DNA from: an uncultured bacterium
Lineage (GTDB): Bacteria > Zixibacteria > MSB-5A5 > JAABVY01 > JAHJOQ01
NCBI GenBank assembly: GCA_965369655.1
Contig: CBDUQR010000004.1
Span: 1 to 64,000 of the forward strand
DNA: 64,000 nt
Reading direction: 5' to 3'
A program made the translations under genes and the position numbers. This document shows positions 1 to 64,000 of this stretch, piece after piece (the first letter of the stretch is position 1; every line of letters starts with the position of its first letter). The notes beneath the pieces are model-generated. The model saw nothing but the letters and a program-made list of their open reading frames with translations, did no database searches and was not told the DNA's origin.

Positions 1-80
1 AAGCCGATATGAAAAACAACCCATAATCACCCACTCACTTTGGAGATGAGCCAATCTATTTGACAAGACAAACTGAGATT

Positions 81-111
81 GAACCGGTTCGGTTGGGACC
101 GGTTCTTTCTT
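81..111 (+). terminator. Probable intrinsic terminator of a gene upstream of or at the window edge
   Basis: GAACCGGTTC-GGTTG-GGACCGGTTC hairpin followed by TTTCTT. Confidence 0.55.
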
Positions 112-145
112 GCTATTTGGATTATATGTATGCTTGGCTTTCCCC

Positions 146-263
146 GTTGTGTCGGGTCTTGATCCCGCACGAGCGGGATTGTGACCTGACACGCAAGTAC
201 GCACCCAACAAAGGCGGCAGGTCACACAAATCCGTCGTCACGGATTCGCAAGACCTGCCGCAA
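146..263. repeat. Double-hairpin (REPIN/MITE-like) element, copy 1
   Basis: GTTG...CAAC ends and two imperfect hairpins. An inverted homologue lies at 6426-6546. Flanked by the 15-bp direct repeat ATGTATGCTTGGCTT (126-140, 271-285). Confidence 0.75.
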
Positions 264-348
264 CTACGTAATGTATGCTTGGCTTACTACTTTTCCTGCA
301 TATATTGTTCAACAACGCATGAAGATCATGAAGTAGCTGCGGAGCCAG

Positions 349-2622
349 ATGACCAGATCACGAAAAGTATCGAACAGGAAGAACCGAGTCGGCTGGCAGG
401 TCCATCGTATGTGGAGATCAACGCGATTGCCGCTCCTTATGATTGCAATCGCATTGCTGCCGAGGTTGCTGGTTCTGTTCGAACTGACTGACTCACCGCT
501 CTTTTACTATCCGGCGATCGACAGCGAGACCTACCACAAGATGGCGATGAAAATCGCCGCCGGTGATCTTGTCGGTCGCACCGCCTTCTGGCAGGCGCCG
601 CTCTATCCATATTTCCTTGGATTGATCTATTCCGTGTTCGGCGTCAATATTCTGGCTGCCAAGATAATCCAGATGCTCATGGGCGCGTTGAACTGCTACC
701 TGATCTTCGCCGTAGCTGTCCGAGTTTTCAACAGGAAAACCGCTTGGCTGGCATACGCCGTTGTAGTTCTCTATGGTCCCTTCATATTCTTCTCAGTTGA
801 GTTGATGGCGCCGGTGTTGCTGAATCTCATATTGTTATCGACTCTGCTTGTGCTGCTTTCGTACGGGAACCGTCCGCGTGCCACCAAAGCGCTCGCATCG
901 GGCGCTCTTCTCGGACTGGCTCAGATCGGACACGGGCTGACAATCGCATTCCTGCCAATGGCAATTGGCTGGCTGGTTCTTGTCCACAGGCGAAAAATGC
1001 AGGGACTGAGCATATCCGCTAAGGCGGCGGGATATATGCTGCTCGGATTCCTCCCGCTGATCATGCTCACAGCGGTGCGCAATTATGCGGTCGATCGTGA
1101 GGTCGTGTTGGTATCAGCCAATTTCGGAGCTAATTTCTATCTCGGCAACCACCCCAACTACGACAGTACGACTGCTATCAGGCCTGGTCTGGAGTGGGAT
1201 GAATTCATTCAGGAGGCCGCGACGAAGGGTCACAAGACACCCGCGCAGTCATCAGCATATTTCACGGACAAGGCATTGAGAAACATCGCTGATTCGCCGT
1301 CGGCTTTCCTCGGCCTGCTGACTAAGAAGACCTGGCTGCTTTTGTCGGGCGAAGAAATCAAGCGCAATCTCGACATATATCATTTCAGAGGCTACTCGAT
1401 GCTGTTGAAGGCTCTGATCTGGCGAACTGGCATTGCATTCCCATCAGGGCTGATATTGCCGCTAGCGCTCACATGGATGCTATGTTTTTTCATGAAGCGA
1501 GACTCGAATGGAGATCGCGAGCGAAAGTGGTTGCTGGTTCTCTTTGTCATTTCACAGGCAGCCGCTATGCTCATCTTCTTCATCTCGACCCGGTACCGGC
1601 TCCCGATGATGCCGACAGCTATTGTGTTTGCTGCCGCGATGACGCTTCAATTAATCGATATGATCAGGCGTTCTCGTGTTGCAGCAGCCCTGCCATCCCT
1701 GCTGATTTTGTTCGCTTTGCTGTTCCTCTGCAACATCCCGAGATCAAAAGCGGATTCGAGAGGCATTGCCGAGAATGCATTCTACGAGGGTCTGGCATAT
1801 TCAAAGGCGGGCAATTGCCCGACGGCGATAGGCAAGTATGAAGCGGCACTCTCATCGACGCCGGACTACCCGATGGCGGAGTACAATCTCGCTCTCTGTT
1901 ACGATCAGATCGGAAAGCCGGAACAGGCTCGCGAGATATTCGAGAGAATTGTCGCCAGGCACCCGGAATCCTTCGTGACAAAGCTGGTAGTGGGAAACGC
2001 GCAACTCAATCGCAACAACCTGAATGAAGCTGAGAAGCTGTTCAAAGAAGTTCTCGATATCAATCCCAATTCAGTGGAGGCGCTTGCCAATTTAGGACAC
2101 ATCTACAGGCTTCAGAAAGACAGCACCCGCGCGCTGGCAGTCCTTCGATCTTCACTTGTGAAAGATCCCAGAGCCTACAAGGCTCACAATCAGATCGGCG
2201 CTGTCTATATGCAATTCGGCCAGCCCCGTCTCGCTGAGGCCGGCTTCCTGAGGGCATACGAACTCAATCGCTGCTACCCGTCAGCGCTCAACAATCTCGC
2301 AACAATCTGCAATATGACAAACAGGACTCGTGAGGCGAGAAAGTACCTGGACAAGGCTCTGAAACTGGAACCGGACAATGTGACTACATTGCTCAATCTC
2401 GGCGCACTTGAACTCAAACAGGTGAAACCTGACGAGGCATTGAGGCTCTTTGACCGCGCAGTAACTGTCTCGCCAAACATGCCGCAGGCTCATCACTACC
2501 GTGGAATAGCACTCCTGAGTCTGAGGAGGACAGCAGATGCCAGGAAATCGTTCAAGCAGGCGCTGAAGATCGACCCGGGATTTGAACCATCGCGGAAAGA
2601 ACTTCAGAAAATCAGTCCCTGA
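349..2622 (+). CDS. GT-C fold (PMT_2/ArnT-like) membrane glycosyltransferase with C-terminal TPR repeats
   Basis: Multi-TM N-terminus with DSETY and QAPLYPYFLG motifs and an RYRLP loop, followed by many TPR helices (e.g. AEYNLALCY, ALNNLA). Confidence 0.75.
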   Translation: MTRSRKVSNRKNRVGWQVHRMWRSTRLPLLMIAIALLPRLLVLFELTDSPLFYYPAIDSETYHKMAMKIAAGDLVGRTAFWQAPLYPYFLGLIYSVFGVNILAAKIIQMLMGALNCYLIFAVAVRVFNRKTAWLAYAVVVLYGPFIFFSVELMAPVLLNLILLSTLLVLLSYGNRPRATKALASGALLGLAQIGHGLTIAFLPMAIGWLVLVHRRKMQGLSISAKAAGYMLLGFLPLIMLTAVRNYAVDREVVLVSANFGANFYLGNHPNYDSTTAIRPGLEWDEFIQEAATKGHKTPAQSSAYFTDKALRNIADSPSAFLGLLTKKTWLLLSGEEIKRNLDIYHFRGYSMLLKALIWRTGIAFPSGLILPLALTWMLCFFMKRDSNGDRERKWLLVLFVISQAAAMLIFFISTRYRLPMMPTAIVFAAAMTLQLIDMIRRSRVAAALPSLLILFALLFLCNIPRSKADSRGIAENAFYEGLAYSKAGNCPTAIGKYEAALSSTPDYPMAEYNLALCYDQIGKPEQAREIFERIVARHPESFVTKLVVGNAQLNRNNLNEAEKLFKEVLDINPNSVEALANLGHIYRLQKDSTRALAVLRSSLVKDPRAYKAHNQIGAVYMQFGQPRLAEAGFLRAYELNRCYPSALNNLATICNMTNRTREARKYLDKALKLEPDNVTTLLNLGALELKQVKPDEALRLFDRAVTVSPNMPQAHHYRGIALLSLRRTADARKSFKQALKIDPGFEPSRKELQKISP

Positions 2623-2667
2623 TACCTTGCATCAATCAACAGCAATCATAAAATCGATTCAGATCAA

Positions 2668-3084
2668 TCACAAACGCCCGACTGATTTCTTCTTTTCCCG
2701 AGCCTTCTTCCTTCTCTTAGCAGCCTGCTTGCGTTTTTTCAGATAGGCTTCGAGTTCCTCGGGTGTGTTTATCATCACATCCCAGAATTGACCGTATCTT
2801 TCGCAGTTCGGGGGATTGTGATCCCTGCATTTGTCGGGGCGAGTTGAATAGATGTCGCAGAAGTTGTCCTTGTTGAGATACATGCACCTGCCTTTCACAA
2901 GCAGGTACCATCTGCGGTTTCGGATGTATATCCGTACCGTGTCGAACCTGACCTCCCACATCAGGTCCTCGATCTCGGCCTTCGTCTGAGGCGCACCTAC
3001 CCAGATCGACAGGTTCTGACAGCATTCGCCCGGACAGCCACGACATTTATTGAGAGTCATCTGTATCTTTGATCGGCTTTTCAT
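2668..3084 (-). CDS. YkgJ-family cysteine-cluster (CxxCxxxCC) protein
   Basis: CRGCPGECC, then C-MYL...C-DIYSTRP-KC pattern; basic C-terminal tail. Confidence 0.75.
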   Translation of the reverse strand: MKSRSKIQMTLNKCRGCPGECCQNLSIWVGAPQTKAEIEDLMWEVRFDTVRIYIRNRRWYLLVKGRCMYLNKDNFCDIYSTRPDKCRDHNPPNCERYGQFWDVMINTPEELEAYLKKRKQAAKRRKKAREKKKSVGRL

Positions 3085-3289
3085 AAGATGTCTTCCTTAC
3101 GCTTTGCGTACTTCAGCCAGACGCCGAATATAATCATAAATGCCGAGAGTAAAAGCAGAAATTGGAGTGAGTGCAGCATCACGAAATCCAATGGCAGCAA
3201 GAAATCCGTAGCCGTACAGCAGTTCATCGACTATCTTGCGTATCAACTGTGGCATATATGCCCTGAATCTGTTGCCGGTAGTAGGTCAG

Positions 3290-5866
3290 ATGCTGCGAGT
3301 TCTGCGCCTCATAATCGTTTCGTTTCTCCTTCTGTCAAATCAGTCGGGTCTGTCTATGGACAATGTCGATCGCGAGCGGCGCGACGGCTTCTTTCCGCGA
3401 TCTGCCGTAGTCCGCGCGCCCTATTCCCAGACCTGCACGCACAGAGCCAATAACATGCTCCTGACCGTATCGAACTTCGGTTTCTTCGGATCGATGAACC
3501 AGTTCTACCGGGACTGCGAGACTAACAGAGCCGCGCCGTCGTGCGAATTCCCGGCAGGCACTCAACTCGACTATTTGTATGGCGCGGGCTTGTGGATCGG
3601 AGCGATTGTCGGCAGCGATACGCTTGTTTCCACCGGTTGGGATGGCTGGTCCGCCATTCACGAGATGTGGCCCTGCGCTGATCCAGAATGCGGACTCACG
3701 CATCAGACAAGTAACCCGTCCAGTCTCCATTTCGACGAGTCTGCTAAATCCGATTTCGAGTATATAGCCAAATATACGGACACACTTTCCAGGGATACCT
3801 GGACTGGTGTCGACTGGGATGGTCGGAGGCATATTCCACTGAACATCGAGATAATAGAGACCAGCTATACGTGGGCGGTGGAGTACGCGCAGGATTTTGT
3901 CATAATCGACTACCTGATCAGAAATATCGGAGACAGGGTACTGAGGGATATCTATCTCGGCATCCAGATCGACGGCGATGTCAGCCATGTCCAGCGTCAG
4001 AGAGGAGCCTGGACGGACGATATATGCGGATTCATAGGGACGACGCCATCACCGAGATGCCCTGACTACCTCGACAGCATCAATCTCGCCTGGATCGCAG
4101 ATAATGACGGCGATCCAGCTCCTTCTGGTGAGTTCGACGAACAGAGCGTCAGCGGCGTTACCGGTGTCAGAGTGATGCGCACCCCCAGGGACAATGTCAA
4201 GGTGAGCTTCAACTGGTGGACGTCAAACGGCAATGCCTCGCTCGACTGGGGGCCGATGCGTCAGATAAATTATCGCAACTTCGGTACCGGAGGATTCGGC
4301 ACACCTGAGGGCGATGCAAGCAAATACTACATGCTGTCGAACGGCGAGCAGGACTATGACCAGGCACATGCGGCCATTGACTACGCCGAACTCGGCTGGA
4401 TGCCTCCGAGCGGCAGTATTGCTCATAGCATAGCGAACGGCGGTGACGCAAGATACCTTCTGTCAACCGGACCGTTTCAGATAGCCCAGCAGGATTCACT
4501 GCAATTCACTATCGCCTATGTCGGGGGCGAAAATATGCACACTGGTCCGGGCAATTTCGATAGGTACATGGGCGAAGGCTATGATCCGGACGGGTTCTAC
4601 GAAACGCTCGACTTCTCGGATATCAGCGAGAACGCCGTATGGGCCGGGTGGATTTACGATAACCCCGGATACGATACCGACGGCGATGACTACGCCGGTG
4701 AATTCACGGTTGTCGAGACGATCCTGCCAAACGGCGAGATCAGGGAGGACACAATCTACTGTACCGGCGACGGTGTCCCCGATTTCAGGGCGGCAACGCC
4801 ACCGCCGCCACCGGTGATCAGGGTATCGACGGAGCTGAACAGGGTGATTCTGAGATGGAACGGTCTTGTCAGCGAGAGCTTCGTCGATCCATTCACGAGG
4901 CTGCGAGACTTCGAGGGTTATCGAGTCTACGTTGGGAAACTCAAACTTCTGAGCAGTCTCTCTCCATGGTTTACGATCGATAAATTGAATTTCTTCCGTC
5001 TCTACTGGGATACGGATGAGGAGACATGGAGATATTTCGAGAACATGCCATTGACTCTCGATTCCCTGCGGGATATCTATGGCGAGGATTTCGATCCGAG
5101 CGATTACGAGTGCAGGGAAGATGGCACAGGATACGAAAGGGACAGTGTTGTCTATTGCTTCAGGGCGCCGGATTGGAATCAATCGATACCGGGATGGGAT
5201 GACGGCTATTCGAGTCGATTTGAGGGCGGAATCAAAAAGATATACGCAGATGAGATTGAGCTTGGCGAAGTCACCAGCGACCTCGACAGCAGCCTGACAC
5301 AGAACTGGGTTCGGGATATCGACCCGAGGACCGGGGACTCTATTCTATACCACAAGTACTATGAGTACGAATACGCTGTCGAAGGCATTCTCGAATCGGT
5401 CCCCTGGTTCTTTTCTGTTACCGCTTTCGACTACGGCGATGTGGCCAACAATCTTGCACCTCTCGAAAGTTCGCCACTGCGCAATGTCGTCGAAGCATGG
5501 CCGATCAACGATGCGTCGCATGTGTTGGATCACGATCTGAAGGTGACTGTCTACCCGAATCCATACATCAGCGATGGCAGTTACATAGCAATGGGATATG
5601 AAGACCCGACGCGAACCGGCTTTATTGACCACGAGCGGCGGATGCACTTCGTGAACCTGCCCCCCACATGCACGATCAAGATATATACCCTCGACGGAGA
5701 TCTTGTACGAACCATTCACCATCCCGGTCAGTACAGCGGCGCCGACTCAAAGATCGAATGGAACATGCGCTCCAGAAACAACGAATTAGTGGTCAGCGGA
5801 ATCTATCTTTATGTCGTAGAGTCTGAATGGGGTAACCAGATAGGCAAGCTGGTGATAATCAGGTAG
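3290..5866 (+). CDS. Large secreted protein with a T9SS-CTD/FlgD-Ig-like C-terminal domain
   Basis: Signal-like N-terminus from ATG 3290; C-terminal VYPNPY...IKIYTLDGDLVRTI...SGIYLY...KLVIIR. Confidence 0.7.
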   Translation: MLRVLRLIIVSFLLLSNQSGLSMDNVDRERRDGFFPRSAVVRAPYSQTCTHRANNMLLTVSNFGFFGSMNQFYRDCETNRAAPSCEFPAGTQLDYLYGAGLWIGAIVGSDTLVSTGWDGWSAIHEMWPCADPECGLTHQTSNPSSLHFDESAKSDFEYIAKYTDTLSRDTWTGVDWDGRRHIPLNIEIIETSYTWAVEYAQDFVIIDYLIRNIGDRVLRDIYLGIQIDGDVSHVQRQRGAWTDDICGFIGTTPSPRCPDYLDSINLAWIADNDGDPAPSGEFDEQSVSGVTGVRVMRTPRDNVKVSFNWWTSNGNASLDWGPMRQINYRNFGTGGFGTPEGDASKYYMLSNGEQDYDQAHAAIDYAELGWMPPSGSIAHSIANGGDARYLLSTGPFQIAQQDSLQFTIAYVGGENMHTGPGNFDRYMGEGYDPDGFYETLDFSDISENAVWAGWIYDNPGYDTDGDDYAGEFTVVETILPNGEIREDTIYCTGDGVPDFRAATPPPPPVIRVSTELNRVILRWNGLVSESFVDPFTRLRDFEGYRVYVGKLKLLSSLSPWFTIDKLNFFRLYWDTDEETWRYFENMPLTLDSLRDIYGEDFDPSDYECREDGTGYERDSVVYCFRAPDWNQSIPGWDDGYSSRFEGGIKKIYADEIELGEVTSDLDSSLTQNWVRDIDPRTGDSILYHKYYEYEYAVEGILESVPWFFSVTAFDYGDVANNLAPLESSPLRNVVEAWPINDASHVLDHDLKVTVYPNPYISDGSYIAMGYEDPTRTGFIDHERRMHFVNLPPTCTIKIYTLDGDLVRTIHHPGQYSGADSKIEWNMRSRNNELVVSGIYLYVVESEWGNQIGKLVIIR

Positions 5867-5913
5867 CGCTCTCGCGCGCGAGTTCGAGCGATGCCAGGTG
5901 AATAGATTTAGGG

Positions 5914-5942
5914 TTGATTTGACTCGCAGTTCAGGCTACATT
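5914..5942 (+). promoter_or_regulatory. Putative sigma70 promoter
   Basis: TTGATT-N17-TACATT upstream of the GGAGG RBS of the 5979 ORF. Confidence 0.4.
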
Positions 5943-5978
5943 GGTAGTGTAAGCTGATAGCCAAACACAGGAGGTCCA

Positions 5979-6344
5979 ATGAAAGTTGTAGGGTACCTGG
6001 AGGGGACCGATCCCAATCTGCTGACCACATTGATCGCAGAGGGATACGAGACGCTGCCGTTGTCGAATGGCTGGGATAATCATGGAAAGCACCTGACTCT
6101 CCTGAATCCGGCAGACAACATCGCTCTGGTCGTCGGGAATCTCCACAAGTTCGTTCGACTCGAAGATGCGAGCATCATGTCAGCCATGCTGGCGACAGTC
6201 AAGGCGTACGACATACCTGTTGTCTTCGTCGTACAAAAAGATCTTCAGGGCAAGGCGGCCAAATTGGTCAAAGACTCGGATCTCAAGTACAAGTTCGTCG
6301 ATCCGACAGAGTTAGTCAAAGTCGTGCTCGGAGATATCGCCTGA
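5979..6344 (+). CDS. Hypothetical protein (small alpha/beta)
   Basis: Strong AGGAGG RBS, core-like codon usage, followed by a hairpin. Confidence 0.75.
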   Translation: MKVVGYLEGTDPNLLTTLIAEGYETLPLSNGWDNHGKHLTLLNPADNIALVVGNLHKFVRLEDASIMSAMLATVKAYDIPVVFVVQKDLQGKAAKLVKDSDLKYKFVDPTELVKVVLGDIA

Positions 6345-6425
6345 CGCAGTCAGACACGAATCGATCGATATTATCAGGCGAGCAGGCATGCCGATGGAAT
6401 ACTGCATGTATGCTCGCCTTAGCTT

Positions 6426-6546
6426 GTTGCGGTAGGTCTTGCGAATCCGTGTTAGATGGATTCGTGTGACCTGCCGCTCTTGTTCAGCATGTGAGGGCGT
6501 GTCAGGTCACAATCCCGTTCACACGGGATCAAGACCTAACACAACG
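6426..6546. repeat. Double-hairpin element, copy 2 (inverted relative to 146-263)
   Basis: Reverse complement matches both hairpins of 146-263; flanked by the 11-bp direct repeat ATGCTCGCCTT (6410-6420, 6551-6561). Confidence 0.75.
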
Positions 6547-6588
6547 ACGAATGCTCGCCTTTATTATGCTTTGAAGCTGGGTCAGTAT

Positions 6589-7878
6589 CTACCATTCGGA
6601 GCGTGCGATGATAGTCGCGCCGATCGAGAAGAACAGAAGTCCGATCGCCAGCAGAATTATGACCGGATGCATCATCTCCGGCAGACTGAAATCGCGCCAG
6701 ATCGCCCCTTCGAGGCTGTAGATAGCCCACCTGACCGGGCTGATACTGCTCAGTGACTTCATCCAGCCCGGCATAAACATCACCGGGACCATCGCGCCAC
6801 CGATCATCGACATCACCATCAGGATCGACCATCCAGAACCCGCCACCGCCCGCTCGGTTCTGCCAAGCACGCTCATGAACATCATGATGCCGACAAAACA
6901 GAGAGCCGATGAAAATATCGCAATGACAAGCTGCGGAATATGCGACAGATTCACACCGAAGATAACTTTTCCGAACAAGAGCAGGACAACCATCACGCCT
7001 ATGCATGAGATGAAACACGCCACTCCCTTGCCGGCGAGAATATGCACGCGCGAAATGGGAGCTAACCTGAGCCGCAGGAATGTGCCGGTCGTCCGCTCGA
7101 CCACTATCGAAACGGCAAACGTTGCGACGCATCCGATCAATCCCCAAAGTATTGCCTGCGGGAACGATATATCATAATACGATTTAGGGTGATTCTTAAA
7201 TCTCTCACGTTCAATTGATTCGACCTCGATCTCGCCCATTACGCCACTGCCTTCGCCCTCATCTCCATCCATATCGAAAAGACTCTTGTCGGCCTCTCCG
7301 TAAAATTCTCTTACGCTGCTGATGAGCTTCTTCAATGAACTTCGCTGATCAGGAGACAGGTCGGCTGATGAATCGATGTTGGTTTCGGTGGATTCCATAA
7401 TCAACGTCATTCTATCTGCGTCCATCAAGCGTTCCTGGAACGACGCAAAAAGCATTTTCGTAAGAATCCCCTGCATATAACCGGCTTCGGCCTTGCGCGA
7501 TGGATCAATCCCAATCTTTATTGGCGGTTTGCCGCCGAAAAACGGACCGGCATACGCATCAAAGCCTTCCTCCAGAAGAACATACCCGGCCACCTTGCCC
7601 TTGCGAACTAATTGCAGAGCATTATCAAGCTCGGTCTTGACAACCTCGAAAGACTCAGAACTATCGAGCTCACTGACGAATTTGCCGGACCATTCGGTCG
7701 AATCCTGATCCACAACTGCGATCTTAATTGAGCTCGGACCGTCATCGCCACCGCCGGAAAATATCGAACCGAAGAATATCGCGAAGACGAGAGGGAAAAC
7801 TACTACCCAGAAAAGCCCGAACTTGTCTCTCCAGAGCAGCAGCAGGTCTTTGAGCGCTAATGTCATTATGCTTCTCAT
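6589..7878 (-). CDS. ABC-2 type exporter permease
   Basis: N-terminal TM, large extracytoplasmic loop, ER-GT-RL-AP motif, six-TM C-terminus; TGATG overlap with the ATPase gene. Confidence 0.9.
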   Translation of the reverse strand: MRSIMTLALKDLLLLWRDKFGLFWVVVFPLVFAIFFGSIFSGGGDDGPSSIKIAVVDQDSTEWSGKFVSELDSSESFEVVKTELDNALQLVRKGKVAGYVLLEEGFDAYAGPFFGGKPPIKIGIDPSRKAEAGYMQGILTKMLFASFQERLMDADRMTLIMESTETNIDSSADLSPDQRSSLKKLISSVREFYGEADKSLFDMDGDEGEGSGVMGEIEVESIERERFKNHPKSYYDISFPQAILWGLIGCVATFAVSIVVERTTGTFLRLRLAPISRVHILAGKGVACFISCIGVMVVLLLFGKVIFGVNLSHIPQLVIAIFSSALCFVGIMMFMSVLGRTERAVAGSGWSILMVMSMIGGAMVPVMFMPGWMKSLSSISPVRWAIYSLEGAIWRDFSLPEMMHPVIILLAIGLLFFSIGATIIARSEW

Positions 7879-8768
7879 CAGTCTCGCAGCCTCCTGCCTG
7901 TCAGATTGAGGAAGACTGTTTCGAGATCGGCCCTGTCGATTTTGGCACTCATGAACTGCAGGCCACTGCCGTTCAATTCGGCGAACATCTCCATCGGTCG
8001 ATCTGTCTCGATTCGCAATGTCGTGCCATCGAGCTTACCCGGAAGTGTCGATAGATCGTCGGGAATCGATTTCAGTTCTGCGGTAATCACAGACAGCCCG
8101 CCGTGTTTCTCGATCAGGTTGTCAACCGTATCGATATCGAGAATCTTGCCGAAATCCATGATCGCGATCCGGTCGCACAAACGTTCGGCCTCTTCCATGT
8201 AATGCGTAGTGTAGATAATCGTCTTACCCTCTTTCTTGAGGGTCTCTATCGATTCGAAGATCAGGTTCCTCGACTGAGGATCGACGCCGACGGTCGGTTC
8301 GTCAAGCAGGAGGATCCTCGGTTCGTGAATCAGCGCGCACGCGAGATTGAGTCTGCGTTTCATCCCGCCGGAGAATGTTTTCGTGAGACTCTTGCGACGA
8401 TCCTGAAGACCTGAGTATTCGATTGTCCACTCGACACGGTCCTTTAACTTTCTGCCGCGCAGACCATATAGTTTTCCGAAAAATCTCAGGTTCTCTTCGG
8501 CAGAGAGATCCTCGTATATCGACAATGATTGCGGTGAATTGCCGAGTTGCATCCTGACTTGTGGATCGGTCGGGTTACCTGTGCCATCGATTACGACCGT
8601 GCCGCTGTCCGGTTTGAGTACCCCGACCAGCATGTTTACGGTGGTCGTTTTGCCGGCGCCGTTGGGACCGAGGAGACCGAATGTCTCGCCCTTCTCGATT
8701 GAAAATGAGATTCCATCGACGGCAACTGTGCCGTTGTAACTCTTGCGAAGATTGCGGAGTTCGATCAT
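7878..8768 (-). CDS. ABC transporter ATP-binding protein
   Basis: Walker A GPNGAGKTT, signature FSGGMKRR, Walker B LLLDEPT; start set at MIELRNL. Confidence 0.95.
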   Translation of the reverse strand: MIELRNLRKSYNGTVAVDGISFSIEKGETFGLLGPNGAGKTTTVNMLVGVLKPDSGTVVIDGTGNPTDPQVRMQLGNSPQSLSIYEDLSAEENLRFFGKLYGLRGRKLKDRVEWTIEYSGLQDRRKSLTKTFSGGMKRRLNLACALIHEPRILLLDEPTVGVDPQSRNLIFESIETLKKEGKTIIYTTHYMEEAERLCDRIAIMDFGKILDIDTVDNLIEKHGGLSVITAELKSIPDDLSTLPGKLDGTTLRIETDRPMEMFAELNGSGLQFMSAKIDRADLETVFLNLTGRRLRD

Positions 8769-8982
8769 AGATTCAGCTTCTGATTCGCGCGTCTTATGCA
8801 ATACGCTGACTGAAAATAACCATTGCACTGTTCAATCACAACAAATAGATGACATAACTTACGTGACTGTGAGATGTTTGTTGCGGGAATGACGTCCACT
8901 GTGTTTGTGAGCAACAGGTGTCCACATCTGCCGCCCATAGGAACCGCATGAATGCTGGCGATCTCATGTGATGGTTATGTGA

Positions 8983-9630
8983 TCATTCGAGATCTGGGAG
9001 CACCTTCGTGATAGCATCAGCAACGTTCTTGCACTTTACTGCGAAAAGCTTGATGGACTCTTCAATATTCGCATCTACCTTACCCCTTCTTGAATCTGCG
9101 GGGGGCTGATCGAACGATTTCTTAAGCCACACGTTGAACTCTTGAGCGTAGTAGTCGCTCCGATATAGGAGGTCCAGTACTTCCTGCAGCCGTATTTGTG
9201 TCATCTGGGATAGAAGTGGGATAGTACTCATAATCTGTTGGGCGACCTGTGGATTTCCCAGATGCTCTCCGGCTGGATATTTATCGGGATTTGTGTGCTT
9301 CCCAACCCACGCATCCAGAGGTTCATTGTCAGGGTCAGTATTGAGCGCAGAACTAATAGCCCTTTCAAGCTCATCGTCTTTGTCAGGACCATTGTAGTTG
9401 GTCACAATCGGGCATGACCATGATATTAGCTTAGCATCAATCATCTCAAGGCTGGCACAATCCTGTAGAACCAAGTGCGCCGCCCTATATCTTAATCTCT
9501 CCAAAAGAGTGTGGAGTCCTTTCCTCGCTTGCCTAGCGGTGAGTCTGCGCCTGATTTCATCAACAACCAGGGGAACCGCAATGCCACTAATGAATCCCAG
9601 CCCCCAACCAATAAACAGCGTCCCGTTCAT
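8983..9630 (-). CDS. Hypothetical protein with N-terminal TM helix (accessory)
   Basis: 215-aa ORF, GGAGG upstream, AT-richer than neighbours. Confidence 0.65.
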   Translation of the reverse strand: MNGTLFIGWGLGFISGIAVPLVVDEIRRRLTARQARKGLHTLLERLRYRAAHLVLQDCASLEMIDAKLISWSCPIVTNYNGPDKDDELERAISSALNTDPDNEPLDAWVGKHTNPDKYPAGEHLGNPQVAQQIMSTIPLLSQMTQIRLQEVLDLLYRSDYYAQEFNVWLKKSFDQPPADSRRGKVDANIEESIKLFAVKCKNVADAITKVLPDLE

Positions 9631-9775
9631 CCTCCGTTACCCCTCCGTGATTGTGTCATACTATACAACTCCCGAAACAACTCCACAAACTTCACAAAAG
9701 CCAGCAGAGCAATTAAAGAAAACGCCTCGAATCTCAATTAGCGACTCGATCAATTGTAGGTACCTATAATTCGGT

Positions 9776-10156
9776 CTACGTGCCTGAGCCAGACTGGCGA
9801 TTCACCTTTAACCTCACCTCTTCCTTCAGTTCGTCAAATGTAGAGTCTGTGATGTTAGTGGTTTTCTTCCTCTGACTGCGGAATTCCGCACATTGTAAAG
9901 GCTCCCTCTTAAGATACAACGCTTCCGCAAGCAGCTTAATCAAACATTCCTTTTGCTCGATCGGACCTTGTTTGTACAACTCATGACTCACGTGAAATTG
10001 ACAAAGTGGAGGAATCACCTTCAGGACCTTCATGATACCAAGTCGTCCAAAATCATCATCCTCTTGCATTTCAAACACTTTGATCGATTCGTGCTCAGCC
10101 AAATTGGCCAACTGATCGACGGTTTTTCTGACATCATCGAGTGATTTCATATGCAT
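9776..10156 (-). CDS. Hypothetical protein (accessory)
   Basis: AAGGAG RBS embedded in the end of the upstream small ORF; start MHMKSL. Confidence 0.55.
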   Translation of the reverse strand: MHMKSLDDVRKTVDQLANLAEHESIKVFEMQEDDDFGRLGIMKVLKVIPPLCQFHVSHELYKQGPIEQKECLIKLLAEALYLKREPLQCAEFRSQRKKTTNITDSTFDELKEEVRLKVNRQSGSGT

Positions 10157-10160
10157 ACTC

Positions 10161-10358
10161 TCACTCCTTCTTGAACTCAACCACATCAACGTCTGCGAGG
10201 TTGATGATGGCAATCATTCCAGTCTTTCCAGCCACCATGACGGCTCGTGCGTCTGACGCCAGAGCAATGTTCTCTGCATTCTCGATCGTACCAATCGTGG
10301 GGCTTGTTGCCTGTGGTCCAGCCGTAGTGCGCTTACGTGTGAAAGTTACTGTTCCCAT
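10161..10358 (-). CDS. Small hypothetical protein
   Basis: AAAGGAG RBS; 65 aa, beta-rich; tightly coupled to the next ORF. Confidence 0.55.
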   Translation of the reverse strand: MGTVTFTRKRTTAGPQATSPTIGTIENAENIALASDARAVMVAGKTGMIAIINLADVDVVEFKKE

Positions 10359-10514
10359 GATTCACTCCTTTTCGAGATATATTCTCAATCCTCTTCTTAC
10401 GTTCTTCGATATCGATTCATCTTTGTGAGCCAGATCAGCGATAGCACGCTGGAAAGATAGCTGTTGTACAATCAGTGTCAAGCCTTTGGGGAGATTATAT
10501 TGTGCCCGGCAGAT

Positions 10515-10577
10515 CCTTCGAAGCTCAGGACTTGCCCTTCGAAGCTCAGGACTTGCCCTTCGAAGCTCAGGACCTGC
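10515..10577. repeat. 3x 21-bp tandem repeat CCTTCGAAGCTCAGGACTTGC
   Basis: Units at 10515, 10536 and 10557 (one mismatch), no spacers; member of a dispersed CCCTTCG..CTCAGGAC family. Confidence 0.95.
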
Positions 10578-10721
10578 GCGGGGACGTCTGCCGCCCATGG
10601 TATTCGAACAGAGTGGCGGAACCGCTAAAGGCAGAGTCCTGAGCATTGCGAAGGGGTTTCGTCCTACAGTTGACTCGCACCTCTTGTAAAATCGACCCAA
10701 ATGATGTAAATTTCATGCTTC

Positions 10722-10782
10722 ATGTGCACGCAGGAGCTGTGCTCCTGCGTTATTCGTCGGGGCATAGCCCCGACGAGCACAT
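10722..10782. repeat. Y-shaped palindrome (two perfect 10-bp hairpins closed by a 6-bp stem)
   Basis: ATGTGC [ACGCAGGAGC-TGT-GCTCCTGCGT] TAT [TCGTCGGGGC-ATA-GCCCCGACGA] GCACAT. Confidence 0.8.
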
Positions 10783-10820
10783 AACATATTCATGCTTCGC
10801 TCTGGAAGCGCGTAAATACT

Positions 10821-12107
10821 ATGATGAAAGCGTCACTATACACATTGGGTTGCAGGCTGAATCAGGCTGAGACCGGAATAATCGCCAAAACTCTAGTCGA
10901 CGAGGGCTACGAGATCGTCGAGTGGGGTGAGCCTGTCGATCTCGCAGTAGTCAACACCTGCACCGTGACTGAGAAGGCCGACTCGAAATGCCGGAATGCG
11001 GTCAGGAAAGCGATTCGCACAAATCCTGACGCATTCGTAGCTGTCGTCGGATGCTACTCACAGATGGCTGCGAAACTCATAAGTGAAATCGACGGCGTCG
11101 ATCTCATTCTCGGCAACGCCGAGAAACTCAAGCTGGCCGACCATATCAATGGCCTGCGGAAGATCGACACGCCAAAAATCATCTGCTCGCGTTTGGTCGC
11201 TCGCGACGATTTCACCATCGAGTCCGAGAGCACTCATGATAACCACACCCGCGCGAATCTCAAGATTCAGGATGGCTGTGATTTCGTCTGTTCATACTGT
11301 ATCATACCGAGAGCGCGTGGACGATCGCGGAGCCGTCAGTTTTCCGACCTGATGCGTGAAGCACGGCAACTCGCCGACGATGGATTCAAAGAAATCGTAC
11401 TGACCGGAGTCAACATCGGAACATATCAAAGCGACGGCTACAATTTCCTCGACATGGTCACGGAACTCGAAAAGCTCGATGGAATAGAACGAATTCGTAT
11501 CAGTTCAATTGAACTGACGACCATCGAGCGAGAGCTTGTGCAGCACATGGCTGAATCCGTCAAGCTCTGCCGTCACCTGCACATTCCGCTACAGAGCGGA
11601 GACGACACGATCCTCGAAAACATGGCTCGTAAACACAAATCTCAGGAGTATGCCGATTTCGTCGAGTACTGTGTCGAGACAGTGCCGGAGATCGGGATCG
11701 GAGCCGACATTCTGGTCGGATTCCCCGGCGAGAGTGACGAGCAGTTCAGAAACACAAAGAAATTCCTCGCCGATCTGCCAATCGAGTATTTCCATGTTTT
11801 CGCATATTCCGATCGCGAGAACACACCCTCCTCGCGCATGCCGGGCAAGATCGACCCCGATACTAAAAAACTGCGCAGCCGAATAATGATAGAGATGGGC
11901 AAGCGTAAACGTTATGCATTCTGCGAGCGATATATCGGCAAGCCGGTCGATGTGCTGTTCGAGTCGATCGAGGATGGTCTCTGGACCGGATTCACCGACA
12001 ACTACATGCGAGTGCAGACACAGTGCGAAGAACATGTCAGAAATCAGATTCTGACTGTCGTGCCGGAGCGCATTGAGGGCAACACATTGATCGGGACGCT
12101 CACATGA
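10821..12107 (+). CDS. mtaB: tRNA t6A37 methylthiotransferase (radical SAM)
   Basis: TLGCRLNQAE, NTCTVT, KIQDGCDFVCSYCIIP; lacks the MiaB-specific YGCQMN. Confidence 0.88.
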   Translation: MMKASLYTLGCRLNQAETGIIAKTLVDEGYEIVEWGEPVDLAVVNTCTVTEKADSKCRNAVRKAIRTNPDAFVAVVGCYSQMAAKLISEIDGVDLILGNAEKLKLADHINGLRKIDTPKIICSRLVARDDFTIESESTHDNHTRANLKIQDGCDFVCSYCIIPRARGRSRSRQFSDLMREARQLADDGFKEIVLTGVNIGTYQSDGYNFLDMVTELEKLDGIERIRISSIELTTIERELVQHMAESVKLCRHLHIPLQSGDDTILENMARKHKSQEYADFVEYCVETVPEIGIGADILVGFPGESDEQFRNTKKFLADLPIEYFHVFAYSDRENTPSSRMPGKIDPDTKKLRSRIMIEMGKRKRYAFCERYIGKPVDVLFESIEDGLWTGFTDNYMRVQTQCEEHVRNQILTVVPERIEGNTLIGTLT

Positions 12108-13405
12108 AATCCGTATACATCGAGACATACGGCTGTCAGATGAATGAGTATGACAGCGAAATCGTGAGATCGATTCTCTGCGAGAACGACTTCGAGATGA
12201 CCGAAAACCCCGACACGGCATCGGTGATTCTTCTCAATACTTGCTCGGTCAGAGAGAATGCGCACAAGAAAGTCTTTCGCCGAATCGAGGCGCTGAAATA
12301 TCTCAAGAGACAAAACGATCACCTGATCCTGGGTGTGATTGGCTGTATGGCGCAGAGCCTGAAAGAAGAGCTTCTCGAAGATGGTATCGGAGTTGATCTC
12401 ATTGCCGGTCCCGATACATACAGGCGGCTGCCGAATCTCATAAGAGGCGTCGAGAGCACCGGACAGAAGGCAGCCGAGCTCAAGCTCTCCCGTACTGAGA
12501 CGTATGCCGATGTGTTCCCTACGCAGGATCAGGGTGCCAATGCCTGGATAGCGGTGATGCGGGGCTGCGACAACGTCTGTACTTTCTGTATCGTGCCGTA
12601 TACGCGGGGCCGGGAACGCAGCCGCGAACCGAAGGGTGTCATCGACGAGGCAAGACGGCTCGCCGATCAGGGATTCAGGCAGGTGACTCTGCTCGGTCAG
12701 AATGTCAACTCATACAAATATGACAACTGCGATTTCACCGACTTGATTAACCTGGTCAGCGAGATCGACGGCATCAGTAGGATCAGGTTCACCTCGCCGC
12801 ATCCGAAGGATTTCCCGACGAAACTGATTGAGGTTATCCGCGACAATCCCAAAGCCTGCAAGCATATTCACCTGCCGCTGCAAGCTGGGAACGACCGCAT
12901 ACTCGACATGATGAAACGCACTTATACAGGCGATGAGTTTATCAACCTTGCGGCCCTGATCCGCAGCGAAATCCCCGGTGTGGCGCTGACGACAGATATC
13001 ATCGTCGGCTTTCCGACTGAGACCGAAGATGAGTTTCAGGACACGCTTCGCATTGTCGACGAAGTCAGGTTCGATTCAGCGTTCATGTTCAAATACTCGG
13101 AGAGAAAAGACACCGTCGCACAGAGGAAGTATCCGGACGATGTGTCAAAGAATGATAAGACATCGAGGATCACGCGGCTGGTTGATATGCAGCGGCGGAT
13201 CTCGTTCGAGCGAAATCAGGCGCATCTTGACGCGATATTCGAGATTCTTGTCGAAGGCAGGGCGAAGAAACCGGATCAACTTTTCGGCAGAAACGATGGC
13301 AACAAGATCGTGGTCTTCCCCGACAATGGCGTCGAAGCGGGTGAGTTCCTGCGTGTAAGAATATACGAGGTGACTCCTAATACGCTAATCGGCAAAGTAA
13401 CTTAG
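12104..13405 (+). CDS. miaB: tRNA i6A37 methylthiotransferase
   Basis: TYGCQMNEYDS, NTCSVRENA, MRGCDNVCTFCIVPYTRGRERSR, LLGQNVNSY, TRAM tail. Confidence 0.95.
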   Translation: MKSVYIETYGCQMNEYDSEIVRSILCENDFEMTENPDTASVILLNTCSVRENAHKKVFRRIEALKYLKRQNDHLILGVIGCMAQSLKEELLEDGIGVDLIAGPDTYRRLPNLIRGVESTGQKAAELKLSRTETYADVFPTQDQGANAWIAVMRGCDNVCTFCIVPYTRGRERSREPKGVIDEARRLADQGFRQVTLLGQNVNSYKYDNCDFTDLINLVSEIDGISRIRFTSPHPKDFPTKLIEVIRDNPKACKHIHLPLQAGNDRILDMMKRTYTGDEFINLAALIRSEIPGVALTTDIIVGFPTETEDEFQDTLRIVDEVRFDSAFMFKYSERKDTVAQRKYPDDVSKNDKTSRITRLVDMQRRISFERNQAHLDAIFEILVEGRAKKPDQLFGRNDGNKIVVFPDNGVEAGEFLRVRIYEVTPNTLIGKVT

Positions 13406-13411
13406 TCTTTA

Positions 13412-13524
13412 GCAGGTCATGCCCACTTGCCCAATCCTGAGCTCAGCGAAGGGAGGCATGACATTCCGGAGTTTCTCACGTCCCCCTTCGACAGACTCAG
13501 GACTGGCAAGTGGACGTGAGCTAC
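13412..13524. repeat. REP-like hairpin cluster with two nested CCCTTCG..CTCAGGA modules
   Basis: Modules at 13434-13453 (minus) and 13484-13503 (plus); the TGGCAAGTG..CGTGA..TAC end is shared with 55296-55316. Confidence 0.65.
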
Positions 13525-13770
13525 AAGGACTACAAGTCCAACTGGAACATGGGGCAAGAAGGGCAAACCCCACTATCTTTTTTGTTGATTTTTTACTGGC
13601 GACCTGTTAAGTTCGAATTCAAATTTAAGCTGAAAGGCTGTGTAGAGAAAGGTTAGTACACAGGTTTCGGAGATAGAATAAGAAATGATAGACTGCGGGA
13701 GAAGTTATTCTCGGCGCGAGCCGGGAGATTTCTATTCTCTCGCCACACAATGAAAGAGGAGGTGTGGGTT

Positions 13771-15255
13771 TTGCAGAATGGATTCAGAACAGCTACGATC
13801 CTGTTGATGGTCCTGGTCTTCACTATTCCCGCGTTTGCCGTTGAAAACACTGGCAAGATCGGCTTTGGCGTACGTGGAGGCGGATTCATCAGCGGTGGTG
13901 AATGGAAACTCGGTCCAATGTTTGGTGCCGACCTGAAGTTCGGCATTCACAAAAATTGGTCGATTGGTCTGACCGGAATGTACGGCCCGACCAAGGGCGG
14001 CATGCTGGAGATGGACAACAATAACGTGCAGATGATTGTCTCAACTGATGAAGATGCCGACAAACTTCGCATTCGTCATCATGTTGTAGAGATGGCGGGC
14101 TGGTTCAATATCACGCCCGATGCTGAGAAACTGAACTTGTACCTCATGGCCGGCGCCGGTATCGATACATGGCACACTGAATATGACGGTGGCGACAAAG
14201 TCTATGTCTTCGATACGAGCGGAGTCGAGTCTTTCCGGTACAGAGATCAGCAATTGGCGCTGGTGATTGGCGGTGGACTCGAATACTTCCTGATTGAGGA
14301 ATTCTCGATCGGAGCAGGGCTACGCTATCACATATTGACCAATGCCCTGTCGCAGTTCAAGGACGAGAGAGATGTCGGCGATAATCTCGACAACCCGTCC
14401 GGACTTCTCGAAATCGGCGCTACTCTCACAGCCTATCTCGGCTCGTGCAAGGACAGCGACAAAGACGGCGTCTGCGATGAGGATGACAAGTGTCCCGAGA
14501 CGCCGAAAGGATGTATCGTTGATGAGGCCGGTTGCCCACTCGACGGTGACGGCGACGGTGTCTGCGACGGTCTCGACCAGTGCCCGGATACGCCACGCGG
14601 CTGCAAAGTCGACATGAACGGTTGCCTGATCGATTCGGACGGCGACGGCGTGTGTGACGGTATTGATAAGTGCCCCGACACTCCGACTATTGCGAAGGTC
14701 GACGCCGACGGCTGCCCGCTCGATACCGACAGAGACGGCGTACCAGATTACCGGGATAAGTGCCCCGACACGCCATACGGCTGCAAGGTCGATGAAAACG
14801 GTTGCGAGATCGATTCCGATGGCGACGGCGTTTGCGACGGTCTCGACAAGTGCCCCGGCACACCGGCAGGTCTGAAGGTGGACAAAGATGGCTGCCCGGT
14901 CGATTTCATCATCGAGAAGGAACAGGTCCTCGAACCCATCATATTCGCCGTTAACTCTGCCAAGCTGACCAAACAGTCCAGGAGCACTATCGATGCGATG
15001 ATCGAGAAGCTCAAGGCGATTTCGCACGTACGGATCGAGGTCCAGGGTCACACTGACGTCAGCGGCACGCACAAGTGGAACATGGAACTTTCACAGATGC
15101 GCGCGCAGTCTGTCGTTGACTATATGGTTGAGAAGGGAATTGATGTGTCGCGGTTGGTCCCAAAGGGTTACGGCCCAGACAAGCCCAAGTACGACAACAA
15201 GGTCGCCGAAGGGCGCAGAAACAACCGCCGTGTAGAAGTCATTCGTTTGAACTAA
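13771..15255 (+). CDS. OmpA-family outer membrane protein with thrombospondin type-3 Ca-binding repeats
   Basis: Signal peptide, beta-barrel, repeated DSDGDGVCDGLDKCPDTP, OmpA C-domain GHTD...LS..RA..V...NRRVE; TTG start after GAGGAGG. Confidence 0.92.
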   Translation: MQNGFRTATILLMVLVFTIPAFAVENTGKIGFGVRGGGFISGGEWKLGPMFGADLKFGIHKNWSIGLTGMYGPTKGGMLEMDNNNVQMIVSTDEDADKLRIRHHVVEMAGWFNITPDAEKLNLYLMAGAGIDTWHTEYDGGDKVYVFDTSGVESFRYRDQQLALVIGGGLEYFLIEEFSIGAGLRYHILTNALSQFKDERDVGDNLDNPSGLLEIGATLTAYLGSCKDSDKDGVCDEDDKCPETPKGCIVDEAGCPLDGDGDGVCDGLDQCPDTPRGCKVDMNGCLIDSDGDGVCDGIDKCPDTPTIAKVDADGCPLDTDRDGVPDYRDKCPDTPYGCKVDENGCEIDSDGDGVCDGLDKCPGTPAGLKVDKDGCPVDFIIEKEQVLEPIIFAVNSAKLTKQSRSTIDAMIEKLKAISHVRIEVQGHTDVSGTHKWNMELSQMRAQSVVDYMVEKGIDVSRLVPKGYGPDKPKYDNKVAEGRRNNRRVEVIRLN

Positions 15256-15282
15256 ATGGGCTTCACATCTGAATAGACAATG

Positions 15283-15314
15283 GAGGCGCCGAGTATATCG
15301 GCGCCTCTCTGTTT
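15283..15314 (+). terminator. Intrinsic terminator after ompA
   Basis: GAGGCGCCGA-GTATA-TCGGCGCCTC followed by a T-rich tail. Confidence 0.6.
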
Positions 15315-15381
15315 CCGGCTGGTATCGGAACCACTACCCTACTCCAATCAAGATTTACGAATGGACTCGAAGCACAAATAG

Positions 15382-15413
15382 AAAAGGCCGCCCGGATGGA
15401 CGGCCTTTGTTTT
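15382..15413. terminator. Bidirectional terminator (maeB side)
   Basis: AAAAGGCCG...CGGCCTTTGTTTT. Confidence 0.6.
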
Positions 15414-15428
15414 GATCTGTATTCGGAA

Positions 15429-17684
15429 TCATTCCGGATGCGGATAGAGTGAATCGACGGCGGCGAGTGCAGTCATGTTAACAATGCCGTCGACGTCGAC
15501 AGCTCTGTGCAGGATATGGATCGGTTTACTGATTCCCTGGAGAATCGGTCCTATCGCCTCCGCATTGCCGAGCTGCATCATCAGCTTGTACGTCGATGTC
15601 CCACTGTCGAGGTTCGGGAAGATCAGGCAGTTCGCATCGCCCTTGATCAGCGAGAACGGGAAATCCCTCTCGGAGATATACGGTGCGACGGCGGTGTCAG
15701 CCTGCATCTCACCCTCGACAACGAGATCCGGGTGATCGCGCTTCAGGATTTTTGTAGCTTCCCGCACTTTGTTGGTCTCGGCACATCTGACCGATCCGAA
15801 GTTCGAGAAGCTGATCATCGCAACGCGCGGTTCACAGTCGAAATGCCTCGCGGTTGCCGCGGTCATGAGCGCAATATCGACCAGTTGTTCGGCTGAAGGG
15901 TTGATGTTGATAGTTGTATCGGCAAAGAAGAGCGCTCTGTCCCTGAGCATGATGACATAAACGCCGCACACGGTCGAACGGCCATTCGGTTTCTTGAGCA
16001 ACTGCAGCGCCGGTTTGATCGTGTCGGGGAAATGCTGCCCGACGCCTGAGAGCAAAGTGTCCGCATCTCCGGCTTCGACCATCAGAGTCCCGAACACGTT
16101 CGTATCGAGAACATTCCTTTGAATGTCTCCGAGGTTGACTCCCTTGCGGTTCCGAAGTTCGAAATACCTGTCTGCGTACTGTTTGAATTTCGGGCTTTCT
16201 CTCGGATAGATGATCTCGATTCCATCGATACTGATATTGATCTCGGCAGCGCTTTCCCTAATCGTATCAGGATGGCCGAGAAGCACCGGGATCGCGATTT
16301 GCTCGTCTTTCACCCTGCGGGCGGCCGCGATTATCTTTTCGTTGCTTCCCTCAGGATAGACAATCCGTCTCGGATTGTGTTTGGCTCTGCTTATGGTCTG
16401 CCCAAGTATCTGGCGTGTCTTGCTGAGCCTGCGTTCGAGTTCCTCTTCGTATTCTTCTATGTCGATCGTTTTCCGCGCGACGCCCGTATCCATCGCAGCC
16501 TTCGCAACAGCCGTTGCTTCCCTGACGAGTACGCGGGGGTCAAACGGCTTCGGAATGATATACTCCGGACCGAACTTGAGATGTTCACCACCGTACGCTT
16601 TGGTGACCGACTCGGGAACATACTCTTTGGCGAGCTCGGCAAGCGCGCGCGTTGCGGCAAGTTTCATCTCCATGTTGATCTTGCGCGCATGAACATCGAG
16701 CGCACCACGGAATATGAACGGGAAACCGAGCACATTGTTGACCTGATTCGGATAGTCGGAACGACCCGTCGCCATAATGATATCATCACGGGCGGCTTTT
16801 GCATCCTCGTAACTGATCTCCGGATCGGGATTCGCCATTGCAAATATGATCGGATGATCGGCCATTGATCGAACCATATCCTTGGTCACCATGTCCTTGA
16901 CTGATACACCGACGAACACATCAGCTCCATTCATGGCGTCTTCGAGCGTTCTCTCATCCGTATCTACGGCGAACTGTTCCTTGTACTTGTTCATTCCAGC
17001 AGTACGGCCTTTGTATATGACGCCTTTCGAATCGACCATCCTGATGTTTTCTCTCTTGACTCCGAGAGCGAGATACAGATTGGCGCATGCAATGCCCGCC
17101 GCTCCGGCTCCGAGGAAAACGCATTTGACTTTGTCTATATCCTTCTTGACAATTTCGAGAGCGTTCACCAGCGCGGCCCCTGATATAATCGCGGTACCAT
17201 GCTGATCGTCGTGAAACACAGGGATATCGAGTTCCTCGATCAGCGCCTCCTCGATTTCGAAACATTCCGGAGCTTTAATGTCTTCGAGATTGATACCGCC
17301 GAATGTCGGTGCGATCATCTTGCAAAAATTGATTATCTCCTTCGGATCATGGCTGTCAATTTCAATGTCGAACACATCGACATCAGCAAACCTTTTGAAG
17401 AGGACGCCCTTGCCCTCCATCACAGGCTTGCCTGCCTCCGGACCTATGTCGCCGAGACCCAGTACAGCCGTTCCATTAGAAATAACAGCAACGAGGTTTC
17501 CCTTGGCAGTATACTCATAGACCTTGTCCGGACTCGCTGCGATCTCCAGGCACGGTTGCGCGACTCCCGGTGTATAGGCCAGAGAGAGGTCTTTCTGAGT
17601 GAGACAGGGTTTGGTCGCTACGACCTCAATTTTCCCCGCCCTGCCAATCGAATGATAGGCTAATGCCTCTTCCTTACTTGTCAC
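15429..17684 (-). CDS. maeB: NADP-dependent malic enzyme with phosphotransacetylase-like C-domain
   Basis: [52 protein letters not shown]-like EGEMQAD. Confidence 0.95.
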
Positions 17685-17942
17685 CGTTTACTCCCGGTTA
17701 TTATGTTAAAAAATCCGATGTGCAAAAATAGAGTTGTTGATTCGTTTGTCAAGCAGCTTTGGACGGTATTTGGATCGGACTGTCGAAATGTTTGCCGACA
17801 GCGGATGTGCTCAGCAGATCCCTGATCGACAGATGTAGACGACATTTCCATTTGAGGCGATTTGCCACGCAAGACTGTTTGAAATTCTGGATTTGCAACG
17901 TGCTGCACTACAATATGTTAAGGCTAATATCCTCAAATTAAG

Positions 17943-17971
17943 TTGCGTTCAGGGTTTGTGTCGCGTACTAT
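17943..17971 (+). promoter_or_regulatory. Putative sigma70 promoter giving a leaderless hit mRNA
   Basis: TTGCGT-N17-TACTAT, ATG 6 nt downstream, no SD. Confidence 0.45.
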
Positions 17972-17977
17972 TTCTTC

Positions 17978-18466
17978 ATGTCTAAGTCTGTATGGGCGCC
18001 ATGGAGAGAAGAATATATCCTCGGTTTCTCCAAAAAGAAAGTGGAGAAGGGATGCCTTTTCTGCAAGGCGATAAAGCAGAATCGTGACAGGGCGAACCTG
18101 ATCCTGTGTCGCAATGAAAGCACTTTCGTGATGATGAACCGCTACCCTTACACCTCGGGGCATCTGATGATTGTGCCGTACAGGCATGTCGGGACGCTTG
18201 AGAGGCTGAGCGACGAGATCGCGTGTGAACTCATGATGGAGACACGCAGGGCGGTGAAAATCCTGAAACAGGCTTTCAAACCTGACGGTTTGAATGTCGG
18301 GATCAATCTTGGCCGACCGGCGGGCGCCGGCGTTCCGGGGCATTTGCACGTACACATTGTTCCTCGGTGGACCGGGGACAACAGCTTCATGCCCGTCATA
18401 GGAGAGACGAGAGTCATTTCGGTTTCTCTCGAAACGACATTTAGGATTCTCAGTAAGCTTTTCTAA
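17978..18466 (+). CDS. HIT-family hydrolase (Ap4A phosphorylase-like)
   Basis: WAPWR, CLFC, N-YPY-SGHLM, GAG...HLHVHIVPRW. Confidence 0.92.
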   Translation: MSKSVWAPWREEYILGFSKKKVEKGCLFCKAIKQNRDRANLILCRNESTFVMMNRYPYTSGHLMIVPYRHVGTLERLSDEIACELMMETRRAVKILKQAFKPDGLNVGINLGRPAGAGVPGHLHVHIVPRWTGDNSFMPVIGETRVISVSLETTFRILSKLF

Positions 18467-18477
18467 AGGCTGCACCT

Positions 18478-20007
18478 ATGAAAATGCCGACAAAAGGTGA
18501 ACTCCTCCGACTCCAGGAGATGTATCACACCGACAAGCGCGTTGCCGAAGCTCTTGGCGGCAATGTCACTGAGCATCTTGTGCAGTACTGGCGGCGGAAA
18601 AAAGGCATACCGCGCAGGAAATTCCCCAAGTACTCAGAAGCGCAGATAAAGGAACTGTGGGAGCGTTACGGCGATGATTTCAGGTGCGGACGAGAGCTTG
18701 AACTCTCAAAGGCGGGATTCTACAGTTGGAGACGTCGCTACAATATAATGGACAAGCCGCATGCGTTAAGACTTGAACAGCTCGAACTGCGTTTTGGTGC
18801 GGAACCCAAACTTGGACGCGACGGAGTCTATGTCGAGTACTACAGGACCGTCGCCGAGAAAATCATGGCGAACTGTTCCGACAGCGATATTGTCGAGCGC
18901 AAACAGACTGTCGAACTGACGCCCGATCTGATACTGCTGGACCGACTGAGCGGAGAGGACCGACGCAAGCTGCGCATATCGAAATCGGTGGCCAATAGAG
19001 TCTGGCTTGCGACCGTTGATCGGGGCATCCTGTCGAACAGTCAACTGGATACTGGCAGGGTGCTGAACAATGTCTTCTCGCTTCTTCACCGCGAGGCTCT
19101 CTCGCCAAACATGCTGGTCGTGCGCAACAGTTGTTCAAGCGCTGGGTACTCGGCTTTCTCGACGCTTTCGATCGAGTTGAGGCAGGATCAACTGAACAAA
19201 CTTCTGAAACGTGGCAAGTTCGAGTACACAGTACCGCCCGTGCTCAGGATTACTCTTCAGGGAAGGCTCCAGCGCGGGGTCACGGCGTTTGACGTCTTCT
19301 GCTACGCCATATCAAATGTCTCCCAAAATGTTTTCGATGGCAGGATTGTCGAGTACGCAGGGAACGTGACCGAGAAGCTGAATATGTTCGAACGTTTCTC
19401 GCTGTGCCATCTTACTCCGGCCTCAGGCGCTGCCTGCGGGTACACTCTGTTCGATGAAACTACAAGAAAATACCTCGCCAGACGAGGCAGGTCCGACCAC
19501 AAAGCGCTTTTCTCTGACTCGAAAGCATTTTATGACCGCGACTATGTCCTGATGGTTTCAGGATTGGCCCCGCAGATCATGAAGTCGGATGAGTTGAGAT
19601 CGGGACAGCTTGTCAAGGATGCTGAGAATATCGGAGCAATCGATACGGTGTTCGTCGGGGGCCCCTGCGGGGGAGGGATCGAAGCGATGAAACAACTCGC
19701 CGATCTGCTCAAAGAACGCAGAGTACATTCATCGGTACGGATGTACATCTCCCCGCTGACTCAGGAGATTTACATCGAGGCGATCAAGAAACGCTACCTC
19801 GCTCCGATAGCGGAGGCGGGAGCGACAATTCTCCCGCCGGCTTCATCGCTGGAGGATATTCCAGGGTACACTCCGGGATCCGGGGCAGGCGTTCTCGCAA
19901 CACCTTATCGATACGATGACAGCCATTCGCAGGACTGCTGGTATGTGAGCCATTTCACGGCAGCCGAGAGTGCTGTACAAGGCAAACTAAGCTGCGTCGG
20001 ACGCTGA
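18478..20007 (+). CDS. Tandem HTH fused to a degenerate LeuC/aconitase large-subunit domain
   Basis: N-terminal repeats VQYWRRKKGI and FYSWRRRYNI; aconitase-like TVAEKIMA, GRLQRGVTAFD, VEYAG, FVGGPC; DSHT and CxxC motifs absent. Confidence 0.75.
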   Translation: MKMPTKGELLRLQEMYHTDKRVAEALGGNVTEHLVQYWRRKKGIPRRKFPKYSEAQIKELWERYGDDFRCGRELELSKAGFYSWRRRYNIMDKPHALRLEQLELRFGAEPKLGRDGVYVEYYRTVAEKIMANCSDSDIVERKQTVELTPDLILLDRLSGEDRRKLRISKSVANRVWLATVDRGILSNSQLDTGRVLNNVFSLLHREALSPNMLVVRNSCSSAGYSAFSTLSIELRQDQLNKLLKRGKFEYTVPPVLRITLQGRLQRGVTAFDVFCYAISNVSQNVFDGRIVEYAGNVTEKLNMFERFSLCHLTPASGAACGYTLFDETTRKYLARRGRSDHKALFSDSKAFYDRDYVLMVSGLAPQIMKSDELRSGQLVKDAENIGAIDTVFVGGPCGGGIEAMKQLADLLKERRVHSSVRMYISPLTQEIYIEAIKKRYLAPIAEAGATILPPASSLEDIPGYTPGSGAGVLATPYRYDDSHSQDCWYVSHFTAAESAVQGKLSCVGR

Positions 20008-20051
20008 GACGATGGATGCGTCTTCATCGCCTGTTTCGACATTCATTCAGG

Positions 20052-20080
20052 TTGACAAAGGGCAAGGCTCGGACTACATT
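20052..20080 (+). promoter_or_regulatory. Putative internal sigma70 promoter for leuD
   Basis: TTGACA-N17-TACATT. Confidence 0.55.
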
Positions 20081-20107
20081 CTGTCGAACTGATCGAAAGG
20101 ACTGCGA

Positions 20108-20605
20108 GTGGGCCTGATCAAAGGCAAGGTTTTCAAATACGGTGATGATATTAACACCGATGTGATCTTTCCGGGCAAGTATACGTACACGGTAACTGAA
20201 CCCGAGGATATGGCCAGCCACGCGATGGAGGATCTCGACCCCGGCTTTGTCGATGAAGTCGAAAATGGCGATGTTGTTGTCGGAGGCAAGAACTTCGGTT
20301 GTGGATCGTCACGCGAGCAGGCTGTGAAGTGCCTGAAATTCTCAGGCGTCGGAGCCGTTATTGCCAAGTCATTTTCGAGAATCTATTTTCGCAACCTGAT
20401 CAACAACGGCATTCCGGCAATTGTTAACGCCGAGCTTGTCGATGTGCTCGAAAAGGGCGATCGAATCGAGGTCAATCTGGAGAGCGGTATGGTCAGCACG
20501 CCAAAGGGTGAATTCAGTTTTCCGGCGTATGCTCCGGAAATACAGGAGATAATTGATTCCGGCGGACTCATCCCGTACACTCAGAAGAAACTCGGGATCG
20601 GGTAG
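20108..20605 (+). CDS. leuD: 3-isopropylmalate/homoaconitate dehydratase small subunit
   Basis: GDDINTDVIFPGKY, NFGCGSSREQA, SFSRIYFRN. Confidence 0.85.
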   Translation: MGLIKGKVFKYGDDINTDVIFPGKYTYTVTEPEDMASHAMEDLDPGFVDEVENGDVVVGGKNFGCGSSREQAVKCLKFSGVGAVIAKSFSRIYFRNLINNGIPAIVNAELVDVLEKGDRIEVNLESGMVSTPKGEFSFPAYAPEIQEIIDSGGLIPYTQKKLGIG

Positions 20606-20729
20606 CGCGTGATGTCATGGGAAACATCCGGACATTCGACACTGTTTTGAAAGCAAAGTATCGCGGACGCTATATCTGAATGGTCGTTTCGCGCAGTTTG
20701 GAAACAAAAGGAGCTTTGGAGGACATACA

Positions 20730-21068
20730 ATGAAAGTCAACGCCTACGAAAAAGACGGAGTTTCAATAATCGAGGTCAAGGGTCGACTCATGGGTGGACC
20801 CGACACCGGTGAACTCGACGAAAAGCTCTATGCAATTATTGGCAAGGGAGACAAAAAGGCCATCGTTGATCTCGGCGGATGCGACTGGATCAATTCGTCC
20901 GGGCTTTCTATCCTGATCCATCATTACAAGAAATTCAAAGACGCCGGTGGCGAACTGAAGCTCGCCAACCTGACCAATAAGGTCGAGCGAATCATGGTGA
21001 TCGCGAGACTGACCGAGGTCTTCGACGCGCGCGATTCTGTCGAGGACGCTATCGCGGCGTTCGAGTAA
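20730..21068 (+). CDS. STAS-domain anti-sigma factor antagonist
   Basis: DLGGCDWINSSGL phospho-Ser motif; GGAGG RBS. Confidence 0.9.
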   Translation: MKVNAYEKDGVSIIEVKGRLMGGPDTGELDEKLYAIIGKGDKKAIVDLGGCDWINSSGLSILIHHYKKFKDAGGELKLANLTNKVERIMVIARLTEVFDARDSVEDAIAAFE

Positions 21069-21097
21069 TAGTCGATTCCGCTGATGATTGATTATTG

Positions 21098-21123
21098 AGG
21101 CGGCTCATAGTAGCCGCCTTTTA
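21098..21123 (+). terminator. Intrinsic terminator
   Basis: AGGCGGCT-CATAGT-AGCCGCCT-TTT. Confidence 0.7.
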
Positions 21124-21258
21124 CTATTGTGTGTATCCGGTAGATGTCCAGAGGTTGTCCCAAAAGGTCGTTTCGACAGGTCTTGGCGGCGACGGAGTCG
21201 TCGGTGTGACCTGTCGATTTTTTGCAAGCTATTGTCTGACATTGTTTCCATTTTCCAT

Positions 21259-21303
21259 CAGTTCACACGCCCGCCTTCAGCGGACGCAAGAACTGACGGA
21301 ACG
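21259..21303. repeat. Dispersed hairpin repeat (second copy 44164-44208)
   Basis: CAGTTCACACGCCCGCC....GCAAGAACTG.CGGAACG at both sites. Confidence 0.75.
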
Positions 21304-21370
21304 CTCGCATGACATATGCCCAAAATACGCTTGACAATATACATAGCAGACCTGCCGCAACGATGTAAAT

Positions 21371-21979
21371 CTACTCGTCCACAAATTCCACTCTGCCATT
21401 TGTAATCGACACCAGTGACTGCCTTATCCTGTCAGACCAGGATCGCCTCACATCGCAGACAATCGCGCCGATATCCGTGTACCGGCTCTCGGCGATTTCC
21501 ACAACTTCTGTCGAGACCGCTCTCAATACTGCGCCTGTGAAATTGAGCGGAAATGTAAAACTGAGTCGATCGGTCAGGTAACGGGTTTGAATATCTGCTT
21601 TCTCAATCACAGCCAGCGCCGCATCGCGGTATGCTCGTCCGAGTCCTCCGGTGCCAAGCTTGATACCGCCGAAATAGCGTGTGACGACCAGGCATGTGTC
21701 TGTCAATTCAAATCTGTCGAGAGCTTCGAGTATGGGTCGGCCTGCTGTGCCCGACGGCTCACCGTCGTCGGAATACCTGAACACCTGCTCGGCTCCGCAT
21801 CCAATCCTGTATGCAAAGCAGTTATGAGTTGCGTTATGGAATTCCTTCGCGACGGAATTCCTGAACTCAACTGCTGCATTAGGATCGGTTGCCTGATTGA
21901 TGGTGGCGATAAAGCGCGACCGTTTGATCTTGATCTCGGATCGGCAGTGTCCTGCGATGATCTGGTATGAATCAGACAA
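21371..21979 (-). CDS. yigZ: YigZ/IMPACT family protein
   Basis: IKRSRF, ATHNCFAY, SDDGEPSGTAG, VTRYFGGIKLGTGGL. Confidence 0.93.
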   Translation of the reverse strand: MSDSYQIIAGHCRSEIKIKRSRFIATINQATDPNAAVEFRNSVAKEFHNATHNCFAYRIGCGAEQVFRYSDDGEPSGTAGRPILEALDRFELTDTCLVVTRYFGGIKLGTGGLGRAYRDAALAVIEKADIQTRYLTDRLSFTFPLNFTGAVLRAVSTEVVEIAESRYTDIGAIVCDVRRSWSDRIRQSLVSITNGRVEFVDE

Positions 21980-22024
21980 ATGATTCTCGGATGTCAGACA
22001 GTATGATAAACCTGAGCGGCTGTG

Positions 22025-22255
22025 CTATTCCTGAGCCGCAACGATGTATTGCTCTATCAGCCTCTTGAAACGCGCGCCATAGATCATGTCATACTTTTCC
22101 ATATCGTCGGGTATAAGCTTCTCGGCTTTCAGGCGCGTCGCCGCAACGAGTCTGTTGGCGGTCTCGATGCTCAGGCCGCCGCTCTCTATCTCACGTACCG
22201 TGCTGTCGACCAACTTCTTCAGTTCGACAACAGGGCCTTCATTCGGTGAATCCAT
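22025..22255 (-). CDS. Small hypothetical protein
   Basis: Lies between dprA and yigZ on the same strand; YDMIYGARFKRLIEQY helix. Confidence 0.6.
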   Translation of the reverse strand: MDSPNEGPVVELKKLVDSTVREIESGGLSIETANRLVAATRLKAEKLIPDDMEKYDMIYGARFKRLIEQYIVAAQE

Positions 22256-22256
22256 A

Positions 22257-23141
22257 CTAACTCCCAATGCTGGTTTCGAGAATCGTTGTCAGATCATCGA
22301 TGGTGTCAAACGGTATCGCATTCTGAGGAACGGTGACGCCTCGCTTGCTTTCATCTCCTTTCAACAGATAGAACAGCAGTTTGCCCTGCGTTTCTGCGGA
22401 TTCCGCAGCCGAGAATGTCCCGGACGAATCAGGCGAAAGCTCACCGACTATCACTGAATCCGACAGCCCCACGATTATGCGGTTTCTGCCCAGTAGCCTG
22501 CCCGTATTGATGCCGGTATCCGGAGGATACTCGCACATCAGCGAACCTTTTTCGAGCAACTGTTCAGCGAGCGCCTTGTTCTCCGGAGGATATATCTCGT
22601 AGAATCCCGACGCTACGACCGCATGACTGATCCCCTCGTTCTTGATCGCGCCTACATGTGCCGCCGTATCGATTCCCCTCGCAAGACCGGAAACAATCGA
22701 GCAGCCCTTCTTCACGAGAAATGCCGCGATGTCAACCGTAGCCTCTATTGCCTCAGCCGAGGCATCCGTGCGACCGACAACAGCTATCGATTTCTGATCC
22801 GGATTCGGAAAATGCCCCTTGTAGTAGAGCACTGGTGGCGGATCATCCATCGACCGGAGACGACTCGGGTATTCATCATCGAGAAAAGTCACGACTGATA
22901 TACCTTCTTCGGAAAGCCGTTCAATCCGCTCGCCCATGAACGTGATTGAATGCTGTGATCCAAGTATCTGTTCGGCATGCTCTTCTGAAAGACGCGGCAG
23001 GTCGGTCAATTGTTCAAAAGTGGCGGCATAGACATTTTCGGGAGATCCGAACACGGACAGGATCGTCTGAAACAATTTCGGCCCAACGCCTCCCGACTCC
23101 CGCAGTGCGAGAATTACACTGGTTGTGTAAATATCATCCAT
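22257..23141 (-). CDS. dprA: DNA-processing protein DprA/Smf
   Basis: YPSRL...DPPPVLYYKG, IVSGLARGIDTAAH, YPPENKAL, RNRII; start reassigned to MDDIY. Confidence 0.9.
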   Translation of the reverse strand: MDDIYTTSVILALRESGGVGPKLFQTILSVFGSPENVYAATFEQLTDLPRLSEEHAEQILGSQHSITFMGERIERLSEEGISVVTFLDDEYPSRLRSMDDPPPVLYYKGHFPNPDQKSIAVVGRTDASAEAIEATVDIAAFLVKKGCSIVSGLARGIDTAAHVGAIKNEGISHAVVASGFYEIYPPENKALAEQLLEKGSLMCEYPPDTGINTGRLLGRNRIIVGLSDSVIVGELSPDSSGTFSAAESAETQGKLLFYLLKGDESKRGVTVPQNAIPFDTIDDLTTILETSIGS

Positions 23142-23223
23142 GATAGTTCTGAATACCTCCATGAAAAAGGTAACCGTCATGCCAGATACTGTCAAGGCGA
23201 TTTCAGAGAGGATATTATTCCCT

Positions 23224-23373
23224 TGGGGACAAATGTCCTCGCAAGTCCTTAGCTTCGAAGGGCTTGTCCCAATGCATGTCATTCCCGCGAAGGCGGGAAT
23301 CTATTGAATGCGTGATTGTTAAATAGGCTCCCGTGGTATCCTGAACAAAGCGAAGGGCCTCCGCGGGAGCGAC
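23224..23373. repeat. REP-like hairpin cluster
   Basis: GTCATTCCCGCGAAGGCGGGAATC at 23278-23301, an inverted partner at 23326-23373 carrying an inserted module, and another module at 23245-23262. Confidence 0.75.
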
Positions 23374-23454
23374 AGAGTCAACATCCCGCTCATGACATCA
23401 ATTCAGAGTTTTTCGTGCTCTTGACTTGAGCCGCGACAAGTATATCTTATCGTT

Positions 23455-24453
23455 ATGCCTGCGAATCTGACTCCGCAGTATCTCGAAGCCGAAGAGCGGT
23501 TCAAACGCGCGACCAGCGACGATGAGAAGCTCGCGTGTCTCGAAGAGATGATGCGCATCATCCCCAAGCACAAGGGGACCGAGAAGATGCGCAAGGATAT
23601 GAAGACGCGCATGGCCAAACTGCGGCAGAAGCTCGAAGGTCCGAAGAAATCCTCAGGCGCTGCTAAAGCCGCTGCAATCGATCATGTCGAGAAGCACGGC
23701 GCAGCACAGATCATTGTTCTCGGTCCGCCGAACTGCGGGAAATCATCGTTCCTGAACGCCGTCACCGCCGCCGAACCGGAGATTGCCGACTACCCATACA
23801 CGACCCGCAAACCGATGCCGGGGATGATGAATCACGAGACCGTTCAGTTCGAGATTGTCGATCTGCCGCCGATTGCGCCTGACTTCTACGAAAACTGGAT
23901 GACCAATATTATCCGCAACGGCGATGTCCTGATCCTGATGGCGGATATCGCAGCCGACGATATGCTCGAGGGGATCGATGCCGTCATATCCAAACTCGAC
24001 GAACTGAAGATGATCCTCATCAAGAAAGAGATACCCGAAGAATATCTCGGCTCGCAGTTTTGCAAAAAGACGGTGCTCGTGGCGAACAAATGCGATGTCG
24101 ATGATGCTGCCGACAATATCGAGATACTGAGAGAGTTGTACTCTGATCGATTCACGATCATCCCTGTCTCATGTACAGTCGGGACGAGTCTCGACAGACT
24201 CAAAGATCACATATTCGATATCCTCCAGATCATGCGTGTCTACACCAAGACTCCGGGGCGTGATGTCGACTACAAGGACCCGGTCGTGTTGTCGATCGGA
24301 TCGACTGTCGAGGATGCAGCGCTGGCGATTCACAAAGATTTCGCGCACAAACTTCAGTTCGCCAAACTCTGGGGCGAAGGCAAATTCGATGGCCAGCGAG
24401 TAACATCGAAATTCGTGCTGTCAGACAAAGATGTGGTGGAGTTTCATATATGA
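23455..24453 (+). CDS. DRG/Rbg-like OBG-superfamily GTPase with TGS domain
   Basis: MPANLTPQY, PKHKGTE, GPPNCGKSS, DYPYTT, NKCD, C-terminal TGS (IHKDF...DKDVVEFH). Confidence 0.88.
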   Translation: MPANLTPQYLEAEERFKRATSDDEKLACLEEMMRIIPKHKGTEKMRKDMKTRMAKLRQKLEGPKKSSGAAKAAAIDHVEKHGAAQIIVLGPPNCGKSSFLNAVTAAEPEIADYPYTTRKPMPGMMNHETVQFEIVDLPPIAPDFYENWMTNIIRNGDVLILMADIAADDMLEGIDAVISKLDELKMILIKKEIPEEYLGSQFCKKTVLVANKCDVDDAADNIEILRELYSDRFTIIPVSCTVGTSLDRLKDHIFDILQIMRVYTKTPGRDVDYKDPVVLSIGSTVEDAALAIHKDFAHKLQFAKLWGEGKFDGQRVTSKFVLSDKDVVEFHI

Positions 24454-24534
24454 GTTACCAACTCGTGCGCGGCAGAGTTTTCACTGGTAACTGGGTGAGG
24501 GAAGTGCTATCCTTATTATAGTTGTCAACACGAA

Positions 24535-24565
24535 CCCATCCGACGCTACGCTCTGGATGGGCTAC
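24535..24565. repeat. GTAG-footed REP-like hairpin (family also at 43175-43205 and 44213-44241)
   Basis: CCCATCC..CTCTGGATGGGCTAC. Confidence 0.65.
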
Positions 24566-24607
24566 CGGCTTATAAAGGGGTAACACTGCAATGGAGCATC
24601 ATACGTA

Positions 24608-27600
24608 ATGTCAGAAACCAGTGATTTTTTACCTCCAAAGATACCATATGAGTTGAAGAAGGCTCAGCAGGACGGGAAATTAGTTGTATTCGTGGGGGCT
24701 GGCGTTTCCATGCCTCCGCCATCCAGTCTGCCGGACTTCAATGATCTCGCTAAGAAGCTCAAAGACAAATTAGGACCATCTTTCAAAAAGCGAGCGCGCA
24801 GTGAGTCGATTGATCAATTCATTGGCCGAATGGTAGACGAGAATCACGACGTGCGGAAGTGGGTACGCGATATTTTCCTTAGTGAAAAATCAAAACCCAA
24901 CAAACAACACGCCAATTTGATCAAGCTCTTTACTCAACCCAAGGATGTCAAGATCGTAACCACGAATTTTGATTCACATCTCTCAACAGCAGCGAGAGCT
25001 AAATTTGAGGATAGCAACGATATTAACGAATACCTGGCTCCTGCCTTGCCTCTGGGACGAGAGTTTTCAGGCATCGTTTATCTGCACGGACGTGCCGACC
25101 GAGGTGCGAATGAATTGGTGCTGACAGATCGAGATTTTGGAAAAGCCTACTTGGCTGACGGCTGGGCGCGTCGATTCATGTTGGCTTTGTTCAGACATTA
25201 CCATGTGCTTTTTGTTGGTTATAGTCACGAAGATTCTGTTCTGAGATATCTTGCCAGGGGATTGTTCGACAAGACTCAGCGATTTGCTTTTGCCACGGAA
25301 GCTAAAGAAGATCATTGGAAAAGACTGGGCATAAAGATAATTAAATACGAACAAATCAAGAGAAAGAGAAAGTTCAAACTTGTCTGGGAAGCCATAAGCA
25401 GTTGGTCAAATCAGACACAATGGGGTCTACTGGATCACGAGAGAAGAATAACCAATATTGTGTCCATAGTGGAGACAACAGATCCTATTTTATCGCCACA
25501 TTCCAATCTTACTAAAGAAGATGCTCGGTATCTCATCGATGCCATCCAGCAAGAGCATCTGTTGCGTTTATTCTGCGACAAAGCAAAGCATACGTATTGG
25601 CTTGAATGGCTGGAGCAAAAGGAGAAGAACAAGGAGGCTGAGTATGACACCAATGAGCAAGCTTGGAAAGAGCGACTCGAATTCTCAAAACTATTTAGTC
25701 CGACTGCTGAAATCGGAGAGCGAGAGCGTGTCCTTGCATGGTGGTTTGCCAAAAGCTTTGTCGGCTGCGACGATCAACAAGGGTTGATATATCTAACACA
25801 ACGTGGCCAAACTGTCAATCCAGCATTATGGGACGAAATTGCAAGGGTATTGGCTCACGGTAAGAAGCTCCCGAAACCGGAAACCTATGCCAAGTGGCTG
25901 TCAGTTCTTATGAACACTGTGCCTCAGCATAAGCATGCGTTAGATCGAATCTTGACTAGTCGGAATTTGAACCAGAACTACTGGCGAGGCGTACTGAATC
26001 TGTTCCAGTTTCTGACTACTCCAAGATTGGAGCTGGAAGATGATTATATGGGTGAACTAATCAAAGGAGAGAAGAAAGTTAACGCGAATATATCAATGTT
26101 AGGTGATAAGTACTGCTTGGATGAGGCTTGGAAACGAATATTGAAACCACTGCTCCCGACACTGTCAAGCGAACTGGCGGTCACATTCACAGGCCACTTC
26201 TGGCGTGCGCATTCGTTGTTGGTCGCCGCTGGCAAGGCTGGTCCCATGTGGAATCCGGTTAGTTTCAGTCGCTCGGCTATCGAGCCGCATGAACAAGATA
26301 GCCAGATGTTCGGATTCGAGCTCATTATCGACTATGCAAGAGATGTAATCGAATTCATTATCGAGAATGACACAAGACAGGCTGATGCCCTCATACAAAT
26401 ATGGATATCTTCGAAAGTTCCTATACTCGCTCGTCTCGCTGTTCACGCCATGAGAAAGTCAATCCACGTTTCCTTCGACGACAAGCTACGCTGGGTACTT
26501 GAATGGGAGCTGATCTACAAGCATCTCACCAAACATGAGGTCTTCATGCTCTTAGAGCATGCTTTCCCCAAGGCAGGGCAAGACATGCAATTAGAGGTAA
26601 TCGAGCGCGCCAAGATCGGACCTCATCGCGATGAAGGTGAAGATACAGAACATGCGAAACTATATGAGTATGAGATATACTGTCTACTATATTGGCTTAA
26701 GAAGCATGCTCCGAAACTCCACTCTGCACAGCAAGCATTTGATGAGGTACAGAGTAGGAATAAAGAATTCTCACCACCTGATCATCCTGAATTCTATAAG
26801 TGGAGTTCGGGTGCTATTTTAATTGAAGGCTTCTCTCCGATTGATGCTGACGAACTCTTATTGAAACCTGCTGCAGAGCAGGTTGAATATTTGATGAACG
26901 GTGGATCTGAGTCCAGGCATATTTTCGAGAGAGAAGGTCTCATGGGGCAAGTTGGCATCGCGGCAAGAAAAAACCCGTCGTGGGGTTTAGACCTTGCAGA
27001 GGTGTTGAGGGATAGGACGGAATGGAAAGAAGATATTTGGAGCAGCATTCTTAATGCATGGCATAAACCACCTTTCAACAAAGAAGATTGGCCGCGAGCA
27101 CTAGGAATCCTCGGGGACGTAAACATTCTCTCTAATAACCGATACACGATAGGTTACATCCTCTGGCATGCGTCCGAAATGAAAAACATCTGGACTGAAG
27201 CGACTCTCCACGAAGCCGAGGCTATTACGGAGAGATTTTGGGATATTATCGGCAATGACGCACCAGAACGGACACCTGCTGACGACTGGCTGTTCGAGGC
27301 TATCAACCATCCGGCTGGTCAGCTTACTCTCTTCTGGCTGCACCTTATCGAAAGGCGCGCCGAACTCGCTGGACACGATCCTGACACAATACCCGACAAG
27401 TACAAAGAGCGTTTTGAAGCAATCATCTCAGGGACATCATACGCGAGTCAACTTGGCCGTGTAACCCTCGCCAGCCAGATCAGATATGCATTCAGCCTAG
27501 ATCGGCAATGGACAGTAGATAACCTGCTTCCGCTACTAGACTGGAATAAGGACGAACATCGTGCAGAGCAATGCTGGCACGGATTCATCGGCTGGGGAAC

Positions 27601-28288
27601 ACCGCCTTTCGAGTTACTGAAACACCTTAAGCCGCTGTATGAGCAAGCCACCGAGAAGTTTCCTCCTGAGGCTTCCAGACTACGTGAGCATCTAATGCAA
27701 CACTTGGCCTTCATGGCGCTTTCTCTTGAGAATCCGCTTCAGGACAAATGGTTGCTTCGAGTGAGAAGCCATATGATTCAGGAAGGCGATCTGCTAAAGT
27801 GGACTCACAGATTCAGATTCGTATTGATCGACATCCCTGACAACCAGAAGAAAGCAATATGGGATAGGTGGCTCTGTCAGTATTGGAAGGATCGTACAGA
27901 AGGTATATTCGGACGATTCGTTGAAGAGGAAGCCGCAGGAATGCTCAGTTGGGCACTCGAGCTTGGTCCTGTAATTGGAGAAGTTGTCAATGTTATTTGT
28001 AATTCTGATCCTGTAGATGTAGGTAGTACTTCTATTTACATCGAATTGGTCGAGAGTAGACTTGCAGAGAAGTACCCGGATCCCACAGCCGATCTTCTTC
28101 ATCATCTTGCCAAGGGGCACAAGCATCCTCTTCCTGCGCAGGAATCCTACATGTGCCACGAGATGTCGGAACTTGTGAAAGAGCTTCATAAGCACGGCGC
28201 GTCAATTGATAAGCTCAAAGCAATTTGCGAAGAACTCGCAAAACTTGGATGCACAGAAGCCCCTGATCCACATGATTCCCTAAAGTAG
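24608..28288 (+). CDS. SIR2-domain anti-phage protein, DSR1-like (SIR2_2 + DUF4020-like C-terminus)
   Basis: VFVGAGVS, IVTTNFD, VYLHG, LFVGYSHED; C-terminal WLCQYWKDRTEG; AT-richer than the flanks. Confidence 0.82.
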   Translation: MSETSDFLPPKIPYELKKAQQDGKLVVFVGAGVSMPPPSSLPDFNDLAKKLKDKLGPSFKKRARSESIDQFIGRMVDENHDVRKWVRDIFLSEKSKPNKQHANLIKLFTQPKDVKIVTTNFDSHLSTAARAKFEDSNDINEYLAPALPLGREFSGIVYLHGRADRGANELVLTDRDFGKAYLADGWARRFMLALFRHYHVLFVGYSHEDSVLRYLARGLFDKTQRFAFATEAKEDHWKRLGIKIIKYEQIKRKRKFKLVWEAISSWSNQTQWGLLDHERRITNIVSIVETTDPILSPHSNLTKEDARYLIDAIQQEHLLRLFCDKAKHTYWLEWLEQKEKNKEAEYDTNEQAWKERLEFSKLFSPTAEIGERERVLAWWFAKSFVGCDDQQGLIYLTQRGQTVNPALWDEIARVLAHGKKLPKPETYAKWLSVLMNTVPQHKHALDRILTSRNLNQNYWRGVLNLFQFLTTPRLELEDDYMGELIKGEKKVNANISMLGDKYCLDEAWKRILKPLLPTLSSELAVTFTGHFWRAHSLLVAAGKAGPMWNPVSFSRSAIEPHEQDSQMFGFELIIDYARDVIEFIIENDTRQADALIQIWISSKVPILARLAVHAMRKSIHVSFDDKLRWVLEWELIYKHLTKHEVFMLLEHAFPKAGQDMQLEVIERAKIGPHRDEGEDTEHAKLYEYEIYCLLYWLKKHAPKLHSAQQAFDEVQSRNKEFSPPDHPEFYKWSSGAILIEGFSPIDADELLLKPAAEQVEYLMNGGSESRHIFEREGLMGQVGIAARKNPSWGLDLAEVLRDRTEWKEDIWSSILNAWHKPPFNKEDWPRALGILGDVNILSNNRYTIGYILWHASEMKNIWTEATLHEAEAITERFWDIIGNDAPERTPADDWLFEAINHPAGQLTLFWLHLIERRAELAGHDPDTIPDKYKERFEAIISGTSYASQLGRVTLASQIRYAFSLDRQWTVDNLLPLLDWNKDEHRAEQCWHGFIGWGTPPFELLKHLKPLYEQATEKFPPEASRLREHLMQHLAFMALSLENPLQDKWLLRVRSHMIQEGDLLKWTHRFRFVLIDIPDNQKKAIWDRWLCQYWKDRTEGIFGRFVEEEAAGMLSWALELGPVIGEVVNVICNSDPVDVGSTSIYIELVESRLAEKYPDPTADLLHHLAKGHKHPLPAQESYMCHEMSELVKELHKHGASIDKLKAICEELAKLGCTEAPDPHDSLK

Positions 28289-28348
28289 AAAATCAGATTG
28301 ACTCCCACACTCAATCTGTTTAATTGCTCTCTTCACAGGAGGGACTTC

Positions 28349-30607
28349 ATGGAAGAGCCGAAAGTCGATCTGCAGCTTGCTCTCGATCATGGGCTGTCGG
28401 AAGAGGAATACAATCGGATTCTTGATACACTCGGGCGCACGCCGACCTACACTGAGCTTGGGATATTCTCGGTCATGTGGTCGGAGCATTGTTCCTACAA
28501 GAATTCTATCGCCCTGCTGAAAACACTTCCGCGCGAGGGATCGACTCTCCTTACAATGGCGGGCGAGGAAAATGCCGGTGCGGTCGATATCGGCAACGGT
28601 TTCGCGATCGTGTTCAAAATCGAATCGCACAACCATCCGACCGCAGTCGAACCATATCAGGCAGCAGCAACAGGCGTCGGCGGAATTCTCCGCGACATAT
28701 TCACTATGGGCGCGCGACCGATTGCCTGTCTCGACTCACTCAGATTCGGCAATCTCGAAGACCCGCGCTCGCGGTATCTTTTCAATGGCGCAGTCAAAGG
28801 CATCGGCGATTACGGCAATTCGTTCGGCGTACCGACTGTCGGCGGCGAGGTCTATTTCGAGCAATGTTATCAAAGCAACCCGCTCGTCAATCCAATGGCT
28901 GTCGGCATCGTGAAGACCGACGGCATCATCAGCGCGACAGCCAAAGGTGCGGGCAACCCGGTCTATATCGTCGGATCATCGACCGGCCGCGACGGCATCC
29001 ATGGCGCAACATTCGCATCCGAGGAACTCTCCGAGGAATCTCAATCCAAACGCCCATCGGTACAGATCGGCGATCCGTTTACCGAGAAACTCCTGCTCGA
29101 AGCCACACTCGAAATCATCAAAGATGATCTGATCGTCGGCATACAGGATATGGGCGCGGCGGGAATCACCTGCTGTTCGACCGAGATGGCCGCTCGCGGC
29201 AAATCCGGCATGGAGATCGAACTCTCGAAAGTGCCCGTGCGCGAGGAGAAAATGACGCCGTACGAAATCATGCTCTCCGAATCGCAGGAAAGGATGATGG
29301 TGGTCGTCAAGAAGGGCTGCGAATCCAAAGTCGACGAGATATTCAGGAAGTGGGGGCTTCACGCTGTCGAGATCGGTCATGTAATCGATGAGGACAGAGT
29401 GATCGTGCACAACAATGGCAAAGTCGTGGCCGATGTACCGGCTGATATTCTCGTCCTCGGCGGAGGCGCACCAGTCTATCACAGGGAGACTCGGAGACCA
29501 GCATATATCGACGAGTTACGCGAACTCGATCTGGCTGACATCCCCATCCCGGTCGATCTGAATGCCGCTCTCCTGAGTGTCATCGGTTCTCAGTGCATGG
29601 CCGACACGAGCTGGATATACCGGCAGTATGACCACATGGTGCGAACCAATACGGCTGTCCAGCCCGGGTCCGATGCCGCAGTAATCAGGATCAGAAAGAC
29701 GAACATGGCGATCGCCCTTACAACCGACTGCAACGGCAGATACTGCTATTTGAATCCGAGACGGGGTGCGATGATTGCCGTGGCCGAAGCTGCGCGAAAC
29801 ATCACGGCATCAGGCGGCAGACCAGCGGCTATAACGAATTGTCTGAACTTCGGCAATCCAAACAAGCCGGAGATGTACTGGAGTTTCACCGAAGCCGTAG
29901 CAGGCATGGGCGAGGCATGCCGCGTGTTCGATACGCCTGTCACCGGCGGCAATGTGTCGTTCTACAACGAGGACAAGATGACAAAGCGAGCAGTCTATCC
30001 GACACCGGTCATCGGGATGCTTGGAATCATAGATGATGTCTCTCATATCACCACGCAGTATTTCAAAGACGAAGGCGATGCAATTCTACTCGTCGGTGAA
30101 ACGACCGGGGAACTCGGCGGATCGGAGTATCTGAAGGTCGTTCACGATAAAGTCCGGGGTGACTGTCCTGCTATCGATCTGTCGCTCGAAAAAAAGACAC
30201 AGGACGCGGTCCGAGGACTCGTAACATCAGGGCTTATCAAATCATGCCACGATATCTCCGAAGGCGGGCTGGCAATAGCATTAGCCGAATGTTGCATCAC
30301 GGACAGGGAGAATCAGATTGGATGTGAGGTCTCAATCGAGACAGAACTGCGACCTGATGTTATGCTGTTCAGCGAGTCCCAATCCCGATTTGTGATCGGC
30401 GTTGCGGAGGATGATGTTCAGGAAGTTATATCTCAACTCGGTCGCAGCGAAATCCCAGTCCGAAAAATAGGACGGGTCGGCGGAGTGAGGTTGGTAATCG
30501 ATTCACTCATCGACTGCGCACTCGAACAGCTCGGCGAAGCATACTTCAGCACACTCTATCGCTATATGGACTCACAATCTTGCAGGTCAAGCGGCCTGCC
30601 CGCTTGA
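28349..30607 (+). CDS. purL: Phosphoribosylformylglycinamidine synthase subunit PurL
   Basis: MWSEHCSYK, KIESHNHP, GRDGIHGA, LSESQERM, NCLNFGNP, GGNVSFYN. Confidence 0.97.
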   Translation: MEEPKVDLQLALDHGLSEEEYNRILDTLGRTPTYTELGIFSVMWSEHCSYKNSIALLKTLPREGSTLLTMAGEENAGAVDIGNGFAIVFKIESHNHPTAVEPYQAAATGVGGILRDIFTMGARPIACLDSLRFGNLEDPRSRYLFNGAVKGIGDYGNSFGVPTVGGEVYFEQCYQSNPLVNPMAVGIVKTDGIISATAKGAGNPVYIVGSSTGRDGIHGATFASEELSEESQSKRPSVQIGDPFTEKLLLEATLEIIKDDLIVGIQDMGAAGITCCSTEMAARGKSGMEIELSKVPVREEKMTPYEIMLSESQERMMVVVKKGCESKVDEIFRKWGLHAVEIGHVIDEDRVIVHNNGKVVADVPADILVLGGGAPVYHRETRRPAYIDELRELDLADIPIPVDLNAALLSVIGSQCMADTSWIYRQYDHMVRTNTAVQPGSDAAVIRIRKTNMAIALTTDCNGRYCYLNPRRGAMIAVAEAARNITASGGRPAAITNCLNFGNPNKPEMYWSFTEAVAGMGEACRVFDTPVTGGNVSFYNEDKMTKRAVYPTPVIGMLGIIDDVSHITTQYFKDEGDAILLVGETTGELGGSEYLKVVHDKVRGDCPAIDLSLEKKTQDAVRGLVTSGLIKSCHDISEGGLAIALAECCITDRENQIGCEVSIETELRPDVMLFSESQSRFVIGVAEDDVQEVISQLGRSEIPVRKIGRVGGVRLVIDSLIDCALEQLGEAYFSTLYRYMDSQSCRSSGLPA

Positions 30608-30619
30608 CATTTCTTCAAC

Positions 30620-31055
30620 CGTCAAGCGCCCTTCGCAAGTCTCAGGACAGACGAGCGCGTTAGACCTACGAAGGCTGAGATTGCCGCGCTTCGCTCGCAA
30701 TGACGGCAGTCGATCATGACTCTCGTGTTCGTCGGGACTGTGACTCTGATACAACACGCAGAGGCACAGCCTCTGCGTGCACAGATATACCAATGTCATT
30801 CCTGTGCAAACCGGAATCTAGGAGAAGATGGTTCCCGGCTTTCGGGCATGTTGAAAAAGTCCTTTAGATCAGCGTTGAATAGTGTTGATTGTGGTTATAC
30901 AAACAAAACGAGAGCAATATCAACAGTCGAGGTCGAAACCCTTACCTGTCCTGAGCCTGCGAAGGGCGGTTTCGACAATTCGCGCAAAACGCGAAAAGGA
31001 AAGAGTTGTCAAGTCTCTCCGTTCGCTTCGCGAACTCCGAGATTTGACCTACTCA
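30620..31055. repeat. Cluster of several REP-like hairpins
   Basis: GAGATTGCCGCGCTTCGCTCGCAATGAC, GTCATTCCTGTGCAAACCGGAATC, modules at 30629 and 30948, GACCTAC ends. Confidence 0.65.
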
Positions 31056-31201
31056 ACTAATCGGACGCTGAGGAGTCTGTCCAATGCCTAAGGAATGAAT
31101 TCTAAACTCGGCGACCAACTATGTCGGCACATTGAGATAGAATACACTCAAACAGACAGTATACACGAACGCCGCCCGGATATGATTCAGGCGGCGTTTT
31201 G
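31056..31201 (+). repeat. 146-bp direct repeat, copy 1 (copy 2 at 32595-32740)
   Basis: Same sequence as the MTase 3' end, downstream ORF stub and terminator, offset 1539 bp. Confidence 0.95.
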
Positions 31202-31355
31202 ACTGGGATGTTCCTTGACTGCGAACGATGCTTCGCGTATTATCCGATCAGGGAATGCTACGCTTCAGGCCTGCGGCTCTTTTCACGTAGAGCAAAGCGT
31301 GGCATATACCGCGTATGGGAATCTGTCATTTTGTTGACTGGGAATTTTGCACTTG

Positions 31356-32630
31356 ATGCGGACGAATCACAGAATAGTATTCGGTGACGCACGAAGAATG
31401 TCCCTCCTGGAATCTCGGAGTGTCCACTTAGTTGTTACCTCTCCGCCTTACTGGCAGCTAAAGGACTATGGCACAAGTGAGCAAATTGGATTCGATAACT
31501 CCTACGAGGATTATGTTAACAATCTTAACTTAGTGTGGAGAGAATGCCACCGGGTTTTGCATGACGGTTGCAAACTCTGCGTCAATATCGGAGATCAGTT
31601 TGCCCGCTCAGTCTACTATGGAAGGTACAAGATCATTCCTATCAGAACGGAGATAATCAGGTTTTGCGAGACAATCGGTTTCGATTTCATGGGGTCGATT
31701 ATCTGGCAGAAAGTGACTACCTGCAACACAACAGGCGGCGCGACCATCATGGGATCATTTCCCTATCCCAGAAACGGTATTGTCAAGATAGACTATGAGT
31801 TCATTCTTCTGTTCAAGAAACAGGGCACCCCCCCTCGTGTCACACCGGAAGTGAAGGAGAAATCGAGATTGACGAAAGAGGAGTGGAACACTTTCTTCAA
31901 CGGCCACTGGAATTTCCCCGGCGAAAAACAGTCAAACCATTTGGCAATGTTCCCGGAAGAACTGCCGAGGCGTCTCATCAAGATGTTCAGCTTTGTAGGA
32001 GAACGCGTGCTTGACCCGTTTCTCGGGAGCGGAACGACCACACTTGCCGCCATGAATCTGGAGCGAGATTCGGTGGGTTATGAGATGTCTACCGATTTCA
32101 AGAATATAATCGCTACAAAATTGCAGCAGGGGAGTGATCTGTTCAAGAAAGTCGATGTCGACTATCTTGAGGATACCTCTCGGCCTGAGGAAAACGATTG
32201 GGAATCATTGCCGTATCTTTTCCGTGATCCCCTGAAGTTAGACAAGAAAGTTGATCCCAGAAAACTGTTGTTCGGTTCCAGGATAAACAGTGAATCCAAA
32301 AGTGAAAGACAGTATTATTCTGTTAAGGAAATCCTATCGCCGGATGAACTGATGTTGGACAGTGGGCTCACTATCAAGCTGCTTGGAATACAACCAGTAA
32401 ATGGGCTTGAATCCGAAGCAATAAAGTACCTGGAGGATGCTGTCAAGGGGAAAAAGGTCTCTCTGAAGTTCGATCGAGTCAGGTACGATGATTCCAAACG
32501 ACTTCTTGTCTATCTTTATCTCAAGAACAGGACATTCATTAATGCTCACCTGGTCAAACGAGGCTTTGCCGAAGTGGACAGCACGCTGGACATTACTAAT
32601 CGGACACTGAGGAGTCTGTCCAATGCCTAA
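31356..32630 (+). CDS. Beta-class N4/N6 DNA methyltransferase with C-terminal thermonuclease (SNase)-like domain
   Basis: TSPPY before DPFLGSGTT; C-terminal IKLLGI...YDDSKRLLVYLY...INAHLVKRGFA. Confidence 0.88.
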   Translation: MRTNHRIVFGDARRMSLLESRSVHLVVTSPPYWQLKDYGTSEQIGFDNSYEDYVNNLNLVWRECHRVLHDGCKLCVNIGDQFARSVYYGRYKIIPIRTEIIRFCETIGFDFMGSIIWQKVTTCNTTGGATIMGSFPYPRNGIVKIDYEFILLFKKQGTPPRVTPEVKEKSRLTKEEWNTFFNGHWNFPGEKQSNHLAMFPEELPRRLIKMFSFVGERVLDPFLGSGTTTLAAMNLERDSVGYEMSTDFKNIIATKLQQGSDLFKKVDVDYLEDTSRPEENDWESLPYLFRDPLKLDKKVDPRKLLFGSRINSESKSERQYYSVKEILSPDELMLDSGLTIKLLGIQPVNGLESEAIKYLEDAVKGKKVSLKFDRVRYDDSKRLLVYLYLKNRTFINAHLVKRGFAEVDSTLDITNRTLRSLSNA

Positions 32631-32740
32631 GGAATGGATTCTAAACTCGGCGACCAACTATGTCGGCACATTGAGATAGACAATACTCTGAGAGTCAGCA
32701 TACACGAACGCCGCCCGGATATGATTCAGGAGGCGTTTTG
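32595..32740 (+). repeat. 146-bp direct repeat, copy 2
   Basis: Matches 31056-31201; ends in the AACGCCGCC...GGAGGCGTTTT terminator. Confidence 0.95.
32623..32679 (+). pseudogene. Truncated restriction endonuclease start (MjaI-family-like N-terminus)
   Basis: ATG overlaps the MTase stop; MPKEWILNSATN then stops after 18 aa; family match recalled from memory, not searched. Confidence 0.5.
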
Positions 32741-32770
32741 TTTATTCAGTAGCTATCAAGCAGTAAATTC

Positions 32771-34570
32771 CTACACGGAATCCGGATAGACTGATCGCCT
32801 AAGGATATTTTGACACTCATCCAAGGCATCTCCTGATTTGTCATAGAGTTTGTCAAGTAGGAGTCCCCACCCGCCAATCTGTGAATCTTTATCAGTCCCA
32901 AGTCTTTCGAGCAACTTATCGATGGAAATATCCCTGTGATCATTTGCTTTTCTCAGATCATGCAGAATATACAGGGCGTTTAGAGGGTTGGGAAGTTGTT
33001 CATCGTTCTTAAGTTGAGATATTCTTTCACTTACTGATTCTTCGATATCTTTAGTGTCAGTGAAAGCGCTTAGGCCTCGTTCGTCTGCAACAAGGCATAT
33101 CTGGACTAAATAGTTCAACAGTTTGAGAGATTTCTTCCCTTTGATTCGATTTCCATCAACATTCAAGGCCAAAAGCAGTTTGCGGAGTGTTTTCTCCTTT
33201 AGACCTTCAACTAACACCTTATTGAGGATATTGCATCTCGCAAGGAATCCTGATTCACTCAATTCCAATGGTATGTGACTGGCTACTTTGCCAGCATACT
33301 TTTGAGTCCACCATCCTTCATAATCTAATCTCTTATGGTCAATACTGACGAAATCCTCAGTGGATGACGTTTCCTCCATAACTCCCTTGGAGATTTCAGT
33401 TAGATACTGTCCCAATTTTACTAACCCAATGTACAGACGTTCCGCGCGGATTGCGATGTTCGGTTCTTTGCTAAGTACTGAAATGTCGCCTTTTGGTGGA
33501 TCGACAGCGAACTCATTCCAGTGACGAACCACATCAGAAGGCAGACATTCGTAAAGCTTTCGCAATTCAGCTTGAATGAGATTGCGCCCTATCCGGTGGC
33601 AACGGTCAAAACCCCATTGTCCTTTGTAATACACTGCGCCGATGTCCGGAAGAATCTTATATAGGTCGGGCTCGGCTTCATAGTCTTCTAGCACTTCATC
33701 GCTCACATAGACTTGAGGCATTAGCATTTGCCCAGCTCTGTCCTTTGACACTGGCCCACTAATACCCGGCCAATGCAGTGAGCCATAGTCGTCAGTAGCA
33801 AACGACACTGGTTTACTGCCAGGCTCAACTAGTAGCCTGACACCATTGATCTCGATATGGACTAAGCGGGGGTTGTTGTCTATTCGATGCAGATAAATGG
33901 TTCTGCCGGGAAAGACAAGTTTTCCACTTGGATTGATGTCCAATGCTCGTTTGATATCTTCAGTCATTTCATATTCTCTACTATCCAAGTAGACTTGCAC
34001 AAGTGATCGATGACGAATCGTGGCGTACTCCTGCAGATAGTCGCGGTGTATTTCAATCCACGCTGGGGATTGCAGTCCATACTTATATACTGACACAGAT
34101 TTGCAGGTTATTACTTTGAACATTGATCTTGAGGCATCGTACCAGTGTATTTCATCAGCCTTGCCATCCCTTCGAATTGTCCTTGGTACAAGGCCAAAGG
34201 CCGAAAGAAATCTGGGGTCAGGTATCATTACAGATTCGTTTGAACCTGCATTCCACGCTGCAACAATTGATTCAAGCCCTTCTGATACTATGTCAGCAGC
34301 CCATATATAGAAGGAAGGCGGTATTTCTGTTGAGTCTGCAGACGGTACTCTGCTTCGTACTTCGTGACCGATACCGCCATCGAACTTTAAAAGTTCTGCG
34401 GTTAGGTCTGGGGAGACCAGAGCTGTGAATGTCTCACGCAGGCTGTACTCTTCAACAGGTTTTCGTATTTCAGCTACTGTCACTTGCTCATTCTCAAGTG
34501 GCCTTTCATTGCGAAGATGCTTTAGTGGTTCTGGCCACCAGTTTTCATCTAACTCATTGTGTTTCTGCAT
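32771..34570 (-). CDS. Hypothetical protein with C-terminal helical Rx4H (HEPN-like) motif
   Basis: 599-aa AT-rich ORF; LHDLRKANDH near the C-terminus. Confidence 0.65.
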   Translation of the reverse strand: MQKHNELDENWWPEPLKHLRNERPLENEQVTVAEIRKPVEEYSLRETFTALVSPDLTAELLKFDGGIGHEVRSRVPSADSTEIPPSFYIWAADIVSEGLESIVAAWNAGSNESVMIPDPRFLSAFGLVPRTIRRDGKADEIHWYDASRSMFKVITCKSVSVYKYGLQSPAWIEIHRDYLQEYATIRHRSLVQVYLDSREYEMTEDIKRALDINPSGKLVFPGRTIYLHRIDNNPRLVHIEINGVRLLVEPGSKPVSFATDDYGSLHWPGISGPVSKDRAGQMLMPQVYVSDEVLEDYEAEPDLYKILPDIGAVYYKGQWGFDRCHRIGRNLIQAELRKLYECLPSDVVRHWNEFAVDPPKGDISVLSKEPNIAIRAERLYIGLVKLGQYLTEISKGVMEETSSTEDFVSIDHKRLDYEGWWTQKYAGKVASHIPLELSESGFLARCNILNKVLVEGLKEKTLRKLLLALNVDGNRIKGKKSLKLLNYLVQICLVADERGLSAFTDTKDIEESVSERISQLKNDEQLPNPLNALYILHDLRKANDHRDISIDKLLERLGTDKDSQIGGWGLLLDKLYDKSGDALDECQNILRRSVYPDSV

Positions 34571-34891
34571 ACAACAATCCTCTGTCCAATATCACATCAT
34601 AATACTAATACAGCTTAGTATGAAACATCTAATGAGAATAATACTCCGTTTTGCATGGAGGGTCAAGTCAGAGTCGAAGGATTTCGTGAAGTAATAGGCT
34701 GTAGACAACAGATATTTCGTTTGTCCTATCATGATCATCTTTGGCTCGCCAGAATATTTAATCCCCTCATTTGGATTGCTTCCCATACCGATTCCGTCTT
34801 GACGGATTTCGATTCTGTGTTATTGTAAGAGTAAGATACTTGCTTTTCAGAATTCTCTGAGAAATAAGGGCATTTAGTCGATAGAAAGGAT

Positions 34892-35788
34892 GTGATCATG
34901 TCTTCATCGAGAAACAACTATCCGATTCGCGCCTGCACCCTGCACCTGATCCTTGCTGCAGGATTTGTGCTGACTCTGTCTGCAATGTCATCAGTGGCAG
35001 CCGATCCGATTCTAAATCTGTATGTTGAGGATACTCCGCTAACACCAAAAGATTCTTTTGTCACATTCGAGGTGATGATGAATGCGACCGAAGACTCCGT
35101 GGGGAGCTTCGAGATATGGTTACAGATGTCTCATCCGTTCATACTTCGGTTTGACATGGATGATCCTGTTGATACCACTGGCTCTATCTTCGACTGGGGG
35201 CTGAGTTGGACCGATTACGGTACTGACGGGAATCTAATCAAGATTCTCGGATGGGACGGGGTGGATGGCACGCCGATAGCCCCGAGTGATATTCCGCAGT
35301 TGCTGTTTACCCTCAAGGCTGAAGTTATCGACACGATGGCTGACACGCTCTGTGGATTCACCGGAGAAGTAATCATCAATGTATGGACTTATTTCAACAA
35401 GACTACTTTCCCGTACCGGATTGGCTGGGATTTCTGGGAGGAATACGACACCACATTCGAGAACTGTGTCGAATGGATTGGCGATTCGTGCATCGCATGG
35501 GCTGACACGATCGTGGATACAACAATGTATAATGAACCGAATATGGAGTTGCTCAACTACCAGGATGGCAGCTACACATTCATCTGTTTCATATGCGGCG
35601 ACTGCGATAACTCCGGATTAGTCGATATCGATGATGCCGTCTATTTGATAACATACATATTCGCTTCCGGTCCTCCTCCGGATCCGCTCGAGAAAGGCGA
35701 TGTCGACTGGTCGGGTGCAGTTGATATTGATGATGTTGTCTATCTGATAACATACATATTTGCCGGCGGACCACCGCCATGTGATTAG
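34892..35788 (+). CDS. Secreted cohesin-like + dockerin protein
   Basis: Signal peptide, beta-strand-rich domain, duplicated GDxDxSGxVDIDDxVYLITYIF. Confidence 0.8.
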   Translation: MIMSSSRNNYPIRACTLHLILAAGFVLTLSAMSSVAADPILNLYVEDTPLTPKDSFVTFEVMMNATEDSVGSFEIWLQMSHPFILRFDMDDPVDTTGSIFDWGLSWTDYGTDGNLIKILGWDGVDGTPIAPSDIPQLLFTLKAEVIDTMADTLCGFTGEVIINVWTYFNKTTFPYRIGWDFWEEYDTTFENCVEWIGDSCIAWADTIVDTTMYNEPNMELLNYQDGSYTFICFICGDCDNSGLVDIDDAVYLITYIFASGPPPDPLEKGDVDWSGAVDIDDVVYLITYIFAGGPPPCD

Positions 35789-35816
35789 TGAGCGACCGCT
35801 CAGTATGTAGCGTGCT

Positions 35817-36163
35817 TCAGGTCGGGAAGATAGAATATGGATCGAGATTGGTTTTCAGATATCTTTCGACGGGCGAATGGCTTTTGGGTGGTTCCCCCCA
35901 TTTCGGGACGATTGACACTATTGAGTCGAGCAGCGCGCCGTCGAAATCTATCATTTGCGATTCACTGACCAATCGCCAATGTCTCTTGAATCAATATGAG
36001 TCATTGTTCCGAGAGGACAGATTCTGAACATATTTTCCTGCGCAAGTGTCACAGCTTTCACGACGTCAGATTCGCAGTCTGGAAAGATGATCGGCGAGCT
36101 GTCGTTTGTGTCAATCTTGTCGCTCGGAGATTCCTGCGTCAGAAGAGACCTGATATCGTTCAT
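35817..36163 (-). pseudogene. FAD-linked oxidase (GlcD/GlcE-like) remnant with internal deletion
   Basis: ATGA-coupled N-terminus IIFPDCESDVVKAVTLA..ICPLGT, and an out-of-frame C-terminus WGEPP...YLKTNLDPYSIFP. Confidence 0.5.
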
Positions 36164-37302
36164 TTGGCATTCAGGGAGATATCGTAGATGCGGTACCTTT
36201 TGTAGACCTTGCTGCCAAGCATCTCGGCTGCGCGATTCATCATCTCGTTATCTTCGAGAATCCAGGACATCTCACCCCACTTGTATCCCTTTCTGGCGCC
36301 CCTTCTGAATATCTCCAGGTAGAAGATATTGTCGATACCACGCTTCTGATAAGACTGCTCGATGCCCATCGTAATCACCCGGACCGAGTTGATCTTGTTC
36401 CGGACTTTGGTGTGCCACAGCAACTTGAAGAGACCGAACGGGAATAGTCGACCGTTGGCGTACGGCAGCACCTGATTCACATCTGGGAGCGCCAGTTGGA
36501 AGCCGACTGGCTTGCCCTCGACCTCGGCGATGAAAACAAGATCCGGATCGATGATCTGCTTCATATCTTTGGCAATGTGAAAGAACTCATCCTCGGACAT
36601 CGGGATGAATCCCCAGTTCTTCTCCCATGCATTATTGTATATCCGGTTGATCGCTCTCACTTCGTCGTCGAACTTCTTCATGTTCAAAGTGCGCACGACA
36701 ACATTGGCTTTGCGTCGAATCCTATCGACAATGCGGACCATCCGTTCAGGCGGCTCGTCATATTCAGTGATCTTGTACGCGAGCAAATCTTTCGCCTTGG
36801 TCAGACCGAATCTCTCGAAAAATCCGGGATAGTAATCGGGATTATATATCATGTTTATCATGGGCGGCAAATCAAAGGCGTCGATCAGCGCTCCGACCTC
36901 ATAGTTGGTCGACAGATTCACAGGTCCGCGCATTTTGTCGAGGCTCTGGGACTTGAGATGAATCATCGCCACTTTCAGCAGCTTGCGAGCAACATTGTAG
37001 TCGTTCACAGATTCGAAGAACCCGAAGAACCCGATATTTTCGTCGTGGAAACTGTTGTGGCTGTGATTTACTATCGCCGCAATCCTTCCGACCATCTCGT
37101 TCTGATAGTGCGCCGTGTAGAGCTTGATCGTGGCAGAGCGGAAAAACGGGTTCTTCCTGCTGCCAAGCATCGCCTTGACGGATGATATAAGCGGAGGCAC
37201 CCAGTTCGGATTGCCCCTGTAAATCTTCCAGGGGAGTTTTATGAATGCAGAAAGCTGCGAGCGGTTCTCGACCTCTCTGATTTCAATATCGTCGTAGTTC
37301 AT
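36160..37302 (-). CDS. GNAT-fold N-acyltransferase, bacterial ceramide synthase (bCerS)-like
   Basis: FIKLPWKIY..NPNWVPPL, GRIAAI, GFFGFFE, YNPDYY, EMSWILEDN; directly downstream of an SPT-like gene. Confidence 0.75.
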   Translation of the reverse strand: MNYDDIEIREVENRSQLSAFIKLPWKIYRGNPNWVPPLISSVKAMLGSRKNPFFRSATIKLYTAHYQNEMVGRIAAIVNHSHNSFHDENIGFFGFFESVNDYNVARKLLKVAMIHLKSQSLDKMRGPVNLSTNYEVGALIDAFDLPPMINMIYNPDYYPGFFERFGLTKAKDLLAYKITEYDEPPERMVRIVDRIRRKANVVVRTLNMKKFDDEVRAINRIYNNAWEKNWGFIPMSEDEFFHIAKDMKQIIDPDLVFIAEVEGKPVGFQLALPDVNQVLPYANGRLFPFGLFKLLWHTKVRNKINSVRVITMGIEQSYQKRGIDNIFYLEIFRRGARKGYKWGEMSWILEDNEMMNRAAEMLGSKVYKRYRIYDISLNAK

Positions 37303-37312
37303 TCGACAGGCA

Positions 37313-38527
37313 TCAGATAACGCCCAACTCGCGTCCTACGCTTCCGAAGATATCGAGGACCTTGTCGAGTTCCTCGTCAGTGTGCGTAGCTGTGTAGGAT
37401 GTTCGTATCAGGGCTTGCCCCGGAGGTACCGCAGGCGGGATAATCGGGTTGGCAAATATGCCTGCTTTCGAGAGGGATTTCCAGAACTTGAAACAGTCCA
37501 TATCATCGCCGATGTTGATCGGGATAATCGGAGTTTCGGTCAGCCCTATATCGAACCCGAGCGCCCTGAACCCCTCGTGCATTTTTCGGGTGTTCTCCCA
37601 TAGCCGCTCTCTGCGCTCCGGCTCGGTCCTGATTATCCGCAATGCTTCTCGAACACCCGCGACAGCGGCAGGCGGCATCGAAGCTGAAAATATGAGTTCA
37701 CGCGCTTTGTGCTTGATGTAGTTTACGATCTCGAACGAGCCTGCGATATATCCGCCGAGCGATGCGAACGACTTGGAGAATGTCCCCATGATAATATCGA
37801 CTCGTTCTTCGATATCGAAATGCTCAGCCGTGCCTCGGCCTCCCAGACCGAGCACCCCGACGGCGTGCGCATCATCGACCATCACACCCGCGCCATACTC
37901 CTCGGCGACCTCGATGAGTTCGGGAAGCTTCGCGATATCACCTTCCATCGAGAACACGCCATCCACTACGATAAACCTGCCGCCAGAGCATTCCACATTG
38001 CGCAGTACACGCGCAAGATCGTCCATGTCGTTATGGGCGAATTTGTACGTCTTGCCGAATGCAAGGCGAGTACCGTCGACGATCGAAGCGTGATCGGTCC
38101 TGTCTATGAAAATCGTGTCACGTTTGTCGACTATGCACGAGATTGCACCGAGATTCGCCTGGAATCCGGTCGAGAAGACCAGCGCGGCTTCCTTGTTGAG
38201 GAAATCAGCCAATTCATCTTCGAGGCTTACGTGTATGTCGAGCGTACCGTTGAGATACCTCGATCCGGTGCACCCGGAGCCGTACTTCTCGACCGCCTTA
38301 ATGCAGGCTTCCTTGACCCTCGGGTCAGTCGTCAGACCGAGGTAGTTGTTCGATCCGATCATGATCTGCTCAGTGCCGTCGATCATGACCGAGTGGGCGG
38401 GAGCAGATGATATGGGGCGAAAATAGGGGTAATACCCCATCGCCATAACTTCTTGTGGCCGAGTGAAATCAGCGCATTTCTGGAACAATGGCTTCGTAAT
38501 TTTTTCTTGTTTGCTATATGTTTTCAT
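37313..38527 (-). CDS. spt: Alpha-oxoamine synthase, serine palmitoyltransferase-like
   Basis: YPYFRPIS, GSNNYLGL, GSRYLNGT, HASIVDG, DDAH, PLP-lysine GTFSKS. Confidence 0.72.
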   Translation of the reverse strand: MKTYSKQEKITKPLFQKCADFTRPQEVMAMGYYPYFRPISSAPAHSVMIDGTEQIMIGSNNYLGLTTDPRVKEACIKAVEKYGSGCTGSRYLNGTLDIHVSLEDELADFLNKEAALVFSTGFQANLGAISCIVDKRDTIFIDRTDHASIVDGTRLAFGKTYKFAHNDMDDLARVLRNVECSGGRFIVVDGVFSMEGDIAKLPELIEVAEEYGAGVMVDDAHAVGVLGLGGRGTAEHFDIEERVDIIMGTFSKSFASLGGYIAGSFEIVNYIKHKARELIFSASMPPAAVAGVREALRIIRTEPERRERLWENTRKMHEGFRALGFDIGLTETPIIPINIGDDMDCFKFWKSLSKAGIFANPIIPPAVPPGQALIRTSYTATHTDEELDKVLDIFGSVGRELGVI

Positions 38528-38593
38528 ACTTATATGGGTCCATGTGAAAAGCAAACTAACCGTCAATTGGGACCATTGTCAAGAGAAAAGCTT

Positions 38594-39601
38594 GTGAATA
38601 CAGGTGGAAATGCAAATCGAAAAAGCGTGCTGATCACCGGAGTGACAGGTTTCGTTGGAAGTCATCTGGCGGATACATTCGTAAGGTCTGGCTATGCCGT
38701 TACAGGCATGCTCAGGGAAACTTCCAGCCGAAAATTTATCGAACATCTCGACATCGATCTCAGGTTCGGCGATCTCGGCAAACCGGAGACTCTCGGGTCC
38801 GTTGTCGAGGGCCATGACTATATTGTTCATCCTGCCGGGTTGATTATGGCAAAATCGGCGGATGAGTTCATGCGCGCGAATCGTGACGGCACGAGATTCT
38901 TACTGGAGGCAGCAAGAGAGCGATGCCCCGGTCTGAAGAGATTCGTGTATATCTCCTCGCAGGCAGCAGCCGGTCCGTCAGACTCGACATCAGGGAATGA
39001 CGAGACAGTACCGCCGCATCCGGTGTCGGATTACGGCAGGAGCAAACTGGCTGGAGAAATTGAATGCCTGAAGCTCAAAGATCAGTTCGCTGTCACTATC
39101 GTGCGCCCTCCGGCTGTCTATGGTCCGCGCGATGATGGCGTGCTGGCGTTTTTCAAGATCGTGAAATCGGGATGGTACTGGAAACTCGGTCGGAAAGAGC
39201 GGTATGCGTCTATAGTCTTCGTGAAAGACCTCGCCAAAATGATCCTGGCGGCTGTCGAATCTGATGTTGCGTCCGGAGAGGTGTTTTTCGCCGCCAATCC
39301 GGGGCCACTCTCGATCTGGGACATCCAGAAAATGATCGCCTCTGTGATGAAGGTCGAGGTGAAGCCGCTCCTGACGCCGATATGGCTGGTGCGAGCTATG
39401 GTACCGCTCGATGCGTTCGGTTCGATGCTCACCGGCAAAGCTCGTGGCCTGACAGCCGATAAAATACGGGAGCTTTTACATCAATACTGGATTTGCGACT
39501 CGTCTAAGGCAGAGCGTCTTCTTGGATGGAAAGCGGAAACACCGCTCGAAGATGGCATTGCAGAAACAATCGAGTGGTACGAACGGAACAGGTGGCTCTG
39601 A
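38594..39601 (+). CDS. NAD-dependent epimerase/dehydratase (extended SDR), ceramide reductase CerR-like
   Basis: TGVTGFVG, YGRSK, RPPAVYGPRD; divergent from spt; start uncertain. Confidence 0.8.
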   Translation: MNTGGNANRKSVLITGVTGFVGSHLADTFVRSGYAVTGMLRETSSRKFIEHLDIDLRFGDLGKPETLGSVVEGHDYIVHPAGLIMAKSADEFMRANRDGTRFLLEAARERCPGLKRFVYISSQAAAGPSDSTSGNDETVPPHPVSDYGRSKLAGEIECLKLKDQFAVTIVRPPAVYGPRDDGVLAFFKIVKSGWYWKLGRKERYASIVFVKDLAKMILAAVESDVASGEVFFAANPGPLSIWDIQKMIASVMKVEVKPLLTPIWLVRAMVPLDAFGSMLTGKARGLTADKIRELLHQYWICDSSKAERLLGWKAETPLEDGIAETIEWYERNRWL

Positions 39602-40026
39602 TGTTTGGGATGCCGACAGGTATATTCCTCGAGACGGCTGGAGCTGCATCTGCGGTCCTGATCGTCATCGTCCTGATTCAGCTCTGGCTGGAGAAAATAA
39701 TCGGATTCTACAGCCTTATCCCCGAGGAATTGCGAGAAGAGAGGGGCAGGTCGTGGATCGTGATTCTGCTTGCAGCCGAGATCATTGTATTCGCGGTTGG
39801 ACCGACACTTTTCTACTATTGGATCTATGCCGTCCTGCCATTTTTCAGCTACCGCGCCGGTGTCGCTGTAGGCATCTTCCTGTATCTGTTCGGAGTGCTG
39901 CCGTTCGCAATCGGCCTGGTTCTGCGAATGAAACTCCCCGGCGGCATGATGGTTTTCACGTTCTTCTTCACCATCCTGAAACTCGTTGCATGCTGGGGGA
40001 TGGTGACATACGTGATGAATATTTAA
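39601..40026 (+). CDS. Four-TM membrane protein
   Basis: TGATG coupling to the SDR gene; hydrophobic helices. Confidence 0.7.
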   Translation: MFGMPTGIFLETAGAASAVLIVIVLIQLWLEKIIGFYSLIPEELREERGRSWIVILLAAEIIVFAVGPTLFYYWIYAVLPFFSYRAGVAVGIFLYLFGVLPFAIGLVLRMKLPGGMMVFTFFFTILKLVACWGMVTYVMNI

Positions 40027-40145
40027 TTCTCTTTCTGCGCCAAGAAAACACCACCGAGTACCAATAGCCCGCCCACTCCAATGTCGATAGAATCGCATCC
40101 GTAAATGCGATGCTCATGTCGTGTACGGTTGTATCGAATTCAGTA

Positions 40146-42782
40146 TCATGTCCGATGCAAATCCAGCAATGTGCGCATTTCAGGGTGACTTCGAAGCGGC
40201 GCCCATCGTGGGTGAAGCCTGATTTCTGCGATGGATAATGGCGACGGCATCGCGAGCAATTGTTCGACCAAATCCATTGCCTGCTCGTACTCCCCTATCC
40301 ACACATATACGAGGCAAAGATCGCGCATCAGATCGCTTCCCTTGTACGCATCCGTCGATACTGGGAGTTCACTCGTCGCTTCTCTACCAAGTCGGATGGC
40401 GTCGGCTTTTCTACCGAGTCCGGCCAGCGTTCTGGCAAGCGCCATCTTCGTCTCGGCTTGTTCCTCACCCGTATGCTCGAGTAGAAGCTCGGCTTCGAAG
40501 CATGCTCGCGCAGAATCATAGAATATCCGGCTATTTTCACGATCGCCGGAATAGAGATAGACCCTTCCAAAGTGAGAGTAGTATGAACCGCTGTCGGCGG
40601 CGGTTTTTAGATGATCGATTTGTCTTTCCTCACGGCGAAAAGCTGTTTCCCAATCTCCCACTGTCACATCAAGCTGCCACAACTCGTATCTTATATCGCT
40701 CGGATCAATCTTCCCGTAGCTGTCTTCGATCGTGATACGTGCTCGCACCGTATCACCCATGGAGAGTCCTTGTATCAACGCCTTTGTGCCCCATCCCCAT
40801 GCGAAATCCGGGTAAAGCGACAGGATGCGGTCGATCTCGTTGAGCGCTGCGTCGTATCGGCGCATATATGCGTTTGATATAACCAGGTTTGCCGACTTGG
40901 ATATCGAACGGGGATCGAGTGTCACGGCCTGTTGCAACAGGTCAAGAGTCTCATACCACTCGCCCTGTCGTCTCTTCACATAGGCTACTGCGCTCAGGAG
41001 CTCGCTGTTGCCCGGTTGGATGGCAAGCGCATGCGAGAACTCCTCAAGCGCGAGATCATAATCTCGACCAGCATAGTAATAACAATAGCCGAGCGCAAGA
41101 TGACCGTCCGCAAGAGTCGGATCGAGAATCAGCGCTCTGCCTGCTGCGACTCTGGCCTTTCCGATTCGCTCAGGCGTACGGTCTTTACAGGACCAGTAAA
41201 CGTAGGAATGCACTTGGGAAAGCCCGGCGTAGGCAAGTGCGTAACCCGGATCCAGTTCAATCGCTTTCTCAAACATCTCCTCAGCAAATTCAAACTCGTG
41301 GCGATCATCATATTCGAGCCCGCGGAGATAGAAATCGTGAGCCTCAATGTTGTCGGTCGGCCTGGATTCAAGCGCCTGGCGTTCAGGTTCGAGAATCGCG
41401 ATGTCAAGCGCTTCAGCTATCCTTTCCGCAATGTCCGACTGGACAACGAAGATTTCAGTCAGTTCTTTTTCGTAGCTTTCTGACCAGATATGTCGATCTT
41501 CATCCACCCTTATGAGCTGAGATGTAATCCTGACCCGGTCGACACTCGCAGTCTTATCCCAAAGGATAGACCCTTCGAGCACGTAATCCACACCAAGCTC
41601 TCCCGCTATTTCCGGTAAGGTCTTGTCCGAGTTTGTGTACGCACTGGCGCTTTTTCCAGAGGTTACTCCGAGGTCGATGAGGGTCGTGAGCTTTGATCTG
41701 ATCTCCTCCGTCATGCCTGCAGCGAAGTAGTCGTTTTCGGCCGGACCGAGGTTTTCGAATGGCAGTACCGCTATCATCATCCGGGAAAAAATCGTTTTGT
41801 CGGAATCGCTGCCGGAGAATTTGATAACCGCTATGATGGCTGCAATGGCGAGCAGAGTGACACCGATCAGCAGGTACTTCGGCACCCGAATCGTCCCATT
41901 GGACAAGGCTTCAGGCTCCTGTGATCCCTTTAGCCGCTTCAGATCGGCAACGACGTCGGATGCAGTCTGATATCGCAGGGAAGAATCCTTGTCGAGCAGT
42001 TTTGTGATGATCCTCTGAAGTTTATCTGACGCTCTTCTCGTGTATTTCGCCAGAGGCTCCGGGTCATCGCTGAGAATCGAGTACATAGTTGCCTGATCGG
42101 AATCCCTCATGAATGGCGACTTGCCGGTGGTCATTTCATACATCAATACGCCCAGCGAGAACAGATCCGACCGCTCGTCAGTCTGTCCCGGCTTGATCTG
42201 TTCCGGCGACATATAACCGGTCGTGCCGAACATGGAGCCGGTCTTAGTCAGTTTCTCCGAACCCTTGACGGCTGCAAGTCCAAAGTCGAGCAGTATCGGA
42301 CGCCCGTTTGTGTCAACAATGATGTTGGATGGCTTGATATCCCGATGCAGCACTCCTGCACTATGAGCCTCATGCAGACCCTCACAGATCTGTGTCGAGA
42401 GATCGATGACTTCGTTCTGAGTAAGTTCTCCCTGCTCGATGATGTCCGCCAGTGACTGACCAGTAACATGCCGCATTGCGAAGAAGGGTCGATTTTCATG
42501 CTCGCCGACCTCATGGATTGTCACGATATTCGGATGATCCAGTTTGGCCGCAGCCTGTGCCTCACGCTTGAAGCGAGACCTGTATTCTTCATCCTGGCAG
42601 AGGATTGACGAGAGGAACTTCAGGGCAACCTGTCTGTCTAGGCCGATGTCATCGGCAAGGAAAACCTCACCCATCCCGCCTGATCCGATTTTCTCTACAA
42701 TCCTGTAGTGCGATACGACTGTACCGGCTGCAAGGATTCGATGTGATTCCGTCTGGTCATCCCTACGATGGTCAGAAGCCAT
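40146..42782 (-). CDS. Hanks-type Ser/Thr kinase with TM, TolB-N-like and TPR domains
   Basis: IGSGGMGEV, VALK, HRDIKPSN, DFGLA, GYMSPEQ; IAVLPFENL; TPRs. Confidence 0.93.
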   Translation of the reverse strand: MASDHRRDDQTESHRILAAGTVVSHYRIVEKIGSGGMGEVFLADDIGLDRQVALKFLSSILCQDEEYRSRFKREAQAAAKLDHPNIVTIHEVGEHENRPFFAMRHVTGQSLADIIEQGELTQNEVIDLSTQICEGLHEAHSAGVLHRDIKPSNIIVDTNGRPILLDFGLAAVKGSEKLTKTGSMFGTTGYMSPEQIKPGQTDERSDLFSLGVLMYEMTTGKSPFMRDSDQATMYSILSDDPEPLAKYTRRASDKLQRIITKLLDKDSSLRYQTASDVVADLKRLKGSQEPEALSNGTIRVPKYLLIGVTLLAIAAIIAVIKFSGSDSDKTIFSRMMIAVLPFENLGPAENDYFAAGMTEEIRSKLTTLIDLGVTSGKSASAYTNSDKTLPEIAGELGVDYVLEGSILWDKTASVDRVRITSQLIRVDEDRHIWSESYEKELTEIFVVQSDIAERIAEALDIAILEPERQALESRPTDNIEAHDFYLRGLEYDDRHEFEFAEEMFEKAIELDPGYALAYAGLSQVHSYVYWSCKDRTPERIGKARVAAGRALILDPTLADGHLALGYCYYYAGRDYDLALEEFSHALAIQPGNSELLSAVAYVKRRQGEWYETLDLLQQAVTLDPRSISKSANLVISNAYMRRYDAALNEIDRILSLYPDFAWGWGTKALIQGLSMGDTVRARITIEDSYGKIDPSDIRYELWQLDVTVGDWETAFRREERQIDHLKTAADSGSYYSHFGRVYLYSGDRENSRIFYDSARACFEAELLLEHTGEEQAETKMALARTLAGLGRKADAIRLGREATSELPVSTDAYKGSDLMRDLCLVYVWIGEYEQAMDLVEQLLAMPSPLSIAEIRLHPRWAPLRSHPEMRTLLDLHRT

Positions 42783-43058
42783 CAGACCGCTCCCGGATTA
42801 TGAACAGAAAATGCGCATAGTTGTCGATCGGACTCAATATATGTCGATCACAAATCACTATCAACAGCAAACTGTAGCACAATGGTGACACTTAGTGTGC
42901 CAGATACAGTTATCGGCTGAAACACCCGCTTGTCTGAAGCGGTTCAATGTTGTATTGTTGTCGATTGTGATAGCGGAGGAACACATAGAGAGAGGTTCTC
43001 AAAAGCTATTGATGGACAAGTTTGCTGTGGGAAGGATAAGATTGTCGTCGGGAATCGT

Positions 43059-43209
43059 ATGGCAAAACCCTTTAGCGGTTCTGCCATCCTATCAAGACGA
43101 CTGAACCACTCCGTTTCACTACCCTTCGCAGGGCTCAGGACTTCGCGGGTTCATCCCTACTCGACTATTAAGACCCCACTCGCCGCTAAACTCTGAGTGG
43201 GCTACGGAA
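43059..43209. repeat. REP-like hairpin cluster
   Basis: ATGGCAAAACC..GGTTCTGCCAT, module 43122-43141, GGGCTAC hairpin 43175-43205. Confidence 0.65.
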
Positions 43210-43415
43210 TCTGCTCGACTACCTCCGACAGATTGAGCTTGACACAATGGTCTGCAATCGAATTATTTATCAAAGCTATAATCGTGCGCTTGAGTACGTT
43301 CCGGAAGCCTGCTAAGAGTAAGGACTAAACTATGATTGCCAAGTATGTGATTGCTTGGCATTGGCCGGGGGGAATTCAATTTCCAGAATCTACAGGGTGA
43401 TCGGGAGGTGAGAGA

Positions 43416-44075
43416 ATGCTAAGAAGATCACATGTGATATGCGCGCTGTTGCCTGTCAGGAAATGCCCTGTATTAGGTCGCACTAACCGTCTGAGGGTTG
43501 TCTCGGTATGTGTCATATATCTCTTCCTTTGTTCCATTTATGGCACTGTCGCGTGTGCTCAATCTGATCATCCCAAGAGCAACCTGCATGCAGGTCTAGG
43601 ACTAATGACAAGTCCCAAGCTATATGATGAATGTCGTGCAGGTGGGTGGCTCAATGTCGAAACTGGCCTCACCTTGAGTTTTTCGAAGAATATATCTCTC
43701 CTTCCCAGATTATGTATTCTATCTAACCAATCTTATAGAATTCGATTTGCGATCATTCCTGAAATCGGGACGCGTTTCAGCATTCCCTTGGGCCCAGATG
43801 CTGTTTTCTGCGGTGTACAAGTCGGGGTGGTGTTACACCAAGGAGAATTGAATCGATTGGAACTGGTTTCGGGCGGTCTCTCGTTCTGCGCAGGTATGGG
43901 TTGTTCTTGTCTTGATTTCTGCGAGTTTGAGATGTTTTGTCGCCATATGCCATTGAAAAATGTTGGTCAAAATTCTGATCATGTTCCCTGGGGCAACGCA
44001 TTGCCAACATCTGAAACTTCTAACTTTGGTGACTTTGGATTTGTGGTTCGATTCCTATTGCCGTTACAACTCTGA
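43416..44075 (+). CDS. Hypothetical accessory protein (possible small outer-membrane beta-barrel)
   Basis: GGAGG RBS, signal-like segment, alternating beta strands; AT-rich. Confidence 0.5.
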   Translation: MLRRSHVICALLPVRKCPVLGRTNRLRVVSVCVIYLFLCSIYGTVACAQSDHPKSNLHAGLGLMTSPKLYDECRAGGWLNVETGLTLSFSKNISLLPRLCILSNQSYRIRFAIIPEIGTRFSIPLGPDAVFCGVQVGVVLHQGELNRLELVSGGLSFCAGMGCSCLDFCEFEMFCRHMPLKNVGQNSDHVPWGNALPTSETSNFGDFGFVVRFLLPLQL

Positions 44076-44096
44076 TCGTAATCTCTTTTTCGTTGA

Positions 44097-44442
44097 GTCG
44101 GGTCTTGGTCGCACGGAGCGTGAGTGTGACCTGACACGTTCTGCAATCGATTCCATTATCCGGCAGTTCACACGCCCGCCTCCGGCGAACGCAAGAACTG
44201 CCGGAACGGATACACCCGCCGTTGCACTCTGGGTGGGCTACGGAATATGAAGATGGGGCAAACGAGAAGAGGTTGTCTTATAAGTCCTGGTCTTCAGTAG
44301 GTCGGCGTTCCGCAGCAGGCGAAGCCTGCAAGAAACCCGACTCTCGGATAACAAGATAGAAGTGTCGCGTTTCTCACCCCGCACCGCGGGGTTCGGAACA
44401 CGACCTACTTCTGAGATGGCCTCAGGACGTCTGTCGCCCACA
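44097..44442. repeat. Cluster of at least five different hairpin repeats
   Basis: Relatives of 148-192, 21259-21303 and 43175-43205, plus a GTAGGTCG...CGACCTAC inverted pair and GGACGTCTGTCGCCCAC. Confidence 0.7.
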
Positions 44443-44449
44443 AAAAGAA

Positions 44450-45340
44450 TCATGGATGCGTTCGTTTCAAACGCAGTTTGTTCGAGGGCAACGCCGAGAC
44501 TATCATCGCGATCACGATCAGCGAGCCGCCAAGAATGTGGGCTGCGGCGACTTGTTCACCGCCGACAGTCCATGCGAACAGCGCCGCAAAGACAGGTTCC
44601 AGCGCGAATATCAGCGAGACGCGTACCGCCGCTACGATACGCTGCGCCGTCATCTGGATCACGAATGCTGAGAGTGTCGGAAATATCGCGAGGAACAGAA
44701 CAGCGCCGACTGTCTCAGTTGTGCCGACATTGAACGACAAACCGAATGTCACCCCGCAGATCAAACTCGCTACCCCCACGAAAAGAAATTGCTGGAATGC
44801 TAACACATACGGATTGATACCGCGCTTTGCATACCTGTCGACCAGCAATATGTGAATGGCGTATGTCATCGCGGTGATCAATGTCAGGAGATCGCCACGG
44901 TTGGCATGGACGAGTCCTCCTGTCAGGAACCACAACCCGGCCAGCGAGAATAGCACCGCACCGCTGTCTTTGAGCGATGGTTTCCTTCTGAACAGGAGCA
45001 ATGAGAATACCGGCACGAATGCGACGAACAGCCCTGTGATGAATGCCGAGTTGGATGCGGTCGTGAACTTGAGTCCGATCGTCTGAGGAACATAAAGAAG
45101 CCATAGAAAAAATCCGAGCAGGAAACCTGTTCCGAGATTGGGGAAAAGAGGTATCCGTTTCGCTTTCAGAAACGCAGCGAGGACGATCGCAGCGAATGTG
45201 AACCTGTATCCGACAAGGATGACTGGGTCTATGTGGTCAAGGCTCGCCTTGACGATGACGAATGTCGATCCCCAGATCGCCGCGGCATATACTAGGCCGA
45301 CATGCGACAGGACATTCGATGCTTTGCGCTCTCCAACCAT
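44450..45340 (-). CDS. DMT/EamA-family transporter
   Basis: IWGSTF, two EamA repeats, ALEPVFA. Confidence 0.92.
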   Translation of the reverse strand: MVGERKASNVLSHVGLVYAAAIWGSTFVIVKASLDHIDPVILVGYRFTFAAIVLAAFLKAKRIPLFPNLGTGFLLGFFLWLLYVPQTIGLKFTTASNSAFITGLFVAFVPVFSLLLFRRKPSLKDSGAVLFSLAGLWFLTGGLVHANRGDLLTLITAMTYAIHILLVDRYAKRGINPYVLAFQQFLFVGVASLICGVTFGLSFNVGTTETVGAVLFLAIFPTLSAFVIQMTAQRIVAAVRVSLIFALEPVFAALFAWTVGGEQVAAAHILGGSLIVIAMIVSALPSNKLRLKRTHP

Positions 45341-45372
45341 CAGTCCATACTCACCGGATATGCTGATCGCGA

Positions 45373-47127
45373 CTAACGCAGCATCAGCACTCCGTAGCTG
45401 TTCGGGTTGTAGTCAATCGGCGTCTGCCAGTCGGCGGCGGTTTTGAGCCTCGCCTGCTTGCGGCGGAAATTGATGCCCCACTTCATGCCCGACTCGGTCT
45501 TCGCTTTCAGGTGCATGAGCGGGATGGCCGCTTCGATAGACCAGAATGAATCGCCGTGGTGCGTTTTGATCGCATATTCGCTGTCCCAGTGCGGGTCGTA
45601 GTCGGTGTACCCATCGTATCCGACTTCGAGCTTCTGGTCGAACACATGTCCGAGAGGGTTGATGTAGACCTGGTACGCGATACCCTGATCGATGTCGGGC
45701 TGGATGAAGTACCCTACGCAGTCATCGGCGTAGACCGCTCCGTCGTGACGCTGAACTTTGGCAGCAAGCGAATCCATCACAGACTCCTCACAGTATGCCG
45801 CGAGATAGAGGTAGTTGCTGTCGTAGGCGAAATAGAATTTCACCGGTTCGGTCTGCATCTCGCCGCCGCCGGGATAGAAAAACACAGTCTCAGGATCGCT
45901 CCAGATATCTTCGGTTATGTGTCCGTCGATAGTGATAGACTTAGCGCCATAATAGCAGTTGGCGACACGAGCCACGCGAATCTGTCGCTGGACCTCGCAG
46001 GTCTTGCCGTCGGCGTATGGATACCTCGTGTCGAGTCGCGGGAGAGGATACAGATCGCCGCTGTTCATGCATGAAAAACTCAGAATCTTCTCGGCTCCGG
46101 CGTCGATTGAATATGGCAGCATTGCAGGTTCGACAGTCCAGTTGTCCGGACAATCCCATCGGATTGTGTCTTCGATGGGAACGTTGTCGTTTAGGTTCGC
46201 AATGCGAATCTCGATCTGTTGTTCGGTCGGTTTAAGATCATCGCCTATTGGTAACGCATTGTCGACATTCGCTCCCTTGAACTGAATCTGATTGATGAAC
46301 TTGAGTTCCGCGACTGTCAGATCATCCCAGGATCGCGCGCCTTCGAGAGTTATCGGAGTGATGTTCAATTCGTCAGCCGTGACAGTCACCCACGCGAAGT
46401 GATAGTGCATTCCGGTCGGGCTGATCTCTGCCGCGCCACCCGAGCTGCCGATGTTGGTGTAGGTGATCCCGTCGAATTCGCCGCTGAAATACCTGTGGAA
46501 ATGCCCAGAGAATACAGCCTCGACGCCGTATTTGACGAACAGGCTGTGAAGAGTATCGGGCTTGCCCTCCGCAACAGTGTCGAACCAGAACGGCTTGTGC
46601 ATGAAGACAAATATGTGGTTCGCACTGCTGTTGCGAGCAAGGTCACTGTTCAGACGCGCAAGCTGCTCCGACGAGAAATCCTCCGTAGTGTTGTAGCAGC
46701 TATTGTCCAGAATGATAATATGCAGATCCTTGAAGTCAAACGAATGGAACGGCCTGCCTACATGATTGATGTAGAACTGACGGCTCATATCGCTCCAGAT
46801 GTCGTGGTTGCCGGGAGTGAAATACAGAGGCATCGACAATGGGGCAACAATCGAGTCATATTCGCGCAATTCTGCGATCATTATGGTCGTGTCATCGACA
46901 TACCCTTCTACCTGGTCTCCGACTGTGATTGCGAAATCGGGCTTCATCCGCTCGATTCGCTCGATGATCCTGCCATAGATACCGGGCACATGGCCGCCGG
47001 TGCGGTCGCCGATTATGGCAAACCTGATGATATCGCCGGTCGTATCCTCATCAGCATGCAAGTCTGCTAAGCCCATACTGATTAAGACTAAGGCCACCAG
47101 ACAAATGAAAGAAATGATCCGTTTCAT
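45373..47127 (-). CDS. Secreted calcineurin-like metallophosphoesterase with C-terminal CBM9-like domain
   Basis: IIGD, VGD, PGNHD, HKP, SGHFH; IDG..E..W ... DDCVGYFI ... WSIEAAIP. Confidence 0.82.
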   Translation of the reverse strand: MKRIISFICLVALVLISMGLADLHADEDTTGDIIRFAIIGDRTGGHVPGIYGRIIERIERMKPDFAITVGDQVEGYVDDTTIMIAELREYDSIVAPLSMPLYFTPGNHDIWSDMSRQFYINHVGRPFHSFDFKDLHIIILDNSCYNTTEDFSSEQLARLNSDLARNSSANHIFVFMHKPFWFDTVAEGKPDTLHSLFVKYGVEAVFSGHFHRYFSGEFDGITYTNIGSSGGAAEISPTGMHYHFAWVTVTADELNITPITLEGARSWDDLTVAELKFINQIQFKGANVDNALPIGDDLKPTEQQIEIRIANLNDNVPIEDTIRWDCPDNWTVEPAMLPYSIDAGAEKILSFSCMNSGDLYPLPRLDTRYPYADGKTCEVQRQIRVARVANCYYGAKSITIDGHITEDIWSDPETVFFYPGGGEMQTEPVKFYFAYDSNYLYLAAYCEESVMDSLAAKVQRHDGAVYADDCVGYFIQPDIDQGIAYQVYINPLGHVFDQKLEVGYDGYTDYDPHWDSEYAIKTHHGDSFWSIEAAIPLMHLKAKTESGMKWGINFRRKQARLKTAADWQTPIDYNPNSYGVLMLR

Positions 47128-47156
47128 ATCTGCTCTCCCTGCAAAAACGTTAAATC

Positions 47157-48554
47157 TCATTTCAGGTTATCGAAGAATGGTTGTAGCTGTGATGCCTCGG
47201 GTTTGCGTGTCACGAGGCTCACTACCACCAGACAGAATAGCGAAATCCCGAGCGCGGGATAAACAGTTGGGACGTCCCACGGTTGACTGAGTATCTCCCA
47301 GAGGAGCGTCACGATCATGCCTGATCCCATCGAGCATACGCCACCTGCGGCTGTGGCTCGTTTCCAGAAAAACGCTGCCATGACGACCGGCGTGATCCCG
47401 ACGCCGTACATAGTGTATGCGTAGATCGCCATCTCCAGTACTTTCTCGAAGAATGTCACCTGCACGAATGCGAACAGTCCGAGCGCCACCACCACGATGC
47501 GCGAGTAGACGAGTATCCGTTTCTGTGATGCTTGCGGGTTGATGAATCGCTGGTAGATGTCGCGTATGAGATTCGTCGATGGTACGAGCAGAAACGAGTC
47601 AGCGGTCGAGACGATCACGGCGACTATCGCCGCAAGGCAGAGGCATCCGATTGCGACCGGAAGCGCGTCTCTGACGGAATAGAGAATCACCATCTCGGAA
47701 TTGATGTCCGTGAACATCGACCTGCCGATGATCGCTATGACAACGATCAGCGTCTCGATTATAATCGTACCAGCGAGCCATCCCAACACGGATCGCTTCG
47801 CCGCCTTTTCGTCTTTTGCGGAGAAAAACCGCTGATACATTCCCGACTCACCGAGCAGCAGAAGCATGGTCGGCAGCGAGTAGCCGAGAGCTTCGAGCAG
47901 CGACATCTCGCCGAGCACCTGCAGATGCATGTCCGGGAGTCGGTCTGCAATCGAACTGATACCGCCCGCATCGGAGATCAGGAACGGTAGCGCTATGAAA
48001 AGTCCGATTGTCATGATGATACCATTCACGACATCAGTGTAGACAACTGATATCAGCCCTGCCAGCACTGTGTATCCGATCACGAAAACGGCTGTGATGA
48101 TAATCCCTGTCTCGACCGGAATGCCGGTGATAAGATTCAGCACCATGCCGCCTGCGCGGAACTGGTATGATACGATTGCGGTGTATGCGACGACAGTGAC
48201 TATCGTGCCGAGAAGGCGTGCGTGTTTGTTGTAACGAAGTTCGAGAAGGTCCGGGACTGTGTATTGCGCGAGTTTGCGCGCGCGGCCTGCTATCAGGTAG
48301 AGTACGATAAGCGCGACCCAGACGCCTGCGTCGAACCAGAGCGCGGGGAATCCCTTGTCGTACGCGAGACCTGCACTCGCGATGATCGATCCGGAGCCGA
48401 TCCAGGTGGCGAGAAGTGTACCGACGAGAACTTTCGCCGAGAGGTTCCGCCCCGCGACCATGAAGTCATCCTGTGTCCTGACGCGCCTGCTCCGCCAGGC
48501 TCCGACGAGGATGAGAATCGCAAGATATGAGATGATTACCCAGAAATAGGTCAT
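47157..48554 (-). CDS. Sodium:solute symporter (SSS) family protein
   Basis: DFMVAGR, ATWIG, YTDVVNG, YQRFFSAK, STADS. Confidence 0.92.
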   Translation of the reverse strand: MTYFWVIISYLAILILVGAWRSRRVRTQDDFMVAGRNLSAKVLVGTLLATWIGSGSIIASAGLAYDKGFPALWFDAGVWVALIVLYLIAGRARKLAQYTVPDLLELRYNKHARLLGTIVTVVAYTAIVSYQFRAGGMVLNLITGIPVETGIIITAVFVIGYTVLAGLISVVYTDVVNGIIMTIGLFIALPFLISDAGGISSIADRLPDMHLQVLGEMSLLEALGYSLPTMLLLLGESGMYQRFFSAKDEKAAKRSVLGWLAGTIIIETLIVVIAIIGRSMFTDINSEMVILYSVRDALPVAIGCLCLAAIVAVIVSTADSFLLVPSTNLIRDIYQRFINPQASQKRILVYSRIVVVALGLFAFVQVTFFEKVLEMAIYAYTMYGVGITPVVMAAFFWKRATAAGGVCSMGSGMIVTLLWEILSQPWDVPTVYPALGISLFCLVVVSLVTRKPEASQLQPFFDNLK

Positions 48555-48630
48555 ACGCAGACATATAATGCGGATATGTCTGTTTTGTCAATCGGCTTGT
48601 CACGTGAGACTTCGCTGGAACGCGTCAGAA

Positions 48631-49380
48631 TCAGCGGACACATCCCGGCAATGGGGCTGGCCCATTTCCAAAGATGAACTCAATCAGATATACGACGTCG
48701 TCAATATCTATCCCACAGCTCTGATCTGTATCACCGCTGTTCAAGTCCCAGGGCGGACATCCACCCGCAAAGATATAATTGATCAGGTAGACTACATCGT
48801 CAATGTCAACTGAGGATGATGCGTCCACATCACCAGGTATCACCATGATGGTGTCAGGAGCAACGAACTGCGTGTCAAGCTCCTGATATGTTGGAGCCCA
48901 TCCATTATACATGCTAAAGAATTCAAAGCCTGTTGGGTTACCAACTATAGAGCCACCGAATGTCATTGACAATGAGTCTTTCATTTCGCATTCAAATATA
49001 AGTTTTGCGAGGATACCGTCAAAAGGTGTAAGACAGCCAAATAACCCTGCGCCTATGCCGGCATAACAATGTTGGTCTGACTCGTCAATATCGAAAAACA
49101 CAGTGAATTCACTGTCAGGACCGCTCGGATAGAATAGGATTGTGTCAAGCCGGTTCGAACCTGTCCATGTAAACTCAAAATGAACTATTTGTGCCCAATC
49201 GTCCGAAAAGACGCGAAGGGGGATCAAACGTTTCAGGTTCTGACTGCAGCCGTCAGGTTGGTATTCCGGCTCGAGGAAGTAGGCAGAATCCGGCACTCCC
49301 CAATCCTGCGCCATGACTGGCATCACTACACAAGTCAATGCCAGTGCGACAACTATACACAGAAGTAATAATGTTCTCAT
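48631..49380 (-). CDS. Secreted cohesin-like + dockerin protein, paralog 4 of the array
   Basis: GGAGGTG RBS, signal peptide, duplicated GDxD..DIDDVVYL, ends PLPGCVR. Confidence 0.85.
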   Translation of the reverse strand: MRTLLLLCIVVALALTCVVMPVMAQDWGVPDSAYFLEPEYQPDGCSQNLKRLIPLRVFSDDWAQIVHFEFTWTGSNRLDTILFYPSGPDSEFTVFFDIDESDQHCYAGIGAGLFGCLTPFDGILAKLIFECEMKDSLSMTFGGSIVGNPTGFEFFSMYNGWAPTYQELDTQFVAPDTIMVIPGDVDASSSVDIDDVVYLINYIFAGGCPPWDLNSGDTDQSCGIDIDDVVYLIEFIFGNGPAPLPGCVR

Positions 49381-49415
49381 TAAGACACCTCCAACGAACA
49401 CTGAACTGAGTAAAT

Positions 49416-50153
49416 TCAACGGACACATCCCGGCAACGGTGCTGGTCCGCCTCCAAAGATGAACTCTATCAGATATACAACGTCGTCAATATCTATCCCG
49501 CAGCTCTGATCTGTATCACCGCTGTTCAAGTCCCAGGGTGGGCATCCACCTGCGAAAATGTACATGATCAAGTAAACAACGTCATCGATATCAACATCAT
49601 CGAGCCCGTTCGCATTACCGGAAGAAACCATTATAGTATCAGGAGTGATAAACATCGTATCGAGATGACAGTATCCGGGTTCCCATTCTGTCCAATCCGT
49701 CAAAATGAAACCATTCGACACGCGATTCAGCCAAAGAGTGTCACCCAAACCAGTTCGAAATACCAATTCTGCTATGATGCCCTGACTCGGAGGAAAGGAA
49801 GGGGGGTCAACTCTTGCTATCCCACCATAGAAATATCTGTCATCGTTGTCGATATTAGCTACCTGTGTGAATGGAGTGTCGGGAAAAGGTGGGTAGAACA
49901 ACACGGTGTCGAGCAGATCAGATCCCTCCCACGTGAATTCAAGTTGCATCAACCAAGTATGCTCGTCTGCAAAAAGATGGAGCGGCATAATTCGTTTGAT
50001 ATCCCCGCTGCATCCATCCGGTTCATATCGTGGCTCCAGGAAATAGACCGAGTCAGGTATGCCAGGATCTATGCCATCCAGTGCATAAACTGGCCTTACT
50101 GCACCAGTCAATGCCAATGCCACAACCGCACACAGAAGTAATGACGTTCTCAT
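49416..50153 (-). CDS. Secreted cohesin-like + dockerin protein, paralog 3
   Basis: Same architecture; start reassigned to MRTSLLL after GGAGG. Confidence 0.85.
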   Translation of the reverse strand: MRTSLLLCAVVALALTGAVRPVYALDGIDPGIPDSVYFLEPRYEPDGCSGDIKRIMPLHLFADEHTWLMQLEFTWEGSDLLDTVLFYPPFPDTPFTQVANIDNDDRYFYGGIARVDPPSFPPSQGIIAELVFRTGLGDTLWLNRVSNGFILTDWTEWEPGYCHLDTMFITPDTIMVSSGNANGLDDVDIDDVVYLIMYIFAGGCPPWDLNSGDTDQSCGIDIDDVVYLIEFIFGGGPAPLPGCVR

Positions 50154-50187
50154 TCGACACCTCCTGCAGATATGAAATGGCTCACAT

Positions 50188-50931
50188 TTAGCGAACACAT
50201 CCCGGTAACGGAGCAGGTCCGCCTCCAAAGATATACGTTATCAGATATACAACATCGTCAATATCTATCCCGCAGCTGGCATCGACATCGCCACTGTTCA
50301 GATCCCACGGAGGGCATCCACCTGCAAAGATGTACATAAGAAGATATACCACATCATCGATATCCACGTCGGTTGAAGCGTCAGCGTCACCTGCAGAAAT
50401 CAGGATGGTGTCAGGAGCAACGAACTGCGTGTCAAGCTCCTGATATGTTGGAGCCCATCCATTATACATGCTAAAGAATTCAAAGCCTGTTGGGTTACCA
50501 ACTATAGAGCCACCGAATGTCATTGACAATGAGTCTTTCATTTCGCATTCAAATATAAGTTTTGCGAGGATACCGTCAAAAGGTGTAAGACAGCCAAATA
50601 ACCCTGCGCCTATGCCGGCATAACAATGTTGGTCTGACTCGTCAATATCGAAAAACACAGTGAATTCACTGTCAGGACCGCTCGGATAGAATAGGATTGT
50701 GTCAAGCCGATTCGAACCCGTCCATGTAAACTCAAAATGAACTGCTTGTGCGCAATCGTCCGAAAAGACGCGAAGGGGGATCAAACGTTTCAGGTTCTGA
50801 CTGCAACCGTCAGGTTCGTATCTGGGCTCAAGGAAATAGACAGAATCTGGCTCTCCCCAGTCCTGCGCCCTTGCAGGCATTGCTACACTAGTCAATGCCA
50901 CAACTAAACTAAGAAGTAAAGACATTCTCAT
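50188..50931 (-). CDS. Secreted cohesin-like + dockerin protein, paralog 2
   Basis: Same architecture; start MRMSLLL after GGAGG. Confidence 0.85.
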   Translation of the reverse strand: MRMSLLLSLVVALTSVAMPARAQDWGEPDSVYFLEPRYEPDGCSQNLKRLIPLRVFSDDCAQAVHFEFTWTGSNRLDTILFYPSGPDSEFTVFFDIDESDQHCYAGIGAGLFGCLTPFDGILAKLIFECEMKDSLSMTFGGSIVGNPTGFEFFSMYNGWAPTYQELDTQFVAPDTILISAGDADASTDVDIDDVVYLLMYIFAGGCPPWDLNSGDVDASCGIDIDDVVYLITYIFGGGPAPLPGCVR

Positions 50932-50965
50932 TCGACACCTCCCGTGAACACGAAACGGATCAAGT

Positions 50966-51691
50966 TCATCGGACACATCCTGGCAACGGGGCTTGTCCAC
51001 TTCCAAAGATGAACTCAATCAAATAAACGACATCATCAATGTCTATCCCACAGCTGGCATCGACATCCCCACTATTTTGATCCCAAGGAGAACATCCACC
51101 TGCAAATATATAATTGAGCAAGTAGACAACGTCATCGATATCCACTTCGGTTGAAGCGTCCGCATCACCCGGCGGGACTGGCCCTAGCTCTGGTGTTACG
51201 AATGTCGAATCGAGATTTAGATAGCTCGGTGTCCAAGGTCCCGATCCTGCATTTAGTGTGAATTGGAGAGGATCAAAAACTACCGATAATTGATGGCCAA
51301 TATCAGAGTGAAAAACCAGGTTCGCCAATACACCGCTGTGCGGCGGGAAGTATGGATTGATAGTGCGATACAGTTCGACGAAACACCATCTTGCAGTTGT
51401 GTCAACTTCAAAGTTGGTCATGAATTGGATTTCTGGGAAGGGCGGATAAAATAGGATTGTATCTAGTTGATCTTCACCCTGCCACGAAAACTCAAAATAT
51501 ATCCAGTACGACTCTTGATCGGTGAATAGATAAACAGGAATAGTGCGACGGACAGATTGATTACACCCGTCCAGTTGATAGTATGGCTCTAGGAAGTACG
51601 CTGAATCAGGGACCACTATATCCTGCGCACTGATCGGCATCACTGCACCTGTCAATGCCACAACTATGCACAGAAATAATGACGTTCTCAT
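50966..51691 (-). CDS. Secreted cohesin-like + dockerin protein, paralog 1
   Basis: Same architecture; AGGAGG RBS. Confidence 0.85.
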   Translation of the reverse strand: MRTSLFLCIVVALTGAVMPISAQDIVVPDSAYFLEPYYQLDGCNQSVRRTIPVYLFTDQESYWIYFEFSWQGEDQLDTILFYPPFPEIQFMTNFEVDTTARWCFVELYRTINPYFPPHSGVLANLVFHSDIGHQLSVVFDPLQFTLNAGSGPWTPSYLNLDSTFVTPELGPVPPGDADASTEVDIDDVVYLLNYIFAGGCSPWDQNSGDVDASCGIDIDDVVYLIEFIFGSGQAPLPGCVR

Positions 51692-51778
51692 TTGACGCCT
51701 CCTGCGGCTTTATCTTCCAGATTTCTTCGGTCTGTCAGTTGCTCTAACTACGAGTTGTCAAGCAGAACCTCTAAATAC

Positions 51779-51807
51779 TATATAACGGAAGTGGATGAAT
51801 CTGTCAA
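51779..51807 (-). promoter_or_regulatory. Putative sigma70 promoter of the four-gene array
   Basis: TTGACA-N17-TATATA on the minus strand. Confidence 0.45.
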
Positions 51808-51855
51808 GAATGAAAATGAAATAATGGAAGCAGTCCCTGCGTGCACAGATGACTC

Positions 51856-51904
51856 GTCATTCCTGCGAAGGCCCTTCGCTATGCTCAGGATACGACAGGA
51901 ATCC
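51856..51904. repeat. REP hairpin interrupted by a 24-bp module
   Basis: GTCATTCCTGCGAAGG|CCCTTCGCTATGCTCAGGATACGA|CAGGAATCC. Confidence 0.75.
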
Positions 51905-52117
51905 AGAACCAGATTCAGAATGTGTTGATGTCACAAACTTGAAATACTCGTCTGGACCCCTGCCTGCGTAGGGGTGACGGTGCGCTGCGTCTACGGCGGT
52001 AACGAGAGGGATTGTCATGATACTACATATTGTGAGCGGCACAAGTCCAGAATTTGATTTACAAATCGTCCCATCATCGATAGACTTCTGATACTATCCA
52101 ACAGGAAAGGATCTGTC

Positions 52118-54142
52118 ATGAAATTCACGGTAATAGTTTTCTTGTTTATTCTCTGTATCACATTCATGTCCGCCAATGCCGAGAGGATCACATTCGATGA
52201 TCTGTACAGCATTCCGAAAGCGCATGATCCGCAGATTTCGCCTGACGGCGATCTAATTGCATTTGTCCTGACAATCAAAGACCCGGTTGCCGGTGAATCC
52301 TCCAGCCATATCTGGTTGATGGATTCTGATGGCACTAACATGCGACAGCTTACCAACGGCGAGAATGGTGAATCGTCGCCGCGATGGTCGCCGGATGGTA
52401 AATCGATTGCTTTTGTCGCGAACCGAGGCGATGGCAGCCAGCTTTTCATTATCGCTGTCGATGGCGGCGAGGCGCGGCAGGTGACATCGCTTTCGACTGA
52501 AGCATCAGAGCCTGACTGGTCGCCTGATGGAAACATACTCGCGTTTTCGTCGCGAGTATTCCCGGATTGCCAGAGCGATAGCTGTAACCGCTCGAGACTC
52601 GATGAGCGCGAAAGCGCAGACGTCAAAGCAAGGGTGTACGAGCACCTGATGTTTAGGCATTACAAATACTGGTTTGACGGTATGACCGAACGTGTTTTCC
52701 TGTGCGACATCGAGAATGATGTCAGCAGGCAGTTGACATTCACTCATGACAGCGCGCCGATCTCATCGATTGGCGGTCACGAAGGATTCGTGTTCTCTCC
52801 TGATGGCTCTGAAATTTGCTATGAGACTAATACCGATTCGATCCCAACGCTATCGACCAACAGCAATCTCTTTCTCATACCAGCATCTGGAGGTGAGCCG
52901 GTAAGGATCACATCGAATCAGGGTGCTGATATGTATCCGCAGTATTCGCCCGACGGCAGGTACATCTCATACCTGTCGATGGCTCGCGCGGGATACGAAT
53001 CGGATCAGACCGATCTCATTCTGTACGACAGATCGAGCGGAGAGCGTCGCAATCTGACGGAAGGATTCGACCGATCTGTCTGGAGATACTCCTGGCACCC
53101 CGACTCGAAATCGATTTGTTTCCTCGCAATCGAGCATGGTTTTGAATATGTGTGGCGGCTCGATATCGAATCAGGAACTGTCGAGAAACTGCTCGGCGAT
53201 GCAGTGTATGGCGATCTGTCGATGTCGCCGGATGGAAAGTACATTGTCGTCAGCAGATCGCTCTCGGATGAACCGTATGAGCTGTATCGATTCGATCTAG
53301 AATCGAAAAAGTTGTCGCAGCTTACACGCTTCACGGACGACATCACTGACAAACTTGAAATGAATCGCGCAACTGAGTTCTGGTTTGCTGGATTCAATGG
53401 TGATTCGGTACATGGCTTTCTAACACTGCCGCCTGATTTCGACCACAGTGAGCAATACCCGCTCGTGCTCCTGATTCACGGCGGCCCGCAGTGGTGCTGG
53501 CTTGGGCATTTCAATTACTACGGTTGGAACACGCAGTTGATGGCCGCGCAGGACTACATCGTGGCGCAAATTGATCCGCACGGCAGCGCCGGATACGGTC
53601 TGGCATTCAAAGAATACATCTCAGGCAACTGGGGCAGGGGCGACTACGAGGACCTGATGTTGGGTATCGATTACCTGATCGACAACATCCCATACATCGA
53701 TACTACTCGAATGGCTGCGCTCGGCAGATCATACGGTGGATTCATGGCGAACTGGATCTGCGGGCATTCCGACAGGTTCAAGTGTCTCGTAACGATAGAT
53801 GGGACATTCAATCATGTCGCCGAATATGGCACCACCGACGAACTCTGGTTTGTCGAATGGGAATTCAAGGGGACACCGTGGACGAACCGCGAGGAGTTCG
53901 TCAGGTCGTCGCCATCGAGCTATGTTGAGAACTTCAAGACGCCGACACTTGTGATTCATGGCGAACTGGATTATCGTGTCGATCCGAGCGAGGCATTCCA
54001 GATGTTCACATCGTTACAACGCATGGGTGTGTCATCGCAGTTGATCTACTATCCCGACGAAGGTCATTCGATTCATAAACTGCAAAATCTCAGGCATGTG
54101 TATGAGAAGCAATTGGAGTGGCTGGAGAGATGGTTGAAGTAA
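52118..54142 (+). CDS. S9-family peptidase (PD40 beta-propeller + alpha/beta hydrolase)
   Basis: Signal peptide, WSPDG repeats, IHGGP, GRSYGG nucleophile, DYRV, DEGH. Confidence 0.93.
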   Translation: MKFTVIVFLFILCITFMSANAERITFDDLYSIPKAHDPQISPDGDLIAFVLTIKDPVAGESSSHIWLMDSDGTNMRQLTNGENGESSPRWSPDGKSIAFVANRGDGSQLFIIAVDGGEARQVTSLSTEASEPDWSPDGNILAFSSRVFPDCQSDSCNRSRLDERESADVKARVYEHLMFRHYKYWFDGMTERVFLCDIENDVSRQLTFTHDSAPISSIGGHEGFVFSPDGSEICYETNTDSIPTLSTNSNLFLIPASGGEPVRITSNQGADMYPQYSPDGRYISYLSMARAGYESDQTDLILYDRSSGERRNLTEGFDRSVWRYSWHPDSKSICFLAIEHGFEYVWRLDIESGTVEKLLGDAVYGDLSMSPDGKYIVVSRSLSDEPYELYRFDLESKKLSQLTRFTDDITDKLEMNRATEFWFAGFNGDSVHGFLTLPPDFDHSEQYPLVLLIHGGPQWCWLGHFNYYGWNTQLMAAQDYIVAQIDPHGSAGYGLAFKEYISGNWGRGDYEDLMLGIDYLIDNIPYIDTTRMAALGRSYGGFMANWICGHSDRFKCLVTIDGTFNHVAEYGTTDELWFVEWEFKGTPWTNREEFVRSSPSSYVENFKTPTLVIHGELDYRVDPSEAFQMFTSLQRMGVSSQLIYYPDEGHSIHKLQNLRHVYEKQLEWLERWLK

Positions 54143-54169
54143 AGGATCGGAAATTGGGGAGGACTCACA

Positions 54170-54904
54170 ATGATTGATATCATTCAACTTGTACTGACTT
54201 GGATTACATGCTTGGCGTTGATCGCTACGTTGATATTTGTGGTCAAGTATACGATTCAGACAAAGAAGCTGGCTGGATTCACGGCAAAGGAGTTCAAGAA
54301 GAGGATATCGCCTGTCGTGTGTGCCTACATAGGTTTACCAGAACTTCCAAAGAAATACGAGCATGGCTTGCCAATTAACCACTGCAGCGAAGATGGTTAC
54401 GACATACTGGTAAAAGTGAAAAACACATCCGACAACCATGCTCTCGCAAGTGTGAAGATTGAGTTTGAATTTGCAGGTGAAACAATGAAACCACAGGCTG
54501 ATGTTTACAGAGAAGGAAAGGAAATCTTCGTGCCAGCCAAGGAAACCTTTCATGGCAACTTCTCGTTTGACGAAACGTTCAAGGGACTATCCAAGAACAA
54601 GAAGGAAATTTTAGACGACCGGATTGAGGGAAGTAAGAGTGATGCCGCCTTTGGGTTTGGACTCTTGTGTTCAGACAAGTACATAGAATTTGACCTTGAT
54701 AGAAGAACTGGGGTCAAGCTGAGCGAGCTACTTCTGAGCGATTCTGGGCTCAAGATTCGTTTTGATGTACAGTATCGTAGGTGGCCAGCAGCAGAGGATG
54801 ACGAGATTCATAAGCTGCCCCAACAAATATACACGATGCGAATCAAACGAAACTTACCGCTGTGGCGACTGACTTGTATTCCGGATGGTCCGGTTCTCCC
54901 TTGA
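54170..54904 (+). CDS. Hypothetical accessory protein with N-terminal TM anchor
   Basis: GGAGG RBS, AT-richer codon usage. Confidence 0.7.
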   Translation: MIDIIQLVLTWITCLALIATLIFVVKYTIQTKKLAGFTAKEFKKRISPVVCAYIGLPELPKKYEHGLPINHCSEDGYDILVKVKNTSDNHALASVKIEFEFAGETMKPQADVYREGKEIFVPAKETFHGNFSFDETFKGLSKNKKEILDDRIEGSKSDAAFGFGLLCSDKYIEFDLDRRTGVKLSELLLSDSGLKIRFDVQYRRWPAAEDDEIHKLPQQIYTMRIKRNLPLWRLTCIPDGPVLP

Positions 54905-54979
54905 CCGGTAGCTACCACGCACGGTACATTCAAAGTTGTCCTTAGAGACCGAAAACAGAATCCAGTAAGGAGGGGACCT

Positions 54980-55237
54980 ATGAAGTTACGTCTACCATCA
55001 GAACGTGTCTTGGAGATCTACAAGTGCTTTATCATGACACTACTGCTTGTAGTGTTTGTCTTTATGGCCTATCAAACAACATTCTTGCTCAGACCACACA
55101 GTGTCTGCGGCAAGATTCCAGTCGTCCGAATTGTTGGTGGGCAAATCGATGTCGATGCTGATGTTTCGACATATAGCACGATCGATGTTGAAGTGACCAA
55201 CACAGTTAGCGTGGAGGGACACCTTTATGGACCGTAG
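54980..55237 (+). CDS. Small hypothetical membrane-anchored protein
   Basis: AAGGAGG RBS, one TM helix. Confidence 0.55.
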   Translation: MKLRLPSERVLEIYKCFIMTLLLVVFVFMAYQTTFLLRPHSVCGKIPVVRIVGGQIDVDADVSTYSTIDVEVTNTVSVEGHLYGP

Positions 55238-55847
55238 GCAAAGCCTTTACGTGCGCGGCAGATGTGGACATTTGCCGCGCACGGACACTCAGAACTGGCA
55301 AGTGAGCGTGACCTACAGCCTGGGACTCGCCGTGAGGTCTGCCGCCCACGCCAGATTTCATGACTGACAACTCAGCTTGGGTGAGTCGCCTGACAGATCG
55401 AAATATGCATCGGAACTCGTGTCCACGTTTGCTGAAATCCTACTTCTGGACGGCAAGTTTAGTATTGACCGGAACCAATATTTTAGTATATTACAGTTGT
55501 TCGTTTCGGATGGGAAAAAAGAATATACTCTCTATCACACAGGCGGCGTCTGCATGTGTTTCGCATCGCCTGAAAGCACAAAAAAGTTGAGCCGTTTTGT
55601 TTCACTGGAACGGCAGTGTGACCCGCGAATTTGTCGCAGGCGGTACTGTCTCGCTGCTGCCAGCGTGCGTCCTTTCGCAGTATCCCTGATGCAACGATAT
55701 CTTATCAACAAGGATGTCGTCGCCCAGCAAGACATACAGGTGACATTTTTTGTTCGAGCCTGAGCAACCCTTGATAAACGTATTGTGTGAGAACAAGAAT
55801 GAAGATATAATTTCCTGAGTGAATATGCATCTGATTTGGGAGGACAA

Positions 55848-58241
55848 ATGTACGGATTAAAGTCTTTGTTTGGCGCCATGCTCATTGTGGTTATGCTGTC
55901 GGGTCTGGCTGTCGCCGATCCGCCCAGCAGTTTCGATCTGCGCGATGTAGGCGGTCAAAACTATGTAACGTCAGTCAAGAGCCAGAGTGGTGGAACCTGC
56001 TGGACTCATGGCGTTATGGCGGCTATGGAAGGGAACATGATGATTACGGGGGCATGGACTGCCAACGGAGAGTCGGGCGAACCCAATCTCGCAGAATATC
56101 ATCTCGACTGGTGGAACGGTTTCAATCAGCACAACAACGATGATACCGATCCGCCGACAGGTGGTGGGCTGACTGTTCACCAGGGCGGCGATTATCGCGT
56201 CTCATCCGCCTACCTGACCCGTGGAGAAGGAGCCGTTCGCGACATCGACGGCCAATCGTACAGCACTCCCCCGCTCAGAGATGATCCGAGTTACCATTAC
56301 TATTATGCCCCTGAAATCGAATGGTACGTTGCCGAGTCCGATCTGAGCAATATCAACACGATCAAACAGGCGATTATGGATTATGGCGTGATGGGAACCT
56401 GTTTGTGCTACGACAGCCAGTTCATGTCCGGTTACATTCACTATCAGCCTCCGACCAGCACGCTCGACCCGAATCATGCGGTCGCAATCGTCGGTTGGGA
56501 TAACAACAAGGTAACACAGGCTCCTCTTCCGGGCGCTTGGCTTATCAAGAACAGTTGGGGAAGTTCATGGGGAGAAGGCGGCTACTTCTGGATTTCATAC
56601 TACGACAAGCATTGCTGCCAGAATCCGGAAATGGGTGCGATTTCTTTTCAGGATGTCGAGCCGATGCAGTATGAGAAAGTCTACTATCACGACTACCACG
56701 GCTGGCGCGACACAAAGGCTGATGCTGACATTGCGTTCAATGCGTTCGTCGCCGAGAATGAAGAGTTGCTCGAAACTGTCAGTTTCTTCACGGCTGCCGA
56801 CAATGTGCTTTACTCCGTGATAGTCTACGATCGTTACGAAGGTGGCGAACTGTACGATGAACTGGGGAGCGCGTCCGGTACAATCACTTACACCGGATTT
56901 CATACTATAGAATTGCTTTCACCCGTCGAATTAAGTCCGGGTCAGGATTTCTATATCTACATGCAGCTTTCCGATGGTGGTCACGCATATGACCGGACAT
57001 CAGACGTGCCTGTCCTGCTTGGCGCGAAGTATCGCGTGATAGTCGAGTCATCATCAAGCCCAGGGCAGAGCTACTACTACGACTGGAACGAATCTCAGTT
57101 CGTCGACCTGTATGATTTCGACAGCACGGCCAACTTTTGCATCAAGGGTCTTTCTGTTCAGAATCTGAGCCTGAGTATATCTTGCCCTGATGGTACACCT
57201 GATTTGCTGACGCCGGGCGAGACGGAATTCTTCACGGTCGAGATCCTGGATGGAAAAGAAACCTATGTGCCGGGTACCGGGATACTTCATTATCGATACG
57301 ACGGAGGGGAATTCCTGACCGCGCCGCTGACTCCTCTGACAGGTAATCTGTATGAGGCGACGTTGCCGGGCGCCACCTGCAGTGACACGCCGGAATTCTT
57401 TGTCAGCGCTCAGGGTGATGGCGGCACGACGGTATATTCGCCTACCGACGCTCCCGCGAGTACGTTCACCGCAATCGTGGGAACTTACACGACATTGATG
57501 CAGGATGATTTCGAAACAGATATGGGTTGGACGACCCAGAATCTCGGAGCTACGAATGGTCTGTGGGAGCGCGGAGTTCCTGTCAATGATCCCGGCTGGG
57601 ATTATGATCCTGAGTCGGATGCCGACGGGAGCGGACAGTGCTACCTGACGCAGAACCAGATGGGTAATACCGATGTGGACGACGGCGCTGTTCGCCTGAA
57701 ATCGCCGATAATCGACATGTCGCAGGGAGGAATCATCTCGTATTATTACTATCTCCTCCTGACAGACGCCGCAGACGGTGTCGACAGAATTCTCGTAGAA
57801 ATCAACAGCGATGGCGGCATCGGCACGTGGACAGAAATAGCCAGACATGACACTGACGGTGGACTCTACTGGCGACACCACGAGATTACCGAAGCCGATT
57901 TGACAATAGCAGGTGTGTCGTTCACGTCAACTATGGTGGTTCGATTCACCGCAAATGACGGTAATCCACAGAGTATCGTCGAAGCCGGTATTGACGGATT
58001 CCATCTGACCCTGTTCGAATGCGACTACGAGCCATTCTTGTGCGGAGACGCCGACGACAGCGGTGGAGTTGACATAGATGATGTCGTCTATTTGATCAAC
58101 TACATCTTCGGAGGCGGACCGGCACCAGATCCTTTGGAAGTTGGAGATGTCGACTGTTCGGGAGAAGTTGACATAGACGATGTCGTCTATCTTATCAATT
58201 ACATATTTGGAGGAGGTCCGGTGCCATGCGACGGCTGTTAG
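55848..58241 (+). CDS. Secreted papain-family (C1) cysteine peptidase with lectin-like domain and C-terminal dockerin
   Basis: QSGGTCW, NHAVAIVGW, KNSWG catalytic motifs; duplicated GDxD..VDIDDVVYLINYIF. Confidence 0.9.
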   Translation: MYGLKSLFGAMLIVVMLSGLAVADPPSSFDLRDVGGQNYVTSVKSQSGGTCWTHGVMAAMEGNMMITGAWTANGESGEPNLAEYHLDWWNGFNQHNNDDTDPPTGGGLTVHQGGDYRVSSAYLTRGEGAVRDIDGQSYSTPPLRDDPSYHYYYAPEIEWYVAESDLSNINTIKQAIMDYGVMGTCLCYDSQFMSGYIHYQPPTSTLDPNHAVAIVGWDNNKVTQAPLPGAWLIKNSWGSSWGEGGYFWISYYDKHCCQNPEMGAISFQDVEPMQYEKVYYHDYHGWRDTKADADIAFNAFVAENEELLETVSFFTAADNVLYSVIVYDRYEGGELYDELGSASGTITYTGFHTIELLSPVELSPGQDFYIYMQLSDGGHAYDRTSDVPVLLGAKYRVIVESSSSPGQSYYYDWNESQFVDLYDFDSTANFCIKGLSVQNLSLSISCPDGTPDLLTPGETEFFTVEILDGKETYVPGTGILHYRYDGGEFLTAPLTPLTGNLYEATLPGATCSDTPEFFVSAQGDGGTTVYSPTDAPASTFTAIVGTYTTLMQDDFETDMGWTTQNLGATNGLWERGVPVNDPGWDYDPESDADGSGQCYLTQNQMGNTDVDDGAVRLKSPIIDMSQGGIISYYYYLLLTDAADGVDRILVEINSDGGIGTWTEIARHDTDGGLYWRHHEITEADLTIAGVSFTSTMVVRFTANDGNPQSIVEAGIDGFHLTLFECDYEPFLCGDADDSGGVDIDDVVYLINYIFGGGPAPDPLEVGDVDCSGEVDIDDVVYLINYIFGGGPVPCDGC

Positions 58242-58504
58242 CGGCACAAACATAGATTAGCCTTGTCGATTGAATCGGAATGATTATATTGAGCAGGTAC
58301 ATCATGATTGGCGGGTCGGAAAACCCGGCCCGTCGATTGTTTCGTCAGCTAATAAGAAAATATAGTACAAATCTCCATGGATGGATTGGAAATAGTAAAT
58401 CGGTCGATTTACAGATAATTTCGTTTGTCTCCGGCAATCATGTCGGGAGAAGCTGAGAGAGAGGAAGCAAGAGGAGAACATCTTAATAAAGGAATGGTGG
58501 CAGG

Positions 58505-61500
58505 ATGAGACCAGCATTGAACAGCAAGAGCGGATGGTGTATCGTTTTGACCGCACTGGTCCTGGCGATCTCGATTCCAGTAGACGGGTTTGCGGAGCAG
58601 ATCAAGCTCGACTACTACTTCGACGAGCCGACCATATCCGATGTGAAAATCGGTGATGTCATTTACGACAGAATTACTATCCCCGGGTGCCCGAAATCGG
58701 GTAACACGGGTCAGCCAGCTCTGCCCGCCAAAGGAGCCCGCATTCTGCTACCTTACGGCACCGAGGTTGAGAGCATCGAAATCGTTACAGGCGAACGGAT
58801 AGTGCTTGGAGACGGCTTCTTTGTTGAGCCGGTTTCACCGCAGGGCAAACTGACATCGGCACCCGCTGAACCGCTCCTGCCGGTACCGGATGAGCAAATA
58901 TACAGCTCTGACCAGCTGTTTCCGGGGGCAATGTTCAAGAACGTCGGGACCCAGGTGTTTCGCGGCTACAACATCCTGATCATCAAGCTTCAGCCGGTAC
59001 AGTACACGCCGACATCGGGCGAGTTGTCATACTGCCCGGAGCTTTCGGTGATTGTGAATACGGTGCCTTCGGAGAAATCCGTCGACATGTTCCGAGGATT
59101 GGAAATCGATGCGGCGGAAGTCGAATCACGAGTGGACAACCCCAACATGATCGCCAGCTATGAGGCTTCCGGGAAGCTTGGCCGGGCTGATTTCGATTTC
59201 CTGATCATTACTACTTCCAGCCTGGTGGGTTCATTTCAGCCTCTGGCGGATTATCACAATGCAAATGGCATAATCACGCAGATTCGTACAACCAACGATG
59301 TCGGTAGCACCGACCCTGATGATATCCGGCAATATATCAGGGATCGCTACCAGCTTGACGGAATCACATACGTGTTGATCGGTGCCGATGACGACATTAT
59401 CCCCGCCAAGAATCTTTTTGTTCGAATGTCCTATCCGAGCGGCGAGGCGGAATACAATATGCCCGCGGATATTTACTTCCAGTGCCTCGACGGGACCTAC
59501 AACTACGACGGGGATTCATACTGGGGAGAGCCGACGGATGGTGATGGTGGCGGTGACGTCGATCTCGTAGCGGAAGTCTATATCGGCAGAGCATCTGTTG
59601 GAAACTATACGGAAGCTGATCGATTCGTCTCCAAGACCCTCCAGTACCTTACAGCATCTGCGCCTTATCTGCAGGAAGTTCTGCTTGTCGGTGAGCACCT
59701 CGGATTTGGTGGCCCTGCCGAATACGCTCATGAGTATCTCAATGAACTCGTCGACGGGTCCAGCATGCACGGATACACAACAGTCGGAATCCCGTCAGAT
59801 ATTTACAGCATCGACAGCCTCTACGAGTTCATCTACACCTGGCCAAAGTCGGACCTGACTACCAGGATCAATAACGGCCTTCATGTGGTCAACCATCTTG
59901 GGCACGGCAGTGAAGACTATGCCATGAAGCTGTACAACAGCGACGTCATGAGCGATCTGACCAATGCCGATCACTGCTTTGTCTACTCTCAGACTTGTCT
60001 CGCCGGACATTTTGATGGCACCGATTGCTGGGCGGAGTACATGAATATTAAGACCGACCACGGCGCTTTCGCAGTCATCATGAACGCTCGCTATGGTTTT
60101 GGTGAATTCAACAGCACTGATGGCGCATCGCAGCGCTTCAATCGCGAGTTCTGGGATGCCATGTTCAATCTGACAGAGGGCAAGACCAGGCTCGGTCCTG
60201 CCAACATCGACTCCAAAGAGGACAACATTTATCGTATCGGCGATGACTACATGAGATGGGTCTACTATGGATTGAACCTGTTCGGAGATCCGACGATCTC
60301 CTTCAAGGGTGTAGCGACGATTGGATTCCAATATCCTCTTGGCATACCGGAAATGGTACCCCCTGGTGTTACTACTCCGTTCGAAGTCGAAGTGATGGGT
60401 GTCGGTGACGGTGTGCCAGTGCCCGGAACAGGTCAGTTGCACTACTCTATCGACGGCGGCCCTGTCCAGACGGTTCAGATGAACGAGATATCTACGAACT
60501 ATTACGAGACACAACTGCCCGCCATTTCCTGCGGCGAAGTTCTCGAGTTCTATGTCAGCGCCGAGGAGGTCGAACACGGACGAATCTATCATCCGAATCC
60601 CAATTCACCCAATGTGGTAAACGCCGTTACAGAGATAGCCACTGTTTTCCAGGATGATTTCGAGACCGACATGGGTTGGTCGATCTCCGGAGGAAACTGG
60701 GCGCGCGGCATACCGACCGGTGGCGGAGGCGAATATGGCAATCCCGACCCGACAAGCGGGTGTGTATTGCCCAATGTGTTCGGATACAACCTGAACGGCG
60801 ACTACGAAAACAGCATGCCGCAACGGCATCTCACAAGCCCGGCGATAGATTGTTCTGGTATAACCGATGTTACGCTTAAGTTCTGGAGATGGCTCGGGGT
60901 TGAGCAGTCGATGTATGACCATGCTTACGTTCGGGTCAGTAATGACGGATCATCATGGACGACGGTCTGGGAGAATACAGGTGAAGTCTCCGATAACAAC
61001 TGGATCGAAATCGAGATCGACATATCCGCTGTGGCCGACAACCAGTCCACAGTCTATGTCCGATTCACAATGGGTACAACCGACAGCGGCTGGAGATATT
61101 GCGGCTGGAACCTTGATGATGTCCGTCTCATTGCGTACATTTGCGAGGAGGATACGGATTTCGATGACGACGGTATCCTGAACGCCGCCGACAACTGTCC
61201 ATACACGTACAACCCGGACCAGGAAGACGCCGACGAGGATGCCGTTGGCGATAGCTGTGACAACTGTATTCTCATAGCGAATCCGAATCAGGAGAACTCC
61301 GACGGTGACACATACGGCGATAGCTGTGATAACTGCATGCTGGTTGCTAACCCGCTGCAGGAGGACTCGGACTCCGACGCCGTAGGCGATAGCTGTGACA
61401 ACTGTATTACAACTTACAATCCTGATCAGGCTGATGGCGATGGCGACGGGACTGGCGATGCATGCGAGTGGATATACGGCGACGCAAACAGCGATGGTAT

Positions 61501-61678
61501 GATTGACATCGACGATGCTGTCTGGATTATACAGTTCATATTCGCAGGTGGCCCGGCTCCAGATCCTGAAGAAGCCGGCGACTGCGATTGCTCGGGTGAA
61601 TGCGACATCGATGACGCCATTTACCTGATTCAGTATATCTTCAATCAAGGCCCCATTCCCGGAGAAGCGTGCATGTAA
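58505..61678 (+). CDS. Secreted gingipain-family (C25) peptidase with propeptide, TSP3 repeats and dockerin
   Basis: YVLIGAD, EVYIGR, NHLGHG, SQTC, NLFGDP; DNCP..NPDQED repeats; dockerin tail. Confidence 0.9.
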
Positions 61679-61705
61679 GGGAAATCGCCTTAGCTGAGTA
61701 ATCGT

Positions 61706-61745
61706 GAAGTCCCCTTCATCCGATATAAAGGGGACTTCTTTGTTT
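61706..61745 (+). terminator. Intrinsic terminator
   Basis: GAAGTCCCCTT...AAGGGGACTTC-TTTGTTT. Confidence 0.75.
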
Positions 61746-61753
61746 ACACAGTA

Positions 61754-61781
61754 TTGACATTAACAAAACCCTCAGTATATT
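61754..61781 (+). promoter_or_regulatory. Putative sigma70 promoter for mfd
   Basis: TTGACA-N16-TATATT. Confidence 0.5.
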
Positions 61782-61872
61782 CCGACAGTACTGAATAGCG
61801 GATTTTGCCGCTGCAATATCAACAACCCACCCCCGATATACCGGGCAGTGGGATTTCTGTGTTTGTTTTAAT

Positions 61873-64000
61873 ATGGCTCTGAAGAATACTGTCCTGACCC
61901 TGTTCAAGGAATCGCGCGTCTATCGCGCGGTTCTGGAGAAATTGACATCGGATGACAGTGTCTGCGTGTCGCAGCTCAATGGATCGGCAAGGTCATTCCT
62001 GCTGTCGGGCATCTTCGAAGATTCTGATTCGAGGTGGATCGTTGTCACGCCCGGAGAGCATGAAGCCGAGAATATAGCCAGCGACATAAACGAAATCCTC
62101 GGCGCCACAGTCGCATATCACTTCCCGGATCTCGGAGTCCATCCGTATCAATGGAAATCTCCGCAGCCCGAGACGGTAGGTGCGCGCCTCGAAGCCCTGC
62201 TGCAGCTCCGACGCTCTGAACAAGTTATCGTAACAGCTTCCATCAAGGCGTTGATGGAGCCGACGATCTCGCCCGTTGATCTCGATAGATCATCACTCTG
62301 TCTCGATGCCGGTCATGAAATGGCGATGGAGGATGTCATCGCGAAGCTGGTCGAACTCGGCTATGAGCGGATGCCGCTTGTGGAGGAAGTCGGCAATTAC
62401 TCCGTCAGAGGCGGGATCCTCGACATCTTTCCGAACACGAGCGAGAACCCTGTGCGCGTGGAATACTTCGGCGATCTAATCGAATCTATCAGGCTCTTTT
62501 CGGTAACCAGTCAGAGATCTATCGGCATGATCGATTCGGTCAAACTCCTTCCCCAGCGCGAGATGCCCCTCGACGGCGAAAAGCTCGAAACAATGCTCTC
62601 CTCGATCAAGAATGAAGAGGCTGCCGACATATTGCGCGAAAAATTCAAGTTTGGGATCGACTATCCGGGTCTCGAATGGGCGGGCAGCCTGTTGATTGGC
62701 AGCAGACATCACCTCTTTGATTTCGTCGATTCATCCGACAGGCTGTATGTCGTCGAACCGGACATGGTGGCAACCGAGGCGGATAAGCTGTGGGATGAGT
62801 TTGAACTCAAGTACTACGATGCGGACCCATCAGGACAATTATTCCCATCTCCCGACCGGATATTCCGAAACCCGGATGACGCAGCAGAGGATATCGAATC
62901 CAGACGATCGATCAAAGAAACAGCATTCAGCTCAGGCAGAGATGGCTCGATCGCATTCGGAACCGGCGACCATCCGGTCATCAATGCCCGGATGAAAATA
63001 CTACAACAAGAGATCGGGGAATTCTTGTCGGCCGGACGCCGGGTTTTCATCGCCTGCGACAACAAGGTCCAGTTAGAGCGCATGGAAGAAATGCTCGCCG
63101 AACATGCCGATAAGTGTACGCTGATCATAGCAGACATCAGCAAAGGCTTCACATATTCTTCAGAGAATCTCGTACTCCTGTGCGATCATGAGATTTTCGC
63201 GAGAAGATTCCACAGGCGTAGAATCAGGCGCAGCAGAGAAGGAGTGGCGCTCTCATCCTACACGAATCTGAACGTGGGGGACTACGTCGTGCATGTCGAT
63301 TACGGAATCGGCAGATATCGGGGTCTCAAGGAAATCACCGTCGACAAACGAAGGCGTGACTGCCTGCTGATCATGTATCAGGGAAATGATCGACTCTATG
63401 TCCCGATCGAGGAATTCGGACGTGTCCAGAAATATGTCGGGAAAGAAGGCAAACCACAGATCACCAGACTCGGCGGAACAACCTGGGAGAAGGTCAAGGC
63501 GCGGACAAAGAAGGCTATCGCGGATATGGCGGAGGAGTTGATAAAGCTCTACGCCGAGAGAAAATCCAAACCCGGATTCGCTTTCTGTCCCGATGACAAC
63601 TGGATGCATCAACTCGAAGCCTCGTTCCCGTACGACGAAACACCGGATCAACTTTCTGCAATCGACGATATCAAGAGTGACATGGAAGCGGCCAGCTCGA
63701 TGGACCGCCTCATCTGCGGGGACGTCGGATTCGGCAAGACCGAGGTCGCGATCAGGGCGGCATTCAAATGTGTGAACGACGGCAAACAGGCGGCGGTGCT
63801 TGTCCCGACAACGATTCTCGCGCAGCAGCATCTCACGACATTCACCGAGCGATTGAAAGACTTTCCGATCAAGACGGAGATGCTTTCGCGGTTCAGGTCA
63901 CGAAAGGAACAGAAGCAGATCATAGAGGATCTTGCGGAAGGTAAGATCGATATTATCGTGGGAACTCATCGCCTGCTGTCGAAGGACGTCAAATTCAGGG
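61873..64000 (+). CDS. mfd: Transcription-repair coupling factor (3' end outside the window)
   Basis: Open to the window end: RGGILDIFP, GDYVVHVDYGIGRY, FPYDETPDQ, MDRLICGDVGFGKTEVA, VLVPTTILAQQH, IVGTHRLL. Confidence 0.95.
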   Translation, partial: MALKNTVLTLFKESRVYRAVLEKLTSDDSVCVSQLNGSARSFLLSGIFEDSDSRWIVVTPGEHEAENIASDINEILGATVAYHFPDLGVHPYQWKSPQPETVGARLEALLQLRRSEQVIVTASIKALMEPTISPVDLDRSSLCLDAGHEMAMEDVIAKLVELGYERMPLVEEVGNYSVRGGILDIFPNTSENPVRVEYFGDLIESIRLFSVTSQRSIGMIDSVKLLPQREMPLDGEKLETMLSSIKNEEAADILREKFKFGIDYPGLEWAGSLLIGSRHHLFDFVDSSDRLYVVEPDMVATEADKLWDEFELKYYDADPSGQLFPSPDRIFRNPDDAAEDIESRRSIKETAFSSGRDGSIAFGTGDHPVINARMKILQQEIGEFLSAGRRVFIACDNKVQLERMEEMLAEHADKCTLIIADISKGFTYSSENLVLLCDHEIFARRFHRRRIRRSREGVALSSYTNLNVGDYVVHVDYGIGRYRGLKEITVDKRRRDCLLIMYQGNDRLYVPIEEFGRVQKYVGKEGKPQITRLGGTTWEKVKARTKKAIADMAEELIKLYAERKSKPGFAFCPDDNWMHQLEASFPYDETPDQLSAIDDIKSDMEAASSMDRLICGDVGFGKTEVAIRAAFKCVNDGKQAAVLVPTTILAQQHLTTFTERLKDFPIKTEMLSRFRSRKEQKQIIEDLAEGKIDIIVGTHRLLSKDVKFR

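Follow-up and report, generated by a model that had tools for sequence, protein, structure and literature searches.

The fusion gene at 18478-20007 (+ strand) of the window, that is, the whole 64,000-nucleotide stretch that was analysed, encodes a 509-aa protein in which two HTH modules and a clamp-type motif precede a dead LeuC/HacA body. With middling confidence, this protein is read here as a clamp-tethered DNA-binding regulator built on an inert enzyme scaffold, and as a core single-copy factor of the Zixibacteria. Its conserved head, the clamp motif, and the neighboring HIT gene suggest a regulator, not described before, whose action is linked to replication of the chromosome. In the literature searched, mostly open-access journals, no description of the fusion protein was found by title or start of abstract.

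The open reading frame, leuD, and the flanking HIT and STAS genes were all found where the preliminary description had placed them. The HIT gene (17978-18466, + strand) lies upstream of the fusion, while leuD, encoding an intact LeuD/HacB-type small subunit of 165 aa (20108-20605, + strand), and then the STAS gene (20730-21068) lie downstream. The near-consensus leuD promoter claimed for 20052-20080 (+ strand) is also present as a promoter-like site, TTGACA-17-TACATT, with 10 of 12 matches. STAS and maeB were considered as parts of the module and rejected, each occurring in only 4 of 81 loci.

Distribution and Selection

The distribution of the fusion, left to be established in the preliminary description, proved wide: the head was detected in 239 of 251 Zixibacteria genomes, including 194 of the 198 high-quality ones, and was present as a single copy in 236. 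The dN/dS values ranged from 0 to 0.08 for the head and from 0.03 to 0.19 for the dead body, the latter range coming from those close pairs, 14 of 21, in which dS was finite.

A redundant leuC copy decaying neutrally would agree with the free drift of active-site residues and with the long branches of the dead forms. Such decay is nevertheless extremely improbable, given dN/dS far below one in both parts of the protein, near-universal presence in high-quality genomes, the listed head matches without internal stops, and the full-length reading frames that persist across families. The proposal of a catalytically dead pseudoenzyme maintained under selection was thus borne out by the body dN/dS, together with the lost motifs described below.

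The Double-HTH Head

Two HTH-like repeats had been proposed for the first ~95 aa, and two HTH-type modules of three helices each were indeed predicted, at residues 6-41 (18493..18600, + strand) and 54-87 (18637..18738, + strand), from structure prediction and family conservation. The modules yielded two fold matches of middling Z, one with a mycobacteriophage repressor (Z 5.8, rmsd 2.2) and one with the GcrA DNA-binding domain (Z 5.5, rmsd 2.1), each over 43 aligned residues. The profile of the N-terminus also retrieved many multi-HTH proteins, and the three-helix HTH fold was recognized in the head on both grounds. Weak fold neighbors included the bipartite HTH heads of Mos1, Tc3, and SETMAR (E > 0.07) and a Mor-type structure (1rr7, E 1.4).

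No Pfam HTH model exceeded its cut-off against the fusion protein, the N-terminal profile retrieved only chance-level rows from the PDB sequences, and Foldseek with the head yielded no match at E up to 0.001. The ESM Atlas search gave no usable match, a result that shows neither absence nor novelty, and the Pfam families that were listed for the 55 members examined (E up to 1) did not include a Mor model. A k-mer scan of 85 operon upstream regions revealed promoter-like AT-rich words only and no operator-like motif. The sequence evidence supports a highly conserved head of the nucleic-acid-binding type, for which DNA binding is predicted.

The Clamp-Type Motif and Its Predicted Complex with DnaN

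Behind the second HTH module, the linker contains Q101-LELR-F106 (QLELRF, residues 101-106; 18778..18795, + strand), a predicted clamp-binding motif that matches the hexameric beta-clamp consensus, given as Q-phi-x-[L/M]-x-[F/L] in section 10 of PMC11139829. In the full-length model, residues 99-104 had pLDDT below 50; the linker may be flexible, and the motif in it, newly found here, was not part of the preliminary description.

Conservation was evaluated in an alignment of 245 non-redundant relatives anchored at the end of the second HTH module, not at the motif itself. Gln occupied position 1 in 243 relatives, Leu, Met, or Ile position 2 in 243, Leu or Phe position 4 in 244, and Phe or Leu position 6 in 237, while position 5 was free. 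The strict consensus fitted 179 of 245 relatives, rising to 236 when Phe was allowed at position 4, as found in 61; section 10 of PMC11139829 reports that Phe at this position weakens clamp binding and is absent from natural ligands. Among relatives of the intact form, the strict consensus fitted only 43 of 84. The background rate of the motif in LeuC bodies was 1.8e-4 per position, and single matches to the loose motif were common, occurring in 71 of 1574 long ORFs of the source genome.

The protein could instead be an ordinary one-component transcription factor, with residues 95-106 forming a structural or dimerization helix and the enzyme body serving as a ligand-sensing or dimerization domain. 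AlphaFold placed a helix over residues 95-102 or 95-107, covering the motif partly or wholly, and L97, K98, and L99 are conserved as strongly as the motif, yet lie outside the clamp consensus. Loose motif matches are common, as noted, and PutA and BirA are established precedents for the fusion of an enzyme with a regulator (PMC6978683). On the other hand, conservation tracks the clamp consensus position by position, and Pro is tolerated at position 7 (97 of 245 relatives) and at position 5 (several), so that a long helix is disfavored there. With the DnaN model and the state of the enzyme body (both below) also speaking against it, the one-component factor is considered rather unlikely.

The complex model of the motif with the genome's own DnaN, encoded on G000:C3 in a dnaA-dnaN-recF operon, scored 0.61, compared with 0.00 for the best of three controls; the mark set for this score was reached by 116 of 157 solved pairs and by 2 of 215 mismatched pairs, and the model may pass by likeness to solved complexes because many clamp-peptide complexes have been solved. 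At least 69% of contacts agreed between runs, with partner pLDDT of at least 76. Residues Q101, L102, L104, and F106 were placed against T170, G172, H173, L175, P241-V246, N320, and M363-R366 of DnaN, which correspond to the canonical peptide pocket as described in the review (PMC11139829). This model predicts that the motif docks in the pocket by which the beta sliding clamp binds peptides.

As regards gene context, dnaA, dnaN, and recF were near the fusion gene in none of the 81 loci of the first set, and adjoined it in 1 of the 20 loci of the second. In two genomes with an intact enzyme, the operon immediately followed dnaA-dnaN or stood two genes downstream of dnaX-ybaB-recR. Hda was not found in the source genome, in which one DnaA-family gene was present.

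The LeuC/HacA Body

The body (approximately residues 123-505; 18844..19992, + strand) is LeuC/HacA-like, as had been recognized, with a Pfam Aconitase match at E 9e-28, a Foldseek match to MJ0499 at E 1e-30, and the fold of Aconitase domains 1-3 present. It fell well short of the curated LeuC/HacA models, scoring 143 vs. 385 bits for NF001614 and 122 vs. 410 bits for TIGR02086.

The three aligned 4Fe-4S Cys positions are occupied by Pro, Ser, and Glu. The preliminary description had taken the Cys of GGPC as the retained first ligand; this residue, Cys397, stands one position after the canonical site, which holds Pro, and therefore none of the three ligands is in register. The DH, CHQ, DSHT, and NRNFxGR substrate and catalytic motifs are all lost. 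Loss of DSHT had been noted correctly, although the aligned letters are SCSS and not NSCS. Only structural residues of the Gly/Pro/Asp/Ala type remain in the body of the fusion, and across dead forms 23 of 85 enzyme-invariant columns are kept, mostly structural. No new conserved ligand pocket was found in the dead bodies, R330 (84%) being the only partly specific residue, which argues against a ligand-sensing role in a one-component factor.

An IRP1-like nucleic-acid sensor, paired with LeuD and switched by an Fe-S cluster or substrate, had been proposed in the preliminary description. Of 129 full-length relatives, 88 had no Cys ligand in register, and the Fe-S switch is not supported because the dead forms conserve neither a ligand nor a substitute residue in the pocket.

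The pairing with LeuD fared no better. In the window and in three close relatives leuD adjoins the fusion, the window copy is the only stand-alone small subunit of the source genome, and intact fusions have a leuD of their own, all of which would suit such a sensor. Nevertheless, of the 68 loci that extended far enough to show a downstream leuD, only 7 had one directly next to the fusion, 3 of these 7 being degenerate copies, and no stand-alone leuD was found by the LeuD model in five fusion-bearing genomes that are 98-100% complete. A canonical leuC does exist elsewhere in the genome, as an intact orphan LeuC (G000:C25:27440-28690). In a LeuD tree from which the pattern used left out divergent leuDs, the window leuD grouped with partners of intact orphan LeuC and not with the leuDs of intact fusions. 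The window leuD is thus probably the partner of this orphan LeuC, which it tracks, and not a core part of the module; the IRP1-like sensor is regarded as very unlikely.

An HMGL-like search of the source genome matched no full-length synthase and gave, in a frame of 685 aa, one weak partial match, which makes a role of the intact LeuC/LeuD pair in leucine synthesis doubtful.

Intact Fused Relatives

Most lineages of the family have a dead body, and some an intact one. Relatives with an intact body pass the LeuC/HacA family models, and 66 of the 84 fused proteins related to an intact member kept all six enzyme motifs. In a quick tree, a branch with SH-aLRT 99 had 48 of 48 fusions on the same side, and the intact fusions sat on short branches.

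Since some lineages retain a fully intact fused enzyme together with its own leuD, the window protein appears to be a decayed bifunctional protein, whose ancestor would have been an enzyme-regulator paired with LeuD. The family therefore offers a natural series from an intact Fe-S enzyme to a pseudoenzyme with a fixed regulatory head.

The HIT Gene and the Operon

The HIT gene was directly upstream of the fusion in all 81 loci of the first set and all 20 of the second, with a stop-start overlap in 54 of 81. Its triad was found in 81 of 81 loci (HLHVHIV in the window), and one HIT match was present in 100 of 101 genomes. The constant HIT linkage, like the intact-enzyme relatives and the clamp-type motif, had escaped the preliminary description.

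A promoter-like site, TTGCGT-17-TACTAT (17943..17971, + strand), ends 6 nt before the HIT ATG. In 63 of 85 loci the pattern TAnnnT preceded an in-frame ATG by 5-8 nt, compared with 3-12 at control offsets, and the HIT start has no Shine-Dalgarno sequence. Judged by these sequence features, the HIT-fusion mRNA is probably leaderless.

The nearest solved relative of the HIT protein was the mycobacterial Ap4A phosphorylase (3ano, E 5e-36). The two have the same type of triad; the window HIT differs in its fixed position in front of the fusion gene and in scoring 155 bits against NF052622, below the cut-off of 290.

The constant linkage would also suit a different role, that of a clamp-tethered repair or replication accessory, whose head would bind DNA without much sequence preference and whose dead body would bring HIT to nicks behind the fork, where adenylated ligation by-products or Ap4A would be removed. 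Such an accessory would be a bacterial analogue of the aprataxin principle. The clamp motif and the DnaN model are compatible with it, a Rad50-like gene was present in 10 of the 81 loci of the first set and lay upstream of HIT in 4 of the 20 of the second, and DNA ligases are reported to form Ap4A (PMC7705103). However, HIT is closest to an Ap4A phosphorylase, and no aprataxin was found among the 25 solved relatives listed; the near-invariant recognition helices, judged by family conservation, look sequence-specific, and co-translation does not show a HIT-fusion complex. The accessory role is accordingly considered unlikely.

Proposed Mechanism and Comparison with Known Systems

For the preferred reading, a clamp-tethered regulator, the following sequence of events may be envisaged. 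Through the motif, the fusion would be recruited to DNA that has just been replicated and is loaded with the clamp. The two HTH modules would there recognize a DNA site and control transcription or events on the chromosome in time with the passage of the fork. The enzyme body of the window protein would act as an inert scaffold, for oligomerization or for docking of the co-translated HIT enzyme, and not as an Fe-S or substrate sensor. HIT would probably set local levels of Ap4A-type nucleotides, which is the weakest step of the scheme.

A broader picture is advanced more tentatively: a phylum-wide Zixibacteria regulator riding the clamp with two HTH modules and an Ap4A-type HIT partner, which would have begun as an active Fe-S hydro-lyase linking metabolism to replication, and whose living lineages preserve all stages from working enzyme to dead scaffold. 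If true, replication would be coupled to gene control or chromosome upkeep in a bacterium in which the analysis found no Hda, and a HIT/Ap4A enzyme would, as predicted, be tied to the clamp.

Precedent for clamp-linked regulation is provided by phage MuC. The Mor/MuC activators are described as using the beta clamp for transcription, suggesting that transcription is coupled to replication, and MuC resembles the fusion as a DNA-binding protein with a clamp-binding motif, which in the fusion is predicted (PMC12867686). In contrast to Mor/MuC, the fusion is chromosomal, single-copy, and phylum-wide, its hexameric motif stands behind a tandem HTH, and an enzyme fold is attached. In phages, transcription regulators tethered to the clamp have been demonstrated; if confirmed, one encoded by the host across a whole phylum would represent a new replication coupling.

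Hda, Pol IV, and clamp-binding transposases have the form of the motif and the predicted pocket in common with the fusion (PMC11139829, section 10; PMC4549789). The fusion contains no AAA+, polymerase, or DDE domain and hence would perform neither RIDA nor transposition chemistry; an Hda-like role through AAA+ chemistry was rejected on the lack of an AAA+ domain.

The trigger enzymes PutA and BirA and the moonlighting AcnB and IRP1 likewise combine an enzyme with nucleic-acid-binding regulation, which fits the intact ancestral fusion (PMC6978683). Unlike these proteins, the fusion has a dedicated HTH pair and a clamp motif, and catalysis has been lost in most lineages; AcnB and IRP1 rely on an apo-enzyme RNA switch, whereas the fusion carries the HTH pair. 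An active enzyme and a regulator in one chain, as in trigger enzymes, were not found in the window copy.

The fold of the body is shared with the archaeal-type isopropylmalate/citramalate isomerase and homoaconitase large subunits (MJ0499, 4kp1/4nqy; MJ1003, 4kp2), with TM 0.79-0.81 by target. Compared with these, the fusion lacks the Fe-S ligands, the catalytic motifs, and an obligatory small subunit, and has an additional head of 110 residues comprising the double HTH and the motif.

Several members of the family, dead ones included, carry the source name isopropylmalate dehydratase; on dead members, such names would mislead metabolic reconstructions.

Architecture and Distribution of the Fusion

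The fusion gene (window 18478–20007, + strand, 509 aa) is preceded by the HIT gene (17978–18466, +) and followed by leuD (20108–20605, +) and then a STAS gene. In the structure model, residues 1–90 form two three-helix modules, whose closest structural neighbours are HTH domains with middling Z scores, including a phage repressor (Z 5.8, rmsd 2.2, 43 aligned) and GcrA (Z 5.5, rmsd 2.1, 43 aligned). The LeuC/HacA fold begins at about residue 123 (Foldseek E 1e-30 to MJ0499; model pLDDT 88), and the NF001614 score, 143 bits, is far below the cut-off of 385. In an alignment with the intact large subunit of the same genome, the fusion carries Pro, Ser and Glu at the three Fe–S cysteine positions and has lost DH, CHQ, DSHT and NRNFxGR. 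The two HTH-like repeats and the LeuC-like remainder with lost motifs, as given in the preliminary description, were borne out. The first Fe–S cysteine, said there to be kept as GGPC, is present but lies one residue past the ligand position in the same alignment. The fold is common to the fusion and LeuC/HacA; by function the fusion does not belong to that family.

The head profile, compared with 1.84 billion representatives, gave 30 matches at E ≤ 1e-30. The six long matches scanned that covered the whole head in one stretch were all aconitase-family fusions; of those scanned that matched in several stretches, most were multi-HTH proteins. Proteins with many HTH repeats resembling the head (P0111, P0113, P0115, P0120 and similar) reached E values down to 1e-33.

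Named homologues were Zixibacteria. Of 251 genomes in the phylum, 239 carried the head (194 of the 198 of high quality); 236 had a single copy and three had two. Among the titles of 80 loci, 43 read Zixibacteria or GN15 and 37 carried other labels (27 Ignavibacteria-type, seven 'bacterium', two FCB and one Calditrichota, titles as given); the differently labelled loci placed in the tree nested among the remaining fusions.

Mean column conservation was 0.76–0.83 for the head vs. 0.40–0.45 for the body. In 21 close pairs, dN/dS was 0–0.08 for the head and 0.03–0.19 for the body, the latter excluding seven pairs in which body dS was saturated. The window's own pair yielded 0.025 and 0.091, respectively, which are rough values, as dS was near 1.4. 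By these ratios the gene is not in neutral decay, a reading of negligible probability. The fusion is real; titles and abstract openings in the literature searched gave no description of it, and supplements could list the gene.

From Intact Enzyme to Pseudoenzyme

Across 40 relatives, NF001614 scores fell from about 590 to 50 bits. In six of the 20 genomes read in detail, DH, DSHT, GSCTN, CGPC and NRNFxGR were intact, with leuD downstream. Of the 120 best matches to an intact fusion, 84 were fused proteins, 66 of them with all six motifs kept; the closest unfused relatives among these 120 were 413–435 aa long. The set collected by searching with the window's protein is biased to dead forms; in it, no ligand was in register in 88 of 129 full-length members, all three were in register in seven, and DSHT was present in one of 134. 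In a quick tree, a branch with SH-aLRT 99 set all 48 fusions apart, the intact among them having short branches and the dead long ones; this tree was midpoint-rooted only and does not settle the number of catalysis losses.

Active enzymes share 85 invariant columns. Dead forms keep 23 of these, in the main Gly, Pro, Asp, Ala and Glu positions, and the same column comparison revealed no new invariant residue in the dead forms. Since the fold is retained without any kept pocket, the dead body would now act as a scaffold rather than a sensor. The ancestor could also have sensed or turned over a hydroxy-acid via its Fe–S site, a double role for which PutA-type trigger enzymes, as presented in PMC6978683, offer a model.

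Relation to LeuD

LeuD had been proposed as a possible partner of an IRP1-like sensor. It was evident that leuD is no constant neighbour: where 800 nt or more could be viewed downstream (68 loci), it lay directly 3' of the fusion in seven, four being the window's locus and its close kin and three being degenerate copies. Five genomes, 98–100% complete, keep the fusion (G006, G014, G017, G034, G039); all their matches to the LeuD model lay within full-length aconitases.

The canonical leuC whose presence elsewhere was to be checked does exist: the genome holds one intact large subunit, unfused, at C25:27440–28690, and the window's leuD is its single stand-alone small subunit. In trees, the window's LeuD belongs to a clade that branches as the unfused LeuC clade does and is separate from the leuDs of intact fusions. 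One genome (G022) has the order HIT, dead fusion, intact leuC and leuD of the window's clade. Most simply, leuC would have relocated at a later stage, while leuD stayed next to the fusion under a promoter of its own; the promoter-like site claimed for leuD was found. With the Fe–S ligands out of register, the fusion is not a member of the IRP1-type switches, and the partnership model as a whole is very improbable.

Degenerate leuD copies occur near half-decayed fusions (L057, L061, L062, L091, L096, L208); the GCGSSRE-type motif is altered in five of them, and the L208 copy has 28% identity. Because these copies are degenerate too, co-decay of an ancestral fusion–leuD pair is suggested.

The unfused leuC (also L008:8441–9691) lies distant from leuD. 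The same 99.5% complete genome encodes a 372-aa Iso_dh-family dehydrogenase (L221:1486–2604); a search of it for synthases of the isopropylmalate or homocitrate type gave no full-length match.

Linkage to the HIT Gene

In all of 81 loci, the window's among them, and in all of 20 further ones, HIT is the gene immediately upstream of the fusion and shares its strand; the HIT stop overlaps the fusion start in 54 of the 81. Of 101 genomes, 100 gave a single HIT match. By gene order, the fusion's constant partner is HIT, whose closest solved relative is a mycobacterial Ap4A phosphorylase (E 5e-36). PMC7705103 links raised Ap4N levels in bacteria to replication and division becoming uncoupled, so that this enzyme could plausibly have a place in the proposed scheme.

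The region upstream of HIT could be anchored in 92 of 101 cases, giving 85 non-redundant loci. A TAnnnT hexamer ended 5–8 nt before the HIT start in 63 of these, against 3–12 at control offsets, and a Shine–Dalgarno sequence preceded HIT in just seven loci. A crude count gave no genome-wide excess of such hexamers (100/1817 vs. 86–105). The pattern is absent from most deeper lineages, and for this part of the phylum a leaderless HIT–fusion operon is probable (window 17943–17980; L030–L109). Several deeper lineages, three intact-enzyme ones among them, have a Shine–Dalgarno sequence.

In one intact-enzyme genome (G040) the HIT–fusion–leuD operon directly follows dnaA–dnaN, and in another (G016) dnaX–ybaB–recR lies two genes upstream. 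The regions concerned in these two genomes are L203:3393–9902 and L200:5355–11836. Among the first 81 loci, dnaA, dnaN or recF was near the operon in none.

A Rad50-like gene of about 700 aa (below cut-off) stands 5' of HIT in L208, L211, L212 and L215 and in 10 of the 81 loci L030–L109. In the four L2xx loci it is preceded by a gene of about 370 aa without a family match, which we take from its motif to be metallophosphoesterase-like. Genes resembling rlmD and lpxH are frequent neighbours (23 of 81 loci each).

Clamp-Type Motif and Proposed Role

Immediately after HTH2, residues 101–106 read QLELRF. Natural clamp motifs are given in PMC11139829 as Q-phi-x-[L/M]-[F/L] or Q-phi-x-[L/M]-x-[F/L], with QLxLxF named a highest-affinity form and LQLELDF the best binder in phage display. 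Eight of 134 family members have QLELDF itself. With the alignment anchored at the end of HTH2 rather than at the motif (266 proteins, three unanchored, 245 distinct), Gln at 101 was conserved in 243 of 245, the exceptions being one mis-anchored row and one shifted by two. The strict hexamer fitted 179 of 245, and 236 when Phe was allowed at position 4; position 5 varies freely, and the background in LeuC bodies was 1.8e-4 per position. In the full model, residues 99–104 have pLDDT < 50.

The pocket residues are kept in the genome's DnaN. A complex model of DnaN with fusion residues 50–110 scored 0.61 (runs 0.61, 0.67, 0.61), against 0.00 for the best of three controls; 116 of 157 solved pairs and two of 215 mismatched ones attain this mark, counts that apply only roughly here because the alignments for this model were made separately. 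The runs share at least 69% of contacts, with partner pLDDT of at least 76. In the model the motif docks in the canonical DnaN pocket; as similar complexes are already solved, the high score may reflect likeness to them.

A plain transcription factor that does not bind the clamp is the main competitor and appears doubtful. Speaking against clamp binding, AlphaFold draws a helix across the motif region, L97-K98-L99 is conserved as strongly as the motif, the loose hexamer matches 71 of 1574 long ORFs of the genome by chance, the less favoured Phe stands at position 4 in 61 of 245, and the intact group fits the strict consensus in just 43 of 84. In favour of clamp binding stand the DnaN model and the near-invariant Gln. 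A clamp-tethered HIT repair module, the other reading that uses the motif, is unlikely.

We give roughly even credence to a clamp-bound HTH protein that times transcription or a chromosome event, with the body as scaffold. The fusion would gather on clamp-loaded, newly copied DNA, its two HTH modules would act at specific sites, and the event would be timed to fork passage. MuC of phage Mu, as described in PMC12867686, is a precedent for fork-timed action. Clamp-binding transcription factors and decayed trigger enzymes resemble this proposed working, and none has the fusion's build. Transposases also carry clamp motifs in the account of PMC4549789, and the head has weak fold matches to those of Mos1 and Tc3, so it may derive from a mobile element.

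Other Genes in the Window

The 1226-aa ORF at 24608–28288 (+) has a start that we presume, from its motif, to be SIR2-type, possibly that of an anti-phage defence protein. The gene at 13750–15255 (+) combines an outer-membrane beta-barrel, thrombospondin type 3 repeats and an OmpA domain. Two tandem genes at 10821–13405 (+), whose stop and start overlap, are presumably radical-SAM methylthiotransferases of the MtaB/MiaB type, judging by their motifs. The translation of a short ORF at 10362–10700 (−) has two full copies of ELRRASP and part of a third, which may point to a tandem repeat of 21 nt.
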